In this document: positions 1 through 64,000 of the stretch, piece by piece | Position numbering within the stretch: position 1 is the stretch's first letter | How the letters are laid out: each line of letters starts with the position of its first letter | From: Bugula neritina | Taxonomy: Eukaryota > Animalia > Bryozoa | DNA length: 64,000 nucleotides | Reading direction: 5' to 3' | NCBI GenBank assembly: GCA_964035545.1 | Contig: OZ037770.1 | Span: forward strand, 12,016,442-12,080,441 | Translations under genes and position numbers: made by a program | Notes under the pieces: generated by a model | Databases searched by the model: none | Seen by the model: only the letters and a program-made list of their open reading frames with translations | What the model was told of the DNA's origin: nothing

Positions 1-839
1 AGAGTTATATAAATAGATCATATGCTCAAATCTTTTACAAAACTGTCATGCACTGGATTATGTTGCAATGAAAATTGAAAAGAAATAGAAAATGCGTTCA
101 CGATTTTCAGAGTTATCATATTAATTTAACTTTTTCCTATACCAAACTATAATGTCTTATGGTCTCAGTAGATGCTACACTGATCAGATAATAAACCATT
201 TTGCAGATCATCTGTAAGATTATTAAAGTTTTGTCTTAGAAATTAATAAAGGAAGACAATTCCTTTTCTCCATTGCAGCTCACAGACCTATTAATAGCTT
301 TTATCACAACACAATTGTAAACTACACCAACTAATATAAAACTACACAAACTATTATTTTGTAAAAGTTCACAATTTTTTCATGCATTTTTTAGGAGTTT
401 TCAACTCTTGCATATCACAGTTTGCTTCAGGTATATAAAGTGTACACAACTTCAATTAATTTTTTAGGCTTGAACCTTTTTTTCAATTCAGTTAGACAAA
501 AAACTATTTATAGCTCTGTCTAGCAGATTGGGAAGGTAACTCTTAGTTAACTGAAATTCAGCATCAAATTGATGTCATGCATGGCTAACCTCTGTACCAT
601 CAGGGCTTAGAACAGGGCCTGGTGAACAAATAGAACACCTTTTGCTATAATAAAATAAAAATTTCAAATATAGATTTTGGTGCCAGCATTTAAAATATTT
701 TTCCCTGGTACCCTGATAATTGATATTTTATATTTTAGTATATTATTGTAATATATTATGTTTTACTCTGAATAATGCTATTAATAGCTTTAAAGGTGGG
801 TTTTTAAACTTGCTTATGACCATATATAAAAATATAGTG

Positions 840-1088
<249 letters not shown>

Positions 1089-1794
1089 GCAAAAACAATT
1101 AAATAATTAAACTACATAGTATATAGAGAAAATTAGGATGCACAGCTATAATCTGTGACAATGCAGTGGTTTATATATTATATACACTGCAGCTTATAGC
1201 ATATGACATTAATATATTTTTTAGATCTTACCCGCTCAAACAAATACTTTCTAACTATTTTAGTGAAAGGAGACAGAATATAATCAAATCTTAATGCATG
1301 TCTGAAAACTAGCTCTTCTAAAAGCACTATTTCATGATTATGTATAGGTTTCGTTTTGCTATTAAGAATGGAGGAGTAAGCAAGTAGCATTTAATGAAAT
1401 ACATTTACTATATTCTTTTTATTATTTGTTATTAATTATTATTGATGATTGCATGTTATATCAAATAATATAGACTCCCTTGGTTCATCTCAACTGTTAT
1501 GCAATTATGAGGTAAAGAAAAGGACATGCTTGGTAAGATTTTGTTGTCAACCAGCACATTAATACACTGATAAAGCAATATATAGTATTTCAGTTCTATC
1601 TCCTGGTATATTAAAGTAAATTTAATATATCATCATTGTAAAATCATTACATACACTGTTCCTTACCTGGTAGTGTAGCATATTGTGGGCTGGATTAATG
1701 TCCAAATAAACTCTCTAAGAGGTTATATATGTAGTATATCAAGCACTCTACACAAGAGTCATAACCAAACTCTCTATAGCTGATATACAACATC

Positions 1795-4700
1795 ATGAGC
1801 ACTCTTTCTGACTTTCCTGAAGATACTGTCAGTAATGTGAGTTTGCATTTCGCTGCCGAGTTATACAACTTCTCTCAGACTAACTTAGAATGGCAGCTAG
1901 AAAAAGAAGTTATAGAGAAAAGACAAAGAGCACACGTGGGTCAAGTGCTTATGCGTTTTCATATTGCATCTGGATGTTTCATTTTGCTGGCAAATGGGTA
2001 TCTTATAGGATTTTATATAAAGTACCCTAAATTAAGAAGACACGTTGGAGTAACGATGCTTGCTGCTTTTATTGCTATATTTCTTCAGGTAAGTTTATTA
2101 AAGGGGAAAGCTGAGAAAATCCAATAGCGTGAACAAATGTTTAGAGAATTGCTTGAGGCGAAAGCTCAGAAAATGTTTCATCGGCGTTTTTGAAGGTGCT
2201 TTGCATGATCCAGAACTTCAAGCTCATAGTTAGAACCTTAATTAATGTTTTTAAAGTATTGTATTTTTTATTAGAAAAGGTAAGGTAGCGTTTTGCAACT
2301 TGAAACAAAGGGGCTTCTTTTGTTTCTAAGGTAAGTATATGAAGCTTACATTTGTAACTCTACGCGTTGGCTTGTTAGAAGACGTAATATAATGCCTATA
2401 TATCTGCCAACAATATCTTGTTTATTTATTTAAATTTTTTGCACATAAATTTGTGTCTTATTATAGTATTCTGTATAGTTATTGTAAATAAATATATACA
2501 TACAGTTGCTGTGTAATAGTGAATATATTTATACAGAAATGTTGTTTCCATTGTAGGGAGTCACAGAACTGGTTTTCCGACCACTCTACTTTTCAGGGTA
2601 TGTGGACCAAACCATACTAAATCTCTCAAGGAAGGGGATGATTGTCCTGTGTGCCCTTAGCAGTGTACTTCATGAGTTCACAGTCTATTTGGTAGCTTTG
2701 CTATTACCTCTACTCAGCATAGAGAAATATATACGGGTAAGTTATTTGGTTCAGTAAAACTCAGAAAGTGATTGTAAATTTTATAGCAGACAAAATAAAT
2801 ATTGCTTCCTGTTTTCAAATTCCCAAATTGCCATCATTTTCAATTCCTATAAAGTTCCTACGACCCATGTTTTCATTAGTCTAAAATAATTGATTTCTTG
2901 CTTTTACAAAATTACTTACTATATACAAGGGCTGGCAAACATTAAAATATTATAACAAGTGTAGCAAAGCTATTTATTAGTAATCAGCCATTTATTAGAA
3001 TAGGGAAAAGAAACTATTGAAGGGTGTATTAGCTTACGTTTTTTCCTACTTTTTGACTACCATCTAAAGCGAAGATCTATCTTTTGAGAATATTCACTCA
3101 GTTTTTAAGTATTTATGCAAACTATATAAGTTTTCTAGTTATTTACAGTAAGTCATATTTAAAGCTAGTAACAAAATAAGCCTGGACTTTTTTGTTATGC
3201 TATATCACATACTTTGTTTTTTTTATGATTGATTGCCTTTTTTCACAAAATATTATTATTTGCGTGCAGGTAAAGTTTCCCCATCAAAAAGAGGCTGTTA
3301 CCAGAACATTATTTATTGGTGGTATTATATCTGCTACGCTCACTGCTCTAGTAATAGCCTTTCTTCCTATAACTGATGCATATACAGCTGAACCAGTTTG
3401 GGCCGAGTGCAACGGTACCTTTGTGAAGAATGACTATACAACATGCACTCTTGGAATTATGGCTTTTATTGCTATAGCTGTGAGTAACTTTGCATATACT
3501 TTGCGTGATTTATGAAAAATACAAAACTATAAAATATGTGATTCAAGCATGTTGATATATAATTATATATTATATTATATTATACTATATTATATTATAT
3601 TACTTTACATTATATTATATTATAATATATTTTTATACTATATTATATTATATTATGTATTATATCATTTTATATTATATTACATTGTATTACATTATAT
3701 TATATTATATCATAATTAACATGCACAGTCCTCTTTACTAACATAATATTATAACATGTTTGACCTGCAGCACATAGTAAAACTACCAGCATATTTTATT
3801 ATTATGTTACTTCTTTAATGTTTTAAAATAAACTAAAAGTAAAAATATTATTACGCCGTACTAACAATATTCCTTATGTGCTATCATCTTCTATATAGCA
3901 TTATGTGAATATATTTTTTATTCATGTTTGGAAATAGCTCTTCTCCATCTAAAACACCATTATACAATGTGTATTCTTGTGGCTTGGGTAATCTTCTACA
4001 TTTGAATGCTAGGTAATTGTCTAATTCTAGAAGAAGAGCAGAACTGATACTGATTATATTTAAAGCCTCATTATCTACACACAGATTAGTGTTATGTCAA
4101 GTGTCATGTGGTAATCCATCTCTCCAGTTTTCTACCTTGTAGTGTTATGTAATGCCAAACTTGCAGTTATTGATTAAAAGCTTAGAAATAATCCATAAGA
4201 GATTAGTAAAATTATATTTCAGACGAATATATATGTGCTTTTAAAACACCTTATATACAATGTTAAATAATATGTATCATGTGTTAGATAATGTTAGTGT
4301 TTGAAACCTGTTTAGGAAGTCGTAACTTGATTTTTTGTGGGTTTTTCTGCTACATGCATGCTTGAATAATAATAACTGTCTAAAGATAATATAGAGGTGG
4401 GATAACTACTAATATATAGCACTTATCCCACCCCTGCAATAACTGTTTTTATGTGCACCAAAATCTTCATATAGATATCATATGATTGATTTATTGATTT
4501 ATTACATATCACAGATATGAAGACGTACTATGTGAAGTTCAGTGTTAAGACTGGTCATGATAAGTAGACATGAGTTAAAGTGGAGAAAAAAAAGTCAGAA
4601 CTCTGTTAAATTATCTAAAATAAAAGATTATTTAAAGTATTTACAAGATGTCATAAAAAACTTTTTCTGCCTCATATGCTTCTCTATATTTAATTGTATT

Positions 4701-5842
4701 TGTGAATCTCATTGTAGATTCCGATTATTATGTACTCTCTGATGGTGAGAATAGGAAAGAAAACTCTTCGAGGCAGCAGTCTGAGTCATAGAAAAGCATT
4801 TCTGATAAAGAGAGCTTCTATCACAGCTGCTGCCATCTCAGTAGTCTACGTGCTGTCGTCAGCACCACACGCTGTCGTGCTGTCTTTGATTCTCTCGTGT
4901 AAAACTGGTCATCTTTCCAGAAACTTCTGTGATAAACAGAGGAAACACCTGAATCTACTTTACCTACTAGCTGTACAGGTTCATCTTATCTCTTGTAACT
5001 AGTATTAGCAATATTTACATATTATATTATATATTCTATATAAAATACTATTATATTTTAAAAATTATTATTATAATTATCATAATTATTATATTATACA
5101 TATAACAAATATAAATAAGATTAAAAATATTATAAAGTGTTATTATATAAATATTATTATAATATTATAAAAAGTATATATTATATTATATTATATATTA
5201 TTCTCTGCTCAAAGTAAAGTCTTACCATATCTTTTAACAATTGAAATATTTTATGATAAATTTTCTGTTAGTCAATTGAATTTATGACATTTGTATCGTA
5301 TGTAAAGCAAACTGGATGTAATACGAAGAATAAGGTGGCCAGTATGCAAATAGAGATTATTATAACTGACAATAATAGTTTGCAGTTTCAATATTGGCAA
5401 ATTATAATACAATATTGTTTATAAATCTGTGTTTTAGTCAATGAATTAATAAAAAATAATTATATATATATATATTTTATATTCTAGAAACTCGGATATG
5501 CCGCTGCCCCAATATTTTTCACTCTTCTGCAGCCGAAGCTGCGGCAGCAAATGCTCCAGTGCTGGAGACAACTTTGCTTTAGCTCAGCCGTCCAATCAGA
5601 GAACAGCTGTCTGTCAGGCATAACTAGTTCTAGAAAAGGCACTAGTCATAACAAGGTAAGATAACTCTTAAAATTTTTCCTATTCAAGAATGTATACTTG
5701 CTTGTGCCTGTGTGTTTTTTTAAAAAAACATCGCACAAATGTGTTCCTTTGCTTGCAGGTGTCGTACAGCATTACAAGTACAGACAATTCTAAACCAGTT
5801 TTCACAGAACCAGTCAGCACTGCTTTAGCAGCCCCACTTTAG
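1795..5842 (+). CDS. Orphan rhodopsin-like (class A) GPCR, about 398 aa, 6 exons
   Basis: Exons 1795-2088, 2557-2736, 3270-3479, 4718-4978, 5488-5655, 5759-5842, all GT-AG and all phase 0. Seven hydrophobic segments. TM1 Asn (LLANG); TM3 Cys plus SIEKY (DRY variant); ECL2 Cys (WAEC); TM5 IPIIMY; TM6 SSAP; TM7 APIFF (NPxxY variant) followed by helix-8 PKLR. AATAAA at 5933-5938. Confidence 0.85.
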
Positions 5843-6140
5843 CAGTTTATGCAGAACTCACAACATCTAAGCTGCATCATGAATTGTGTGAAAACTTGCC
5901 CTGAGACCAACAAGCAATCTCCTCACCTATTCAATAAAACATTTCCATCTGCAGATGGAAGAGTGTTCCAAGTTTTTAATCATCTCTTTTCCTGCAAAAG
6001 TTGAAATGGTGCAAAATTATATAATATCATAAATTTTTATTTGTAATTAGATTGTACATTTTTTCGTGCATACATGTATTTAACAAAGAATTTCTCAAAT
6101 AAAAAACTGTATATACTTAGTCTCATATACTGCATTACAT

Positions 6141-6385
6141 TTTTTCGTATTCTCACCTATCTCCGCTTTGTTCTGTTTGGTTAGCGGGAAAACTCACGCA
6201 AGTTTATAGTCACTATCCCTGTGAGAAACCCCTGATGGAAAGGATTTTTGTTATATAGAGCGGGCTAAGCTGCTAAGGACTTGTTTAGATGAGGTACAAA
6301 AGCAATTATGACTGGATGTTTTGAACCCATGACTTCGTGTTCACAAAGCAAATGTTTTAACCCCTAGACCACGGCTGCTCCACTC
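6141..6385 (-). mobile_element. tRNA-derived SINE, apparently full-length copy with TSD
   Basis: Minus strand begins GGAGCAGCCGTGGTCTAGGGG (A-box-like), has GGTTCAAAAC (B-box-like) and ends in a short A tail. Flanked by 14-bp direct repeat ATACTGCATTACAT (6127-6140, 6386-6399). Related copies occur at 10.9 and 11.7 kb. Confidence 0.75.
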
Positions 6386-6555
6386 ATACTGCATTACATG
6401 TTTAATATAATTTGTGTTTCAAAATTTTATTTTGATTTTATATCTCAACACCTTTTCATAAATGATGCTTCTTTAAATTTTTTTGCATATAGAGAGTCAC
6501 GAATTGCTTTGTATAGTTTGTCATCAGTTTTCTGGCAATTTCATAACACCTAGGG

Positions 6556-6562
6556 TATATAT
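6556..6562 (+). promoter_or_regulatory. Putative TATA box of the mucin-like gene
   Basis: TATATAT about 60 bp upstream of the ATG at 6619. Confidence 0.35.
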
Positions 6563-6618
6563 TGAAGCTTGAAATAGTGGCAGGAACATTTTGAATGCAG
6601 TTTTTCTAAAGAGCAACA

Positions 6619-8861
6619 ATGAACATTATTCTGCCGATACTTGCTGCTTGCATTTGGATGCAGGCCACTCAAGCCAGGCCATCTGTAAGTGTTTCTATTA
6701 CATATGCTGGTGTCATAAACACACTACGATTTGCTAAGGAATAGTAAAATTCCTAATCAAACTTTAATGAAAATGCTAAAACGTTATGTCATTGTTGATA
6801 TTTCAAATAAACAATTTTTTCACAAAAGATCTTATATTTACTTAAAGATTTAATTAGACATTTAAAATATTGCAACTAAAAGTAGTCATTAAAATGTAAA
6901 GAATGTTTTAATCACTGATGGTAACGGTTGAATTTGCTGTGTTGCAACTGCTTTTTTACAAAAATAAAATGATGATTTAATAGTACAAACCATGCATATG
7001 TCCATGTTTGTTGACTATGTGTGAGCAGAAAATACAGAAGTAGGTACTAAACAATCATGTTTTTAGAACTTACACATAAGTGTGCTGAATAATCAGGTTC
7101 TTAGAGCCCAGCAATTGTACTGATGGTCATAAATAAGTTAGGAACAAAATAAAACCATGTGGAGTTATATATTACTGAACTAACTGAACAATAGTTAGCT
7201 AGTAAGTGTTGGCTTTTTTTTATGCTATGACAGCATAATATGTTTGCATAAATTAAAACTTTTAGTATTTTTTTATAAAAAAATTCTAATTAAGTATAAT
7301 TATACTAATCTATTACATACATACAAATTATAATTTTGAAAGCTTAAAAGTCCAAATACTGGCAATTGAAACTTTTTCAGCTGCGACAGCAGAATTAGGC
7401 ATATTTTTATAATAAAAATGATGAAGGTCTATAAGTACATGTTCTGTAAAAGCTTTACTAGTTTTGAAGTAATAGCTATAACAACTAAAATCCAGCGACC
7501 ATGAATGAAGCGAATTTCAATCAAACTGCTTCCTGTTTCAGGATCGACACAACCAATGCATGGAAATCTGCACATTTATTTGTCCAGAAGAAGATGAGCA
7601 CAGTATGGAAGAGCATCAGGGGATGACTACGTTTGCAGACGAAGCGGCACTCACTCGCACTACCAAGAGCTATTGGTCACCAATAATCACCGAGTCTACT
7701 TTCTACAATTATTTTTTTTCTGACTCAACAAACGCCAGTACCTCGACTACTGACAGTACCCCTACTACCACAAGTGATCCTACTACTTCCAATGTCCCTA
7801 CTACCACCAATGTTCCTACTACCACCAATGTTCCTACTACCACCAATGTCCCTACTACCACCAATGTCCCTACTACTACCACCAATGTCCCTACCGCCAC
7901 CAATGCCCCGACTACCGCCCCCTATGTCCCTACTACTACCACTAGTGCTCCTGTTACTGCCAATATCCCTACTACCGCCACCAATGTCCGTTCTGCCAAC
8001 ACCTATCTCCCTATTATCTACATCAATGTTCCTACTACTACCACCACCAATGCCCCTATTATCGCCAACAATGTCCCTACTACCACCACCAACGCCCCTA
8101 CTACCACCACCAATGTCTCTACTACCACCAATGTTCCTACTACCACCACCAATGTTCCTACTACTACCACCAATGTTCCTACTACCGCCAATGTTCCTAC
8201 TACTACCACCACCAACGCCCCTACTACCACCACCAATGTCTCTACTACCACCAATGTTCCTACTACCACCACCAATGTTCCTACTACTACCACCAATGTT
8301 CCTACTACCGCCAATGTTCCTACTACTACCACCACCAATGCCCCTATTATCGCCAACAATGTCCCTACTACCACCACCAATTTACCTACTACCACCACCA
8401 ATGCCCCTACTACCACCACCAATTTACCTACTACCACCACCAATTTACCTACTACCACCACCAATGTTCCTACTACCACCACCAATGTCCCTGCTACCAC
8501 CACCAATGTCCCTACTACCACAACCAATGTCCCTACCACCAATGTTCCTACTACCACCAATGTCTCTACCACCACCAATGTCTCTACTACCACCAATGTT
8601 CCTACTACTACCACCAATGTTCCTACTACCACCAATGTTCCTACTACCACCAATGTTCCTACTACTACCACCACCAATGCCCATACTACCACCACCGATG
8701 CCCCTACTACCACCAACAATGTTCCTACCGTTGGACTATCAGAGAGTATCATTGAAAGAAAGAAAAGGCATGCTATAATAGTAGCGGAAAGTGATTCAGG
8801 CAATGATGAAGAACACCATGGCTGTAGAATGAGCTGCACGAATACTTGCAGTCATAAATAA
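6619..8861 (+). CDS. Secreted Thr/Pro-rich mucin-like precursor with terminal CxxxCxxxC motifs, 461 aa, 2 exons
   Basis: Exon 1 (6619-6684) encodes signal peptide MNIILPILAACIWMQATQA-RPS and ends at GTAAGT. Exon 2 (7542-8861) is in frame: DRHNQCMEICTFIC..., about 310 aa of TTTNVP-type repeats, RKKR at 8757-8768, then HAIIV...CRMSCTNTCSHK-stop. Confidence 0.85.
7760..8730 (+). repeat. Coding minisatellite (AATGTYCCTACTACCACC units) encoding the PTS domain
   Basis: 18-24 bp units, with a higher-order duplicated block around 8090-8330. Confidence 0.95.
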
Positions 8862-10603
8862 CTACTTTCTAGAAAATTGAACATTTTCTTTTGAAATTTA
8901 TTTAGGAAAAACAACTTCGAACATGTTTTTATTTGTGTTAAGTTACCAGTTTAATTTAAATCATTATAATATTTTACTCATAAAGTCTTTGAACAAGCCT
9001 TTTTTACGAATAAAAGCTGAATCTAATAAAATAATCAAAAGGGAAATGGTGTCTAAACAATTATTTTAAAGCTCACATAAGTTGATAATTTTCATTTCTG
9101 ATACAAAGGGTTGCTTTCAATTTCGTTAACATAAAATTTTGCTTATGTGTCTTAAAAAATGCAATGTTTCGATTTTGTGATATATCTTTAAGATCTTAAA
9201 TAAAAAAGTTAAACTAGGTATTATAATTTATTATTATTTTGCTTACAATAAAAATAATTTCAATCTATAACTTCTAATTTTGCTGTATAACAGACTTTAT
9301 AAGCTGCAAGCATAGAAAAATATTAATTTTATGTTAAATAGATTTCAAAATTTATTTCTTACAAAATTAGTCATACAATTTGTCAGCCATAGCCATATTA
9401 CGTAACTTGAAATCATAACAAAGCCAATGTAGGCTACATCGCATCATGTGATAACCTCACTTCTACGCAACTTTTTGCCTCATCATTTGAGAGTGCTAGA
9501 TGCAAACACATGCATTTCAATTTTAGAGCTGTTTGATTTCATATTATTTTGCTTTCTAATTTTGAAATTATTAAATTTAAAAGTAGAAATTTAAATAGAG
9601 CGATATATATGAAAATTTATATATTATATTAACATAGTATGCTTCTTCAATTAGCGCTATAGAATAAGAAATTTAGAAAAGGGGTTTTCTACTCCTAAAC
9701 TTTAGTTCAGTTAGAGTTGTTAGTTTAGTAAAATCTACTAGGCAATTTATTGTTGCAAGTGAACTGACCTTTTCTAATGAGAAACTCTTTTTTTAATAAT
9801 TATTTAATAAAAGCTATAGCAGGTAAATTTCCTACCTGAATATGCCAAGAGACCTGATATCTGCACCTTAATATTTGCATCTGCACTTTTATCTGCATAT
9901 TTTGTAATAAGGACATCTGTGCTCTACTATCTGATCCTACTCTATTTAAACACAGCTTAGCACAACTGGCTCCTAGATAGATGATCAAACTACCCACAAA
10001 TAATTAGGAGAAGACAAGTCTAAAATGCAGAGAGCTTTTCAAAAAAGGACAAACAACTCCTTGTCTTTGATCATGTTTTTATTTGTATTAAGTTACCAGT
10101 TATAGTGTAACTAGTTGATAGTTACTAGTTTAGTAAAAATTACTGGCAATTTGTTGTTGCAAGTGAACTGACCTTTTCGAATGAGAAACTCTTTATTCAA
10201 TGATTATTTAATAAAAGCTATAGCAGATAAATTTTCTACTTGAATATGCAAAAATACCTGATATTTGCACAATTGCTTAGGATACACACTGTTATATAAT
10301 GTAAGATGATATAATAATAATAATAGTTATGGCAATAAAAAATAAAATAATGCAAATAGTTTTTTCCATTTACTGATTTATGTAGAATAATAACAACTTG
10401 AAAGAAAAAATTCTTGTGGTTAAAAGATGCAATAATGAAGTATTTATGAAGCACATAGAATTAATTTTTTACTTTTTATATATAATTCAACAAGCTTTAA
10501 CTAGTTTTCTTAATGACCTAAGCATAGAATAAGTATAGAGTAGGTATATAATAAGTATAGAGTAGGTGTAAAGAAGGTGTAGAGTAAGTGCATAGAGTAA
10601 GTG

Positions 10604-10729
<126 letters not shown>

Positions 10730-10850
10730 GCAAAATATGTATAAAAACATTTATACTTATTAAATTGTGGTTAGAGTCAAATATAATCAAGTTTTAAATG
10801 TGTCATATCAAAATACATAAGGATATAACATATAAAATTATAAAAAAACT

Positions 10851-11062
10851 AACGGAAGTTTATTTATAGTCACCATCCCTGTAAGAAACCCCTGATGAAA
10901 GAGGTTTTTGTTAAAGCGGGCTATGGACTTATTTTAATGAGGCACAGAAGCAATTATGACTGGATGCTCTTCCTAACATCACTAATGGGCTTTGTCCGAC
11001 TGAACCCATGACATTCGTGCTTACTAGGCAAACACTTAAACCCCTAGACCACGGCTGCTCCC
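10851..11062 (-). mobile_element. tRNA-derived SINE copy
   Basis: Shares CCCTGT(A/G)AGAAACCCCTGATG, GCAATTATGACTGGATG and CCCCTAGACCACGGCTGCTCC with the 6141-6385 copy. Confidence 0.7.
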
Positions 11063-11665
11063 TATAACATATCAAACTATAGTATAGTTCTATATGCAAG
11101 ATAATTTGATATTTAGTTATGGTGATATGCTTTACTAATGTAAAATTCAAATCTACAAAATATGTTTGATAAATTGAGTTAATGATAATGTTTATATATT
11201 AAATTTAATTCCAGACTTCTATAATTATTGTAAAGATTTTTAAAATGAATTTATTTTAACACTGATGCTAAAGAACAACCAAGTTGAAACTATAAGTGAG
11301 TTTTGAAACAAAAACCTTGCATATCGCACAGCCAGACAGCGTCAGGGCAGATGAAGTTTCTCACACCTAACAATGCTAGGCAATGTTTCAACATATAAGA
11401 TTTATTTCTAATACCTGAAATAATTAGCAACAAGTTAACTTACAACATATTGCACTCATTGCATAAATTGATGGTAATTAGTGCTTTTGCAGTTGGTATA
11501 TATCCTTCCATATAAATGACTTTAACTGCAGAAAAAGGATTATCTATTGCCAGGATATTGCTTGCTAGTTTATATCAATTAACTTAAGCTATCGTGTAGC
11601 TCTCCATCTATTAATAACATCCTTCTATTCAGCACGTGAAGCTACCCAAGTGTATGACAAAAAAG

Positions 11666-11890
11666 CCTGCACAAGTTTATATAAGTCCTCATTTGTGTGA
11701 GAAAACCTCTGATGGAAGAGGTTTTTTGTTAAATCGGGCTAAGGACTTATTCAGATGGGGCACAGGAGTAATTATGACTGGTTGCTTTTCCTAACATCAT
11801 CAATGGCCCTATATAATTGTAGAGGTTAAACCTATATGACTTCGTGCTTATACTAGGCAAGCGCTTTAACCTCTAGACCACAGTTACACA
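11666..11890 (-). mobile_element. tRNA-derived SINE copy, more diverged
   Basis: Same blocks (GAGAAAACCTCTGATGGAAGAGG, ATTATGACTGG, CTCTAGACCAC). A 3'-end fragment of the family also lies at about 12750-12790. Confidence 0.65.
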
Positions 11891-13398
11891 GGGAGCAACC
11901 GTCTGATATTGTTTACTAAATCCTATACTGTTTGTCAAGATTTGCATATCAAAATCTTAAATTTCTTCCAGTATCAGCCACATGGTGGGTTGACCTCAGC
12001 AATAAAAAGTTCATATGGGATAGTGATTAAAAACTACAATAAATGATTAAAAATTTCAAGGAATTTTATTGCCATTCAAAATTAACATAAAACTGCAACA
12101 ATTGAAAAAACTGCTTTAGACTGAACTCTGCAAAGAATCTTGCATAATGTAAATATATCATAACCACACTGCTAAAATGAATTAAGCTAAACAACTTTAC
12201 ACTTTATATTTGTAAGATAGCAAGCACCAAACTATCTCAATTATGACTCGAACAGAGGAAGCACCATTTAAGAAAGTTGAAAACAGTTATAAATTTGTTC
12301 TATACTGACCATGCAGCTGTTTGTCTGGCTGTCTGTCTGTCCATACAATGTTTATATAAATCCATGAAAAACATGTGAACAGATTATAACTTATTTCATT
12401 ATGCTTTATGATTATATCTACTTCTACAATATATATAAAATGAACACTTAATGCCCATAGAACACTGGGCATTATATAGGCATATATACTTTATCATATA
12501 ATATAATTTTATGTTTTTTACTACAAGTTTGCATGGGATTATAAACATAAAATTAAAACAGGGTATTTTTACAATATAAACTGCTATAAGGATGAGAAAC
12601 CCCCCCCCCCCATATTTTATTTTATCCTTTAGATACTCAGATATTAAATATTGTTTTACAACAGCTTAAAGTTAATGCAGATCGTCTTTGCTGTAAACTG
12701 GTTGTGATTGAAAATTTGTCTGTCTAGTTGTTAGTTGATAATTCTTACCTATTCTCAAATATCTCCGCTTTGTCCTGTTCGGGTAGTGGGTAATTGTTAT
12801 TTGATAATACCAATGTGATAATATTTTGATTATCAACATATTTTAGCTTTTTTAAATGAAGCAATAGCTAATGACAATATCTTTCAAATTGCCACATATA
12901 TGCATCTGCATTATATAAAACATATACCTAATAGCTAACCAATTACCTGCACTTATACTCAGTTCAACAATAATTGTTTTAGTAATTGGTTAAATTGTAT
13001 AATGAAAATGTCAAACTCAAAAACTGAGGTTGAGATTTTTTTAATGTCTTTACAAGTTTTTTTCTAATTCAATTGAACTCCAAACTCCTAATTTACTATT
13101 TACTGTTTTACAAGAGTTAATGACATTAAGCTTTGACCTAACGTAAAATTAATTACTTTAATTCTAATCAAATTTACCTTCTTGAGCTGAAGTTCGGGAC
13201 TGGAATAATGATATAGATTCAATTAAAATAAATTGGAGGTAGAACAAGTAAAATTAGAACACTTTTTGGGCAAGCCAATGCTTATTGGTGAAAAATAACA
13301 GAAAAAAACATTTATGAATAGCAGTGGCATTAAGTGGCATTAATGGCTACATGTTAAAATTCAAACCACTGACTAGGGAATGAGAACACATGATCTAG

Positions 13399-13600
13399 CA
13401 AGCCTGTGGACCAGCCTGTGGACCAGCCTGTGGACCAGCCTGTGGACCAGCGTGTGGAATAGCCTGTGGACCGGCCTGTGGACCAACCTGTGGACCAACC
13501 TGTAGATCAACCTGTGGACCAGCCTGTAGACTAGCCTGTGAACCAGCCTGTAGACTAGCCTGTGGACCAACCTGTGGACCAGCCTGCGGACCAGCCTGTG
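13399..13600. repeat. 12-bp minisatellite (AGCCTGTGGACC)n, about 17 units
   Basis: Head-to-tail tandem units with no spacers, about 550 bp upstream of the sulfatase ATG. Confidence 0.95.
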
Positions 13601-14145
13601 TTACAACTACTGAACCGCTGCTGATGTTTCATAAACTTATGCAACTCAATTAAAAGTTGTATTTCAATAGCTTAGGCTGCATGGTATGAATTACCTAAAA
13701 CTCTGCATTTACAAAATATGAATTGTGTGAACTAATAATTATTATGCATTCAATTATGTTTATATAGGTATTGTTATGCTGTGTTTGAGCTGCTCATCAT
13801 AGTAATTGTGAATTAGTTCAACTTCCACATAATCTCAAAGCTAACAATGTTGTTATTTAGTTCATCCTGATATAATCCTATTATGTAGAGGTGTAACCTA
13901 TCACCACCCTAAGCATAATATTACCGATGCATTGCAAAAAATGCCAAACATTACAAATAAATGATGCGGCTGAAACAAGATACAATAGTTTGCATTTCAA
14001 CGTGATTACAAATCCATTAATCAAATTGTTGTCGTAATTAAGATAAATTACTCGCATGGAATGGTGATGTAAGAACGCAGGCAGTGACTATCACATATAA
14101 ACAGCCTATCACAGATTGTTTAACTTCAGTAAGTCAGTTGCCTGC

Positions 14146-15307
14146 ATGATGAACGCACATTACCTGCTCTGGTTTTGTATCGTCTTGGCTTGCTTCACTG
14201 CTTATACTCAAAGTTTGCATAAGGACAGGAGATTCCTTGGACAAAACTGGCGTGGCAACAGACGGCGCTCCGTTGGGAAGCTGTCAGCTGGTAGAACACA
14301 GTCTAGCAATTCAAAGACAGCTCAGTTCACTAAAAATGGAGTTAAACCAAATATTATATTTATCATGGCTGACGACCTGGGTATGTTTTGAAATTGCTTA
14401 ATGGTTTCATTATTTGACCCATTTGACTGATGTCTTTGTAAACTCTGGTAATTACAGTCAATGTATTCATAAAAACGCGTGCATAGAATGACAAGCAAGA
14501 TACTTTTTACTTAAAATGCTGTTAAGTATTTATAAATTACATAAGAATATTTAAAATAAATAAATATAGGCTATGAAATGTATCACAAACATTTTTTAGC
14601 TGTTTTTTAGATTTATTAAACTAAATTTTTAATAAATAGATCTTGGTAAATTACATTAATGGTTAATTTCTACATTAACTAAAGCTGTGGTTAAGAATAA
14701 TATTTTTACTGCGTGGAATGAATGAATCATTGCATGTAGAAAATGCAATCATTATATAGGCGAGACTTTTACATGGTAAAGTGATGTGCAGTAAAACATT
14801 GTTGTGGGAATATAGAGGCATAAAAGTGTTTACTCATTGCAGGATTATTGGTCACAAGAAGCTTAATCAAAACCACTGAGGTGCTTTTTCTACCATTTTT
14901 TAATAACTTTAAATTCTTATTTCTTACTAACACTGATTTTTTAAGCAAACAACTTAAGCATCTAGTCGCAAGTCATTTCAAGTATATAATTAGCATTTAA
15001 GTTAACACTGCAGTTGTTCTTTTGTTACTGGTTATAATAAAATTTTGCCATTAAACACACACACAGCACACACACACACGCACACGCACACGCACACGCA
15101 CACGCACACGCACACGCACACGCACACGCACACGCACACGCACACGCACACGCACACTGCACACTGCACACTGCACACTGCACACTGCACACTGCACACT
15201 GCACACTGCACACTGCACTGCACACTGCACACTGCACACTGCACACTGCACACTGCACACTGCACACTGCACACTGCACACTGCACACTGCACACTGCAC
15301 ACTGCAC

Positions 15308-15379
<72 letters not shown>

Positions 15380-18300
15380 CACGCGCACATTTGATTAATA
15401 TTTGTTGATTTTATGTTAACTGTTACTTTAAAGGTGGTTTAGTACTAAGCTGAATGGCTAATCTATAGATGTTAAAAATTTGGTAAATGGAGTTGAAGCA
15501 ATTAAAATTTTAACACAAATGATGAAAACCTAACCGCTTAAGCCATTATTAAGATAAACTTCTTTTCTTCAAATACTTGTAATTCACATTCAAATTTTTG
15601 CAGGTTTACAAAAATCTTTCTTATAAACTTAGTGAATTTAGCCGTCCTATAATTTGAACAAATTTCTGTCAATTTTTGATCTTTTGATTTTTGAAGCGTG
15701 TGCATATTTTCAAAATTACATTTTCTAGAGGCCTATGACCTAATAATTTTGGTAATTTGGCAATTAGAAATATATTACTGTTTCAATAACTCTAAGTTTT
15801 GGAGAGTAGATGTGGTCCAGCAATTAAAGCTAGTAAACATTAGGCGAGTGGTTATAAAGCTCAAACACTAGCAGTAATGTTAAAAAGAGCGTAATTTCTT
15901 TTGTCGCTTTAATAAGGACCTTTCCATTAGGGGTTCTTGCAGGGATGGTGACTATAAACTTGTGTGAGTTTTGTAGTCCTACGTTTTGGCAGTTTTGTAA
16001 ATTTTTGTAGCTCAATTAAACTTAGGCAACACCCATTGTTAAACTAGCAGAGGTCATTGATATTTAGATTAATGTGATTTATTTTATAGAAATTTCATTT
16101 CCACAGTTTATAGCCATAGCTGATCATAAATTTACCTGTCACATGTATCTGTAACTGATGCTACGGTGAAAATACGCTTGTGCTTAAATTTAAAGCCAAT
16201 GCATGCCATTTATGGATCCTAGCACAGAGTTTTCTTAGCAAACCTCTACAAACCTCCCATAACTTATACAACAAGCTTCTCTTCTTTGCATGAATTAACT
16301 TGCTAATAGATTATTAATTTTTTAATAACTTATCGCTTAAGTCTGAGCAAAGCCTGAAGACTAAAGTTTTATGTAGATGAAAAGGTTGCTGTATGATTAC
16401 GTTGGGGAACCACTCGACTTTTTCAAAATCCTCATCTAGATGGAACTCTAATTCTGCACTAGGGTTGCTGCTTTAGACAATCATTTATTGAATTAAACCC
16501 GGATTATCTCTCATTGTTTGATAGTATCAATAGAAAACCGTTTCCCAAAGCATCATTAACAGGATTGCAGTTAATAATGTATGTAATAAACTGTAATGGC
16601 TATTTTTGTTACACACCTGTCAGTTGAAAGAGTAGATAACCTTAGACACCTGTTATGTAATTAATGTTCCATATTATTATTCCATCCATCATGTGACTGC
16701 AGACAATATCACAAGTAGTTAACCTCATTGAAATCACCAACCATGTCTAAAAAATCATGCATGACTTTACCACAGATCGGTCATTTATTCGTTCTATAAA
16801 TAGTCATTGAAATGAGTCATGTAAATTGACTGTTTCCACCTGCAGGTTGGAATGATGTAGGCTTCCACAACAGACTTGTGAATACGCCCAATATTGATTG
16901 GTTGGCTAGGAATGGTATAGAGCTGACAGATGTGCATGCTTCACCACTATGCTCTCCGTGAGTACCCTGGAAGTATTCTTTTATTTCTGCTGTAAGCCTT
17001 ATTTTATAGTCTGCCTTTAGTGGAAAAGAATTACTACAATGATGCTGGTATTGAACTTCGTTACTGTTGCTAGGTAATCTTTACAATAAAACTTTATAGC
17101 AAGCAACGAATGAAAACCTTACAATTTTCCTCTTGGTTTTTATTTTTCTGTTCTCAATGGAGTGTTTTTGTAACTGGTAAAAGGCTAAATTGTTTTTAAG
17201 GTATTTTAAGATTAAAATTCAACCATTAAGTTTACCTAGGTTGCATCAGCATCACACAGTCTGGAACTACAAATTATCATAGTAAATTATCGTGGTACAT
17301 CAAGCTAAAAAAGAATTATCACACACCGGTAGCTTGCCTTTCAATCAACACAACTGAAAATGACATTTAGCTGTTTTAATGTTTTTAATTAAAAATTGAA
17401 TACAAGTACTTTTAAAACTGTATTATTTAAACTATAGTTTTATAAAAACAATTTATATTGTGTATATGCAACAACAATGAGCATTCACTTTGAGTTCATA
17501 TTGCGTTATTTGATTACAGTTAATATTGTGCATACTAATGACAATACTTATACATAATTATCAATATATCTGAGTATCAAGGTATGAGTCGCCATCACCA
17601 ATATTTCTAACTTTCCCACAGCTTATTTGTTTTGCATTTACTAAGCTGCCTTCCATTTAGGTAAAGGGGTAAAGAACTTTCAATATAGCCCAAGTTCACC
17701 AACTTTTATACTAAATTTTGGCTTAGGTGCCAGATTGAAATTCCATAACTGCTTTTGTTACTTTTTGAATCTATAACACAAGCTTCTTTCTATTAATACA
17801 ATCTCTTGCATTTACAGCCCTTTAGTAATATACTTGACCTTTGGTCGCAGCTTTACTTGCATCACTTTACAATATCTTAGAGTACACAGGCTATGTTATA
17901 TATATAGTCACTCTGCTTTAAGCTTTACCTTACCTTTGCCCCAACAAGTATCTTTGATAGCAATTCATTGTAAAACTATTGAAATCAAGTAATTTGACAT
18001 AAACTTTGGTTCCATTGCTTCGAAATCCATACATTTTCAAGTTTCGAATAGATTTTTCATGTTTAGGAGCAGTTGCATCGAATGAGACCACAAATATAGA
18101 AGTTGATGCAAAACAGCAACTACATATTTATTCAAAGCAGAGTAAACACAGTGATTATCTATAACATATTATTGCCCTTAGAGTAATTGACTTTATAGAC
18201 TAATCTTTAATTATATTACATAGAAAATGTTAACCTTTTAATAATAAACTTATATGTTTGGTTCTTAGGCCTACAGACAAGTTGTGCCCACAGCTCTGTC

Positions 18301-20566
18301 TTAGGTGTTAAATATGTGGCAAAATTATGCGCTATAGTTGTTGTTATATATAAGCAAAATAATTTGACAGTTTGACATGGTAGAGTTAGAGTGTAATAAC
18401 TCAGGACCTAAGATGTTATAGGCCAAGAGAAAATACTATAAAGTGAAATGCCAGTAAAGATTCACCGAAACATCAGCCTAGTTCACTGCGATCACTTTTG
18501 AATTACACCTGCTTATGCAAAATAAATCTAGTTATGCAGTTAAATCTTTAAACACTGCTAGGGTTAGGTACGTGGGAGGATTTAGACTAACAGTGTAGGA
18601 TATAATGTTATGTTGCTATGTAAAGTAAGCTGTGTGTAATTGCTGTGGCTTTATAACAAGGGATATTCTCTATCTTATAAACATAATCCCAAGATAACAC
18701 CATGACCTTAATACTGCAATTAACATTACCCATAACCCGGTCAAGTTGGTAACTGCTCGTAATGTTAGGTTTACCTAGTATAGTCCTTGTGGTGTGATGG
18801 TATCACGCCTGGGTGCAAGCCCTGGGTTCAGGGTTTGAATTCCAGTGCAGCAAAAGTTTTATAGCTAATGAATCTACTTGTAGATCTCGGGCTTCTCTAC
18901 TCACAGGCAAATATCCCTCAAACAATGGATTGCAGGTAAGTTTCTCTCAGATAGTTTGTAGTACACTTGCTAGGGTTGGTAAGAACTTTATTGCTGATTA
19001 GTGTCTTCACTGAGTTGGAAGAATATTTATTATCAAAACTAACCAAGGGCTTTCTATTTGATAAAGCATTATGCAAGGGCTAAAACACTTTATGCAAGAA
19101 CGTATATAAAGTAAGGGGCATTTAGAAAACGATATAAATTTTTTTGATACAGCTTTTTTCTAGCTTTTCTTTGATTATATTTATCTCTATTGACAGAATA
19201 ACAATATGTTCTCTCATTGACATAACGAAATTCACAACTTGACTTAACAGCTAAATTGAATTTCTTTGGTAACAACATTTTAGTTCCGTTAAAAGAAAAA
19301 AAATATGTTGAAGGATTTTGTCATTTCAGCAACTTGTGATGTTGGAACAAAGTAAAAGTTGTCTTCCCTTGGAACATAAAATTTTACCACAATATCTCAA
19401 AGAAGCTGGATATACGACTAAGATGGTAGGCAAGTGAGTTTTCTGACGTTCAAATATTCTTGATAGCTATAAAAACTATAATATACTTCTTGTATATGAT
19501 AACAAATTGTATACACTATATTTTGTTATACATATAGTATAATTAGGTACATAATCTCTACTATGTGCTATCCACTGGATCATATTATGATATTATAATA
19601 TACTATAATATACCACATTATATAAATTCTATATTGCATACATTATATGTGATGCACTATAGACTATGAGTTATATAGTATGTGATAATGTATATATTAC
19701 ATAATACACACTATGGGATACATAAGGTGGTTATAATATGTACCCTGCATTTATTCTATATATACTAGAGACCATACACTATTAACTTCTATATATATTA
19801 TTTACAGCATGTACAATAAGCTAAGTGCTTTAGAAGTTGTAATATATACGATATTGTATACTCTTTATTAAATACATGGTGTACTGTTTATTATATTACA
19901 TGTTAGTGATATATAATATACACTATATTATGCTAAATGCAATCAATATAATTTAACTTAAAGGAGTTTTATTAAACAGTACTTTCTCATTTTTCAGAGT
20001 TACATAAATTTGGTTGCCAAAATTTGAAATATTCTCATAGTAACATAACATAACTCATATAAAAACAATATTATTTACTATTTATTTTAAAAACCCATGA
20101 GAACAAAGTTACAGCAATTAATGCATGAACTTGTTATAGTTTACACTTGAGTCTCCTATATCTACATTCATGTTATATAACTATTGTTTTAGATGGCATT
20201 TAGGAAGTTGCAGCAAAAGATGTCTTCCCACACACAGAGGTTTTGACGAGTTTAGGGGAATTCTTGAGAACCAGGCCAGCTACTTCAATTGGAGTATGAC
20301 TTAAAAGATTAAATACTTTCTTATCAAAAATTAAAATACATAATCATTCAGCTAATTATCTATCGCAGTGACACTAAAGAGCTTTATTAAGCTAAACTAA
20401 AGCTAAACTAAACTTTATTAAACTAAAGCTTTATTAAACTATTTACAAATTTATCCATGGGAGCATTTTATTCAAAGCAATGGAAATGCAGTGATCGCGT
20501 TAGCTATGGGTGAAATATTTTATGTAGGTTATACCAGTCGTACATATTTACTTATCTATCGGTAAT

Positions 20567-20612
<46 letters not shown>

Positions 20613-23600
20613 AAACACACACACACACAAACACACACACAAACACACACACAAACACACACACAAACACACACACAAACGCACACACAAACGCACACAC
20701 AAACGCACACACAAACGCACACACAAACGCACACACAAACGCACACACAAACACGCACACAAACACGCACACACACACACTCGCATCACACGCATCATTC
20801 ACACATCTCAATCTGTCTACAGAGGTGTACATATATATTACACTTTCAAAAACAGTTTTTTACACAGGAATTAATATTTTAGCATATCTGGGTGTGATGA
20901 ACAGGATGGAGGGTGATGAGCCGTCAACAAGAAACATTGGCACTCATCTTACAGTAAGTTAGTTGTCATGGTAACATATAAAACATACTCTTTAACTTCC
21001 TTCTCATTTAATGCATATAATCTACTTGTGTGGTAGAATTGCCCACCCAAGTAGATTATAACTTCCTTTTACGAATTTGTGTAATAAGATAAATGATTGT
21101 ACTATGTGAATAAAAGCACATTTTTAGTGCAATAGATATATCAACAGTTTGTTAGTTTTTGGTAAAGTTGAAATTTGGTACTCCTTATATTCATCTAATA
21201 ATATAGTATTATGAGCATTACTAGATAAAAGTGTGCAGTTATAGATTATGACGAGAGCTATTAAGTCTTATTGTGCTTATATTATTGTACAAAATCCACT
21301 CAAATCTATGTAAAATTATACAGAAGTTTTGTATTTATTTCTATTTTACTTTCACCATAATTTTGTATATGGTTTGTATACGGTTTGATGCAAAATATGT
21401 TTTCTTTTGTCAAAAATTGAATATATTAACATTCTAATGTTATTCAAAAGATATTTAACTGTGTTTTAAGGACTGTGTATAAAGCCTAATTATTTTTATA
21501 GCCAAAACAATTCAACTAAGCTTTTGGAGTTGCTAATATAGATAAATAAAATATTTATAACTATAGGTTGATCATAACTGTATAGTCTAACTAACAATTG
21601 TTCTTTTTAACAGCAATAGGAAAATATTTTCAATATTTCATAGATTCAGCATCAGCTAGACACTGAAGAAATGATTCTGGCTCACAACAAAAACAAGTCA
21701 CCTTTATTCATGTATATATCCCCAATGGCAGTACATCAACCATTAGAGGTGAATATAAAACTGTATTTGAGAGTTATGCTCCTATTTAAGAGTTGTGCTA
21801 TTTATGTGGAAATGCAAGCTGTCACAGGATTTTTAATTTAACAAAAATTGTGATGTTTATTAACAGCCTTTAATAAAAATGGTATATGTAAACTTTGATT
21901 AAAACTAGATTTATTTATATCATCAGATATTGTTTGTTTTTCAAAGTTACATAACAGCAGCAGCTGACTTTTGAACTGGTAATTTGTTACATCTTATGAC
22001 AACATAACAAGTATATAAACTGCAAAATTAATATATTTTATCAAAATCATTTTTATTGTAGTTTAGAAATTATGTATTTGCATACATACACAGTGCATCA
22101 CAAGATTTACTATGAAAACATTTTAACAAGTGCTGAGAATTTTCTTTTTATATACTTATCCTTGGATCCACTAACTCTTGCCACCAACACAACACTAAAG
22201 AGACATAACATGTTTGTCTGTTTTTGTGACAATTTTCTTGAAGATTTACTTTTTACTGAAACATTAAAACTTGAAAAGACATGTGCTTTACTCCTTATTC
22301 ACAATTTCTTTTTCTTCCTCAGTTATAGGCTATAATTGAGAAACAATAAAAGCAATGTATGTTTCATTACTTTAAAAATAGTATCAGATAAGGATAAAGC
22401 CCACATTTTATTCAAATTTGTGTTAGTATTTAATACAGAGTATAGCAAAGAGCACTAACCATGTTTTAGAAGTAGTAATCTCTTCTTAAATATTCTTTTT
22501 AGGTGACCAATGACTTGTTCAACAGACATAGCTTTTTAAATTCTAACAACCCTCGAGAAAACCAGAGAAGAAAATTTTTAGGTACGGTCGTTTCACTTCA
22601 TATAGCTGTGATAAATATGTTACCCCATAATATATAATTTTTATAAATATGTAAATTGCAACTATAATAATAGTTGAAATTTACATACATTATTTATTAG
22701 TATCTATTTTATATTTTAGTCTTTATTTTATTATATTTTGCATTTATTTATTACAATAATGTTTTATCGAACCTGTTTTATTTAAATATCGCATAGAGTG
22801 CGCATTTTGTTATTAAACGAAGCTTTAGCTACTGAATGTTTGCCAAAATTGAACCAAATTTTTATACACAATATAGCTGTTATCCCCTATATCACTGTAT
22901 ATTGGCCGTATAGAGCTTTGAGTGGTATATCATTCTCTAAGAGTGGATAGAACTATGCTCACACGTACATATGTACATATTATACACATATAAGTACGCA
23001 CATACATACCTGTACTATAAGTACATGTTACTCCACTATACATCAGGTTTAGTAGCTGCAGTAGACGATCTTGTTGGAGCCACCATTCGTGCACTGAAGA
23101 AAATCAAACAATACAAAAACTCTATCATAGTCTTCACATCAGACGTAAGTTATGTTTTTTAGTATTATATTACCTTCTCTTGTAAAGTTTTTTGTAATCA
23201 GAATTTTGGTACTCCATATGCTAGCCGAGGCTAACTTTTGATTTAATCATTGTATAACGAAAGAAATGTCTTTCTGATTCTGATACTATATGTATGCTAG
23301 CAAACACTAAACTTATATTAGAAATAATCAAGAAGACTTATGTTAATAGAATGGTGGAGCATCCGGAGATTTGAATTTCCGAGCTCCTTTTACGTTTCAA
23401 AGTTTTGGTAACAACTACCCGCTACGAGGAGGGAAGACATCTTTTTATGAAGGAGGTACAAAATCCCCAACCATTTTTTTCAAGCCAGGCCTTCCCAACT
23501 CTGTTAGGGGCTCTAAAAGGGACTTCCTCATGCATATAACAGACTGGATGCCCACACTTCTAGACCTGGCTGGTTTGCCAATCAGAATGAGTAAGCAACG

Positions 23601-24599
23601 TTATATAACAAGTATAATATATATATAAATATGTCATTACACACACTATACTATTCTATAAAACACAGGGGACTTCTATATACTATATAATATAATGCAA
23701 TACAAGATATGTATATCATATGACATGTGGCATAAAATATAAAATATCTTTATAGTTCTATAATGTAATATATATATTTTTTTATCTTAGAATGTAGCAT
23801 TACATATAATAACGCATCATAAGTTATATATTATGTATATAAAATGTATTGAATATACAGTAATATATACCCAATATTACGTACTGTGCTATATATTATA
23901 TATCACACATTGTATCTTTCATATTATATGATGCATGTATATAATATTACATTATCATAATATAATTCGTGAAACATAATATGCTAAATAATGTTATATA
24001 TTGAGTAATATAAATTTTGATTACATAAAGCACCAAAGTACAAACCAAATCTATCCCAAACCAAACCAAGCCAACATATTCTGTAAGAAAAATAACGCCA
24101 TGAAGTTTATTTTCCTTTCAAGTAAATGTTATATGTATTTCTGTTCTCAGTTTTCAGTGTCAAGATTTTTAGATCGGTTGAAATGATTAAGTCTACTAAA
24201 TATTATTTGTAGAACAATTTATAGCAAATAGAATTGTTCTGTAGATAATAAGATAGATGGTATAAGTCAAAGCAAAAACTTAAAGACTAGCTACAAGTCA
24301 AGAAACAAGTATTCAGTGAGATCTGAGCAGCTGATTGGTTTAACTGATTACACCTCACCTCAACTGACATCTGTGTGTAGTGACGCCGACACCGCTTACA
24401 GGTGCTTGTTTATGACTATCTGTTGCTACTGCTGCTACTACTACTGCTGCTACTACTGCTGCTGTTGTTACTACTATTGCTACTGATACTACTGCTGCTG
24501 CTACTGCTACTACTGCTACTACTGCTACTACTGCTACTGCTACTACTGCTGCTACTACTACTGCTGCTGCTACTGCTACTACTGCTACTACTGCTACTG

Positions 24600-24652
<53 letters not shown>

Positions 24653-26183
24653 GCGACTACTACTGTTACTACTACTGCTGCTACTACTACTACTACTATT
24701 ACTATATACTGCGACTACTACTGTTACTACTACTGCTACTGCTACTACTACTGCTACTACTACTACTACTGCTTCTACTGCCACTACAATAGTAATAAAA
24801 GTGACTAAGTATTAAAAGAGCAATTGCATACATGATATCATAAAATAGAATGAAATAAAAAACCGGTGTTACTACATAATCTCACTTAAGGTGAGAATTG
24901 TCTGCAAAACATTATATAAATTTCTGTACATTTAATGCATTTAAACTATTGTTAAAAAATGTATAGCAAAGTTGGTATGTCTCATTTCTAATAGTATTAA
25001 AGTGATTTTCAAATAGTTCTGTGCAGCTAAAACATTCTCACTGTCTTTTTAATGCATTTATTGAAAAGATGGAGAGATTGGAAACTGATATATGGAAACG
25101 TTGCCTCAGGGGTGGTACCAGAAGTCGCTGGCATGTGGGTGGAGCCAATAGAAAACTCAAATGTCAGAGCAATAACTGGAGACTCGTGTATGAGAAGAGA
25201 CAGTACCGGAAATATGGTTGCTCGGTGTCTTTTTAACCTTAAAGGTAGTTTTCTGGCAAACTCTGCATGTTCCTATCACCTCGAATGAGTATATACAGAT
25301 GAACTACATTAGAATGGTTTACGTTAACTTATGGTTGGGGGTTTCATTTAATGCAACTGTTTCCCAAACTCGAATAAAAAATCTATTTGCATAATGCAAA
25401 GCAATGAGAACGTAGAGATAAATGACTAAAATTTTTTTCTTAAAATCTGTTGCAGCGTCTCAAGTTTGTAAAATATATTATTGAAAAAAAATCAACATGG
25501 GCTTATAGTAGCCATTCCTGTAAAACAAATAATGAAAAGGTTTTTAGGTGGGCTGAAGACTAAGTCTTGTTGTCTATCGCCAGAAAGAGACAATGATAGC
25601 TAAAAGCTTTTCGTATAGCATCACCAATGGCTCTTACTTAAATTTTGAACTAATGACCTTGTGTTTACTAAGCCAGTACTATAACCACTGGAACAATGGT
25701 AGCTCCACAACAATGTTCCATTATAATAATCAAAATAATATTGATGTATATATAGCGCTTTTTTCATATCCTTTCAATACCCTTCTAAAAACATACCTAT
25801 AAGCACAAATAACTAGCTCCAATGAATCATTTACAATTAAAATAATATGAGGCAATGCAGTGATTTGTAAATACAACTTAATACTTAAAAAGTGCTAATA
25901 TGTCATTATCTTTTTGATTACTTTTATTGTTTTGTTTATTGTTTCAGATGACCCACTTGAGCAGAGAAACTTGTTTGATGCAAAACCAGGCATCGTTCGA
26001 CGACTACTAAAAAAAATTAACCATTTTAAAAGAATTAGTGTAGAAAATGTATTCGCCATTCCAATCGGAGTGACTCCAAGGACTACTAGAAGTTTTGGCT
26101 CCTACACGGTTCCTCGGTTTGATTTCTGCGCTCCTGTGATTGACTTTCCTTTACAGCCTCGCAATGCTAGTTGCAATACTTAA
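14146..26183 (+). CDS. Arylsulfatase B/I/J-like formylglycine-dependent sulfatase, 588 aa, 13 exons
   Basis: Exons 14146-14380, 16846-16957, 18884-18935, 19330-19433, 20193-20293, 20883-20953, 21644-21748, 22503-22581, 23047-23144, 23350-23590, 24245-24401, 25069-25244, 25948-26183 (1767 nt, open frame). Signal peptide; [20 protein letters not shown]; TPNID; [13 protein letters not shown] (FGly motif, split by intron 2); VGKWHLG; PTHRGFD; AVHQPL; FTSDNGG; [12 protein letters not shown]; HITDWMPTL; [14 protein letters not shown] at 26260-26265. Confidence 0.93.
15055..15389. repeat. Compound microsatellite (CACACG)n-(CACACTG)n-(CA)n in sulfatase intron 1
   Basis: Read directly from sequence. 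Confidence 0.97.
18783..18852 (+). mobile_element. Degenerate tRNA-like / SINE head in sulfatase intron 2
   Basis: TGGTGTGATGG (A-box-like) and GGTTTGAATTCC (B-box-like) at tRNA-like spacing. No intact cloverleaf seen. Confidence 0.35.
20572..20780. repeat. CA-rich compound microsatellite (CA)n/(CACACAAACGCA)n
   Basis: Read directly from sequence. Confidence 0.96.
24420..24790. repeat. (CTA/CTG)n trinucleotide tract in sulfatase intron 11
   Basis: Begins about 20 bp after the exon-11 donor; source of the poly-L and poly-S ORFs. Confidence 0.97.
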
Positions 26184-27974
26184 AATGACTTGTAGAACTT
26201 GAGATTAAGTAACTATTCCCTATTACCATATATATATGAACAATCAATATTATAAAAGCAATAAACTTTGAGCCACACAAACTTTATAAAATATTTATAT
26301 TTCTTGAGCAATTTTTGACTAAATTTCTCAATGTGTATGTGTTAATGGCAGCAACTGCAGTTGAGTGATGGCTTAATAATATATACCTAAAATATTTTAA
26401 TATAATATTATGTCTATATTACCTAAAAAATTTATAAATTGCTAAAATATATGATTTTTATGAGTGTACGCATAATTAGGAAAAGTTAATTTAAGCTATT
26501 TAATGGTTGCATGATATCTAATACATGTATAACTTTTTATAGAATGTATTTTAAGATACCAGCTTTGCATGATAAGATAACTCTTTTCAAAGGTGATCAG
26601 GTGTTGGAGTTATCATCTCTTTCTACTCTTTTTGTATTGAGATTATGTAGAGAAATCCCTCTGGGATGGCAGTGACAGTAGGATAAATAAAATGTTGGAA
26701 ACTATTATTAGTTTGCGATCAGGTTAATTTCTAACTGGCTATAGCAACTTAACCATTGGCTAACTTGAAATTCTTTAAAAAATATATCATTTTATATGGT
26801 AGATTGACCTTTTACATGTGATGATTGTACATTGTTGTCTATTTTTCTGTTGTATTTTATGAAAACACACCAGTTTTGCTTTTCACTATTACTATAGAAG
26901 TCTTTTGGTTTGAAATAATATAAAATCAAAATAGACATATAAGTTTTAAAATTATTCATAATTTAATGCCTATAATCGTGACTCACCCTCGCACTCAAAC
27001 ACACAATGCCCACAACAAATGCTCACACATGCAATTAAAATTTAGTTTTATGAAGTATAAAATATCTAACTACAGTTTTTGTTTATCAACTGTGTAAAAT
27101 ATAACTGCGATATCAGTTCTCTATAGAACAAGTAAAGCCATATAACTAAACTGCGCCAGTACGATGCTTTTCTACTGATGATGTAAACATTTTGGTGAGA
27201 TTATGTTAATACATATTCCATCACACCTACAATATTTTCTATTATATATATTTCATAAAACTTATACGGTTGGTAATTAAATTTTTTCCAATTGCAAAAA
27301 CAACTTTGATGATAATTAATTAGCTATTGTATAACGTTTTGTGGAAACAAGCAAAATTAAACCCCTGCAGATTTTGAAAAATAGTCATAAGCTTAGCCGG
27401 TGTAGCTAATGTTTGAAGCACTAACAGTTATTTCGTTTTATATAAATTACCTAGCTGTATGATATAATAAAGTTTTCAATAAAACTAACTTATAAATATA
27501 TTTTAAACAAATAATATCTGGCTGAAAGCCTATACAATACAGCTTGTCTTAGCGTCAGAAATGCTTGCCTGAAAATTGATTTTGAAGATACACAAAGCTC
27601 GCCTAGATAGTTTTGTGTTGAAGAATATAATACTTTAGCAGAGTTATTTTTAACTGCAAGCCTTTTTCTATTTTCAAATTACAAAGTTCATTATCCTAGA
27701 TTAAAGAATTTTATCAAAATGGTAGTTTGATTAGTTTCCTTTTATTAAAATTTCAAGTACTTTTTTTTTCTTTAATGTTGCTCGCTTAAAATCCTCTATT
27801 TTCTGAAATAAAATGATTGCAACAAATATGAAGTGTTTTTAAATAAATAATATATTTTAAAAGAATTAAATCAAAAGCATAATATTTGTGCCACACTATT
27901 CAAAAGTCTAGAATCATTATATTTGTAATGATATACTCTACAGATATTATGTAAAATAAAATAGAGTTTGCTCA

Positions 27975-28002
27975 GTTATGTAATATTGGGTTTAGCTATA
28001 AA
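27975..28002 (+). promoter_or_regulatory. Lectin-1 promoter: RTTAYGTAAY bZIP site plus TATAAA
   Basis: GTTATGTAAT at 27975-27984 and TATAAA at 27997-28002, about 50 bp before ATG 28053. Same arrangement at 35304/35326 and 39143/39165. Confidence 0.45.
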
Positions 28003-28052
28003 CAACTTTCTCTCTGCTATAGATTTACTTGGCTGCTAGAAAAAAGAAAGAA

Positions 28053-30639
28053 ATGGGTTTTCACTTGTTGACATGCAGAATGGGTATGTCTATCATTTTT
28101 TATAAACTTAATATTTTAGCAGTGTCAATAAATAGTATAAAAGTATAAAATAATATAAATATAAATATTTATAGTAGTTAAAGCAATAACTTGTTTGTCA
28201 ATGCAACATATTGTAATGCATTTTATCATATTGTAGTGACTAGTAAAATGACGTTTTAGAAAATTGTTAAAATATAAAATAATCAACTATATAAATACAT
28301 AAATATACAATAAAAAGTACAACAGTACATATCTATATATGTATATATATATCATTTTTATTTAAATCTTGTTTTGCCTTAGCTAATATTTTTCTATCAA
28401 AATTTTTTTTGCAGCTACAAATTCTGATAATTTTAGATAAAAAATGAATTGGTGTGTTTAGTGCAAATTTTGCACAAATTATATATGTCAAAACATATTT
28501 TTCTGTTGCAATAAATCAACAATAAATATATATGTAAACAAGTATATCTGTATAATATAATAGTTCATTAACCAGCTAATAAATTGGTTAATCTTTTTAA
28601 AAGCTGAATTACAACTAATACTAAACATTAATTAGACATTGTATTACTGATAAGTTAATGTAAAGTATACAGTCATCAAGTAAAATATTATTATGTTTGA
28701 TTTGTTTTTGCCTAGTGTTTAATTGTTAAGATGCAAGATAAATATTTTGACACTTCAACATTTTGTCATTTCATTGTACAAGACTGTATGTTGCTTTTAT
28801 AATTATAATTAAAAATATCGATCATTGCTTACATAAAATACATATGGTAATGTTTTGTAGTGGTGTTGGTAGAGCTCACAGCTCTGGCAGTATTTGGTTA
28901 CCAAACTGTCCTCTACAAGAGTTATGTCATGCCAGAATCTCTCTCCAACATTTCACAACTTGACTCTGGGACAGCCATTTCTACTCTCTACTGTGGTTTT
29001 GATTGTATGAGAAGAGAAGAATGCAATGGATTCCCATATGATTGGCTAACCAAGAAGTGCTCTGTTAAGACATGTGTTAACCCTAATCTGTATTCTGAAG
29101 GACAGGGAGATGATTCTGATTTTTACATCAGAACAGATGTTGGACGCAGATCTAGCAAATTGCTAGCTAGGAGTAAGGGCATTTATTTAAAATTATTGCC
29201 TTGTATTGCTATACGTACATTTAGTCTGTTGAAAACAAATCAATTTTTGGTTTAAAACAATAATTAACTCCAACTTTAGAAGGCCTAATTTTAAATTTAA
29301 AAAAAATGTCTAGATTAAAAGCAGATCACTCCCTCACTCTACAGATAATACAAAAATACAATGGATCTTGTATATATATCTTCTAACTATAGAAGCTCAC
29401 GCACTAGATACTTTTATTTTTCAGACAAGCCAGCAAAGCTTTCCTCTGTTCACACACCTTTTGAGGCAGAAAAAGCTGTTGATGGAATTTATGAAGTAGT
29501 AAATAAATCAATGGCACACAGTAGACATGAGACTAGACCATGGTGGAGAGTAGACCTGGGAGATGTACGCTGTGTCTGGGCTGTCAACATTCTGAATAGA
29601 TATAAACGTAAGTTCAATTACATTCAAATATTATTAACATAAAACATATAATACAGATAGTGAAAATCAAAACAATTGCACCTTGATGTTAAGCACTATA
29701 AATTAGCCAGATTTCAACGCAATAACCGTTTTAAATTCTTAATCTTAGACTTTCTAGCAAATTCAATATATTTTAACAATAATAAAAATTGCCAAAGCAT
29801 GCAAACTAGAAAATCTAGCTGTTTAAATAACTATTACTTCAAAAAGATGGCTGAAATGCAACCTTTAAAAAGTTCAGAATCTATCATTAATATTGCTATA
29901 TTGAATTGTGGATTTTATTACCACAGATTTTTTTCCACAATTTAGTAGTTTTTATGCATATTATTGTTGCTTTTTGAAAAAATTGTATACTTATCATCAC
30001 AGACTGAATGAAAAAAGTGAATAATTGTGAGGGAACGTGTTGAGTGTATAATAGTCTCAAAATATTTTTTTGTCAAAATCGATGTATGCATAAGCAAAAA
30101 TATAACAAAAAATACAGTTGAAGATGTCATAATATAAAAAAAGCTTTTCCAATATGTTCTTGCAATGTCACAACGGTTATATACTAGAAACAGTTTTCTG
30201 AATTGCATGCCACATTTAACCATTGTCAAAAGGAAACCTAAAGTTTGACTCAATTTTTACAGATCAGTCAAATATCCACAGCTTTTCTATTTATTGTAGT
30301 AAAAATGTTATTTGTTTAAATTATCTTAAAAAACACATTGCATGTAAAATATTATATAGTGTCCGGCTGTACTTTTTGAAATTTATTTAATTGGGGTTTT
30401 CAGGTGTACGTTTTAGCCAGAGGGCAAAGAACACAGAAGTAACAGTTGCTATGGTAAAGGAAGATATAGAGTTTACTGGATCTAACAGAGAAGTTCTGTG
30501 TAAATATGTTGCTGGTTATCTCAACAGATACTACACTCTGATTACATGTGATCAACCAATCAGTGGCCGCTTTGTTCAGATTCTGTTTAATGTCACAGAT
30601 TGGTTAAACCTGCATGAGGTTGAAGTTCATGGTTATTAA
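28053..30639 (+). CDS. Secreted PAN/apple-like + F-type lectin (fucolectin-related) protein, paralog 1, 253 aa
   Basis: Exons 28053-28083, 28861-29172, 29425-29607, 30404-30639. Signal peptide; PAN-like CGFDC..C.GF.Y....C; F-type lectin domain LLARNKPAKLSS, AVDG (Ca site), H-x26-R, PWWRVDLG, C..TC....GRFVQI, LNLHEVEVHG. Confidence 0.88.
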
Positions 30640-30766
30640 ACATGTACTATAGGTTACTGCTGGGTTTACAGTGCGTCTATAGGTGAACTATATAGTGAAT
30701 TGGTATACAATTATAATCTAAGGGCTGTTGTACTTCCATATGTTTTTCTTATTTAATGTTGAGAAT

Positions 30767-31548
30767 CACGGGCTTTCCATGTACCGATCGATCTCAGCAA
30801 GATCGATCTGAGACATGTGCTCAGGTCGATCGTTTTTCCATGAGAGTGTCAGATCGATCTAGCGGAGTTGCCTCCTCTTAAGTGAAGAGTACTTTAATAA
30901 CATAATTTTTTCACTCACTTGAGTGATAAAAGCTACCGCTGTTGAAAAACAAAATTTGCATAGTCTAAAAATTAACGTCAGCTATAAACTCTACGCAGTA
31001 AAGCTTTTAGTATGAAGTAATTTGGCCAATTTAATGTAATTAATTTTAATATTTTCGCTTGACAGCTTATATAAAATTAATAGCTGTTGTGCAGATTATT
31101 AATAAACTTACGGGACTATTAGGCTTAAAACTATGCAGCAAACAACTAATGACAGTGCGTTATACTAGTCGTTTAAGTTCAATTTAAATGCTCTCACTTT
31201 TTGTATCTTCTACCGTCTATAATTTTACATGATTAAGTTTTCCTAACCATTTTACTGAAAGTCAAAGTTTTACCACTTGAAAAAGTGGCTATCCTGATTA
31301 TTAAATACCTTGCTTAGTAATTAACAATAAGTTATCATTTTTATTAGCAGACAACATTTTAGCGAGCAGTCATTTTTCTACTTCTCGGATCGATCTTTCA
31401 TCTTTCCATAGTCTTATTGCCTTGAGATCGATCTGAGTTCGAGCTCTACAGACCGACCAGCTCAGAACGACTGAGATCGATTTTTGACGTCTTTCCATGG
31501 ATCGATCTCAGCGAGATCGATCTGAGATCGGTACATGGAAAGCCAGTG
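30767..31548. mobile_element. Non-autonomous CACTA/CMC-type DNA transposon, 782 bp
   Basis: TIR CAC(G/T)GGCTTTCCATGTACCGATC at both ends; 3-bp TSD AAT (30764-30766, 31549-31551); subterminal GATCGATC repeats. The empty site GTTGAAAATGAAG is present in the paralogous region at about 37620. Confidence 0.85.
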
Positions 31549-32261
31549 AATGAATCTTCCCCAAAGCAAATGACATAACTAATAGACAAGCTCATTTAGT
31601 ACAAGAAGAATAAGCAAGGCTAATCAATGACTCAAAACTAACATGTATATTATTATACTCCATATTCAACAGCGACAACCTTTTATAATACCATGTGTTG
31701 TATTGTAAGCTATTTTTCTTTACATTGCTTTATTGGTTAATATAATTCTATTTATTCCATTAACTTGATTGTCCGGTCAGTTTGATAGTGAATTGCATCT
31801 ATGTGATTATAGTTATAGCTGTAACATCTGAAATGTGGTAATTGTGTTGCGCTACACATGACTGCCTGTAAGTTTTGATATTGGTTTTCTATAATGCTTA
31901 TATTATTTTACATATATTGCATTTCACATATCAATCTATTTAAAACATTTATTTGCTGTGAGAAGATGGAGTGTTGATTTGGATATAAGTTATGATGAAT
32001 GCTTTTTGATGGTGAATATGTGTTATGCCACTGTAAATTGTATCACATTTATAAAATCTGGGTGTTATTCTAAAGCTAACTCATAATTTGTCATACATAT
32101 ATTATATATAATATAAATGTTTGAAATATCAAATTAAATTTATTTTTGCTCATATAAGTAATTAGAAAAAAAATCTTTAAGCAATATTAAGGAAATGTTA
32201 AACAAATAACTATTTGAATAAATATTCAAGACTAAACGCATTCATATGTATTATATCTATA

Positions 32262-32393
<132 letters not shown>

Positions 32394-32521
32394 GTATGCT
32401 GATTGTCAATCTAGTTGGAGTTCCAGCAAAGTAAAGTGCTCGATATCACGGGTGACAGAGCTAATATAATGTAGTGTGTTCAGATTGTTAATGATACATA
32501 TATATTTTTTATTTAAAAAAT

Positions 32522-32572
32522 CTCACACGACTATATAGTTTCGTACAGTAAACTGCACTCGTCAGGTGTTAG
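32522..32572 (-). ncRNA. Type I hammerhead ribozyme (minimal PLE type)
   Basis: Minus strand reads CUAACAC-CUGACGA-GUGCAG UUUA CUGUAC-GAAA-CUAUAUAG-UC-GUGUGAG: complete core, 6-bp stem II, palindromic stem III, GUC cleavage triplet, stem I ACAC/GUGU. Confidence 0.9.
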
Positions 32573-32805
32573 ACTAAAAATAAATAAAATCTATGAAGCA
32601 TACCGATTATTCAAATTTTTACATAAAGAAAACTATCATGCTAAACACAACGTAAAACGAAATGCAAACATAGTAGTGGATTTGGTGTTATCTATTAATT
32701 AATTAAATTGCTCTTTTTCTAAAGGATTAGACTATAAAAGCTAGATGTTTGATGGAAAGGGTAATTTATAATAGGTAGTACTATGGTTGAGAATTGTTAG
32801 TATTG

Positions 32806-33978
32806 TTATGTGATGTTGCCCAGGTAGTGCTTACGTGCATGTCTGCATGTGGATAGAATCTCATTTCTGTTATTAAGGGAAGATTTGCTGGGCTGGTATA
32901 TTATGAAATATTTTTCCCATAGGCAGAGGTTGCACCTTTTAGTGACTTTGTTGTATGAGTTGGTCTTTTTCATAATTTTCCATGTTATGTCAAAATGGGT
33001 GTTCTTGTCTTTTAGTTTCCAGATATATTTGCTCAATTCACTATGGTTCTTTTTTGTTTTGTTATTAAAAGTTGATTTGTGGTTATACAATCTGGTTTTG
33101 AATTCTGTTTCTGATGTTCCCACGTAAGTCTGGGGTTGGCTGCCATCTTTGGTTGTAACTGTAGCTTGGTATATGATGCACTTTGTGAGGCATTTTCCAT
33201 CTAGTGGGCACACTGTGCTGTTTCTGCAGTTACATTCTCGAGGAGGTTGGTTTGCTGGGTTGAGTAATCTTTTATTGTGGCTGTTGATTATGTTGTTTAA
33301 ATTTCTGCAGCAGCTGTAACTGAGTTTTATGTTGTTTTTGTTGAAAATTTTGTAGAGTTTGTGATCTTTGGGTATTTCTTCCTCCAGGATTTTAAAAAAT
33401 TGTTTTCCCAGGTTGCTTGTTACACTTTTGGAGAATGGGGGGTTATACCATGTGATGTTTCGTCGTCTTTCTCTTTTTGGTCTGCTAGTGGTGTGTGTTG
33501 GCTGGAATGTTAGGTTATGTGTGTATCCACTTTTACTTAGAGCTTCTTGGTGTATTTTTGTTGTTTGACTGAAGACTTCTTCGTTAGATGAGAGATTGGA
33601 GAGCCTGTTGTTTATGGCATGTGGAATGTTTCTTGTGATATGGGGTGGATGGTTGGATTTGGAGTTTACATATAGGATTTCGCTGTTAGGTTTTACATGA
33701 GGTTTGTGTGTTCTTTTGCTAATGTCAAAATTTATATCTAGATAGTTGACGACTTTTTTGTTTACTTCAATGGTGATATTTAGATTATGTTTTTGGAAAA
33801 TTTTGCAGATTGATTTTTTAATCCTATCTATATTTTTTGCAGTGTTGTTGATTACTCCTAGGCCGTCATCACAGTATAGACCGAAGGTATTTCCAAACTT
33901 CTGGTTGATTTTATATAGTAAAAATATGCCGACCTAAGTGCAACATTCTGCACCGTCATAGCTGCCCATTGTAATGTC
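32806..33978 (-). pseudogene. Truncated PLE polyprotein: RT C-terminal half, thumb/linker and GIY-YIG endonuclease
   Basis: One frame: DITMGSYDGAECCT*VG (stop at 33934-33936), GLYCDDGL (33865-33876), VNYLDINF, SNHPP, WYNPPF, KIFNKNNIKLSYSC, CNCRNSTVCPLDGKC, IIY...YVG...FKTRLYNH, CNLCLWEK, LNNRNE..CRH. Open from 33933 to 32806; the ORF track shows only the last 135 aa. Confidence 0.9.
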
Positions 33979-34057
33979 AATGTACGAAACTATATAGTCG
34001 TGTGAGATTTTAAATAAAAAATATATATGTATCATTAACAATCTGAACACACTACAT

Positions 34058-34293
<236 letters not shown>

Positions 34294-35381
34294 CTTGATT
34301 AAATTAAAGCACTAAGATAATGCAGGGTTTTTGTAATTGACAATAATGAATCAAATATATCTAAAGCAAAACAATCATACCAAATGGATCATGTTTGGTA
34401 AAACTGAAATAAGTAGAATTCTGAATGTTGCTTATAACATACTATAGTACATACAACTGCTAGTATATATGATAATTTAAGAATGCTGAATCAATAAATA
34501 AAGCTGTTTTGATTAATTTTTCATGCTTTGAAAAAATCTTCTATTTCAATGATAGTCATTCATTACCATTTGCTTTGTAAACCTGCAAACATTACAAGGC
34601 AGTAATAACTATTTTTTCGAATTATTAGACATTCATTTAAATTCACTTTTACAAAACTTGATAAACATGTGTTAAATACTTCTTTAAAAAATATTTTGAA
34701 AGTTTACAAAATGTATACTTGTATATAACTCTGTATCAAATGTGTTGATCACTAAAGTTACATATGATATTTGTAAAGCTCTCTTTGCTTCTTCCAATCA
34801 TAAAGTTCATCATTTCAGATTAAAGAACCACGTCAACAAACTAATGGTTAGATTGATTTGCTTTTATCAACAACTCTAATGGTTTTATTTCTCTATCATG
34901 TTGCTGCTTTAATTTTCTATTTAAAAATGAAATGATTGCAATCAATATATTTCAAAAAAGAAATAATTAAAAGCAGCATCTTTTGTGACACTTATTATAA
35001 TAGCAATATGACACTCAAGATATAATATAATTTTAGCTGCTATATAGCAATATTTAATATAACTGATTGATTCACTGTTATTAAAATTTTCAACAGTTTA
35101 ATTTTTCTTTAATGTTGTTTGCTTAATTTAAGATTTTGAAATTGGATTCTTGCAATCAATATAAAGTATTTAAATATAAATAATATATTTCAAAAGGAAT
35201 AAATCAAAAGCAGGATATTTGTGCCACACTATTAAATATATCTAAAGTCAAGAATAATTACATTTGCAATGTATAAGAAGGAAAATAAAGTATTGCTTGA
35301 TTAGTTATGTAATATCTGGTTTAGCTATAAACAGCTTTCCCTCTGCTATATAAAATTACTTGGCTAGCTGATAGAAAAAAA

Positions 35382-35782
35382 ATGGGTGTGCTCTTGTTCA
35401 CATGCAGAATAGGTATGTTTATTATTCTTTATAAACTTATATTTTAGCAGTGTTAATAGATAACATAAATAATATAAATATAATTATATTTTAGAAAACA
35501 TGCAATGACTTGTTTGTCAATACAAGATATTGTACTATATTTTATCATACCGTAGTGACAAGTAAAATGAAGTTTCAGAACATTGTTAAAATATAATATA
35601 ATCAACTATATTATATAGATATCCAAGTATAAATAGCAAGAATTAGTGAAACTATGCGAGAGTTGAGTAGTGTGGAGCTATTGATATAGTTTTAGTGGTA
35701 TGGAGTAATTTTGGTACCCGAAATATTAGTAGAATTATTTTACCTATAATAAAGTAATAAATCAACAATGTTTCTCGTATAC

Positions 35783-35842
<60 letters not shown>

Positions 35843-37198
35843 ATTTTATTTAATTTCTTTCCTGTCTTAGCTAGCACTTTTTATCAAAATTTTGAACTTG
35901 CAGCTGCAAATTCTAAGAATTCTAGACAAATTAATGAATTGGTGCAACTTTTGCACAAATTATAAATTAGAAACATAATTTTCTTATAACCTAGATCGAT
36001 AATAAATATATATGTAAACAATTATATCTGTATAGTGATAGTTCATTAACTAGCCAATGAATTGGTTATTATTTTTAAAAGCTCACCTAAAGTTATACCG
36101 ATAATTAATTCTACATTGTATTACTGATAAGTTTGTGTTAAGTACACTCATCAGATAAAATTGTATTATGTTTGATTTGTTTTTGCTTAGTGTTGAGTCG
36201 TTGATGCTTAAAATAAACATTTTGACATTTCAACATTTTGCATTTTTATTGTACAAGATTGTGCGCAGCTTTGAATATTATAATTATAAATATTGACCAT
36301 TGCTCACATAAAATACATATGGTAATGTTTTGCAGTGCTGTTGGTTCAGCTTACAGTTCTGGTTGTACTAGCCTACCAGACTGTCCTCTACAAGAGTTAT
36401 GTCATGCCAGAATCTCTCTCCAACATTTCACAACATGGCTCTGGGACAGCCATTTCCACTCTCTACTGTGGCTTTGATTGTATGAGAAAAGAAGAATGCA
36501 ATGGATTCACATATGATTGGCTAACCAAGAAGTGCTCTGTTAAAACATGTGTTAACCCTAATCTGTATTCTGAAGGACAGGGAGATGATTCTGATTTCTA
36601 CATCAGAGCAGAGGTTGAAGAACGTTTCAGAAAACTATTGGCAAGGAGTAAGGGCATCTATTTAAAATCATTGCTTTGTATTTCTATACATTCAGTGTGT
36701 TGAAAACAAATCAAGTTTTAGGTTTAAAACAATAATTATTACCAACTTTAAAAAGCCTAATTTTGAAAAAATAAATTGTGTAAACTGGAAGCCTGTTACT
36801 TTACAGATAGTAAAAAAATACCATGGATCTTATAGCTATAGGAGCTTATGTACTAGAAACTTTCCCTTTCAGACAAGCCAGCAAAGCTGTCATCTGTTCT
36901 TGACTTTCATAAAGCAGAAGAAGCTGTTGATGGAATCTATGAAACATCAGATGGTTCAATGGCTCACAGTGGATTTGAGACCAGACCATGGTGGAGAGTA
37001 GACCTGGGAGATGTACACTGTGTCTGGGCTGTCAACATTCTCAACAGATATAGAAGTAAGTCAAACAGTTTGAGTGGTTACCATGGCAATGATTTGCTGA
37101 GCTTTATATCTATAACTATATCTAAATATATATCTATATCTGAGTCTATATTTATATCTATATATATATATATATATATATTATATAAATGTACATAA

Positions 37199-37235
<37 letters not shown>

Positions 37236-37483
37236 TGTTGATTCTAGAAATATCACAAAGCCAAAGATCAATCAACACAGAAGTAACAGTTGCTATGGTA
37301 GAGGAAGATATTGAGTTTACTGGATCTAACAGAGAAGTTCTGTGTAAATATGTTAATGGTTCACTCAATCAATACTACACTCTGATTACATGTGATCAAC
37401 CAATCAGTGGCCGCTTTGTTCAGATTCTGTTTAATGCCTCAACAGCTTTAAACCTCTATGAGATTGAAGTTCATGGTTATTAA
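35382..37483 (+). CDS. Secreted PAN/apple-like + F-type lectin protein, paralog 2, 253 aa
   Basis: Exons 35382-35412, 36336-36647, 36873-37055, 37248-37483, with the same exon lengths (31/312/183/236) and motifs as paralog 1. AATAAA at 37595-37600. Confidence 0.88.
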
Positions 37484-39233
37484 ACTATAAGTTCGATTTA
37501 CTGCTGGGTTTACAGTGGTCTAGGTGAACTATAGTAAATTGGTACGCAATCATAGTTTAAGAATTATTTTACTCCCTGCGTGTTTTTCTTATTTAATAAA
37601 TTTAATATAATACAGTTCTGTTGAAAATGAAGCTGCCCAAAAAGTCAATTATGTAACTACAAGACAAGCTCATTTAGTATAAGAAGGCTAAGCAAGGCTA
37701 ATCAATGACTCGAAACTAACATGTATATTATTATACTTGATATTCAACAGCGAGAACCTTCTATAATACCATGTGTTGTATTGTAAACTATTTTTCTTTA
37801 CATTGCTTTATTGGTTAATATAATTCTAGTTATTCTATTAACTTGACTGTCCGCTCAGTTTGATAGTGAATTGCATCTATGTGTGATTATAGTTATAGCT
37901 GTAACATCTGAAATGTGGTAATTGTGTTGCGCTACACTGACTGCAATTATAAGTTTTGATATTGGTTTTCTATAATGCTTATATTATTTTACATATATTG
38001 CATTTTGCATAACAATTTTCAAACATTTATTTGCTGTAAAAAGATGGAGTATTGATTAGGATACAAGTTATGGTGTATACCCTTTGGTTGTAAACCTGTG
38101 TTATGCCTTTGTAAAGTCTATCATATTTATAAAATATGTGTGTTATTCTAAAGCTAACTCATAATTTGTTATAATGCATATTATATATAATATAAATGTT
38201 TAAATTATCAAATTTAATTTGTTTTTTATTTATATAAGTAATTAGATAAAAATTTATAAGCAGCATTAAGGAAATGTTAAACAGATAATTATTTGAATAA
38301 TTAGTGAAGACTAAACGCTAAGATAATGCAGGGTTTTTGTAATTATTAATAATGAATCAAATTTCATATGAAACAAAACAATCATACTATAATAATTGAA
38401 TCAAAGTCATTTTACCAAATGGATCATGTTTGCTAAAACTGAAATAAGCAGAATTTTGATTGCTGCCTAGAACAACTTATAACAATTGCAACTACAAGTA
38501 TATAAAATAATTTAGGATTGGCAAACCAAAAAATAGAATCGTTTTGAATAATTTTTCCTGCTTTGAAAAGGAACTGCTTTATTGAAATGATAGCCATTCA
38601 GTGCCATTTGCTTTGTAAACCTGCAAAAATTAGCTATAGTAACCATATCTATTTTTCGACCGGTTCTGTAGTTTATTAGACATGCACTTAAAATTATATT
38701 TTAGAAAACTTGATCAGCAAGAATTAAATATTTCTTGAAAAATTATTTTAAAGATTTACAAAATTTATACTTGTTTATATTTCTGTATTAAGAATATAAG
38801 CCCTACAATATTTTGATCAGTAGAGTTATATATGATATTTGTAAAGCTCTCTTTTCGTTTTCCAATCATAAAGTTCATCGTTTCAGGTTAAAGAATCGCT
38901 TTAACAAACTAATGGTTAGATTGATTTGCTTTTATCAATAACTCTGATGGTTCTATTTTTCTATCATGTTGACGCTTTAATTTTCTATTTCAAAATGAAA
39001 ATGATTGCAATCAATATAAAGTGTTTAAACAAATAATATAGTTCAAAAAAAAATAATTAAAAGCAGAATCTTTTGTGACACTTATTATATTAGCAATATA
39101 GCACTCAAGATATTAGAATTTATGGAAATAGAGTGTTGCCTGGTTACGTAACATCTGGTTTAGCTATAATATGCATGCCACTTTCTCTCAGCTTGCAGAC
39201 TAAAACTAAATAGAAATATATTAGTTGTATTAA

Positions 39234-39641
39234 TGTTGTGAATTTTCGCATTCACTAATTATGGGTTATTTAAAGTTAATGCAGCACTGCCAAGTTAGAG
39301 TAGAATAACTAAGTGTTTATTTAATTCGAAAGATACTATACTATACACAAATCCACAAATACTACACACGAATAATAAAAGCACTACATAAATACAGACA
39401 GTATAATGCAACCTATCTAAGTCAATGCCGCTGTCCAACTTCGCTAGCTATTAGCTCTAAATTAGTTAGTCCCCTTCTTTGTTTCAATCGTAAGTCGGTA
39501 GTATAGTAATGTAGACACTGCTAGGCCGAGTGTATTAGAGACGCTACCCATTAGGATAACAGAATTAGAACAGAGGAATTGTCCTTTCAATATACACAGG
39601 AGCACAATTTCCTACAGTCAGATGTACATAGGGACACAACC
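39234..39641 (-). mobile_element. Possible solo LTR
   Basis: Starts TGTTGTG and ends CACAAC(C); internal minus-strand AATAAA near 39316; sits where the third lectin promoter stub stops aligning. No TSD found. Confidence 0.3.
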
Positions 39642-40304
39642 CATACATTATTAAATTTAAGACATACAAAGTATAATACGAAAATCCAAACACCATGCAT
39701 TTTCGGACAATATGGTGATTAAAACAATATTGGTCTACATGCTTATATGATGTGTGAAAGAACTAGAGCAGCAAAATTACATCTTTACAGAATTCTTTTT
39801 AAGCTTCCGTTATGTTTGTATTAGCCACTCCTATGATTTTCTCCAAGGCAATGAGCAACACAACATACTATATCTAAAGCTATTAGAAAACAAGAGTAGA
39901 GACATTTGCATGCTTGCGAATCAAACCCTTGTAAATTGCTGCTCTTAGTGCTAGAAGTACAGTAGCTAAAGAAACAAGTTATTTATAAACTACGAACCGT
40001 GTCAAGTGGGGAGATAATTACTTGGCTCTATATTCAAATATTTAGTGTTGGCTGTGCACTTTATACTATACAAGCAAGCTCCTTTATTAGCATAATTTAT
40101 GCTTTATTGAATTGTTATTAAAAATACCATTTTATAAGCAATAGTGTTAGTTTATTTTCAAACAAGTGCATAAAATAAATTTATTAGGAGCAACTACTAA
40201 AAACTAAAAAAATGTAAAAGTGCAAATTTTCTCTTCTCTTTATTTGTAATGCAAGAGTGTGTTTTGAGATAACTAAATTAATTCACGTCAAGTTGACGTA
40301 CACT

Positions 40305-43139
40305 CTAACAATCTTTCGTGGTCTCTTCAGATGGGTGCTGGGTCAGTAAGAAGTTGTAGGTGTCTGGTTCAGATCCCATTTCCTAAAATAAATACCCAAT
40401 TGATGAAATACCAACTAGACTAGAAATATATAATACTATACGCGAACTTATTTAAAATATTAGAATTATTCAATTAAATTCAGACTAAATAAAACAGCAT
40501 ATGTATAGCTTCTCAACTAAATTGCAAAAAATCATTTTATAAAATAATTAATTTTACTTACAGCAATAATTCTGCCAATCTTAGCAATATTCACAGTGAG
40601 GTTGTCAAATCTTTCATCAGCCGGCTCATGATTGGCTATTCGTTGCTGTTGAAAATTCTCTACAATGGCTACAGATTCTTGTACTAGGTCATCCACTTCC
40701 TTTTTCACCATGTCCAGTCTCAGAGCTTCGTACTTCATTCTAAAGTGATCTCTTTGGTCACGTAGTCGACTAAATAACATAAATCAATATAGCAATACAA
40801 ATATAATAATCTAATAATATAATAATATAATACATTATATTATATATTAAATAGTATAAAAACATATAGCAATCTAAACGCAGTTCTATATAATAAATTG
40901 TATTATATTATATATTGAATAACATAAAGTAATATATAGGTAGTTTAAATATAATTATATAATAATATAACAGATTGTATTATATTCCAAATCGTATAAA
41001 GTAATATAGTAATATAAATATAATAATATAACAGATTATATTATATTGTAAATAACAGTACTATAAAATATAGTATTATATATTATCGATATATAAACAA
41101 AATTTTATATAATGAATCATATTATATTGTATATTAAATAGCATAAAGTAATATAAATATAATGATATATATAGTGAACTACATAATATTATGTATTAAA
41201 TAATATATAGTAAAATAGTAAAATAAATGTAATATATAATTTAAAATAACATATTAATCTACATAATAAATAATATTAGACAATAAAGTAATATATACAT
41301 ATGAAAATATATCACATAATATCACAGAGCTAAGCTGAAATCTATCAATATTAAAAATTTTACAAAGGAAATGTAGTAAAGTATCATAGGAAAATCATTA
41401 AAGACTTACTCAATAGTGCCATCTGCTTCTATTTTCTCTTGAACTAGTTTCTGGACTTTTCTCTCTAATTCAGAATGTTTCGCTGCTAAATTCGCATACT
41501 CCTTCTCCAACTCTTTCTTTTTTCTGGTCATCTCTTGGATAGCCTTGACCTTTTCTAGTCTGAATTGTTTGTCATTCTCTGTCAGCCTCAGCATCTCTTT
41601 CTGAATAGTGAAAATCTCCATTGACTTTGTAGCTCTCTCATAGTCCATATCCACCTTTTTTTGTGCCAGGTCAACTTCTTCTTGTTTCAATTTACACCTT
41701 GCTTCAGCCAGCTGCACCTCCTTCACAGCATATACATGGATCAGCCTGCGTCAAAACTTAATTTATTGTATAAAGCACATAAAAAGCAACTATTTCAAAG
41801 ACTGAAAACTAAATTCGAGACGTATTACATAGAATGTGTCCTCTGATAGTAGAATCCCTTCATGCTATATAATTTAGTTTCTTTAGATTCAATGTGATTT
41901 ACTTACTATAGTGACTACTCGTGCTTATTTTTGTGCATGAATGTGATATTAGCTACAGAATTGTTTTTCAATTTCTATTGTAGATATGGTAAATGAAATG
42001 GATTGCTTTTTTGTTGGCCATTTATTTATTTGAATGCTCATTTAACTGGCATGTTAAATGAGACTCTATAAGCTGGGCATATGGAGATTATTAACAAGTA
42101 AATATACATCATAGAGATAATGTAATGAAACTGATCATAGTATAGTTGAAGCCATGTTGGAATTTCCGCAATGTAGTTTCTTTGATTAGTTTAATCATTT
42201 GTTTAACAAATTTCTAAACAACACGTTCTAGAGGTGAAAAGTTGCTTACTGGTCATGGCTGTGAAGAAGATCTTTGAGAGCTTTAATTGTCACCTTCATC
42301 TCTTTGTACTCCATCTCCTGGATAATTCGAATTAATTAACAAATAACAACTTGTACACAAAATCATCTAAAACAAACTGAAAAAAGCAATTATTGCAAAT
42401 AGTAACACAGGTATTTAAATATTAAAGTTGGCTATGATACAAAGCAATGGCTGATGTACGTGGTACAATTATAGCTCACCTTTCTTGGTTGAAATGGAAA
42501 GAACCGAGCAAAGTCAATCTGAGAAACTATGTCGCTCGAGTAGTACTGCATTACTGCATGTCTTTCTTCCACCTCAAAGTTGGTTTTAGACGTTTCAACC
42601 AAGTTGCAAAGCTCTAGCACCTTCTCCAAAGCTTCTGAGATTGTCTCATTTATACTAGCTGAAAGGTTCTGCTGTGCATAAACAATCAAATGCTTGAGAT
42701 CCACACCAAACAAAGACAACACTTCATGCACCAACCCTATGATCAGTGACTCCATGCCTTCTTTCTTGTTAATTGTGCTTTTTGTAGCTTCCTGCACATC
42801 TTTTGCTAGTTCAGGATTTCCAGTCCAACAAAGTCTTTGAATATCTTGCAGGTTCTTCTTAGCTATAGCAATCACATCATCCACAACAGCCTCTAAGCCT
42901 TCATCTCCGATCGGTTCAGTTAATTTCTCGAGCAGAGAAAGTATTTCTTCTTGTTCATGATCAAAGCTCTCACCAAAAGCTAATAGCCTTTCTCGAACCA
43001 CATCAATACAGTAATCACACTCTTCAATGATATTGGTTGCTGTGATCTGTTTGAGCAAAGTGGCAACCCTGGTGTTGATGAAGAGACAAAGGTCACGGTC
43101 ACTCCATTCATCATTTGACATCTGAAATCTCTCTTCCAT
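40305..43139 (-). CDS. Uncharacterised helical-domain + coiled-coil protein, family member A, about 449 aa
   Basis: Exons 43139-42480, 42317-42250, 41745-41410, 40769-40562, 40382-40305; all GT-AG and frame-consistent; acceptor at 43143 just before the ATG. Heptad-rich E/K/L exon 3. Shares NL.(D/E)I.R.C, M..(F/L)(M/I)I.LV.E..S and Y.(E/D)MKV(T/S)I..L with members B and C. Confidence 0.8.
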
Positions 43140-43828
43140 GTTCTATAAATAGTTTCATTGCAATCAATTATTATTGAATAATGATGAACAGAACTAACTC
43201 TATTATATAAAACACGTAAATAATAGTTGAAGAAACCCTAATATTATATAACAGAATTGATCCTAATCAATCATTACTAATTGATTTATTTCAAGCATCT
43301 AATGCCAGGGACACCTATTACTAGTAACACCGTGTTATTTGATATTTGCTTTATTTTTTCTGCCTATTCACCATACTTGATTTTAAGTCTAAAACTATTG
43401 AGAGCCCATCGGTAAATGCCAATTATTCATTAGAATAAATTGCTGTCTTGTGCATCTATAAAGCTTTACACCATTTAACTTTGCATAAAATTTCAAACAG
43501 TATTCTATAGTATAACCATCGCAAGTCAATACTATCTTTTACAAAGTTTACTGTACACTTGCTTAAACTTCCCACAACTTTCCTCCTTAAATTAATGAGT
43601 TTAAAAGTAAACTTACAGCTGAGTGTTTTCATCTCTCATCTATACCTTTATACAAAACTCCTGCCAACATGCTTGTCTGAAAGCATTGCTTTAACTGCTG
43701 TCTTACTAAGAGCACACTCCTTATGTATAACTCTATCAGCTGAATATTATGTTATCTAGCTACTAAATTGGGTGACTCAGAAAGTTACTCAAAAATTTAA
43801 TCGTCACCATTTTGGAAATTGGACTTAC

Positions 43829-43919
43829 AGGGTTTGTTTATATGAGTCATGGAATACAATTTTGTTTTCTTAAGATAAGCATTTGTATAAGGAGTCCCAA
43901 TTTTTCACTTTCCTTTATA
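43829..43919 (-). promoter_or_regulatory. Putative TATA + non-coding first exon cassette, proximal copy
   Basis: Minus-strand TATAAA at 43919-43914 and CCCT|GTAAGT donor at 43828. The cassette recurs at 46181-46273 and 58782-58874. Confidence 0.45.
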
Positions 43920-44862
43920 AATATAAACAATGATAGCGCTTAAGCAGTGATATTGATATAATAAATATCAATAGAAACTTTCAAAAGGCTATTGCCATTG
44001 TCGAAGTATGCAACAAATGTAGCTTTGCATAAGTCACCTACATTTAGTCTCATATTTGGAGCAGTTTGACTGCACATCAGTGCAGGCTGAAATTTGTGTT
44101 TTGTACACTCTAGCTGATTTGTACACATACAGTGTACATGTATGACTTAAATTTATTTTACAACTCAGGTGTTGCAGAGTGCTGCACAGTTCAAGCTATA
44201 ACTAGTAGCAGCTTCATTTGAATGATATTGATCAATTCACTTATAATGTATCAATGATGGTTTAGCTCTCCATGATGTGTTTTACTATATTCCTAACTTT
44301 ATAATGCTGCTTGTTTTCATTAAAATTAGGCAAAATATTGCCTAAATAATTGTCATTTAGTAGTCATTTACCAATAATCGAGCATTAAGACCAAGAAATT
44401 AGGTTTGTGAGGTTTGGAGCTGTTATACCATATTGCAGGGCTCTGCTGTAATTCAACACTAATGAGTATTAATGAACATTTACTTTAACACATCCAAGTG
44501 CAGCAATCTTACTTTTACTTTGCATATAAGATAAATGTGTCAAGGTCAAACATATAAACTTATGTGTAGGCTATCAACTGAACACATTTGTTGTTTGTAT
44601 TGGTTGAATTGTTTTATAAGCAGCTTTGAGTTGTGGGTGGAAAACAATTTTAGTTTAAGCTTGGAGTTATGGGGCTGGTACCAAACTTAAACAGCCCTGA
44701 AGTTTTTTTGGACTTGTCAGCAAAGTGGAGAGAAGGGACAACTTACAGGGGCAACACAATAGGGCCCGCGTCATCCATGATCGGACTGACTGACGCAGGC
44801 CTACTACTAGATTTCATCACCATAATTTTTGATGAAACTAGTATATTTAAGGTAACACAAAC

Positions 44863-45348
44863 GGTTTCATCCCAGTTAGACAATTTGCAATATTTCCCAC
44901 TTAGACGATTCCCACTAAGACGATTTTTTAATTTTGGTACAATATATATAGTAATATACAAATATAACAGTTGCATTTACTGCTAAATATGAAATAAGAT
45001 ACCAAGCCAGCTATTTGCTTTAACTCAATACTAATTTAGCTATAGTTTATTTTATTCAGAAAAACAGAATAAAATGCACAAATGCATCTTATGGTATATA
45101 TCACATACTGTTATATTACAACTTTTTCTTATTATATTTTGTCTATCTTTTACCTTTAAGTTTAAGGTTTGTGCAAAATGGCTTCTTATAGAAACATTGT
45201 TACTGTAAGTGGCTTGCTGGTGGCTTCTTTGCTTTCTATTATGTGCTAAATAATAGCATAAAATACATATATATTATTACACTAAAATCTATAAATATAG
45301 TCTAAGTGGGAATTGTCTACTTGGGAATCATCTAAGTGGGACGACACC
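44863..45348. mobile_element. Mutator (MULE)-type MITE, 486 bp
   Basis: Imperfect TIR GGT(T/G)TC(A/G)TCCCA(G/C)TTAGA with internal TCCCACTTAGAC repeats; exact 9-bp TSD AACACAAAC (44854-44862, 45349-45357). Confidence 0.8.
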
Positions 45349-46180
45349 AACACAAACACCTAAAAATTTGTCATTTGGTGTAACTTAAGTTGTGCATGCA
45401 ACACACATTCTATAAAAACATTTTTAATAATAAAAAGGACAAAGTGTTGCATAGTAAAACTTTTACTTGAATATTTTTAAGTAGGAGAATATAGATATTG
45501 CCATTAGCCGTTCTGCTTTTACTAAGTTTTTATATCGAATTTATTAATGCTTGGGATTTCTTTACTTTCTTTGATGTTTAACATTATATTATAGGTTATG
45601 TTCTTTTTAATTGATATTGAAACAATATAAGCTTTTATTTTCTGCATTGGATTGTGTTGCAGCTTTTACAATTTATAAAAGAAATAAATAAATGCAAATA
45701 AAGCTTGATCAAGCCAACCTTTTAAATTTTGTAGTAGAAATTCTTTTGAAAAGAGCTTGTTGACCAAATGGGGTGAGCTCACTGATTAAAGTGTGTAATA
45801 ATTATTAGCTATATTTTTAAAGCAGCTGAGAAAAAAAGTAAGAATGATTTGCAAAAATAAGGTGTATAATGATAAAACTTATTATTACTAACATTAAAAT
45901 TATACATTTCAATATATGTATAACTAGATAAATTAATTATAAAGATTATAAAATTGATCAAACACTACATGAAATAAGGATTAAATAAGTCAAACTGATC
46001 AAAGAGACAATAAATTTTACCTATGGGAGAAAAACGTTGCAATTTATGTGTTTGGCTACTCAAATATGTAATCAAGTATCAAGCAACAAATGTACTGAGT
46101 TAGGACCTTGTCAAATATCATGGGTGGGTAAGAAAATTACTAAAATCTTTATTTGCCACCATTTTGGAAATTGGACTTAC

Positions 46181-46273
46181 AGGGTTTGTTTATATGAGTA
46201 ATGGAATACAATTTTGTTTCCTTAAGATAAGCACTTGAATAAGTCAAGTCCCAATTTTTCACTTCCCTTTATA
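46181..46273 (-). promoter_or_regulatory. Putative TATA + non-coding first exon cassette, distal copy
   Basis: Minus-strand TATAAA at 46273-46268, donor GTAAGT at 46180, no upstream ATG in the exon. Confidence 0.4.
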
Positions 46274-47948
46274 AAATATGTAAACAATGACAATGCTTAA
46301 GCAGTGCAATTGTTAAATATCAATAGAAACTTTCAAAAGGCAATGTAACAAAGTAGCTTTGCACATCACCTACGTTTAGTCTCATATTTGAAGCAGTTTG
46401 ACTCTACATCAGTGCAGGCTAACGCTTGTGTTTTGTGCGCTCTACTATCTATGTACACACGCACATATATGGTCACCTTTCACCTCCGTGTTCCTGCACG
46501 GGTGGCGGGCACATGCACATATATGACAAATTTATTTTGCACAATCATAAAACTCAGGTATTGCAAAGTTTTTTTGCAGTGGAAGCTGCATATTGTAATG
46601 ATTGTGGGAAGTATTGCTCCCCAACCCCCAAGTTGTTAATACTTGCAGTAGAAGACATTGATATTATATTATAAAAGTTCCAAGAGATGATAACTCCATT
46701 ACCACCCATTATGGTCATCATTGCCGAAACCTTGTCGGCCAATCAGAGCAAACCCTCTAGTTATAAACAGTGCCTTCCGCTGCCTAGTCTCAGTCTGAGG
46801 ATATATAACTAGACGAGGATAATACTGTATGACTGTTTTTCTATAATATGCGTATTTTTTTACAATTGCGGATAACTTTACTTTTATGTAATTATATATA
46901 AGAATATATACATTCTTTAAACGCTATAACCTACTTTGGTTCTCTCTCACAAACCTCGTAGCTAGGTTATGAGCCAGCAATTCAGCATACAATAAAATAC
47001 CACTATAACTATAACTACACTCTATAGCAGCTCCATTTGAATAACGTTGAATAATTTATTTTTAATGTATCAATGACGGTTCAGTGAAGCTCTTCGTGAT
47101 TCATTTTGCTATTCCTAATTTTATATTGTTGCTCGTTTTCATCCACGTTATGATTTCTTTACTTTCTCTAGTACTTGACATCATATCATACGTATTTTTT
47201 AATTATCATTAAAACAATATTGTGGTAAATATTAGAGTTACCCTCCCTTGTTACACACTACCATAAGAACGCCAATTTAACAGTAACTATTATAACTAGC
47301 ATTGCCCTTTTCTCCTTTTTTAATTATACCTCACACTTGGTTGAAACTCACTTTTGTCTCTTCTATAACAAGGAGTTATGTTCTCTGCCTGATTTCATTC
47401 AATAACTCCCAAGTTACTACAATATGAGTTGTTAACATGTATTGTCTGCATATTGTGTTGTATTGCAGCTTCTACAATTTATAAGAGAAATAAATAAATG
47501 CAATTAAAGCTTGATTAAACCAATCTTTTATATTTTGTACTAGAGCAATTTTTTAAAAATAATTTGTGGAGCAAATGGTGTGGGCTCACTAATTCAAGTG
47601 TGTAATGATAATCAGCTATATTTTCAAAACAATTATGGAAAAAATAAGAATAATTTGCAAACATAGGATATACAATAATAAGAGCTACTGCTAACATATG
47701 TATGATTATATTAATTGTTAATGAAGTATTCTAGGCATGATCAAACATAATGCTATATATAATAATATAGGCTTATACTACCAACATTGAAATTATACTT
47801 TAAATATGTATATATTTATATAAATGTATTATTAAATTATTCTAGACACTATCAAACAGTATATTAATTTAAAGATTAAATAGGTCAAGCTGATTAGAGG
47901 CAACATGTCTAGTTTTTCATTCAAATGTGGCAACTTGTGTTGAGCTAA

Positions 47949-50900
47949 TCAGATGTGCAATCCAGCAAGAAACACTATATGTGGAGGGGTCGTTGGCATC
48001 GGTGGGCTCCTCGTGAAGTTCTACATTAGGAAATAAATTAATATTTGGCATTTAACACTTTGTTTTTAAAAAAATATTTTAAAGTTTAAAGCCAAACATT
48101 CAGTACAGTCTGTATCAGAATTTGGGGAGCTCTAAAATAAACATAATTATATAAACAACTACATTATTATGAAACAAACTAATAATAAACTTTTGTACAA
48201 CAACTGGCATTTGTGAGGCTTAAAATTAGCACTCAACTTATTTCAGTTCTATAAATGATTTATGTATTGCTAAATACAAGTTTGTATCTGTAGCATAAAC
48301 TATTTCAGTAAACCTGGCTTCAGATAACCATTGCATTTTTTAACAATAGTGCATAGATTTAACTACTATAGGATCTCAACAGCTCAAAACCAATTCATTG
48401 CATCAAAATAGACGTAATTTTTCAACACATGTGTGTAAAGCAAACAGTTTTTTCATTTATATGTAGGCTATTGATCGAGATATATTATGTACTTTTATTA
48501 TAAGTTAACACAAGCAAAACTTTCCAGCAATTACTAATTACCACTTAGGATAAATTTGCAAGATGACTAGTAAAGCATCCTTCATTCATGAGTTTTGCAA
48601 CAAAAGCTACCTGAAGTGCGGTCATGATTTCTTTGAGAGTCTGTGTGATAGTCAGAGGATCATTGATGTTTTCAAGACCTTTTTCTACCAACTTTTCTAC
48701 ATAAAGTTTAAGTGCCATTAAAATTAGATATTTATATCCTTGACGCCAGGTATCGCGTTCAGATTCAACTTGGCTAAAAATAAAACAAATTCAGGGCAAT
48801 ATTATTAGAGTTTTGTCATGTATAAACTTGTTTTATTTTCAATTGCTAGTGTCATAACTATAATAATAAAATTGGAGCTATAGATTACTGGTTTATTAGG
48901 TTTTTGTTTAGTCTCCCTCAATTGCTATTGACTTATGAACATTAACAGATGTAACGAAATCTAAACTCTAAACTCTAAACACAAAATAAACCTAAAATAA
49001 CACATCATAATATTATAATCTTGAAATAAATTACAATTACAATGTTAACATTATTTATAACTGTATTATCAAAATCAATATGGCCATAAAATTAGTTTGG
49101 CTGATGCTATAACGAGACAGACCTGGTTATCAAGTGATGGAGCATTTTACTATTTTAGTTGCAGTAGATTGGCCTTGGTTTTAAATATTTTGCTTATATT
49201 AATACAAAGCTACAAACTATAAAACAGTTGCATTAATATATTTACCCAATCTTTTTCTGGAGATCTTCTTGCTTGTCTAGTTTTATTGTTATTTCTAAGG
49301 AAATTTGGCGATCATTGTTTTCCCGCTCTGAAGTAAGAGATTCAACTGTCTTTCTAAGTTCTTCATTAACAGTCTTCAGCTGGCCTTGGAGTTTCTGCAA
49401 CTTCTGGTGTTTTATTCCTAATTTCCTTAACATATTCAATTCAAAGTTAGTAGTAATAATTTAATATTCAATAGTTGAAAATTTTTATAAAACACACTAT
49501 AGTAGCATTGTGTGCAAAGAGAACATAATGTGTTTTTAAGGTTCTTAAATTGCTAGTAAACAGAGAATTAGCTATACTTACCATATGTAACAGATGTGCA
49601 ATCCATGTAATGTTTGAATAGTGACCTTCATATCTTCATAATAGCCACGTGCCTATAATAAAAAGGAAAAATATTTCAATAATATGTTAAAGGGACTTAC
49701 TTGTATATATAGCAGAGTTGAGTAAGTTACTTATAACACCAATTATTATATGTATAATAGTGCAGACCAACTTTTCTGTCTTTAATTCTAAACCAATATT
49801 TTTCAATGGATTAAATTTCACTTCAAGCAAAGTTTTCCGAGTATAATGAAGCATATTATAACTGCTATTAGTTTGTTTATACTGCATAATCATAATCATT
49901 TTTGCTAAGGTATTAATTACTGAAGTTATTTTCAAGTATATGCAACATTTTTTGCAGCTATTATCCAATTTTTGAAACAAAGACACACATTAGTCAACAT
50001 GTAATATTACTAACAGACAAGGTTGTATTATGTTTTGACCCGGCGTAATTTCAAAAAACTAAGATTGTTTAGCCACTATTCAATAATTAGTTAAACTTTG
50101 TTTTGTAGTAATGATTTGTATTCTCAGTACCCTGGCTATTACTAGCACACAGAGCTGTCTATTTGCTACTTTATTTTTATAAAATTACAGGGCTGTGCCA
50201 TAGTACATTATTTAGTTACCTGAGAATCATAAAGAAAATATTTCTCAAACTTAAACTCTCCCAAAAATTGATAATATATTTCTTGACTTCGTTTGGATTG
50301 AGTAAAATCTACTTCCAAAACGTCGTTATAGAGACTCTGCATTTCTTTTAAATCGAACAAGATCTGTTCCGAAAAGTCCGCGGGGTAGCTTTCCCTGACG
50401 ATATCTATCATTACATTTAAATCGCAACTGCCAGATTGAGAAAGGATTTCTCGTACTAATCTGATCATAAAAGCTTCCATCTGCCCAACCTTATCCTCTG
50501 TAGCACGGAGCGTTTCATCAGCTAGTGAGGAGACTTCCTTACTGCATATTCTCTTTATCTCATACAGATTACTTTCCAAGATGGACTGAACATTTTCATT
50601 ATTCAGGACACTAACATGCATCATATCTTGAAGTAGCGAAAAATATTCTTCTTGTTTATCAGTGAAGTTTGCCTGAGCACATATTTCCAACAGCTGATTT
50701 TTAAGCTTTGGAGTATCGTATCGACTATCATGGAACACATTAAATGCAACGATTTGCTGAAGCAGATCTCTCATTCTTTTATAGATCAGCGAGAATTCAT
50801 GAAGCATTTTAAACTCAATCTCTGGATGTGGTTGACCTTGAGCTTGTGCCCTGAAAATAAACAATAATTCAAATAATTTTATTTTGTTTTGTAAGTCATA

Positions 50901-50975
50901 GAAAACTGTAAAAGCTATCAAAAGAAACTTGTGCATCTTTTTCACTACTTGGTCAGCTTTTGCAGGTTTAGACAT
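47949..50975 (-). CDS. Uncharacterised helical-domain + coiled-coil protein, family member B (start and last exon tentative)
   Basis: Exons 50975-50929 (tentative, weak donor), 50850-50220, 49652-49582, 49425-49246, 48773-48611, 48020-47949. Exon-by-exon homology and the same phases as member C. The last exon is frameshifted relative to member C. Confidence 0.7.
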
Positions 50976-53959
50976 ATTAATGATGTTTAGTTTAACTATA
51001 ATCTGATAGATAGTGGTAACTTTGGAATAAACTATGCATTGAATAGCAAAAGTTCTAAAGACAACATTCCAAATTCCAAAATGTTTACTGGCATTATATA
51101 GATGCAAATTTACACCATTTTTGGCCTTTATTGATTTATTTTGTATGTAAATAAAATATTTTACAGTTAGTAACTATATTTCTCTTATTTTTACATATAT
51201 AAAAACTGTTTAATCTAATCAGTTTGCTAGAGAAATAATTGTAAGGCCTGCACATGTTTGCATTACACAAAGCAAATAAAATCTAACTAATGTCTGTATG
51301 TATATAGCATTTATTTTCTTAATATGCAAGAATTTTCATAAAGCGCAGCATAATTTTATTGAGCAGCATCTTTAGCAAGAACCAAACATAATTAAATTCA
51401 AAATAAGCAAAGAATTGCAAGCATTTTAAATTTTATTTAAACTTGTTTATGCTACAGAGCCTTAGTTATGTGCATGTATTTCACAGTAATTCTTAGAAAA
51501 GTTTACCAGTTATTATTATTTATAAAATTTAGCAGTTTTAGTCTGTGAAGAGAAAAAAAGTGAGAAAAAAAATTATGAAAAATACATCAAAAAGTAGTTA
51601 TTGAAAAATAATATATATTAAAAGAATAGTAGAAGACTTAATAAAATCTTATTATAAATATGACTATATAACATAGTCATATTTATATAGTCATATATTC
51701 TATATATATGTACATCTTTTATCATTATTTTATGTATGGAATATAAACTGTTTCCCCCACCCCACAACTCAAAAAAGGTGTAACCTGTCTGTGAAAGTGG
51801 AAAATCAATATCATGTATATCAGCTATACTAATAAATATAACATGATTATAGACTTGCTCTATAATCAATATCATGATTGTCCGTAATATATATGTACTC
51901 ATTCTAACTTATAAGTAAATTCATTGAAAGAAGCTATTTAGTTACCATATAGCGAAAAAATATTATGTATCATACGTTATTGTGTTTCAACACAGCTGTA
52001 CCAATGGTCTTGCTATAGCCAACTGTAAAATAGCACAAATGTGCTTCATTTAGGTGCAAAAGCTGAAAAATTAAAATAGCCAAAGTTTTTTCATTTTCGT
52101 AACAAATTTTTAAATTCCTGCAAGAACATAACTTCTTTTGCTACACTAGCTGTTAATATAAAAGTAATGATTCTCTTAATTTCTCTGCTGCTGCAACTCT
52201 CTCTTTTTTTTGTGATACAATAGAAGAAGATTTCGACCTAAGACACAAAACTTCTGGAAAACTAATAGGCAAATTATTGAAATACAAGTGCTTCACAGTT
52301 GGTATGCATCTAAAACTTTCATTTAAAACAATGTATATATTAAATAGCTTATTAAAATTGAAAGGGAATTGAAAATTAATTAAAATTGAAATTGAATCTT
52401 TTTTTTAGTTGAACTACGTTAGGAATTTGGGCTAACTCAACTGTTATACAATTTTAAGCAACAATAGCAAGCCAAAATAAATGTTTGTGATAACCCTTGT
52501 AAAATTGACTCATAAGTATTTTACAGTGGAAGTGCACACAGTGCAACCCATGCAAGGGCCATGATACAATTTCTCATGGTTAGTTAGTTCTTACAGAATT
52601 TATAAATAAAATATCAATTAAGTAATAACTTAAACTTACATCTTGTGATCTGTAACGAACAGGTTGCTTCCCCAATACTATAGTTGTGACATTCACAGTA
52701 GAATCAAGCTTTTTATATAACCAACTAGGTTGGAGGTTGTTGATTGGTCGATTATTGACCAATACAATCTCTTATATGTTCATTGCATTGTTTTCAACCC
52801 TCTAATTTTAGGCAGCAGCTGAGAAAACTAGATTAAGTTGTTCCATCGGCATCGCAACTGTACCTTGTAATCATGTATAAATGTCCGGTTGATATAACTG
52901 TATGATATGCAATGTTTACTAATTTAATTGTTATTATTATTATTTTAACTGCTAAACATAAGGTATCATTTTCTTCAAGACTTGCCATGTTTTCTGAGAG
53001 TTTCAAAGAGAAGCTATAGGATACCATGATGTTTGCCTTTTTCTTTGATTTACTTTTCTCTATACTTGTAATTAATCATACATCATTTCCCTTGAAAATA
53101 ACTTATTTTAGCCACAGCACAGTAAGAAGTTTAGCTTTTTTAAAGTTATAAAATAGAAGATTCTAGATACAGGAATATAATATAGACTCAGTTTTAAGAA
53201 TTGCTATATGCAAGATTTTGAGCACATTCACAATTTGAAGTAACATTACTTTTTTACAGTTGCATTGCTAAACTATTCCAACAATAAATGTATTGGTCAT
53301 GTATTTTTAACAGTGAAACTCTTTAATTCAGGAAAAATATCTTATTTGCTTCCAAATTTGTATGGCCATGAGGTATATTTTTTGAGTAGAGATATGATTT
53401 GATTTATAACTTTCTTGAACAGTAGTTAGCATCAGTACAACAATTCACAAGGTTTGCTACTTTAGAAAAAATTATTTTGTAAAATTTATATTTGAACCTT
53501 GTTTGCTATTCTGGAACAAATAAACTCAGTTATAAGTGTTATTGCCAGGCTCCATTATGTTTCATATTTTTAAAGCAAAGTAACTGCTTGCAGAAGAGTT
53601 CCTTGATATCATCTTCTTTACTAAACCAGATGTGAGTGGACATTATCTTCCTCACTAAACTGGTTGCAAGTAGAAATTGGAAACTCATCATTTAAAATGG
53701 TAAATAGTCACAATCCAGTAAAGTTAGGTTTCACGTTACCCACAATGCAATTTAATATGCATCTGTCAGGCATTGCTGTAAGTGCATGCATGTGTAAGAA
53801 ATTAAATCCCTTTGAAAGGAAATCAATGAATTAATTGAAATGGGTTTATCTTTAATGTAGTTTTATGAATAAATCACACACTGGCCAATACAGTACAAGT
53901 ATTTCATGGATAAAGAGGAACAATTGTAAAATGCTACCAATTGTGCACATAATCGTAAA

Positions 53960-56800
53960 TAAGTGCAAACATACTTTGATCAGTTTGTTAATTAATATCT
54001 ATGAAACAAATAAATCAATGACTGAAAAAGAAAATTACTTACAAGCCAATTGATTAACTTGCAAGTCTTTCAGCAAGTGATCCCCTGCGTTGGTACCAAT
54101 GATGCACACGAATATTGATATATGTAACTCAGTGCATCAGAGCATAAAATAACTAAAACAACACAGTGTGGCTTTTATTTAGATAATTCTATTTTATTGT
54201 TACTTGGTAGCTCCACAATTTGTTAATTAATGTTTATAAGACAAATAAATAGAAGGCTGAACAAAAAGAATCGTTTACAAGCCAGTCGATTAAATTGAAA
54301 ATATTTTAGCAACAGACGCGTGCATTGATGCTACTCATGCAAAAGGATGTTTATATAATTCAGGTTGTCTATTTAATTATAGCATCAAAACAATATAGCA
54401 AAACTGTTATGCTGTTCCAAAAAATACATTCATTCAAAGCTGGTAGCTCCACAAATATTTGACTTTATTGTCTCATTGTTCGCATGTGAAATATGTTTGA
54501 CTTGCTAGGCAACATCCAGGGTAGTGCTGGCCAACCTGGGGGAAGTCCCCTCCTTGCCTTAAGAGCTGGTATTTTGACTTTTTAGGAGGATTTTATTTTT
54601 AAAATATCAAGTAACATTTTAAGCTTGTTTTTGCCTTCATCTTAATAATTAATTCATTAACTTACCTCCCCTACGTTTCAAGTGACCGAGATGTGCCTTT
54701 TCAAAACAGAGCAAGACTTGAGCAATTAAGCTGGCGAAAAGCCTTGCCTGAAGCCATCACATTAATGATTGAACTGCTCCATATTTCGTACAAACATGCA
54801 TAATATAACTATAAGTACAATCATTATATCATAATCAAATATAATATAATGATTCAGAGGTGAGGAAAAGAGGAAATTGTATGAAGAAGGTTGCAAACCA
54901 CTGATCTTGAAAATCATAGCTTGCGTACTGTAAGAACCAAGAAACAGGGTCACACTTTATGCATTTCTTTATAACAGGCTGCTTAACCAACACTTGGTCA
55001 TCTATTATCTTTGTAAATAAATTTTCATTGGATGCAACGTGAGGCATTTCATATTTTGCTAGGCTACAGTACAAGCATTATAAAGCTGAACATCAAATTA
55101 CTGTTATTGTCTCTTCATATAGCAATCATCAAGTTAGGCTGTCACTATTAGAACTTGAGATTGAAACCAGAGCTAAGGCTATTAGATAATATAATAAGAT
55201 ACAATTTTATGCAACTTTGAGTCTATTTGACATGCAGCAACACTATCAGACTTGTGCAAACATTAATCAATGAATCAAATTTACTGTAGGGTGTAGTTTG
55301 TAACAGTCTGATGATACTCAACCAATCTTCAAGTTCAAGATCATGCTTTTCATTTATTACACCTAAAAAGACATCCTAGCCGGCCATGTTGAAAAGAGCG
55401 ACAGAGCAACAGGAAGTGGGTGCATGTCGAAATATTCTTGAGATTTTGCATCTGCAGAAACTCTTTTCTTAGGGTCGAATGTAAGGAATCTGTAATTATA
55501 TTATAGAATTAGTGGGATATTTTCCATTAGTTTGAAGTTGTCTGCACCATCAAATTTGCAGAATAATGCTAATAACTCGGTTACAATATTTGATAAACTG
55601 CATTTATGATATTCATTTTATACTCAGTGTGTTGGTGTTTTTGGGAAAATTGAAGGACTTGAATGAACTGAAGATGCAAATAGAAATGATGTTGCAAGCA
55701 AATCAATGTGAACCACTTCCACCGCCTCCGTTCCTGGTTCCACCCATTTGCCCCTTGTTAGCACAAAGTAATACAATATCCACAAATATTGAAAAAGCCA
55801 GGTTAAAGACGTTCGCATATGCTAGTGACGGCATGCTTTTGTATGGACTGTGTCTACTGATAGAAGTAAAACATTTTAAATTATGACCATTTTATCTGGA
55901 GACCAAGGAGCAAAAACATCTGCTTTACTAAACGGAGAGAAAAATTCCCATTTATGTTTATTTCATATTTCTACAAGTTATTGGTTCCACTATTTGCTAG
56001 TTAATTGACAGATAAATGGAAGAATGGACAAGAAAATTGCTTACAAGCCAGTTGATCAATTTGAAAACGGATATTTATATAATTCAGCGTGGTCATTTAA
56101 TTTTTGCAAATGAACTAAAACAACACAGTGTAATTTTTATGTTGTTCCAAGGAATAAATTCATTCAAAGCTGGTGGCTCCACAATTATTTGACTTTATTG
56201 TCTCATTTTTCACATGTTGCTTGAAATTCTAGAAATTAATCTTTTTAAAAAATATTTATGGAGCTAAAGCTGCACAAATATTTGACTTTATTGTCTCGTT
56301 GTTCACATGCAAAATGTGTTTGACTTGCTAGGCAACATCCAGGGTAGTGACGCCCAACCTGGGGGAAGTCCCTTCTTAAGAAGGGGAATTTTTTAAAGAG
56401 ATTTAATTTCTAGAATTTCAAGCATCTTTTAGAGCTCGTTTTTGAAAGTTAGAATACCTGCATACGTATAATGTATAGGTATAATCTTAATTCCTTAAAT
56501 TACCAAAGCTGCGTTTTCAGTGACCCTAGATGTGCTTTTCAAAACAGAGCCAGACTTGAGCTGGCACGAAGGCATTAATTGAAGCCATCACATTAATAAT
56601 TGAACTGCTTTGTGTTTCATACATACATGCATAATATAACTATTGCAGTCATTATAATATTATATAATCAAATATATAATATAATGATTCAGAGGTCAGG
56701 AAAGGGGAAGCTGTATAAAAAAGGTTGCGAACCACTGATTTTAAAAGTCATAGCTTTAATTGGTACTGTAAGAATTGAGAAGCAGGGTCATACTTTATGT
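53960..56800 (+). repeat. Local direct duplication of about 0.9 kb
   Basis: About 54240-54960 aligns with about 56010-56800, e.g. GACTTGCTAGGCAACATCCAGGGTAGTG at about 54499 and 56322. Confidence 0.85.
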
Positions 56801-57118
56801 TGTAAGAATGTATGCTAAAGCTATAACTTACTGTTGCCTGTAGTACACAAGCAAGAAACAGTAAACATCATATTCATCTTTTATATTAACTTTTTAATAA
56901 ATCTCTTGACAAATCTGCTTAAATTATATTAACATGAGCATTAAGTGACTCAATCAAAGCTTTAATCTGTAGCGGATTTAGATATTACAGCACGAAACTA
57001 TTAGTAAATATAATAACCAATCTACTGCAATTTTACTTATACTTTCATATAATTTTGCTAACTTTACCTCACTTCAATATAAATTATCACAATAGTATAC
57101 TAAGCCAGTCCTGTAACC

Positions 57119-57481
57119 CAGGTCCGTCCAACAGGTGGCCCCAGGCCCAGATTTGAAGGGGTTGCCAGTTAAATTTATTTGTGGTTCTTAAAGGTTTAAT
57201 GTATAAAATTATTTTGCCCATGTTCGTTGATTAAGGTAGAAGAATCAGTTCTTCAGTGTTTTGTTTACATACATGCCACAAAACATGCAACCTGCACTTA
57301 TAGTTATTGAGACTCCATTGTGTAGTAATTCTTAAGAATTATGAATAAAGTAACTTGAACCATACTGATATAGTTATAGCTCCCAGCTAAAGCTAAATTT
57401 TACATAGCGGCCCTTGCTACTGCAAAATATTCATTTAGAGGCCCTTTCTCCAAGAAGGTTAGACACCCCCCCCCCCCCCCC
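57119..57481. mobile_element. Degenerate hAT (Charlie-like) MITE
   Basis: Left end CAGGTCCGTCCAAC..GGCCC; right end GGCCC..AAGGTTAGACACCCC followed by poly-C. Resembles the CAGGGGTGTCCAAC/GTTGGACACCCCTG ends of hAT MITEs. No TSD seen. Confidence 0.5.
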
Positions 57482-57989
57482 AGTCTATAAACCATTAGAT
57501 CACGGCTGCTTTCTTAATTATTATAATATATTGGGTTTTTAAGCAATAAGCAGTTATACACAGGATTTAAAAGTTTTACTAAAGTTTTACTCAACACCAT
57601 TTGATTTTAGCTTTCAGTGAATACTATCACTTTTAGGGTGATTTGGGATTGTCTGCTTCTGTCATGTTTATACGAGGAGATAATTACTCAACTCTACATT
57701 GTTTTTAATGTTATTTAAGAAATTTGTTTAAGCTGCATTATTTTTACTCTAAAAGCAAATGCTATTATTAGTATATACTTTATTTATTGACTTGTTACAA
57801 AAATATTATTATTTTAGCAATACTGTTAGTTTATTTTCCAAAAATCGCATAAAATAAATTTATTAGGAAAAACCACTAAAAACTAAAGAAATATAAAATA
57901 TGTGCAAATTTTCTCTCCTCTTTATTTGTAGTGCAAGGGTGTGTGATCTTGAGATAACTAAGTTAATTCAAGTCAAGTTGAGGTAAACT

Positions 57990-58067
57990 CTAACAATCTT
58001 TTGTGGTCTCTTCCGAAGGGTGCTGGGTCAATAAGAAGTTGTAGGTGTCTGGTTCAGATCCCATTTC
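57990..58067 (-). pseudogene. Orphan terminal exon of a member-A duplicate (internal exons deleted); possibly still used
   Basis: Encodes EMGSEPDTYNFLLTQHPSEETTKDC*, identical to 40382-40305, with an intact acceptor. The 2.7-kb segment 40490-43197 is missing at the junction near 58155. Confidence 0.75.
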
Positions 58068-60625
58068 CTAAAATAAACATCCAAATGATGAAATATGCAA
58101 TACGATGTGCACTTACTTAAAATATTAGAACTATTCAATTAAGTTTAGACTAAATCTATTATATAAAACACATAAATAATAGTTGAAGAAACCCTAATAT
58201 TATATAACAAAATTGATTTTAATCAATTATTACTAATTGATTTATTTCAAGCATCTAATGCCAGGGACATCTAATACTAGTAACACTTTGTCATTTTATT
58301 TTTTTTCTGCCAATTCACCATACTTAATTTTAAGTCTAAAACTATTGAGCGCTCATCCTTAAACATTAAAATATGTCAATTATTCATTAGAATAAATTGC
58401 TGTCTTGTGCATCTATAGAGCTTTACACCATTTAACTTTGCATAAAATTTCCAACAGTATTCTATAGTATTACTATGGCAAGTCAATACTATCCTTTACA
58501 AAGTTTACTGTACACTTGCTTAAACCTCCCACAACTTTCCTCCTCAAATAAATGAGTTTAAAAGTAAACTTACAGCTGAGTGTTTTCATCTCTCATCTAT
58601 CTTTTTACAAAACTCCTGCCAACATGCTTGTCTGAAAGCATTGCTTTAACTGCTGTATTACTAAGAGCACACTTCTTATGTAACTCTATAACCTGAATAT
58701 TATGTTATCTAGCTACTAAATTTGGTAAATAAAAAAGTTGCTCAAAAATTTAATCGTCACCATTTTGGAAATTGGACTTACAGGGTCTGTTTATATGAGT
58801 AATGGAATACAATTTTGTTTCCTTAAGATAAGCACTTGTATAAGTCAAGTCCCAATTTTTCACTTCCCTTTATAAAATATGTAAACAATGACAATGCTTA
58901 AGCAGTGCAATTGTTAAATATCAATAGAAACTTTCAAAAGGCAATGCAACAAATGTAGCTTTGCAGTTCACCTACGTTTAGTTTCATATTTGGAACAGTT
59001 TGACTCTACATCAGCGCAGGCTAACGCTTGTGTTTTGTGCACTCTGCTATGTACACATGCATGTGTGACTAATTTATGTTGCAAAATCATAAAACTCAAG
59101 TATTGCAAAGTGTTTTGTACCTAAAGCTACATGTTATAGTAACTTGTGGGTTTTTGACTGTAATCAGGCAGAGAACATAACTCCTTGCAAGTGATAAGAG
59201 ATAAGAAGGTTTTCGTAGTGTGCGCAAAGTAAGTTTTATTGGTAAGAGTAGTTTTTTGCAGTGTGAGCTCCTGTATTCAATTGACTGGAAGCTTAGAATG
59301 AGCCTTTTTTATGCTGGTCAAACAAAAGGGGTCTAGAACCTTCGACCGACAATTGGCCGAAGTTTGGAATGTCAAGTTTTGGTGTGACCGACATTCGGAA
59401 TGTTGGAGTTCGACAATCGGAATGTCAGTTAGTTGGCAGCTAAACTTCGATTTACAATAAGTAGACAAAATTGAAACAAAATTAAGGGGGGCTAAGGATT
59501 GCTGTTTAACGTAAATAATTACAAGAATGTATATTGGAGGGATAACTCTATAAAATACCACAGTATATAACTATACATTCCATATCAGCTTCATTTGAAT
59601 AATATTGATCAATTCACTTATAATGGATAAATGCTAGTAAAGTGAAACTCACACATGCACGTATATGGTCACCTTTCACCGCCGTGGTCCTGCGCAGGTA
59701 GTTGGGCACATGCACGTATATGACAAATTTATTTTGCAAAATCGTAAAACTCAGGTATTGCAAAGTGTTTTGCTGTGGAAGCTGCATATTGTAATGGTTG
59801 TGGGAAGTATTGCTCCCCAACCCTCAAGTTGTTAATACTTGCAGTAGAAGACATTGATATTATATTATAAAAGTTCCAAGAGACGATAACTCCATTACCA
59901 CTCATTATGGTCACCATTGCCGGAACCTTATACCGGCCAATCAGAGCAAACCCTCCAGTTATAAACAGCGCCTTCCGAAGCCTAGTCTCAGTCTGAGCTA
60001 GGATAACTTTTGTGTAAACTAGGATAATACTGTATGACTGTTTTTCTATATGTGTATTCTTTTGCAATTGGTGATAACTTTACTTTTATGTAATTAGATA
60101 TAAAATATAGACATTCTTTAAACGCTACCCTGCTTTGGTTCTCTCTCTCAAAAACTTTGTAGTTAGATAATGGAGCCATGCAGTAATATTAATGACAGTT
60201 TATTCAGACTCTTCATGATTCATTTTTCTGTTCTTATTTTTATATTGTTGTTCTCTTTCATACAAACTTCGATTTTTTTACATAATAATAATAATCAATT
60301 ATATTTTTAAAACAGCTATGAAAAAATAAAAATAATTTGCAAACATAGGATGTACAATAATATGAGCTACTACCAACATTAAAACCATATGTATGATTAT
60401 ATATATAAACTTATTATTGAAATTTCATAGACATTACCAAACAGTACATTATAACTAAAGATTAAATAGGTCAAGCTGATTAGAAAGTCAAGCTGATTAG
60501 AAGCAAGAAATTTTGATTTTTCAAGAAAATGTTAAAACTTGCGGTTGAGCTAATCAAGTGTGCAATCCAGCATAAAACAATATATATATATATAGGAAGT
60601 TGGAACTTTGCCAATTGTCAGCTTC

Positions 60626-63600
60626 TTATCGCAATGAGTCAGCATCATCAGTGTCATAACCGGCAGCTCCCTTCGCTGACTTACTTGGCTCGTCCTCCGC
60701 GTCTGTTGGTTGTGATGGCTTCTCATCAAATTTCTACATAATGAATTTAACTATAGTAATTGGCATTTAACACTTTTTTTCAAAAATACTTTCAAGTTTT
60801 AAGTCAAACAGTATGTTTCATCCTAGATAGATGCTTCCCAGTTAGACGCCATTTTTTATTTTGGTATCATAATAATGTATATAACTGTTGTATTGATTGC
60901 TAAATAGCTAATATATGCTATTATAGCTATAATAGCTAATATAAACTATTTGGAATAATAGCCCACTTTTCACAAATTTGTGTGAGGCAAGAAGCAGTTA
61001 TACGTTACTAATAGACATCAATGCTTTTAATGAATACTTATATTAACGAAATATTTTTCCAAACAACAAGAAGTATAGAATATGCAAAATTAATAAGTTA
61101 ATGCAAATGACAGGAAATGATTTATGTGCTAAATAGCAAACAATTATTGATCCAAGTTAATTCAAATATACATGTATTTCAATATTATTCAAATAAATTG
61201 CACATAAAATATATGTTGTACTAAAATAAATAAATAGCATCTAACTGGGAAGAGTTTACCTGGGATGACACCAAATAAGTACAGTCTGTATCAGAATTTG
61301 GAGAGCGTTAAGATAAACACACATATATATATATTACATTATTATGAAATTAACTAATGATAAACTTAAAAATAGCACTTATTTGATTTCAGTTCTATAA
61401 ATGATCTATATGTTCTGCTATAGATATAAGTCTTTATTTATAGTAAAAAAATACTTCAGTAAACTTGGCTAATTTAGATCTTGATTGACAATCAGTGCAT
61501 CAATTTAACTAATATAAAATCACAACAACTCAAAACCAATTCATGGCATCAAAATAGAACTAATTTTTCAACAGATGTGTAAAGCAAACATGTTTTTCAT
61601 TTATATGTATATATCATGATATATTATGCATTTTTATCATGAGTTAACACAAGCAGAACTTTCCAACAATTACTAATTACCACCTAAGACATGTTTGCAA
61701 AATAAGAAGTATAGCATTTGTCAATGGTGAGTTTTAGAACAGAAGCTACCTGAACTGTAGTTCTTATTTCTTGGAGAATCTCTGTGATAGTTGGAGGATC
61801 GCTGCTGCTTTCAAAACCTTTTTCTACCAAATTTTTTACATCGAGTTTAAGTTTCTTTACATCCAGCCCTTCATATCTTTGATGCCAGGTATTGCGCTCA
61901 GATTCAACTTGGCTAAAAATAAAACAAAGGCAGGGCAATATTATTGGATTTTTGTCATGTATAAACATGTTGCATCGTGCCTATGATAATTAGCCCCCAT
62001 TTTCAAGGCTATAATTGTATGAGCATATGTGATAGGTAAGTGTTTTTGTAAAAACAAACATTAGCTAGTATAGTAGTCAACTTTATCAAACTTTAATCGC
62101 TTTGATTTTAAAATAATAGCACTGATCACTATTCTAGACAATGCAGGTACATCATAATGCTTCAATAGGGAATCTTTGCAGTTTTTTAGCTTTAGTATAA
62201 AAACAGCTGTTACAGTTTCAATTAGAAACGGCCTTCAGGCCATATGTCCAATTTGGAATTATAGATCACTGGTTTATTAGATTTCTGTTTAGTCTCATTC
62301 AATTGCTATTGACTTATGATATTTATGAAAATTAACAGATGTAATATGAAATCTAAACTTTAAACACACAAAAAACTTAATAAAACATCATACCATTATA
62401 ATCTTAAAATAAATTACAATTACAATGCTAACATTATTTATAATTCTATATTCAAAATCAAAATGGCTATAAATTTAGTTTGACTGATGCTATAACCAGA
62501 CAGACCTGGTTACCAAGTTATGGAGCATTTTAGTGCATTTTGCTATTTTATTTGCAGTAGAGTGGCCTTGGTTTTAAATTTTCTCTGTATTGATACAAAA
62601 TTACAAATTTCAGAGCAGCTATATAATATGGCAACTTAATTACCCAAGTCTTTCCAGGAGCTTGTCTTTCTCATTCATCATTCTTTGTAATTCTAAAACT
62701 TTTTCTTGAAGGCAATCTCGTTCTGTCTGTAGAGCATCTCTTTCTGTCTGTAGAACATCTTGCTCTGAAATCAGAGACTCAAGTGTTTCTCTAATTTCTG
62801 GACCAGTATTCCTTAGCTGGTCTTTCAGTTCTTGTAACTCCTCCTCTTTCTTTCCCAATAGCCTTACATATTCAGTTAAAAATAAGTAGTAAGTTAATTT
62901 TCAACGCATTCAGTCGTTAAAAAGAAATTTGCAAACTTTTATAAAAGACACTGCAGGAGCCCTGCATGTGTGCAAAGAGAACATCTGCCTTTATTGTTCT
63001 TAAATTGCTACTGAACAGATAATTATTTGGCTACTCACTTTTCGTAATAGGAGTGCAATTCATTTAATGTTTGAATAGAGACCTTCATGTCTTTATAATA
63101 GTCACGTACCTATAATAAAAAGTGAAGTTATTTCAATAATATGTTGAGGAGACTTACTTGTAAATATAGCAGAGTTGAACAGGTTACTTATATCACCAAT
63201 GATTATATGTATAATATTGCAGCCATATTACTTCATCTTTCTAAGCTAACAATTTTCAACGCATCAAATTTTACTTCAAGCAAAGTCTTACGAGTAATGA
63301 AGCATGTGGTTGCTATTAGTTTGTTTATACTGCACGGTCATCTTTCTACCAGAAGTTATTTACAAGTATACAATATTTTTGCAGCATTTTATGCAATTTT
63401 CAAAATAAAACCCACGTTCAGTCAACATATAATATCACTAAAAGGCAAATCGAAATTTTTAACATGCATACATGCTTTACACAAACTTGATTTTCAATTT
63501 TAAGAATTTTAGCAAGGAAAACCAGCACTCAAAACTTATTCAAACTTTAGTGTGTGGAAATGGTTTGCACTCTCACCCTGGCTTTGTAGTTACCTGAGAG

Positions 63601-64000
63601 TAAAGAAAATATTTTTCAAACTTGAATTCTTTCAAAAACCGTTCATATATTGCTTGACCTCGTTTGGATTGAGCAAAATTTATATTACTTGTTGTCATAC
63701 AGTTACTATAGAGTAGCTGCATATCTTCTAAATCAGCCAAGGTTTGCTCTGAAAAGTCTAAGTAGTAGTGTTCTTTGACGATATTTATCATGCGATTTAA
63801 ATCTATATTGTTAGATTCAGACATTATTTCTCGTACTAATCGAATCATGAAAAATTTCATGTGTTCAACTTTACTCAGTTCGGCATAAGTTGCATCTTTT
63901 GCTAATGAGTAGACTTCTTCGCTGCATGTTCTCTTGATCTCATCTAGATTATCTTGCAGGGCTGACCGAGTCTCTAGAACATTGTCATTATTTAGGGAAT
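60626..64000 (-). CDS. Uncharacterised helical-domain + coiled-coil protein, family member C (5' end beyond the window)
   Basis: Exons >64000-63594, 63109-63039, 62862-62644, 61912-61750, 60733-60626 (KFDEKPSQ...DADSLR*); all GT-AG and frame-consistent. Confidence 0.8.
60814..61272. mobile_element. MULE-type MITE related to 44863-45348, in the last intron of member C
   Basis: Ends TGTTTCATCC..TTCCCAGTTAGACG and TCTAACTGGGAA..TGGGATGACACC; degenerate TSD; absent from the paralogous site at about 48100. Confidence 0.65.

Follow-up and report, generated by a model that had tools for sequence, protein, structure and literature searches.

Can two short cysteine motifs suffice to assemble a secreted glycoprotein thread? 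Mucin-like threads that are secreted usually rely for their assembly on large, well-known end domains. The question is raised by a gene of the fouling bryozoan Bugula neritina, which we analysed within a window of 64,000 nucleotides (GenBank assembly GCA_964035545.1, contig OZ037770.1, positions 12,016,442 to 12,080,441 of the forward strand), and in which two 9-residue Cys triplets, His/acid patches and one convertase site appear to make up the whole assembly apparatus. Our preferred reading, to which we give a probability of roughly 0.4, is that this is a lineage-restricted, single-copy gene for a small secreted mucin-type O-glycoprotein, the two ends of which would jointly form one split disulfide module.

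A two-exon gene model for a secreted precursor

The best gene model that we can derive from the DNA joins a putative signal-peptide exon (6619-6684) to a long second exon (7542-8861); the two exons were translated separately. The features of the locus are as follows, numbered along the window.

6556-6563, + strand: candidate TATA-like box TATATATT, ~55 nt 5' of the start codon, read from sequence
6619-6684, + strand: exon 1, ATG and 22-aa hydrophobic leader (signal peptide), from translation; GTAAGT donor next
6685-7541, + strand: predicted intron, 857 nt, GTAAGT ... ttcctgtttcag, from splice consensus in the sequence
7542-8861, + strand: exon 2, 439 codons plus TAA, entire mature protein; unbroken frame, open in contigs L033 and L034
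7557-7583, + strand: N-terminal triplet C-MEI-C-TFI-C (C28, C32, C36), from translation
7584-7622, + strand: N-terminal acidic/His patch PEEDEHSMEEHQG, from translation; one M to R substitution in relatives
7623-7763, + strand: non-repetitive linker with conserved aromatic stretch SYWSPIITESTFY.YFF, from translation
7764-8729, + strand: mucin-type Thr/Pro/Asn repeat array, ~43-46 units of 6-8 aa, commonest NVPTTTT
8757-8768, + strand: RKKR, furin-type proprotein-convertase consensus R-X-K/R-R, exon-2 residues 406-409
8769-8858, + strand: C-terminal 30-residue segment after RKKR, starting HAIIVA, from translation
8805-8822, + strand: C-terminal acidic/His patch DEEHHG, from translation; DEDHRG in relatives
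8823-8849, + strand: C-terminal triplet C-RMS-C-TNT-C (C450, C454, C458), from translation
9009-9014, + strand: second AATAAA, kept in two of three sequences
9025-9030, + strand: AATAAA polyadenylation-signal candidate, 164 nt past the stop (alignment A2)

In a scan of the 1.5 kb upstream for a phase-0, signal-peptide-like first exon, the sole start codon was that of 6619-6684, and among the ends of this first-exon candidate only the one at 6684 is followed by a consensus GTAAGT donor. The acceptor upstream of exon 2 is pyrimidine-rich and carries the CAG (...ttcctgtttcag), and the signal peptide is likely to be cleaved after TQA, at residue 19. The sole sequencing run matching 6400-7760 is a genomic contig identical to the window, with no joint. 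At the 3' end, the AATAAA at 9025-9030 lies within a 15-nt block that is invariant in all three sequences of alignment A2. The neighbours of the locus are an orphan receptor gene upstream and a sulfatase-like gene downstream.

Most of the mature protein is repeat. A 21-nt unit recurs 46.6 times at 7789-8728, and the 322-aa repeat region consists of 47% Thr, 15% Asn, 13% Pro and 11% Val, with Gly making up 0.9% of the protein. The Thr/Pro spacer between the triplets, which the preliminary description of this DNA had put at ~310 aa, measures ~320 aa. Variation by codon position among the repeat units was set aside as evidence, since selecting units by their translation biases the count. Ahead of the last 30 aa stands the RKKR noted in that description, the only dibasic site in the exon-2 product, and we infer that a convertase cleaves there.

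Relatives and purifying selection

The only relatives of the gene are two metagenome contigs (L033 and L034), whose flanking DNA is ~20% diverged (~21-24% in the 3' flank) and whose protein differs from that of the window by 6-8%. Both keep the frame, the stop, RKKR and five of the six Cys (C32, C36, C450, C454 and C458, identical in both), the position of C28 lying beyond the contig ends. The same Cys spacing, in the visible part, and the same RKKR are what the preliminary description would have led us to expect, but at 6-8% divergence the agreement has little power, retention of Cys and RKKR being expected by chance in ~70% of cases. Residues 33-49 of alignment A3, in the linker, are invariant in all three sequences. 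The relatives have ~17 and ~3 repeat units, numbers possibly collapsed by short-read assembly, and a tail after RKKR of 28 residues, with 5 substitutions and a 2-aa deletion. A degenerate signal-peptide pattern for exon 1 gave no match in the metagenome, and the single match there to a pattern spanning the acceptor (L035) was rejected as an unrelated contig.

In the non-repetitive termini dN/dS is 0.18 (Fisher p 7e-6 and 2e-6), falling to its lowest value, 0.11, in the C-terminal 43 codons. We therefore take the gene to be constrained and the secreted-type precursor proposed earlier to be real, its termini being under purifying selection. It also provides an example of an orphan gene with its coding status shown by dN/dS against a cryptic metagenome relative.

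Cysteine triplets and mirrored patches at the two ends

On translation, the six mature Cys all fall in two CxxxCxxxC triplets, at the positions originally reported: residues 6, 10, 14, 428, 432 and 436 of the exon-2 product, or 28/32/36 and 450/454/458 at full length (an offset of 22 aa). The one remaining Cys, residue 11, is inside the signal peptide. The triplets are 413 residues apart. The probability of obtaining both from six Cys placed randomly in 439 positions is ~1e-8; outside simple-sequence tracts, a six-frame translation of the whole window has CxxxCxxxC only about ten times. The acidic/His patches do stand in the mirror order claimed for them, both on the inner side, PEEDEHSMEEHQG following the N-terminal triplet and DEEHHG preceding the C-terminal one. 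The first 27 residues hold 8 acidic residues and 3 His, the last 30 hold 5 and 4, and the residues between the Cys of the triplets are beta-branched or polar.

Predicted pairing of the ends

AlphaFold was run on the full exon-2 product and on the natural 124-aa variant, with one or three sequences as input. In both models the only strands are the two triplets, at residues 5-13 (block-mean pLDDT ~58-65) and 429-437 (~74) of the exon-2 product and at pLDDT <50 in the short variant, whose linker is given a low-confidence helix; mean pLDDT is 35-39, a low overall quality. AlphaFold tends to draw cysteines together. DSSP strands require a partner, and since only two strands are predicted, it is implied that the triplets pair with each other. 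An odd number of Cys at each end, within a total of six, also favours such pairing, and the two ends can probably be disulfide-zipped together. The preliminary description had proposed such a pairing between helices. The pairing stands in part, as the two sole strands and the hairpinin precedent discussed below point weakly towards it. The helical geometry finds no support, AlphaFold predicting strands and the residues between the Cys being beta-branched or polar.

In the split module that we prefer, the triplets would be stapled by three disulfides, C6-C436, C10-C432 and C14-C428 (exon-2 numbering here and below), and the inner patches would be opposed in Glu-His pairs (E16:H426, E17:H425) and a His-Asp pair (H20:D422), so that docking would be sensitive to pH or cations. 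On the Cys face of this register, F12 lies opposite M430 and E8 opposite N434. Only two substitutions within the triplets set L033 apart from the window. These, I13M and R429T, occupy facing positions, for which the chance probability is ~1/6, and H426R retains a positive charge facing E16.

In the leading version of this module, closure would be intramolecular, yielding a ring with a ~410-residue mucin loop, which a furin-type convertase would open late in the secretory pathway by cutting after RKKR. What results would be a linear mucin chain and, attached to its N-terminus by disulfides, the 30-residue C-peptide as a second chain. This fuller picture is doubtful: a topologically closed "ring mucin", in which a six-Cys ladder or hairpin module is split by ~410 O-glycosylated residues, its ends stapled in the ER and the ring opened to a two-chain product at a conserved convertase site, with the C-peptide perhaps capping the reactive N-terminal triplet in a pH-sensitive manner. 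Against our preferred reading as a whole, the ends are predicted as strands, unlike the helices of the hairpinin precedent, and because translation delivers the N-terminal triplet well ahead of its partner, N-N pairing between chains is favoured. In addition, we estimate the effective end-to-end concentration of a 400-residue coil at ~0.1 mM, no higher than a plausible ER level of an abundant secretory protein, so that intermolecular products are equally plausible.

Should the ends pair, they would constitute a minimal, easily synthesised module to close, link or cap a glycoprotein thread, and a tractable model, given the apparent existence of a natural short form of 124 residues. A ring, if true, would add a new control of secreted-polymer assembly or unfolding. 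The larval or zooid adhesive, the cuticle or the mucus of Bugula is where such a module might be relevant.

Comparison with known proteins

The closest match in Cys spacing is with the 6C alpha-hairpinins of plants, defined by CX3CX3C-X(4-20)-CX3CX3C and no extra Cys; the solved structure of one of them, nigellin-1.1 (PDB 2NB2), is a hairpin whose six Cys are disulfide-bridged (PMC11591084). The bryozoan protein has the same arm spacing and likewise no other Cys, and the antiparallel, disulfide-bridged arms of the hairpinins resemble its ends as we propose them. However, their loop of 4-20 residues compares with 413 of mucin repeats, so that the full motif is absent here, and their helix-loop-helix fold compares with AlphaFold strands (pLDDT ~58-74 in one run, <50 in the other). 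They are small defence peptides from another kingdom, with no sequence similarity to this protein.

Cnidarian minicollagens, with which the ends had initially been compared, likewise carry short CX3C-spaced modules at each end of a secreted protein that is extended and non-globular, and their N- and C-modules are able to react with each other. Their cysteine-rich domain (CRD) has six Cys, CX3CX3CX3CX3CC, and folds alone with three internal disulfides (PMC4863159), whereas here there are three Cys per end and no terminal CC, and neither end can be self-contained. The minicollagen core is Gly-X-Y collagen flanked by polyproline, in contrast to the NVPTTTT-type repeats found here, and the description of these proteins includes no convertase site ahead of the C-terminal CRD (PMC4863159), where this protein has RKKR. 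The analogy is thus a loose one, holding for Cys modules at both ends and not for the Cys number, the CC or the collagen.

In overall layout the protein recalls the glue proteins Sgs1 and Sgs3 of Drosophila, which have a signal peptide, two exons, a long Thr/Pro array (Thr ~40-46%, against 47% in the repeat region here) and conserved, non-repetitive, Cys-bearing ends (PMC6352337). As appears to be so here, their repeat number is very variable between close relatives and underestimated by short reads, and Sgs homologues are hard to find because they evolve fast (PMC6352337). The Sgs ends are longer, however (~50-120 aa), with no symmetric Cys triplets or conserved furin site reported (PMC6352337). 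No Sgs sequence appeared among the matches of searches with the termini, and the likeness is one of architecture only.

Two further groups share features with this protein. In gel-forming mucins (MUC2/5AC/5B) a PTS repeat domain, as here, lies between Cys-bearing ends, through which disulfide assembly proceeds within the secretory pathway. These ends measure several hundred residues, in contrast to the 9-residue motifs found here, and comprise vWD-C8-TIL at the N-terminus, CysD and a C-terminal CTCK, none of which was detected by Pfam-A at E up to 10; this bears out the earlier view that the protein is not a standard gel-forming mucin. Furin-processed two-chain proteins, including the insulin/relaxin-like ones, have a convertase site between two Cys-bearing segments, also seen here, where the segments could stay joined by disulfides once cut. 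Insulin-type precursors have two processing sites and B- and A-chain Cys arranged as CX11C and CCX3CX8C. The analogy drawn with them in the preliminary description does not hold, since a single convertase site is present, RKKR, with no dibasic site after the N-terminal segment; the Cys framework also differs, and there is no Pfam insulin match. Finally, the twin CX3C small Tim proteins were considered and rejected: there is no zf-Tim10/DDP match in Pfam, and the signal peptide points to the secretory route rather than the mitochondrial intermembrane space.

Alternative roles for the termini

We consider it somewhat unlikely that the terminal triplets instead bridge different molecules, head to tail (N-C) or as N-N and C-C contacts, to build up chains or a network that would serve as adhesive, cuticle or mucus gel. 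The odd number of Cys at each end (six in total, with no others) would suit such a cross-linker, as would the co-translational order that favours N-N contacts, and the AlphaFold pairing is equally compatible with an N-C contact across two chains. There are also precedents, since the N- and C-terminal CRDs of minicollagens link intermolecularly in all combinations (PMC4863159) and the Thr-rich Sgs glue proteins are believed to build fibrous matrices held by disulfide bridges (PMC6352337). However, a convertase cut between the mucin and the C-terminal triplet would sever all head-to-tail and C-C links, leaving N-linked dimers or monomers, and RKKR is present in all three sequences. Moreover, three Cys per end is far below what known polymerising modules have.

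It is improbable that the 30-residue C-terminal peptide released at RKKR is itself the active product (a signal, an antimicrobial or a metal-binding peptide, perhaps a disulfide dimer), with the mucin as carrier or pro-region and the N-terminal triplet unrelated. The position of the sole dibasic site directly ahead of a conserved, non-repetitive tail and the dN/dS minimum in the C-terminal 43 codons would fit a peptide precursor. Yet a 320-residue O-glycosylation domain is unusual as a pro-region, a free peptide with three Cys would have one of them unpaired, and the N-terminal triplet with its mirrored patch would have to be a coincidence, a second triplet being improbable in 439 residues. 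The 5 substitutions and 2-aa deletion in 30 residues, at so shallow a divergence, also speak against it.

Still less probable is a role in metal binding, in which each Cys3 triplet with its His/Glu/Asp patch would chelate Zn, Cu or another cation, as cargo or as a reversible cross-link. For the latter, the His-rich ends of mussel byssal proteins offer a comparison. In favour, both ends are rich in Cys, His, Glu and Asp. On the other side, proteins passing through the ER for secretion normally have their Cys oxidised there, the relatives carry Arg in place of one His of the C-terminal patch, and no known metal-site motif was matched in Pfam.

That the gene is non-functional or wrongly modelled, its frame a side effect of a tandem repeat whose unit is a multiple of three, or its exon 1 misassigned and the product not secreted, is very improbable: several frames are indeed kept open by the repeats, and the relatives' contigs exclude exon 1 and the first Cys, but dN/dS is 0.18 in this very frame of the non-repetitive termini (p ~1e-5), the stop codon and downstream AATAAA block are conserved, and only a single candidate signal-peptide exon has both the right phase and a consensus donor. 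Were exon 1 dropped, translation from the first in-frame ATG (7560) would yield a cytosolic Thr-rich protein minus its first Cys, which makes little sense.

Family and copy number

The preliminary description recognised no family for the protein, and our searches detected none. Pfam-A hmmscan of the exon-2 product returned 0 families at E up to 10, and no family emerged from PDB sequences searched with both termini, from word searches (both terminal regions against proteins of full-length size, and the N-terminal 74 aa against short ones), or from a full HMMER scan of these 74 aa against 1.84 billion proteins. The ESM Atlas, searched twice, gave only viral G-glycoprotein clusters at 0.77-0.80, which we discount as a composition effect. 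Literal peptide strings of the protein are absent from 8.4 million papers.

Protein and DNA-pattern searches indicate that the gene is single-copy in the 216-Mb genome. Protein searches of the same genome with both termini returned the gene itself only, and the repeat region matches more than 100 other Thr-rich frames, with the triplets in none of those examined. A DNA pattern for CxxxCxxxCPE gave 17 matches in the genome against 6 for a control, none in a related frame; one candidate paralogue with a ...FICPE match (L044) was rejected, having neither mucin nor acidic context. Within the window, CIMNCVKTCPE (5873-5905) was considered as a relic or alternative exon and judged a chance occurrence, having no signal peptide and no DNA similarity to exon 2. 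It is located between the stop codon of the upstream receptor gene, which it follows closely, and the AATAAA of that gene.

Gene model and coding status

The window is AT-rich eukaryotic DNA (G+C, ~30%), and the two-exon model put forward in the preliminary description was borne out by reading of the sequence and separate translation of each exon. The elements of the model are as follows.

About 55 nt upstream of the start codon, plus strand: TATATATT box, read from the sequence
6619 (start), plus strand: exon 1 leader of 22 hydrophobic codons, start-codon context caacaATGa
End of exon 1 (6684), plus strand: splice donor, TCT/GTAAGT, consensus
857 nt past the donor, plus strand: splice acceptor, ttcctgtttcag/G
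Acceptor to 8861, plus strand: exon-2 frame of 439 codons, opening at the acceptor, with TAA at 8859-8861

Over 1.5 kb upstream, a search for open frames that begin with ATG, end at a donor, and are in phase 0 yielded eight start/donor combinations. Of these, only the ones starting at 6619 encode a hydrophobic core like that of a signal peptide, and 6684 is the only end with a consensus donor. The one sequencing run matching the locus is a genomic contig with the same sequence as the window. Between the 3′ end of the upstream gene and the promoter lies a SINE-like interspersed repeat (6189-6381, ~190 to 220 bp), with 45 scored matches genome-wide at 70 to 86% identity and >3,400 first-look candidates; its 3′ part has a tRNA-derived look on the minus strand, and ARAGORN calls no tRNA. 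Further downstream, an open frame at 14116-14391 (+), which has a signal-peptide-like start and an end resembling the N-terminal motif of a sulfatase, probably represents exon 1 of the gene on that side.

In a full HMMER scan, the N-terminal 74-residue query had a single significant relative, a fragment of 42 aa that comes from JGI metagenome sample 3300003318. The 90% cluster of this fragment contains a second member of 124 aa. The two source contigs, L033 and L034, can be aligned with the window starting at 7559 and ending ~800 nt past the stop, and this 3′ flank differs from the window by 0.21 to 0.24 substitutions per site with many indels and between the contigs by about 0.08 (~7.6%). The Nei-Gojobori method, applied to non-repetitive codons only (59 N-terminal and 43 C-terminal), gives a dS of 0.36 to 0.45, a dN of 0.064 to 0.083, and an omega of 0.18 for the window against L033 and L034 (Fisher P, 7e-6 and 2e-6, from two comparisons that are not independent). 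Because the frame is open to the same stop in both contigs (products of 212 and 124 aa), omega is 0.18, and a 15-nt block with AATAAA located 164 nt past the stop is invariant in the window, L033, and L034, the exon-2 frame is, by these sequence criteria, coding and constrained.

Both relatives keep C32, C36, the three C-terminal cysteines, RKKR, and the tail start HAIIVA. Conservation of the Cys spacing and of RKKR in homologs, on which the preliminary description had staked its proposal, thus holds for five cysteines and the basic site, as a weak pass only, since these would be kept ~70% of the time by chance at 6 to 8% protein divergence. Both contigs begin at c/ATGGAG (L033:1 and L034:1, window 7559) despite representing distinct haplotypes or species; the shared start base could stem from a library built on CATG sites, a break in the assembly, or an upstream structural difference. 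The relatives therefore give no coverage of exon 1, the acceptor, or the first Cys, and two metagenome pattern scans for these elements gave no match. The relatives carry ~17 (L033) and ~3 (L034) repeat units, far fewer than the window. Short-read assemblies underestimate such arrays (PMC6352337), and the difference between the contigs in flank and repeat number points to two alleles that have diverged, to a pair of cryptic species in the sample, or to assembly-collapsed repeats.

A predicted secreted mucin with cysteine-bearing ends

The cysteine positions claimed earlier are correct, namely, residues 6, 10, and 14 and 428, 432, and 436 of the exon-2 product (full-length 28, 32, and 36 and 450, 454, and 458), with the one remaining Cys inside the leader; two such triplets would arise from six randomly placed cysteines with a probability of ~1e-8. 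Also present as described are the acidic/His patches on the inner side of both triplets, the Thr/Pro spacer between the two ends, and RKKR (exon-2 residues 406 to 409, followed by 30 residues), which is the only dibasic site. The spacer is a 21-nt tandem array of ~46 units, encoding NVPTTTT-type units and containing higher-order duplications, and the repeat region spans 322 residues (Thr, 47%; Asn, 15%; Pro, 13%; Val, 11%). With only five sequons for N-glycosylation in the exon-2 product, four of them in the repeats, O-glycosylation would be the modification expected from the PTS composition. The predicted gene product is a small secreted mucin with Cys-bearing ends.

No family was recognized in the preliminary description, and none emerged here: Pfam (E up to 10), PDB sequences searched with both termini, and word searches of each terminus against proteins of 241 to 768 aa gave zero matches, a word search of the N terminus against proteins of 41 to 130 aa gave the JGI fragment only, and Atlas returned only compositional look-alikes (0.77 to 0.80). 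The gene occurs once in its own 216-Mb genome, where no paralog was found by the CxxxCxxxCPE pattern. In the same genome, >100 further open frames are long and rich in Thr/Pro, some of them exceeding 1,000 aa, including TTQAP-type and APTTTT-type arrays (e.g., C6:13.866-13.870 Mb, C2:24.27-24.30 Mb, and C3:13.313-13.317 Mb); none of those fetched has terminal triplets. The termini change by 10 to 15% at a dS of ~0.4, and at such a rate orthologs in other genera may be undetectable; "orphan" here means undetectable and is no proof of novelty. The gene is real and constrained, with no family found.

The Pfam search shows no gel-forming mucin end domains, in agreement with the earlier view that this is no standard gel-forming mucin. 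The insulin-type analogy fails, both the framework and a second processing site being absent. The nearest counterparts in layout, of gene and protein alike, and in evolutionary behavior are the Drosophila Sgs glue proteins, which likewise have a signal peptide, Thr-rich repeats, and short conserved ends, vary readily in repeat number, and are hard to detect (PMC6352337); they did not turn up in the searches with the termini and have no reported symmetric triplets. Minicollagen CRDs fold autonomously with six Cys each (PMC4863159), in contrast to three per end here.

Proposed pairing of the ends

An end with three cysteines cannot satisfy all of them internally, and the six cysteines of both ends suffice for exactly three bridges. 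The same Cys pattern, CX3CX3C ... CX3CX3C, defines the 6C α-hairpinins, in which two antiparallel arms 4 to 20 residues apart are disulfide stapled (nigellin-1.1, PDB 2NB2; PMC11591084). By analogy, this likeness supports ends that may work like a 6C α-hairpinin; membership is not claimed because the loop is 413 residues rather than 4 to 20.

AlphaFold, run on the exon-2 product as a single sequence, leaves all of it disordered except strands at 5-13 (block-mean pLDDT, ~58 to 65) and 429-437 (~74). A run on the 124-aa natural variant, based on an alignment of three sequences, likewise places strands at both triplets (pLDDT, <50). DSSP calls a strand only where a hydrogen-bonded partner exists, so the model has the triplets paired with each other, no more than a hint in favor of the pairing proposed earlier, which we regard as plausible with weak in silico support. 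The geometry of such pairing is probably strand rather than helix; the helical assumption is superfluous, as a strand, like a helix, places residues i, i+4, and i+8 on a single face. An antiparallel register of i + j = 442 would also bring F12 opposite M430 and E8 opposite N434 on the Cys face, and the inner patches would pair E16:H426, E17:H425, and H20:D422. Within the triplets, I13M and R429T are the sole substitutions and face each other in this register (chance, ~1/6), and H426R retains a positive charge opposite E16; these matches are anecdotal.

Proposed fate of the product

Our leading reading, at a probability of roughly 0.4, is that the paired ends would close the molecule into a ring that is then opened. 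RKKR matches the furin consensus, and a cut there would part the C-terminal-triplet links from the mucin chain, leaving a mucin chain whose N-terminal triplet bears a peptide of 30 residues whether pairing is intra- or intermolecular. A possible parallel is von Willebrand factor, whose multimerization is pH- and His-dependent and furin linked. A structural polymer through intermolecular links is a tentative second choice: we rank ring closure and opening slightly above it because an RKKR cut would sever the C-terminal-triplet links, a ranking held loosely since our own estimate of end-to-end effective concentration for a 400-residue coil (~0.1 mM) does not clearly beat ER concentrations. That the C-terminal peptide acts as a free bioactive product is doubtful, and that the ends serve to bind metal is more so. 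A wrong or non-functional gene model is very improbable.

Cysteine triplets elsewhere in the window

With the six frames of the whole 64 kb counted, CxxxCxxxC occurs only ~10 times outside simple-sequence tracts. Most of the motif's matches in the window arise because these tracts, several of them long (13405-13650, 15025-15400, 20548-20832, 24402-24815, and 34068-34300), make spurious Cys-rich or Thr-rich open frames; they include a 12-nt unit read as ACGP, TG/CA-rich arrays, and CTx/ACx triplet runs. A third triplet followed by PE, CIMNCVKTCPE (5873-5905, in an open frame at 5849-6004, +), resembles the N-terminal CMEICTFICPE; with neither a signal peptide nor DNA similarity to exon 2, it was judged a chance match. 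It comes just past the upstream receptor gene's stop codon and is probably part of that gene's 3′ UTR.
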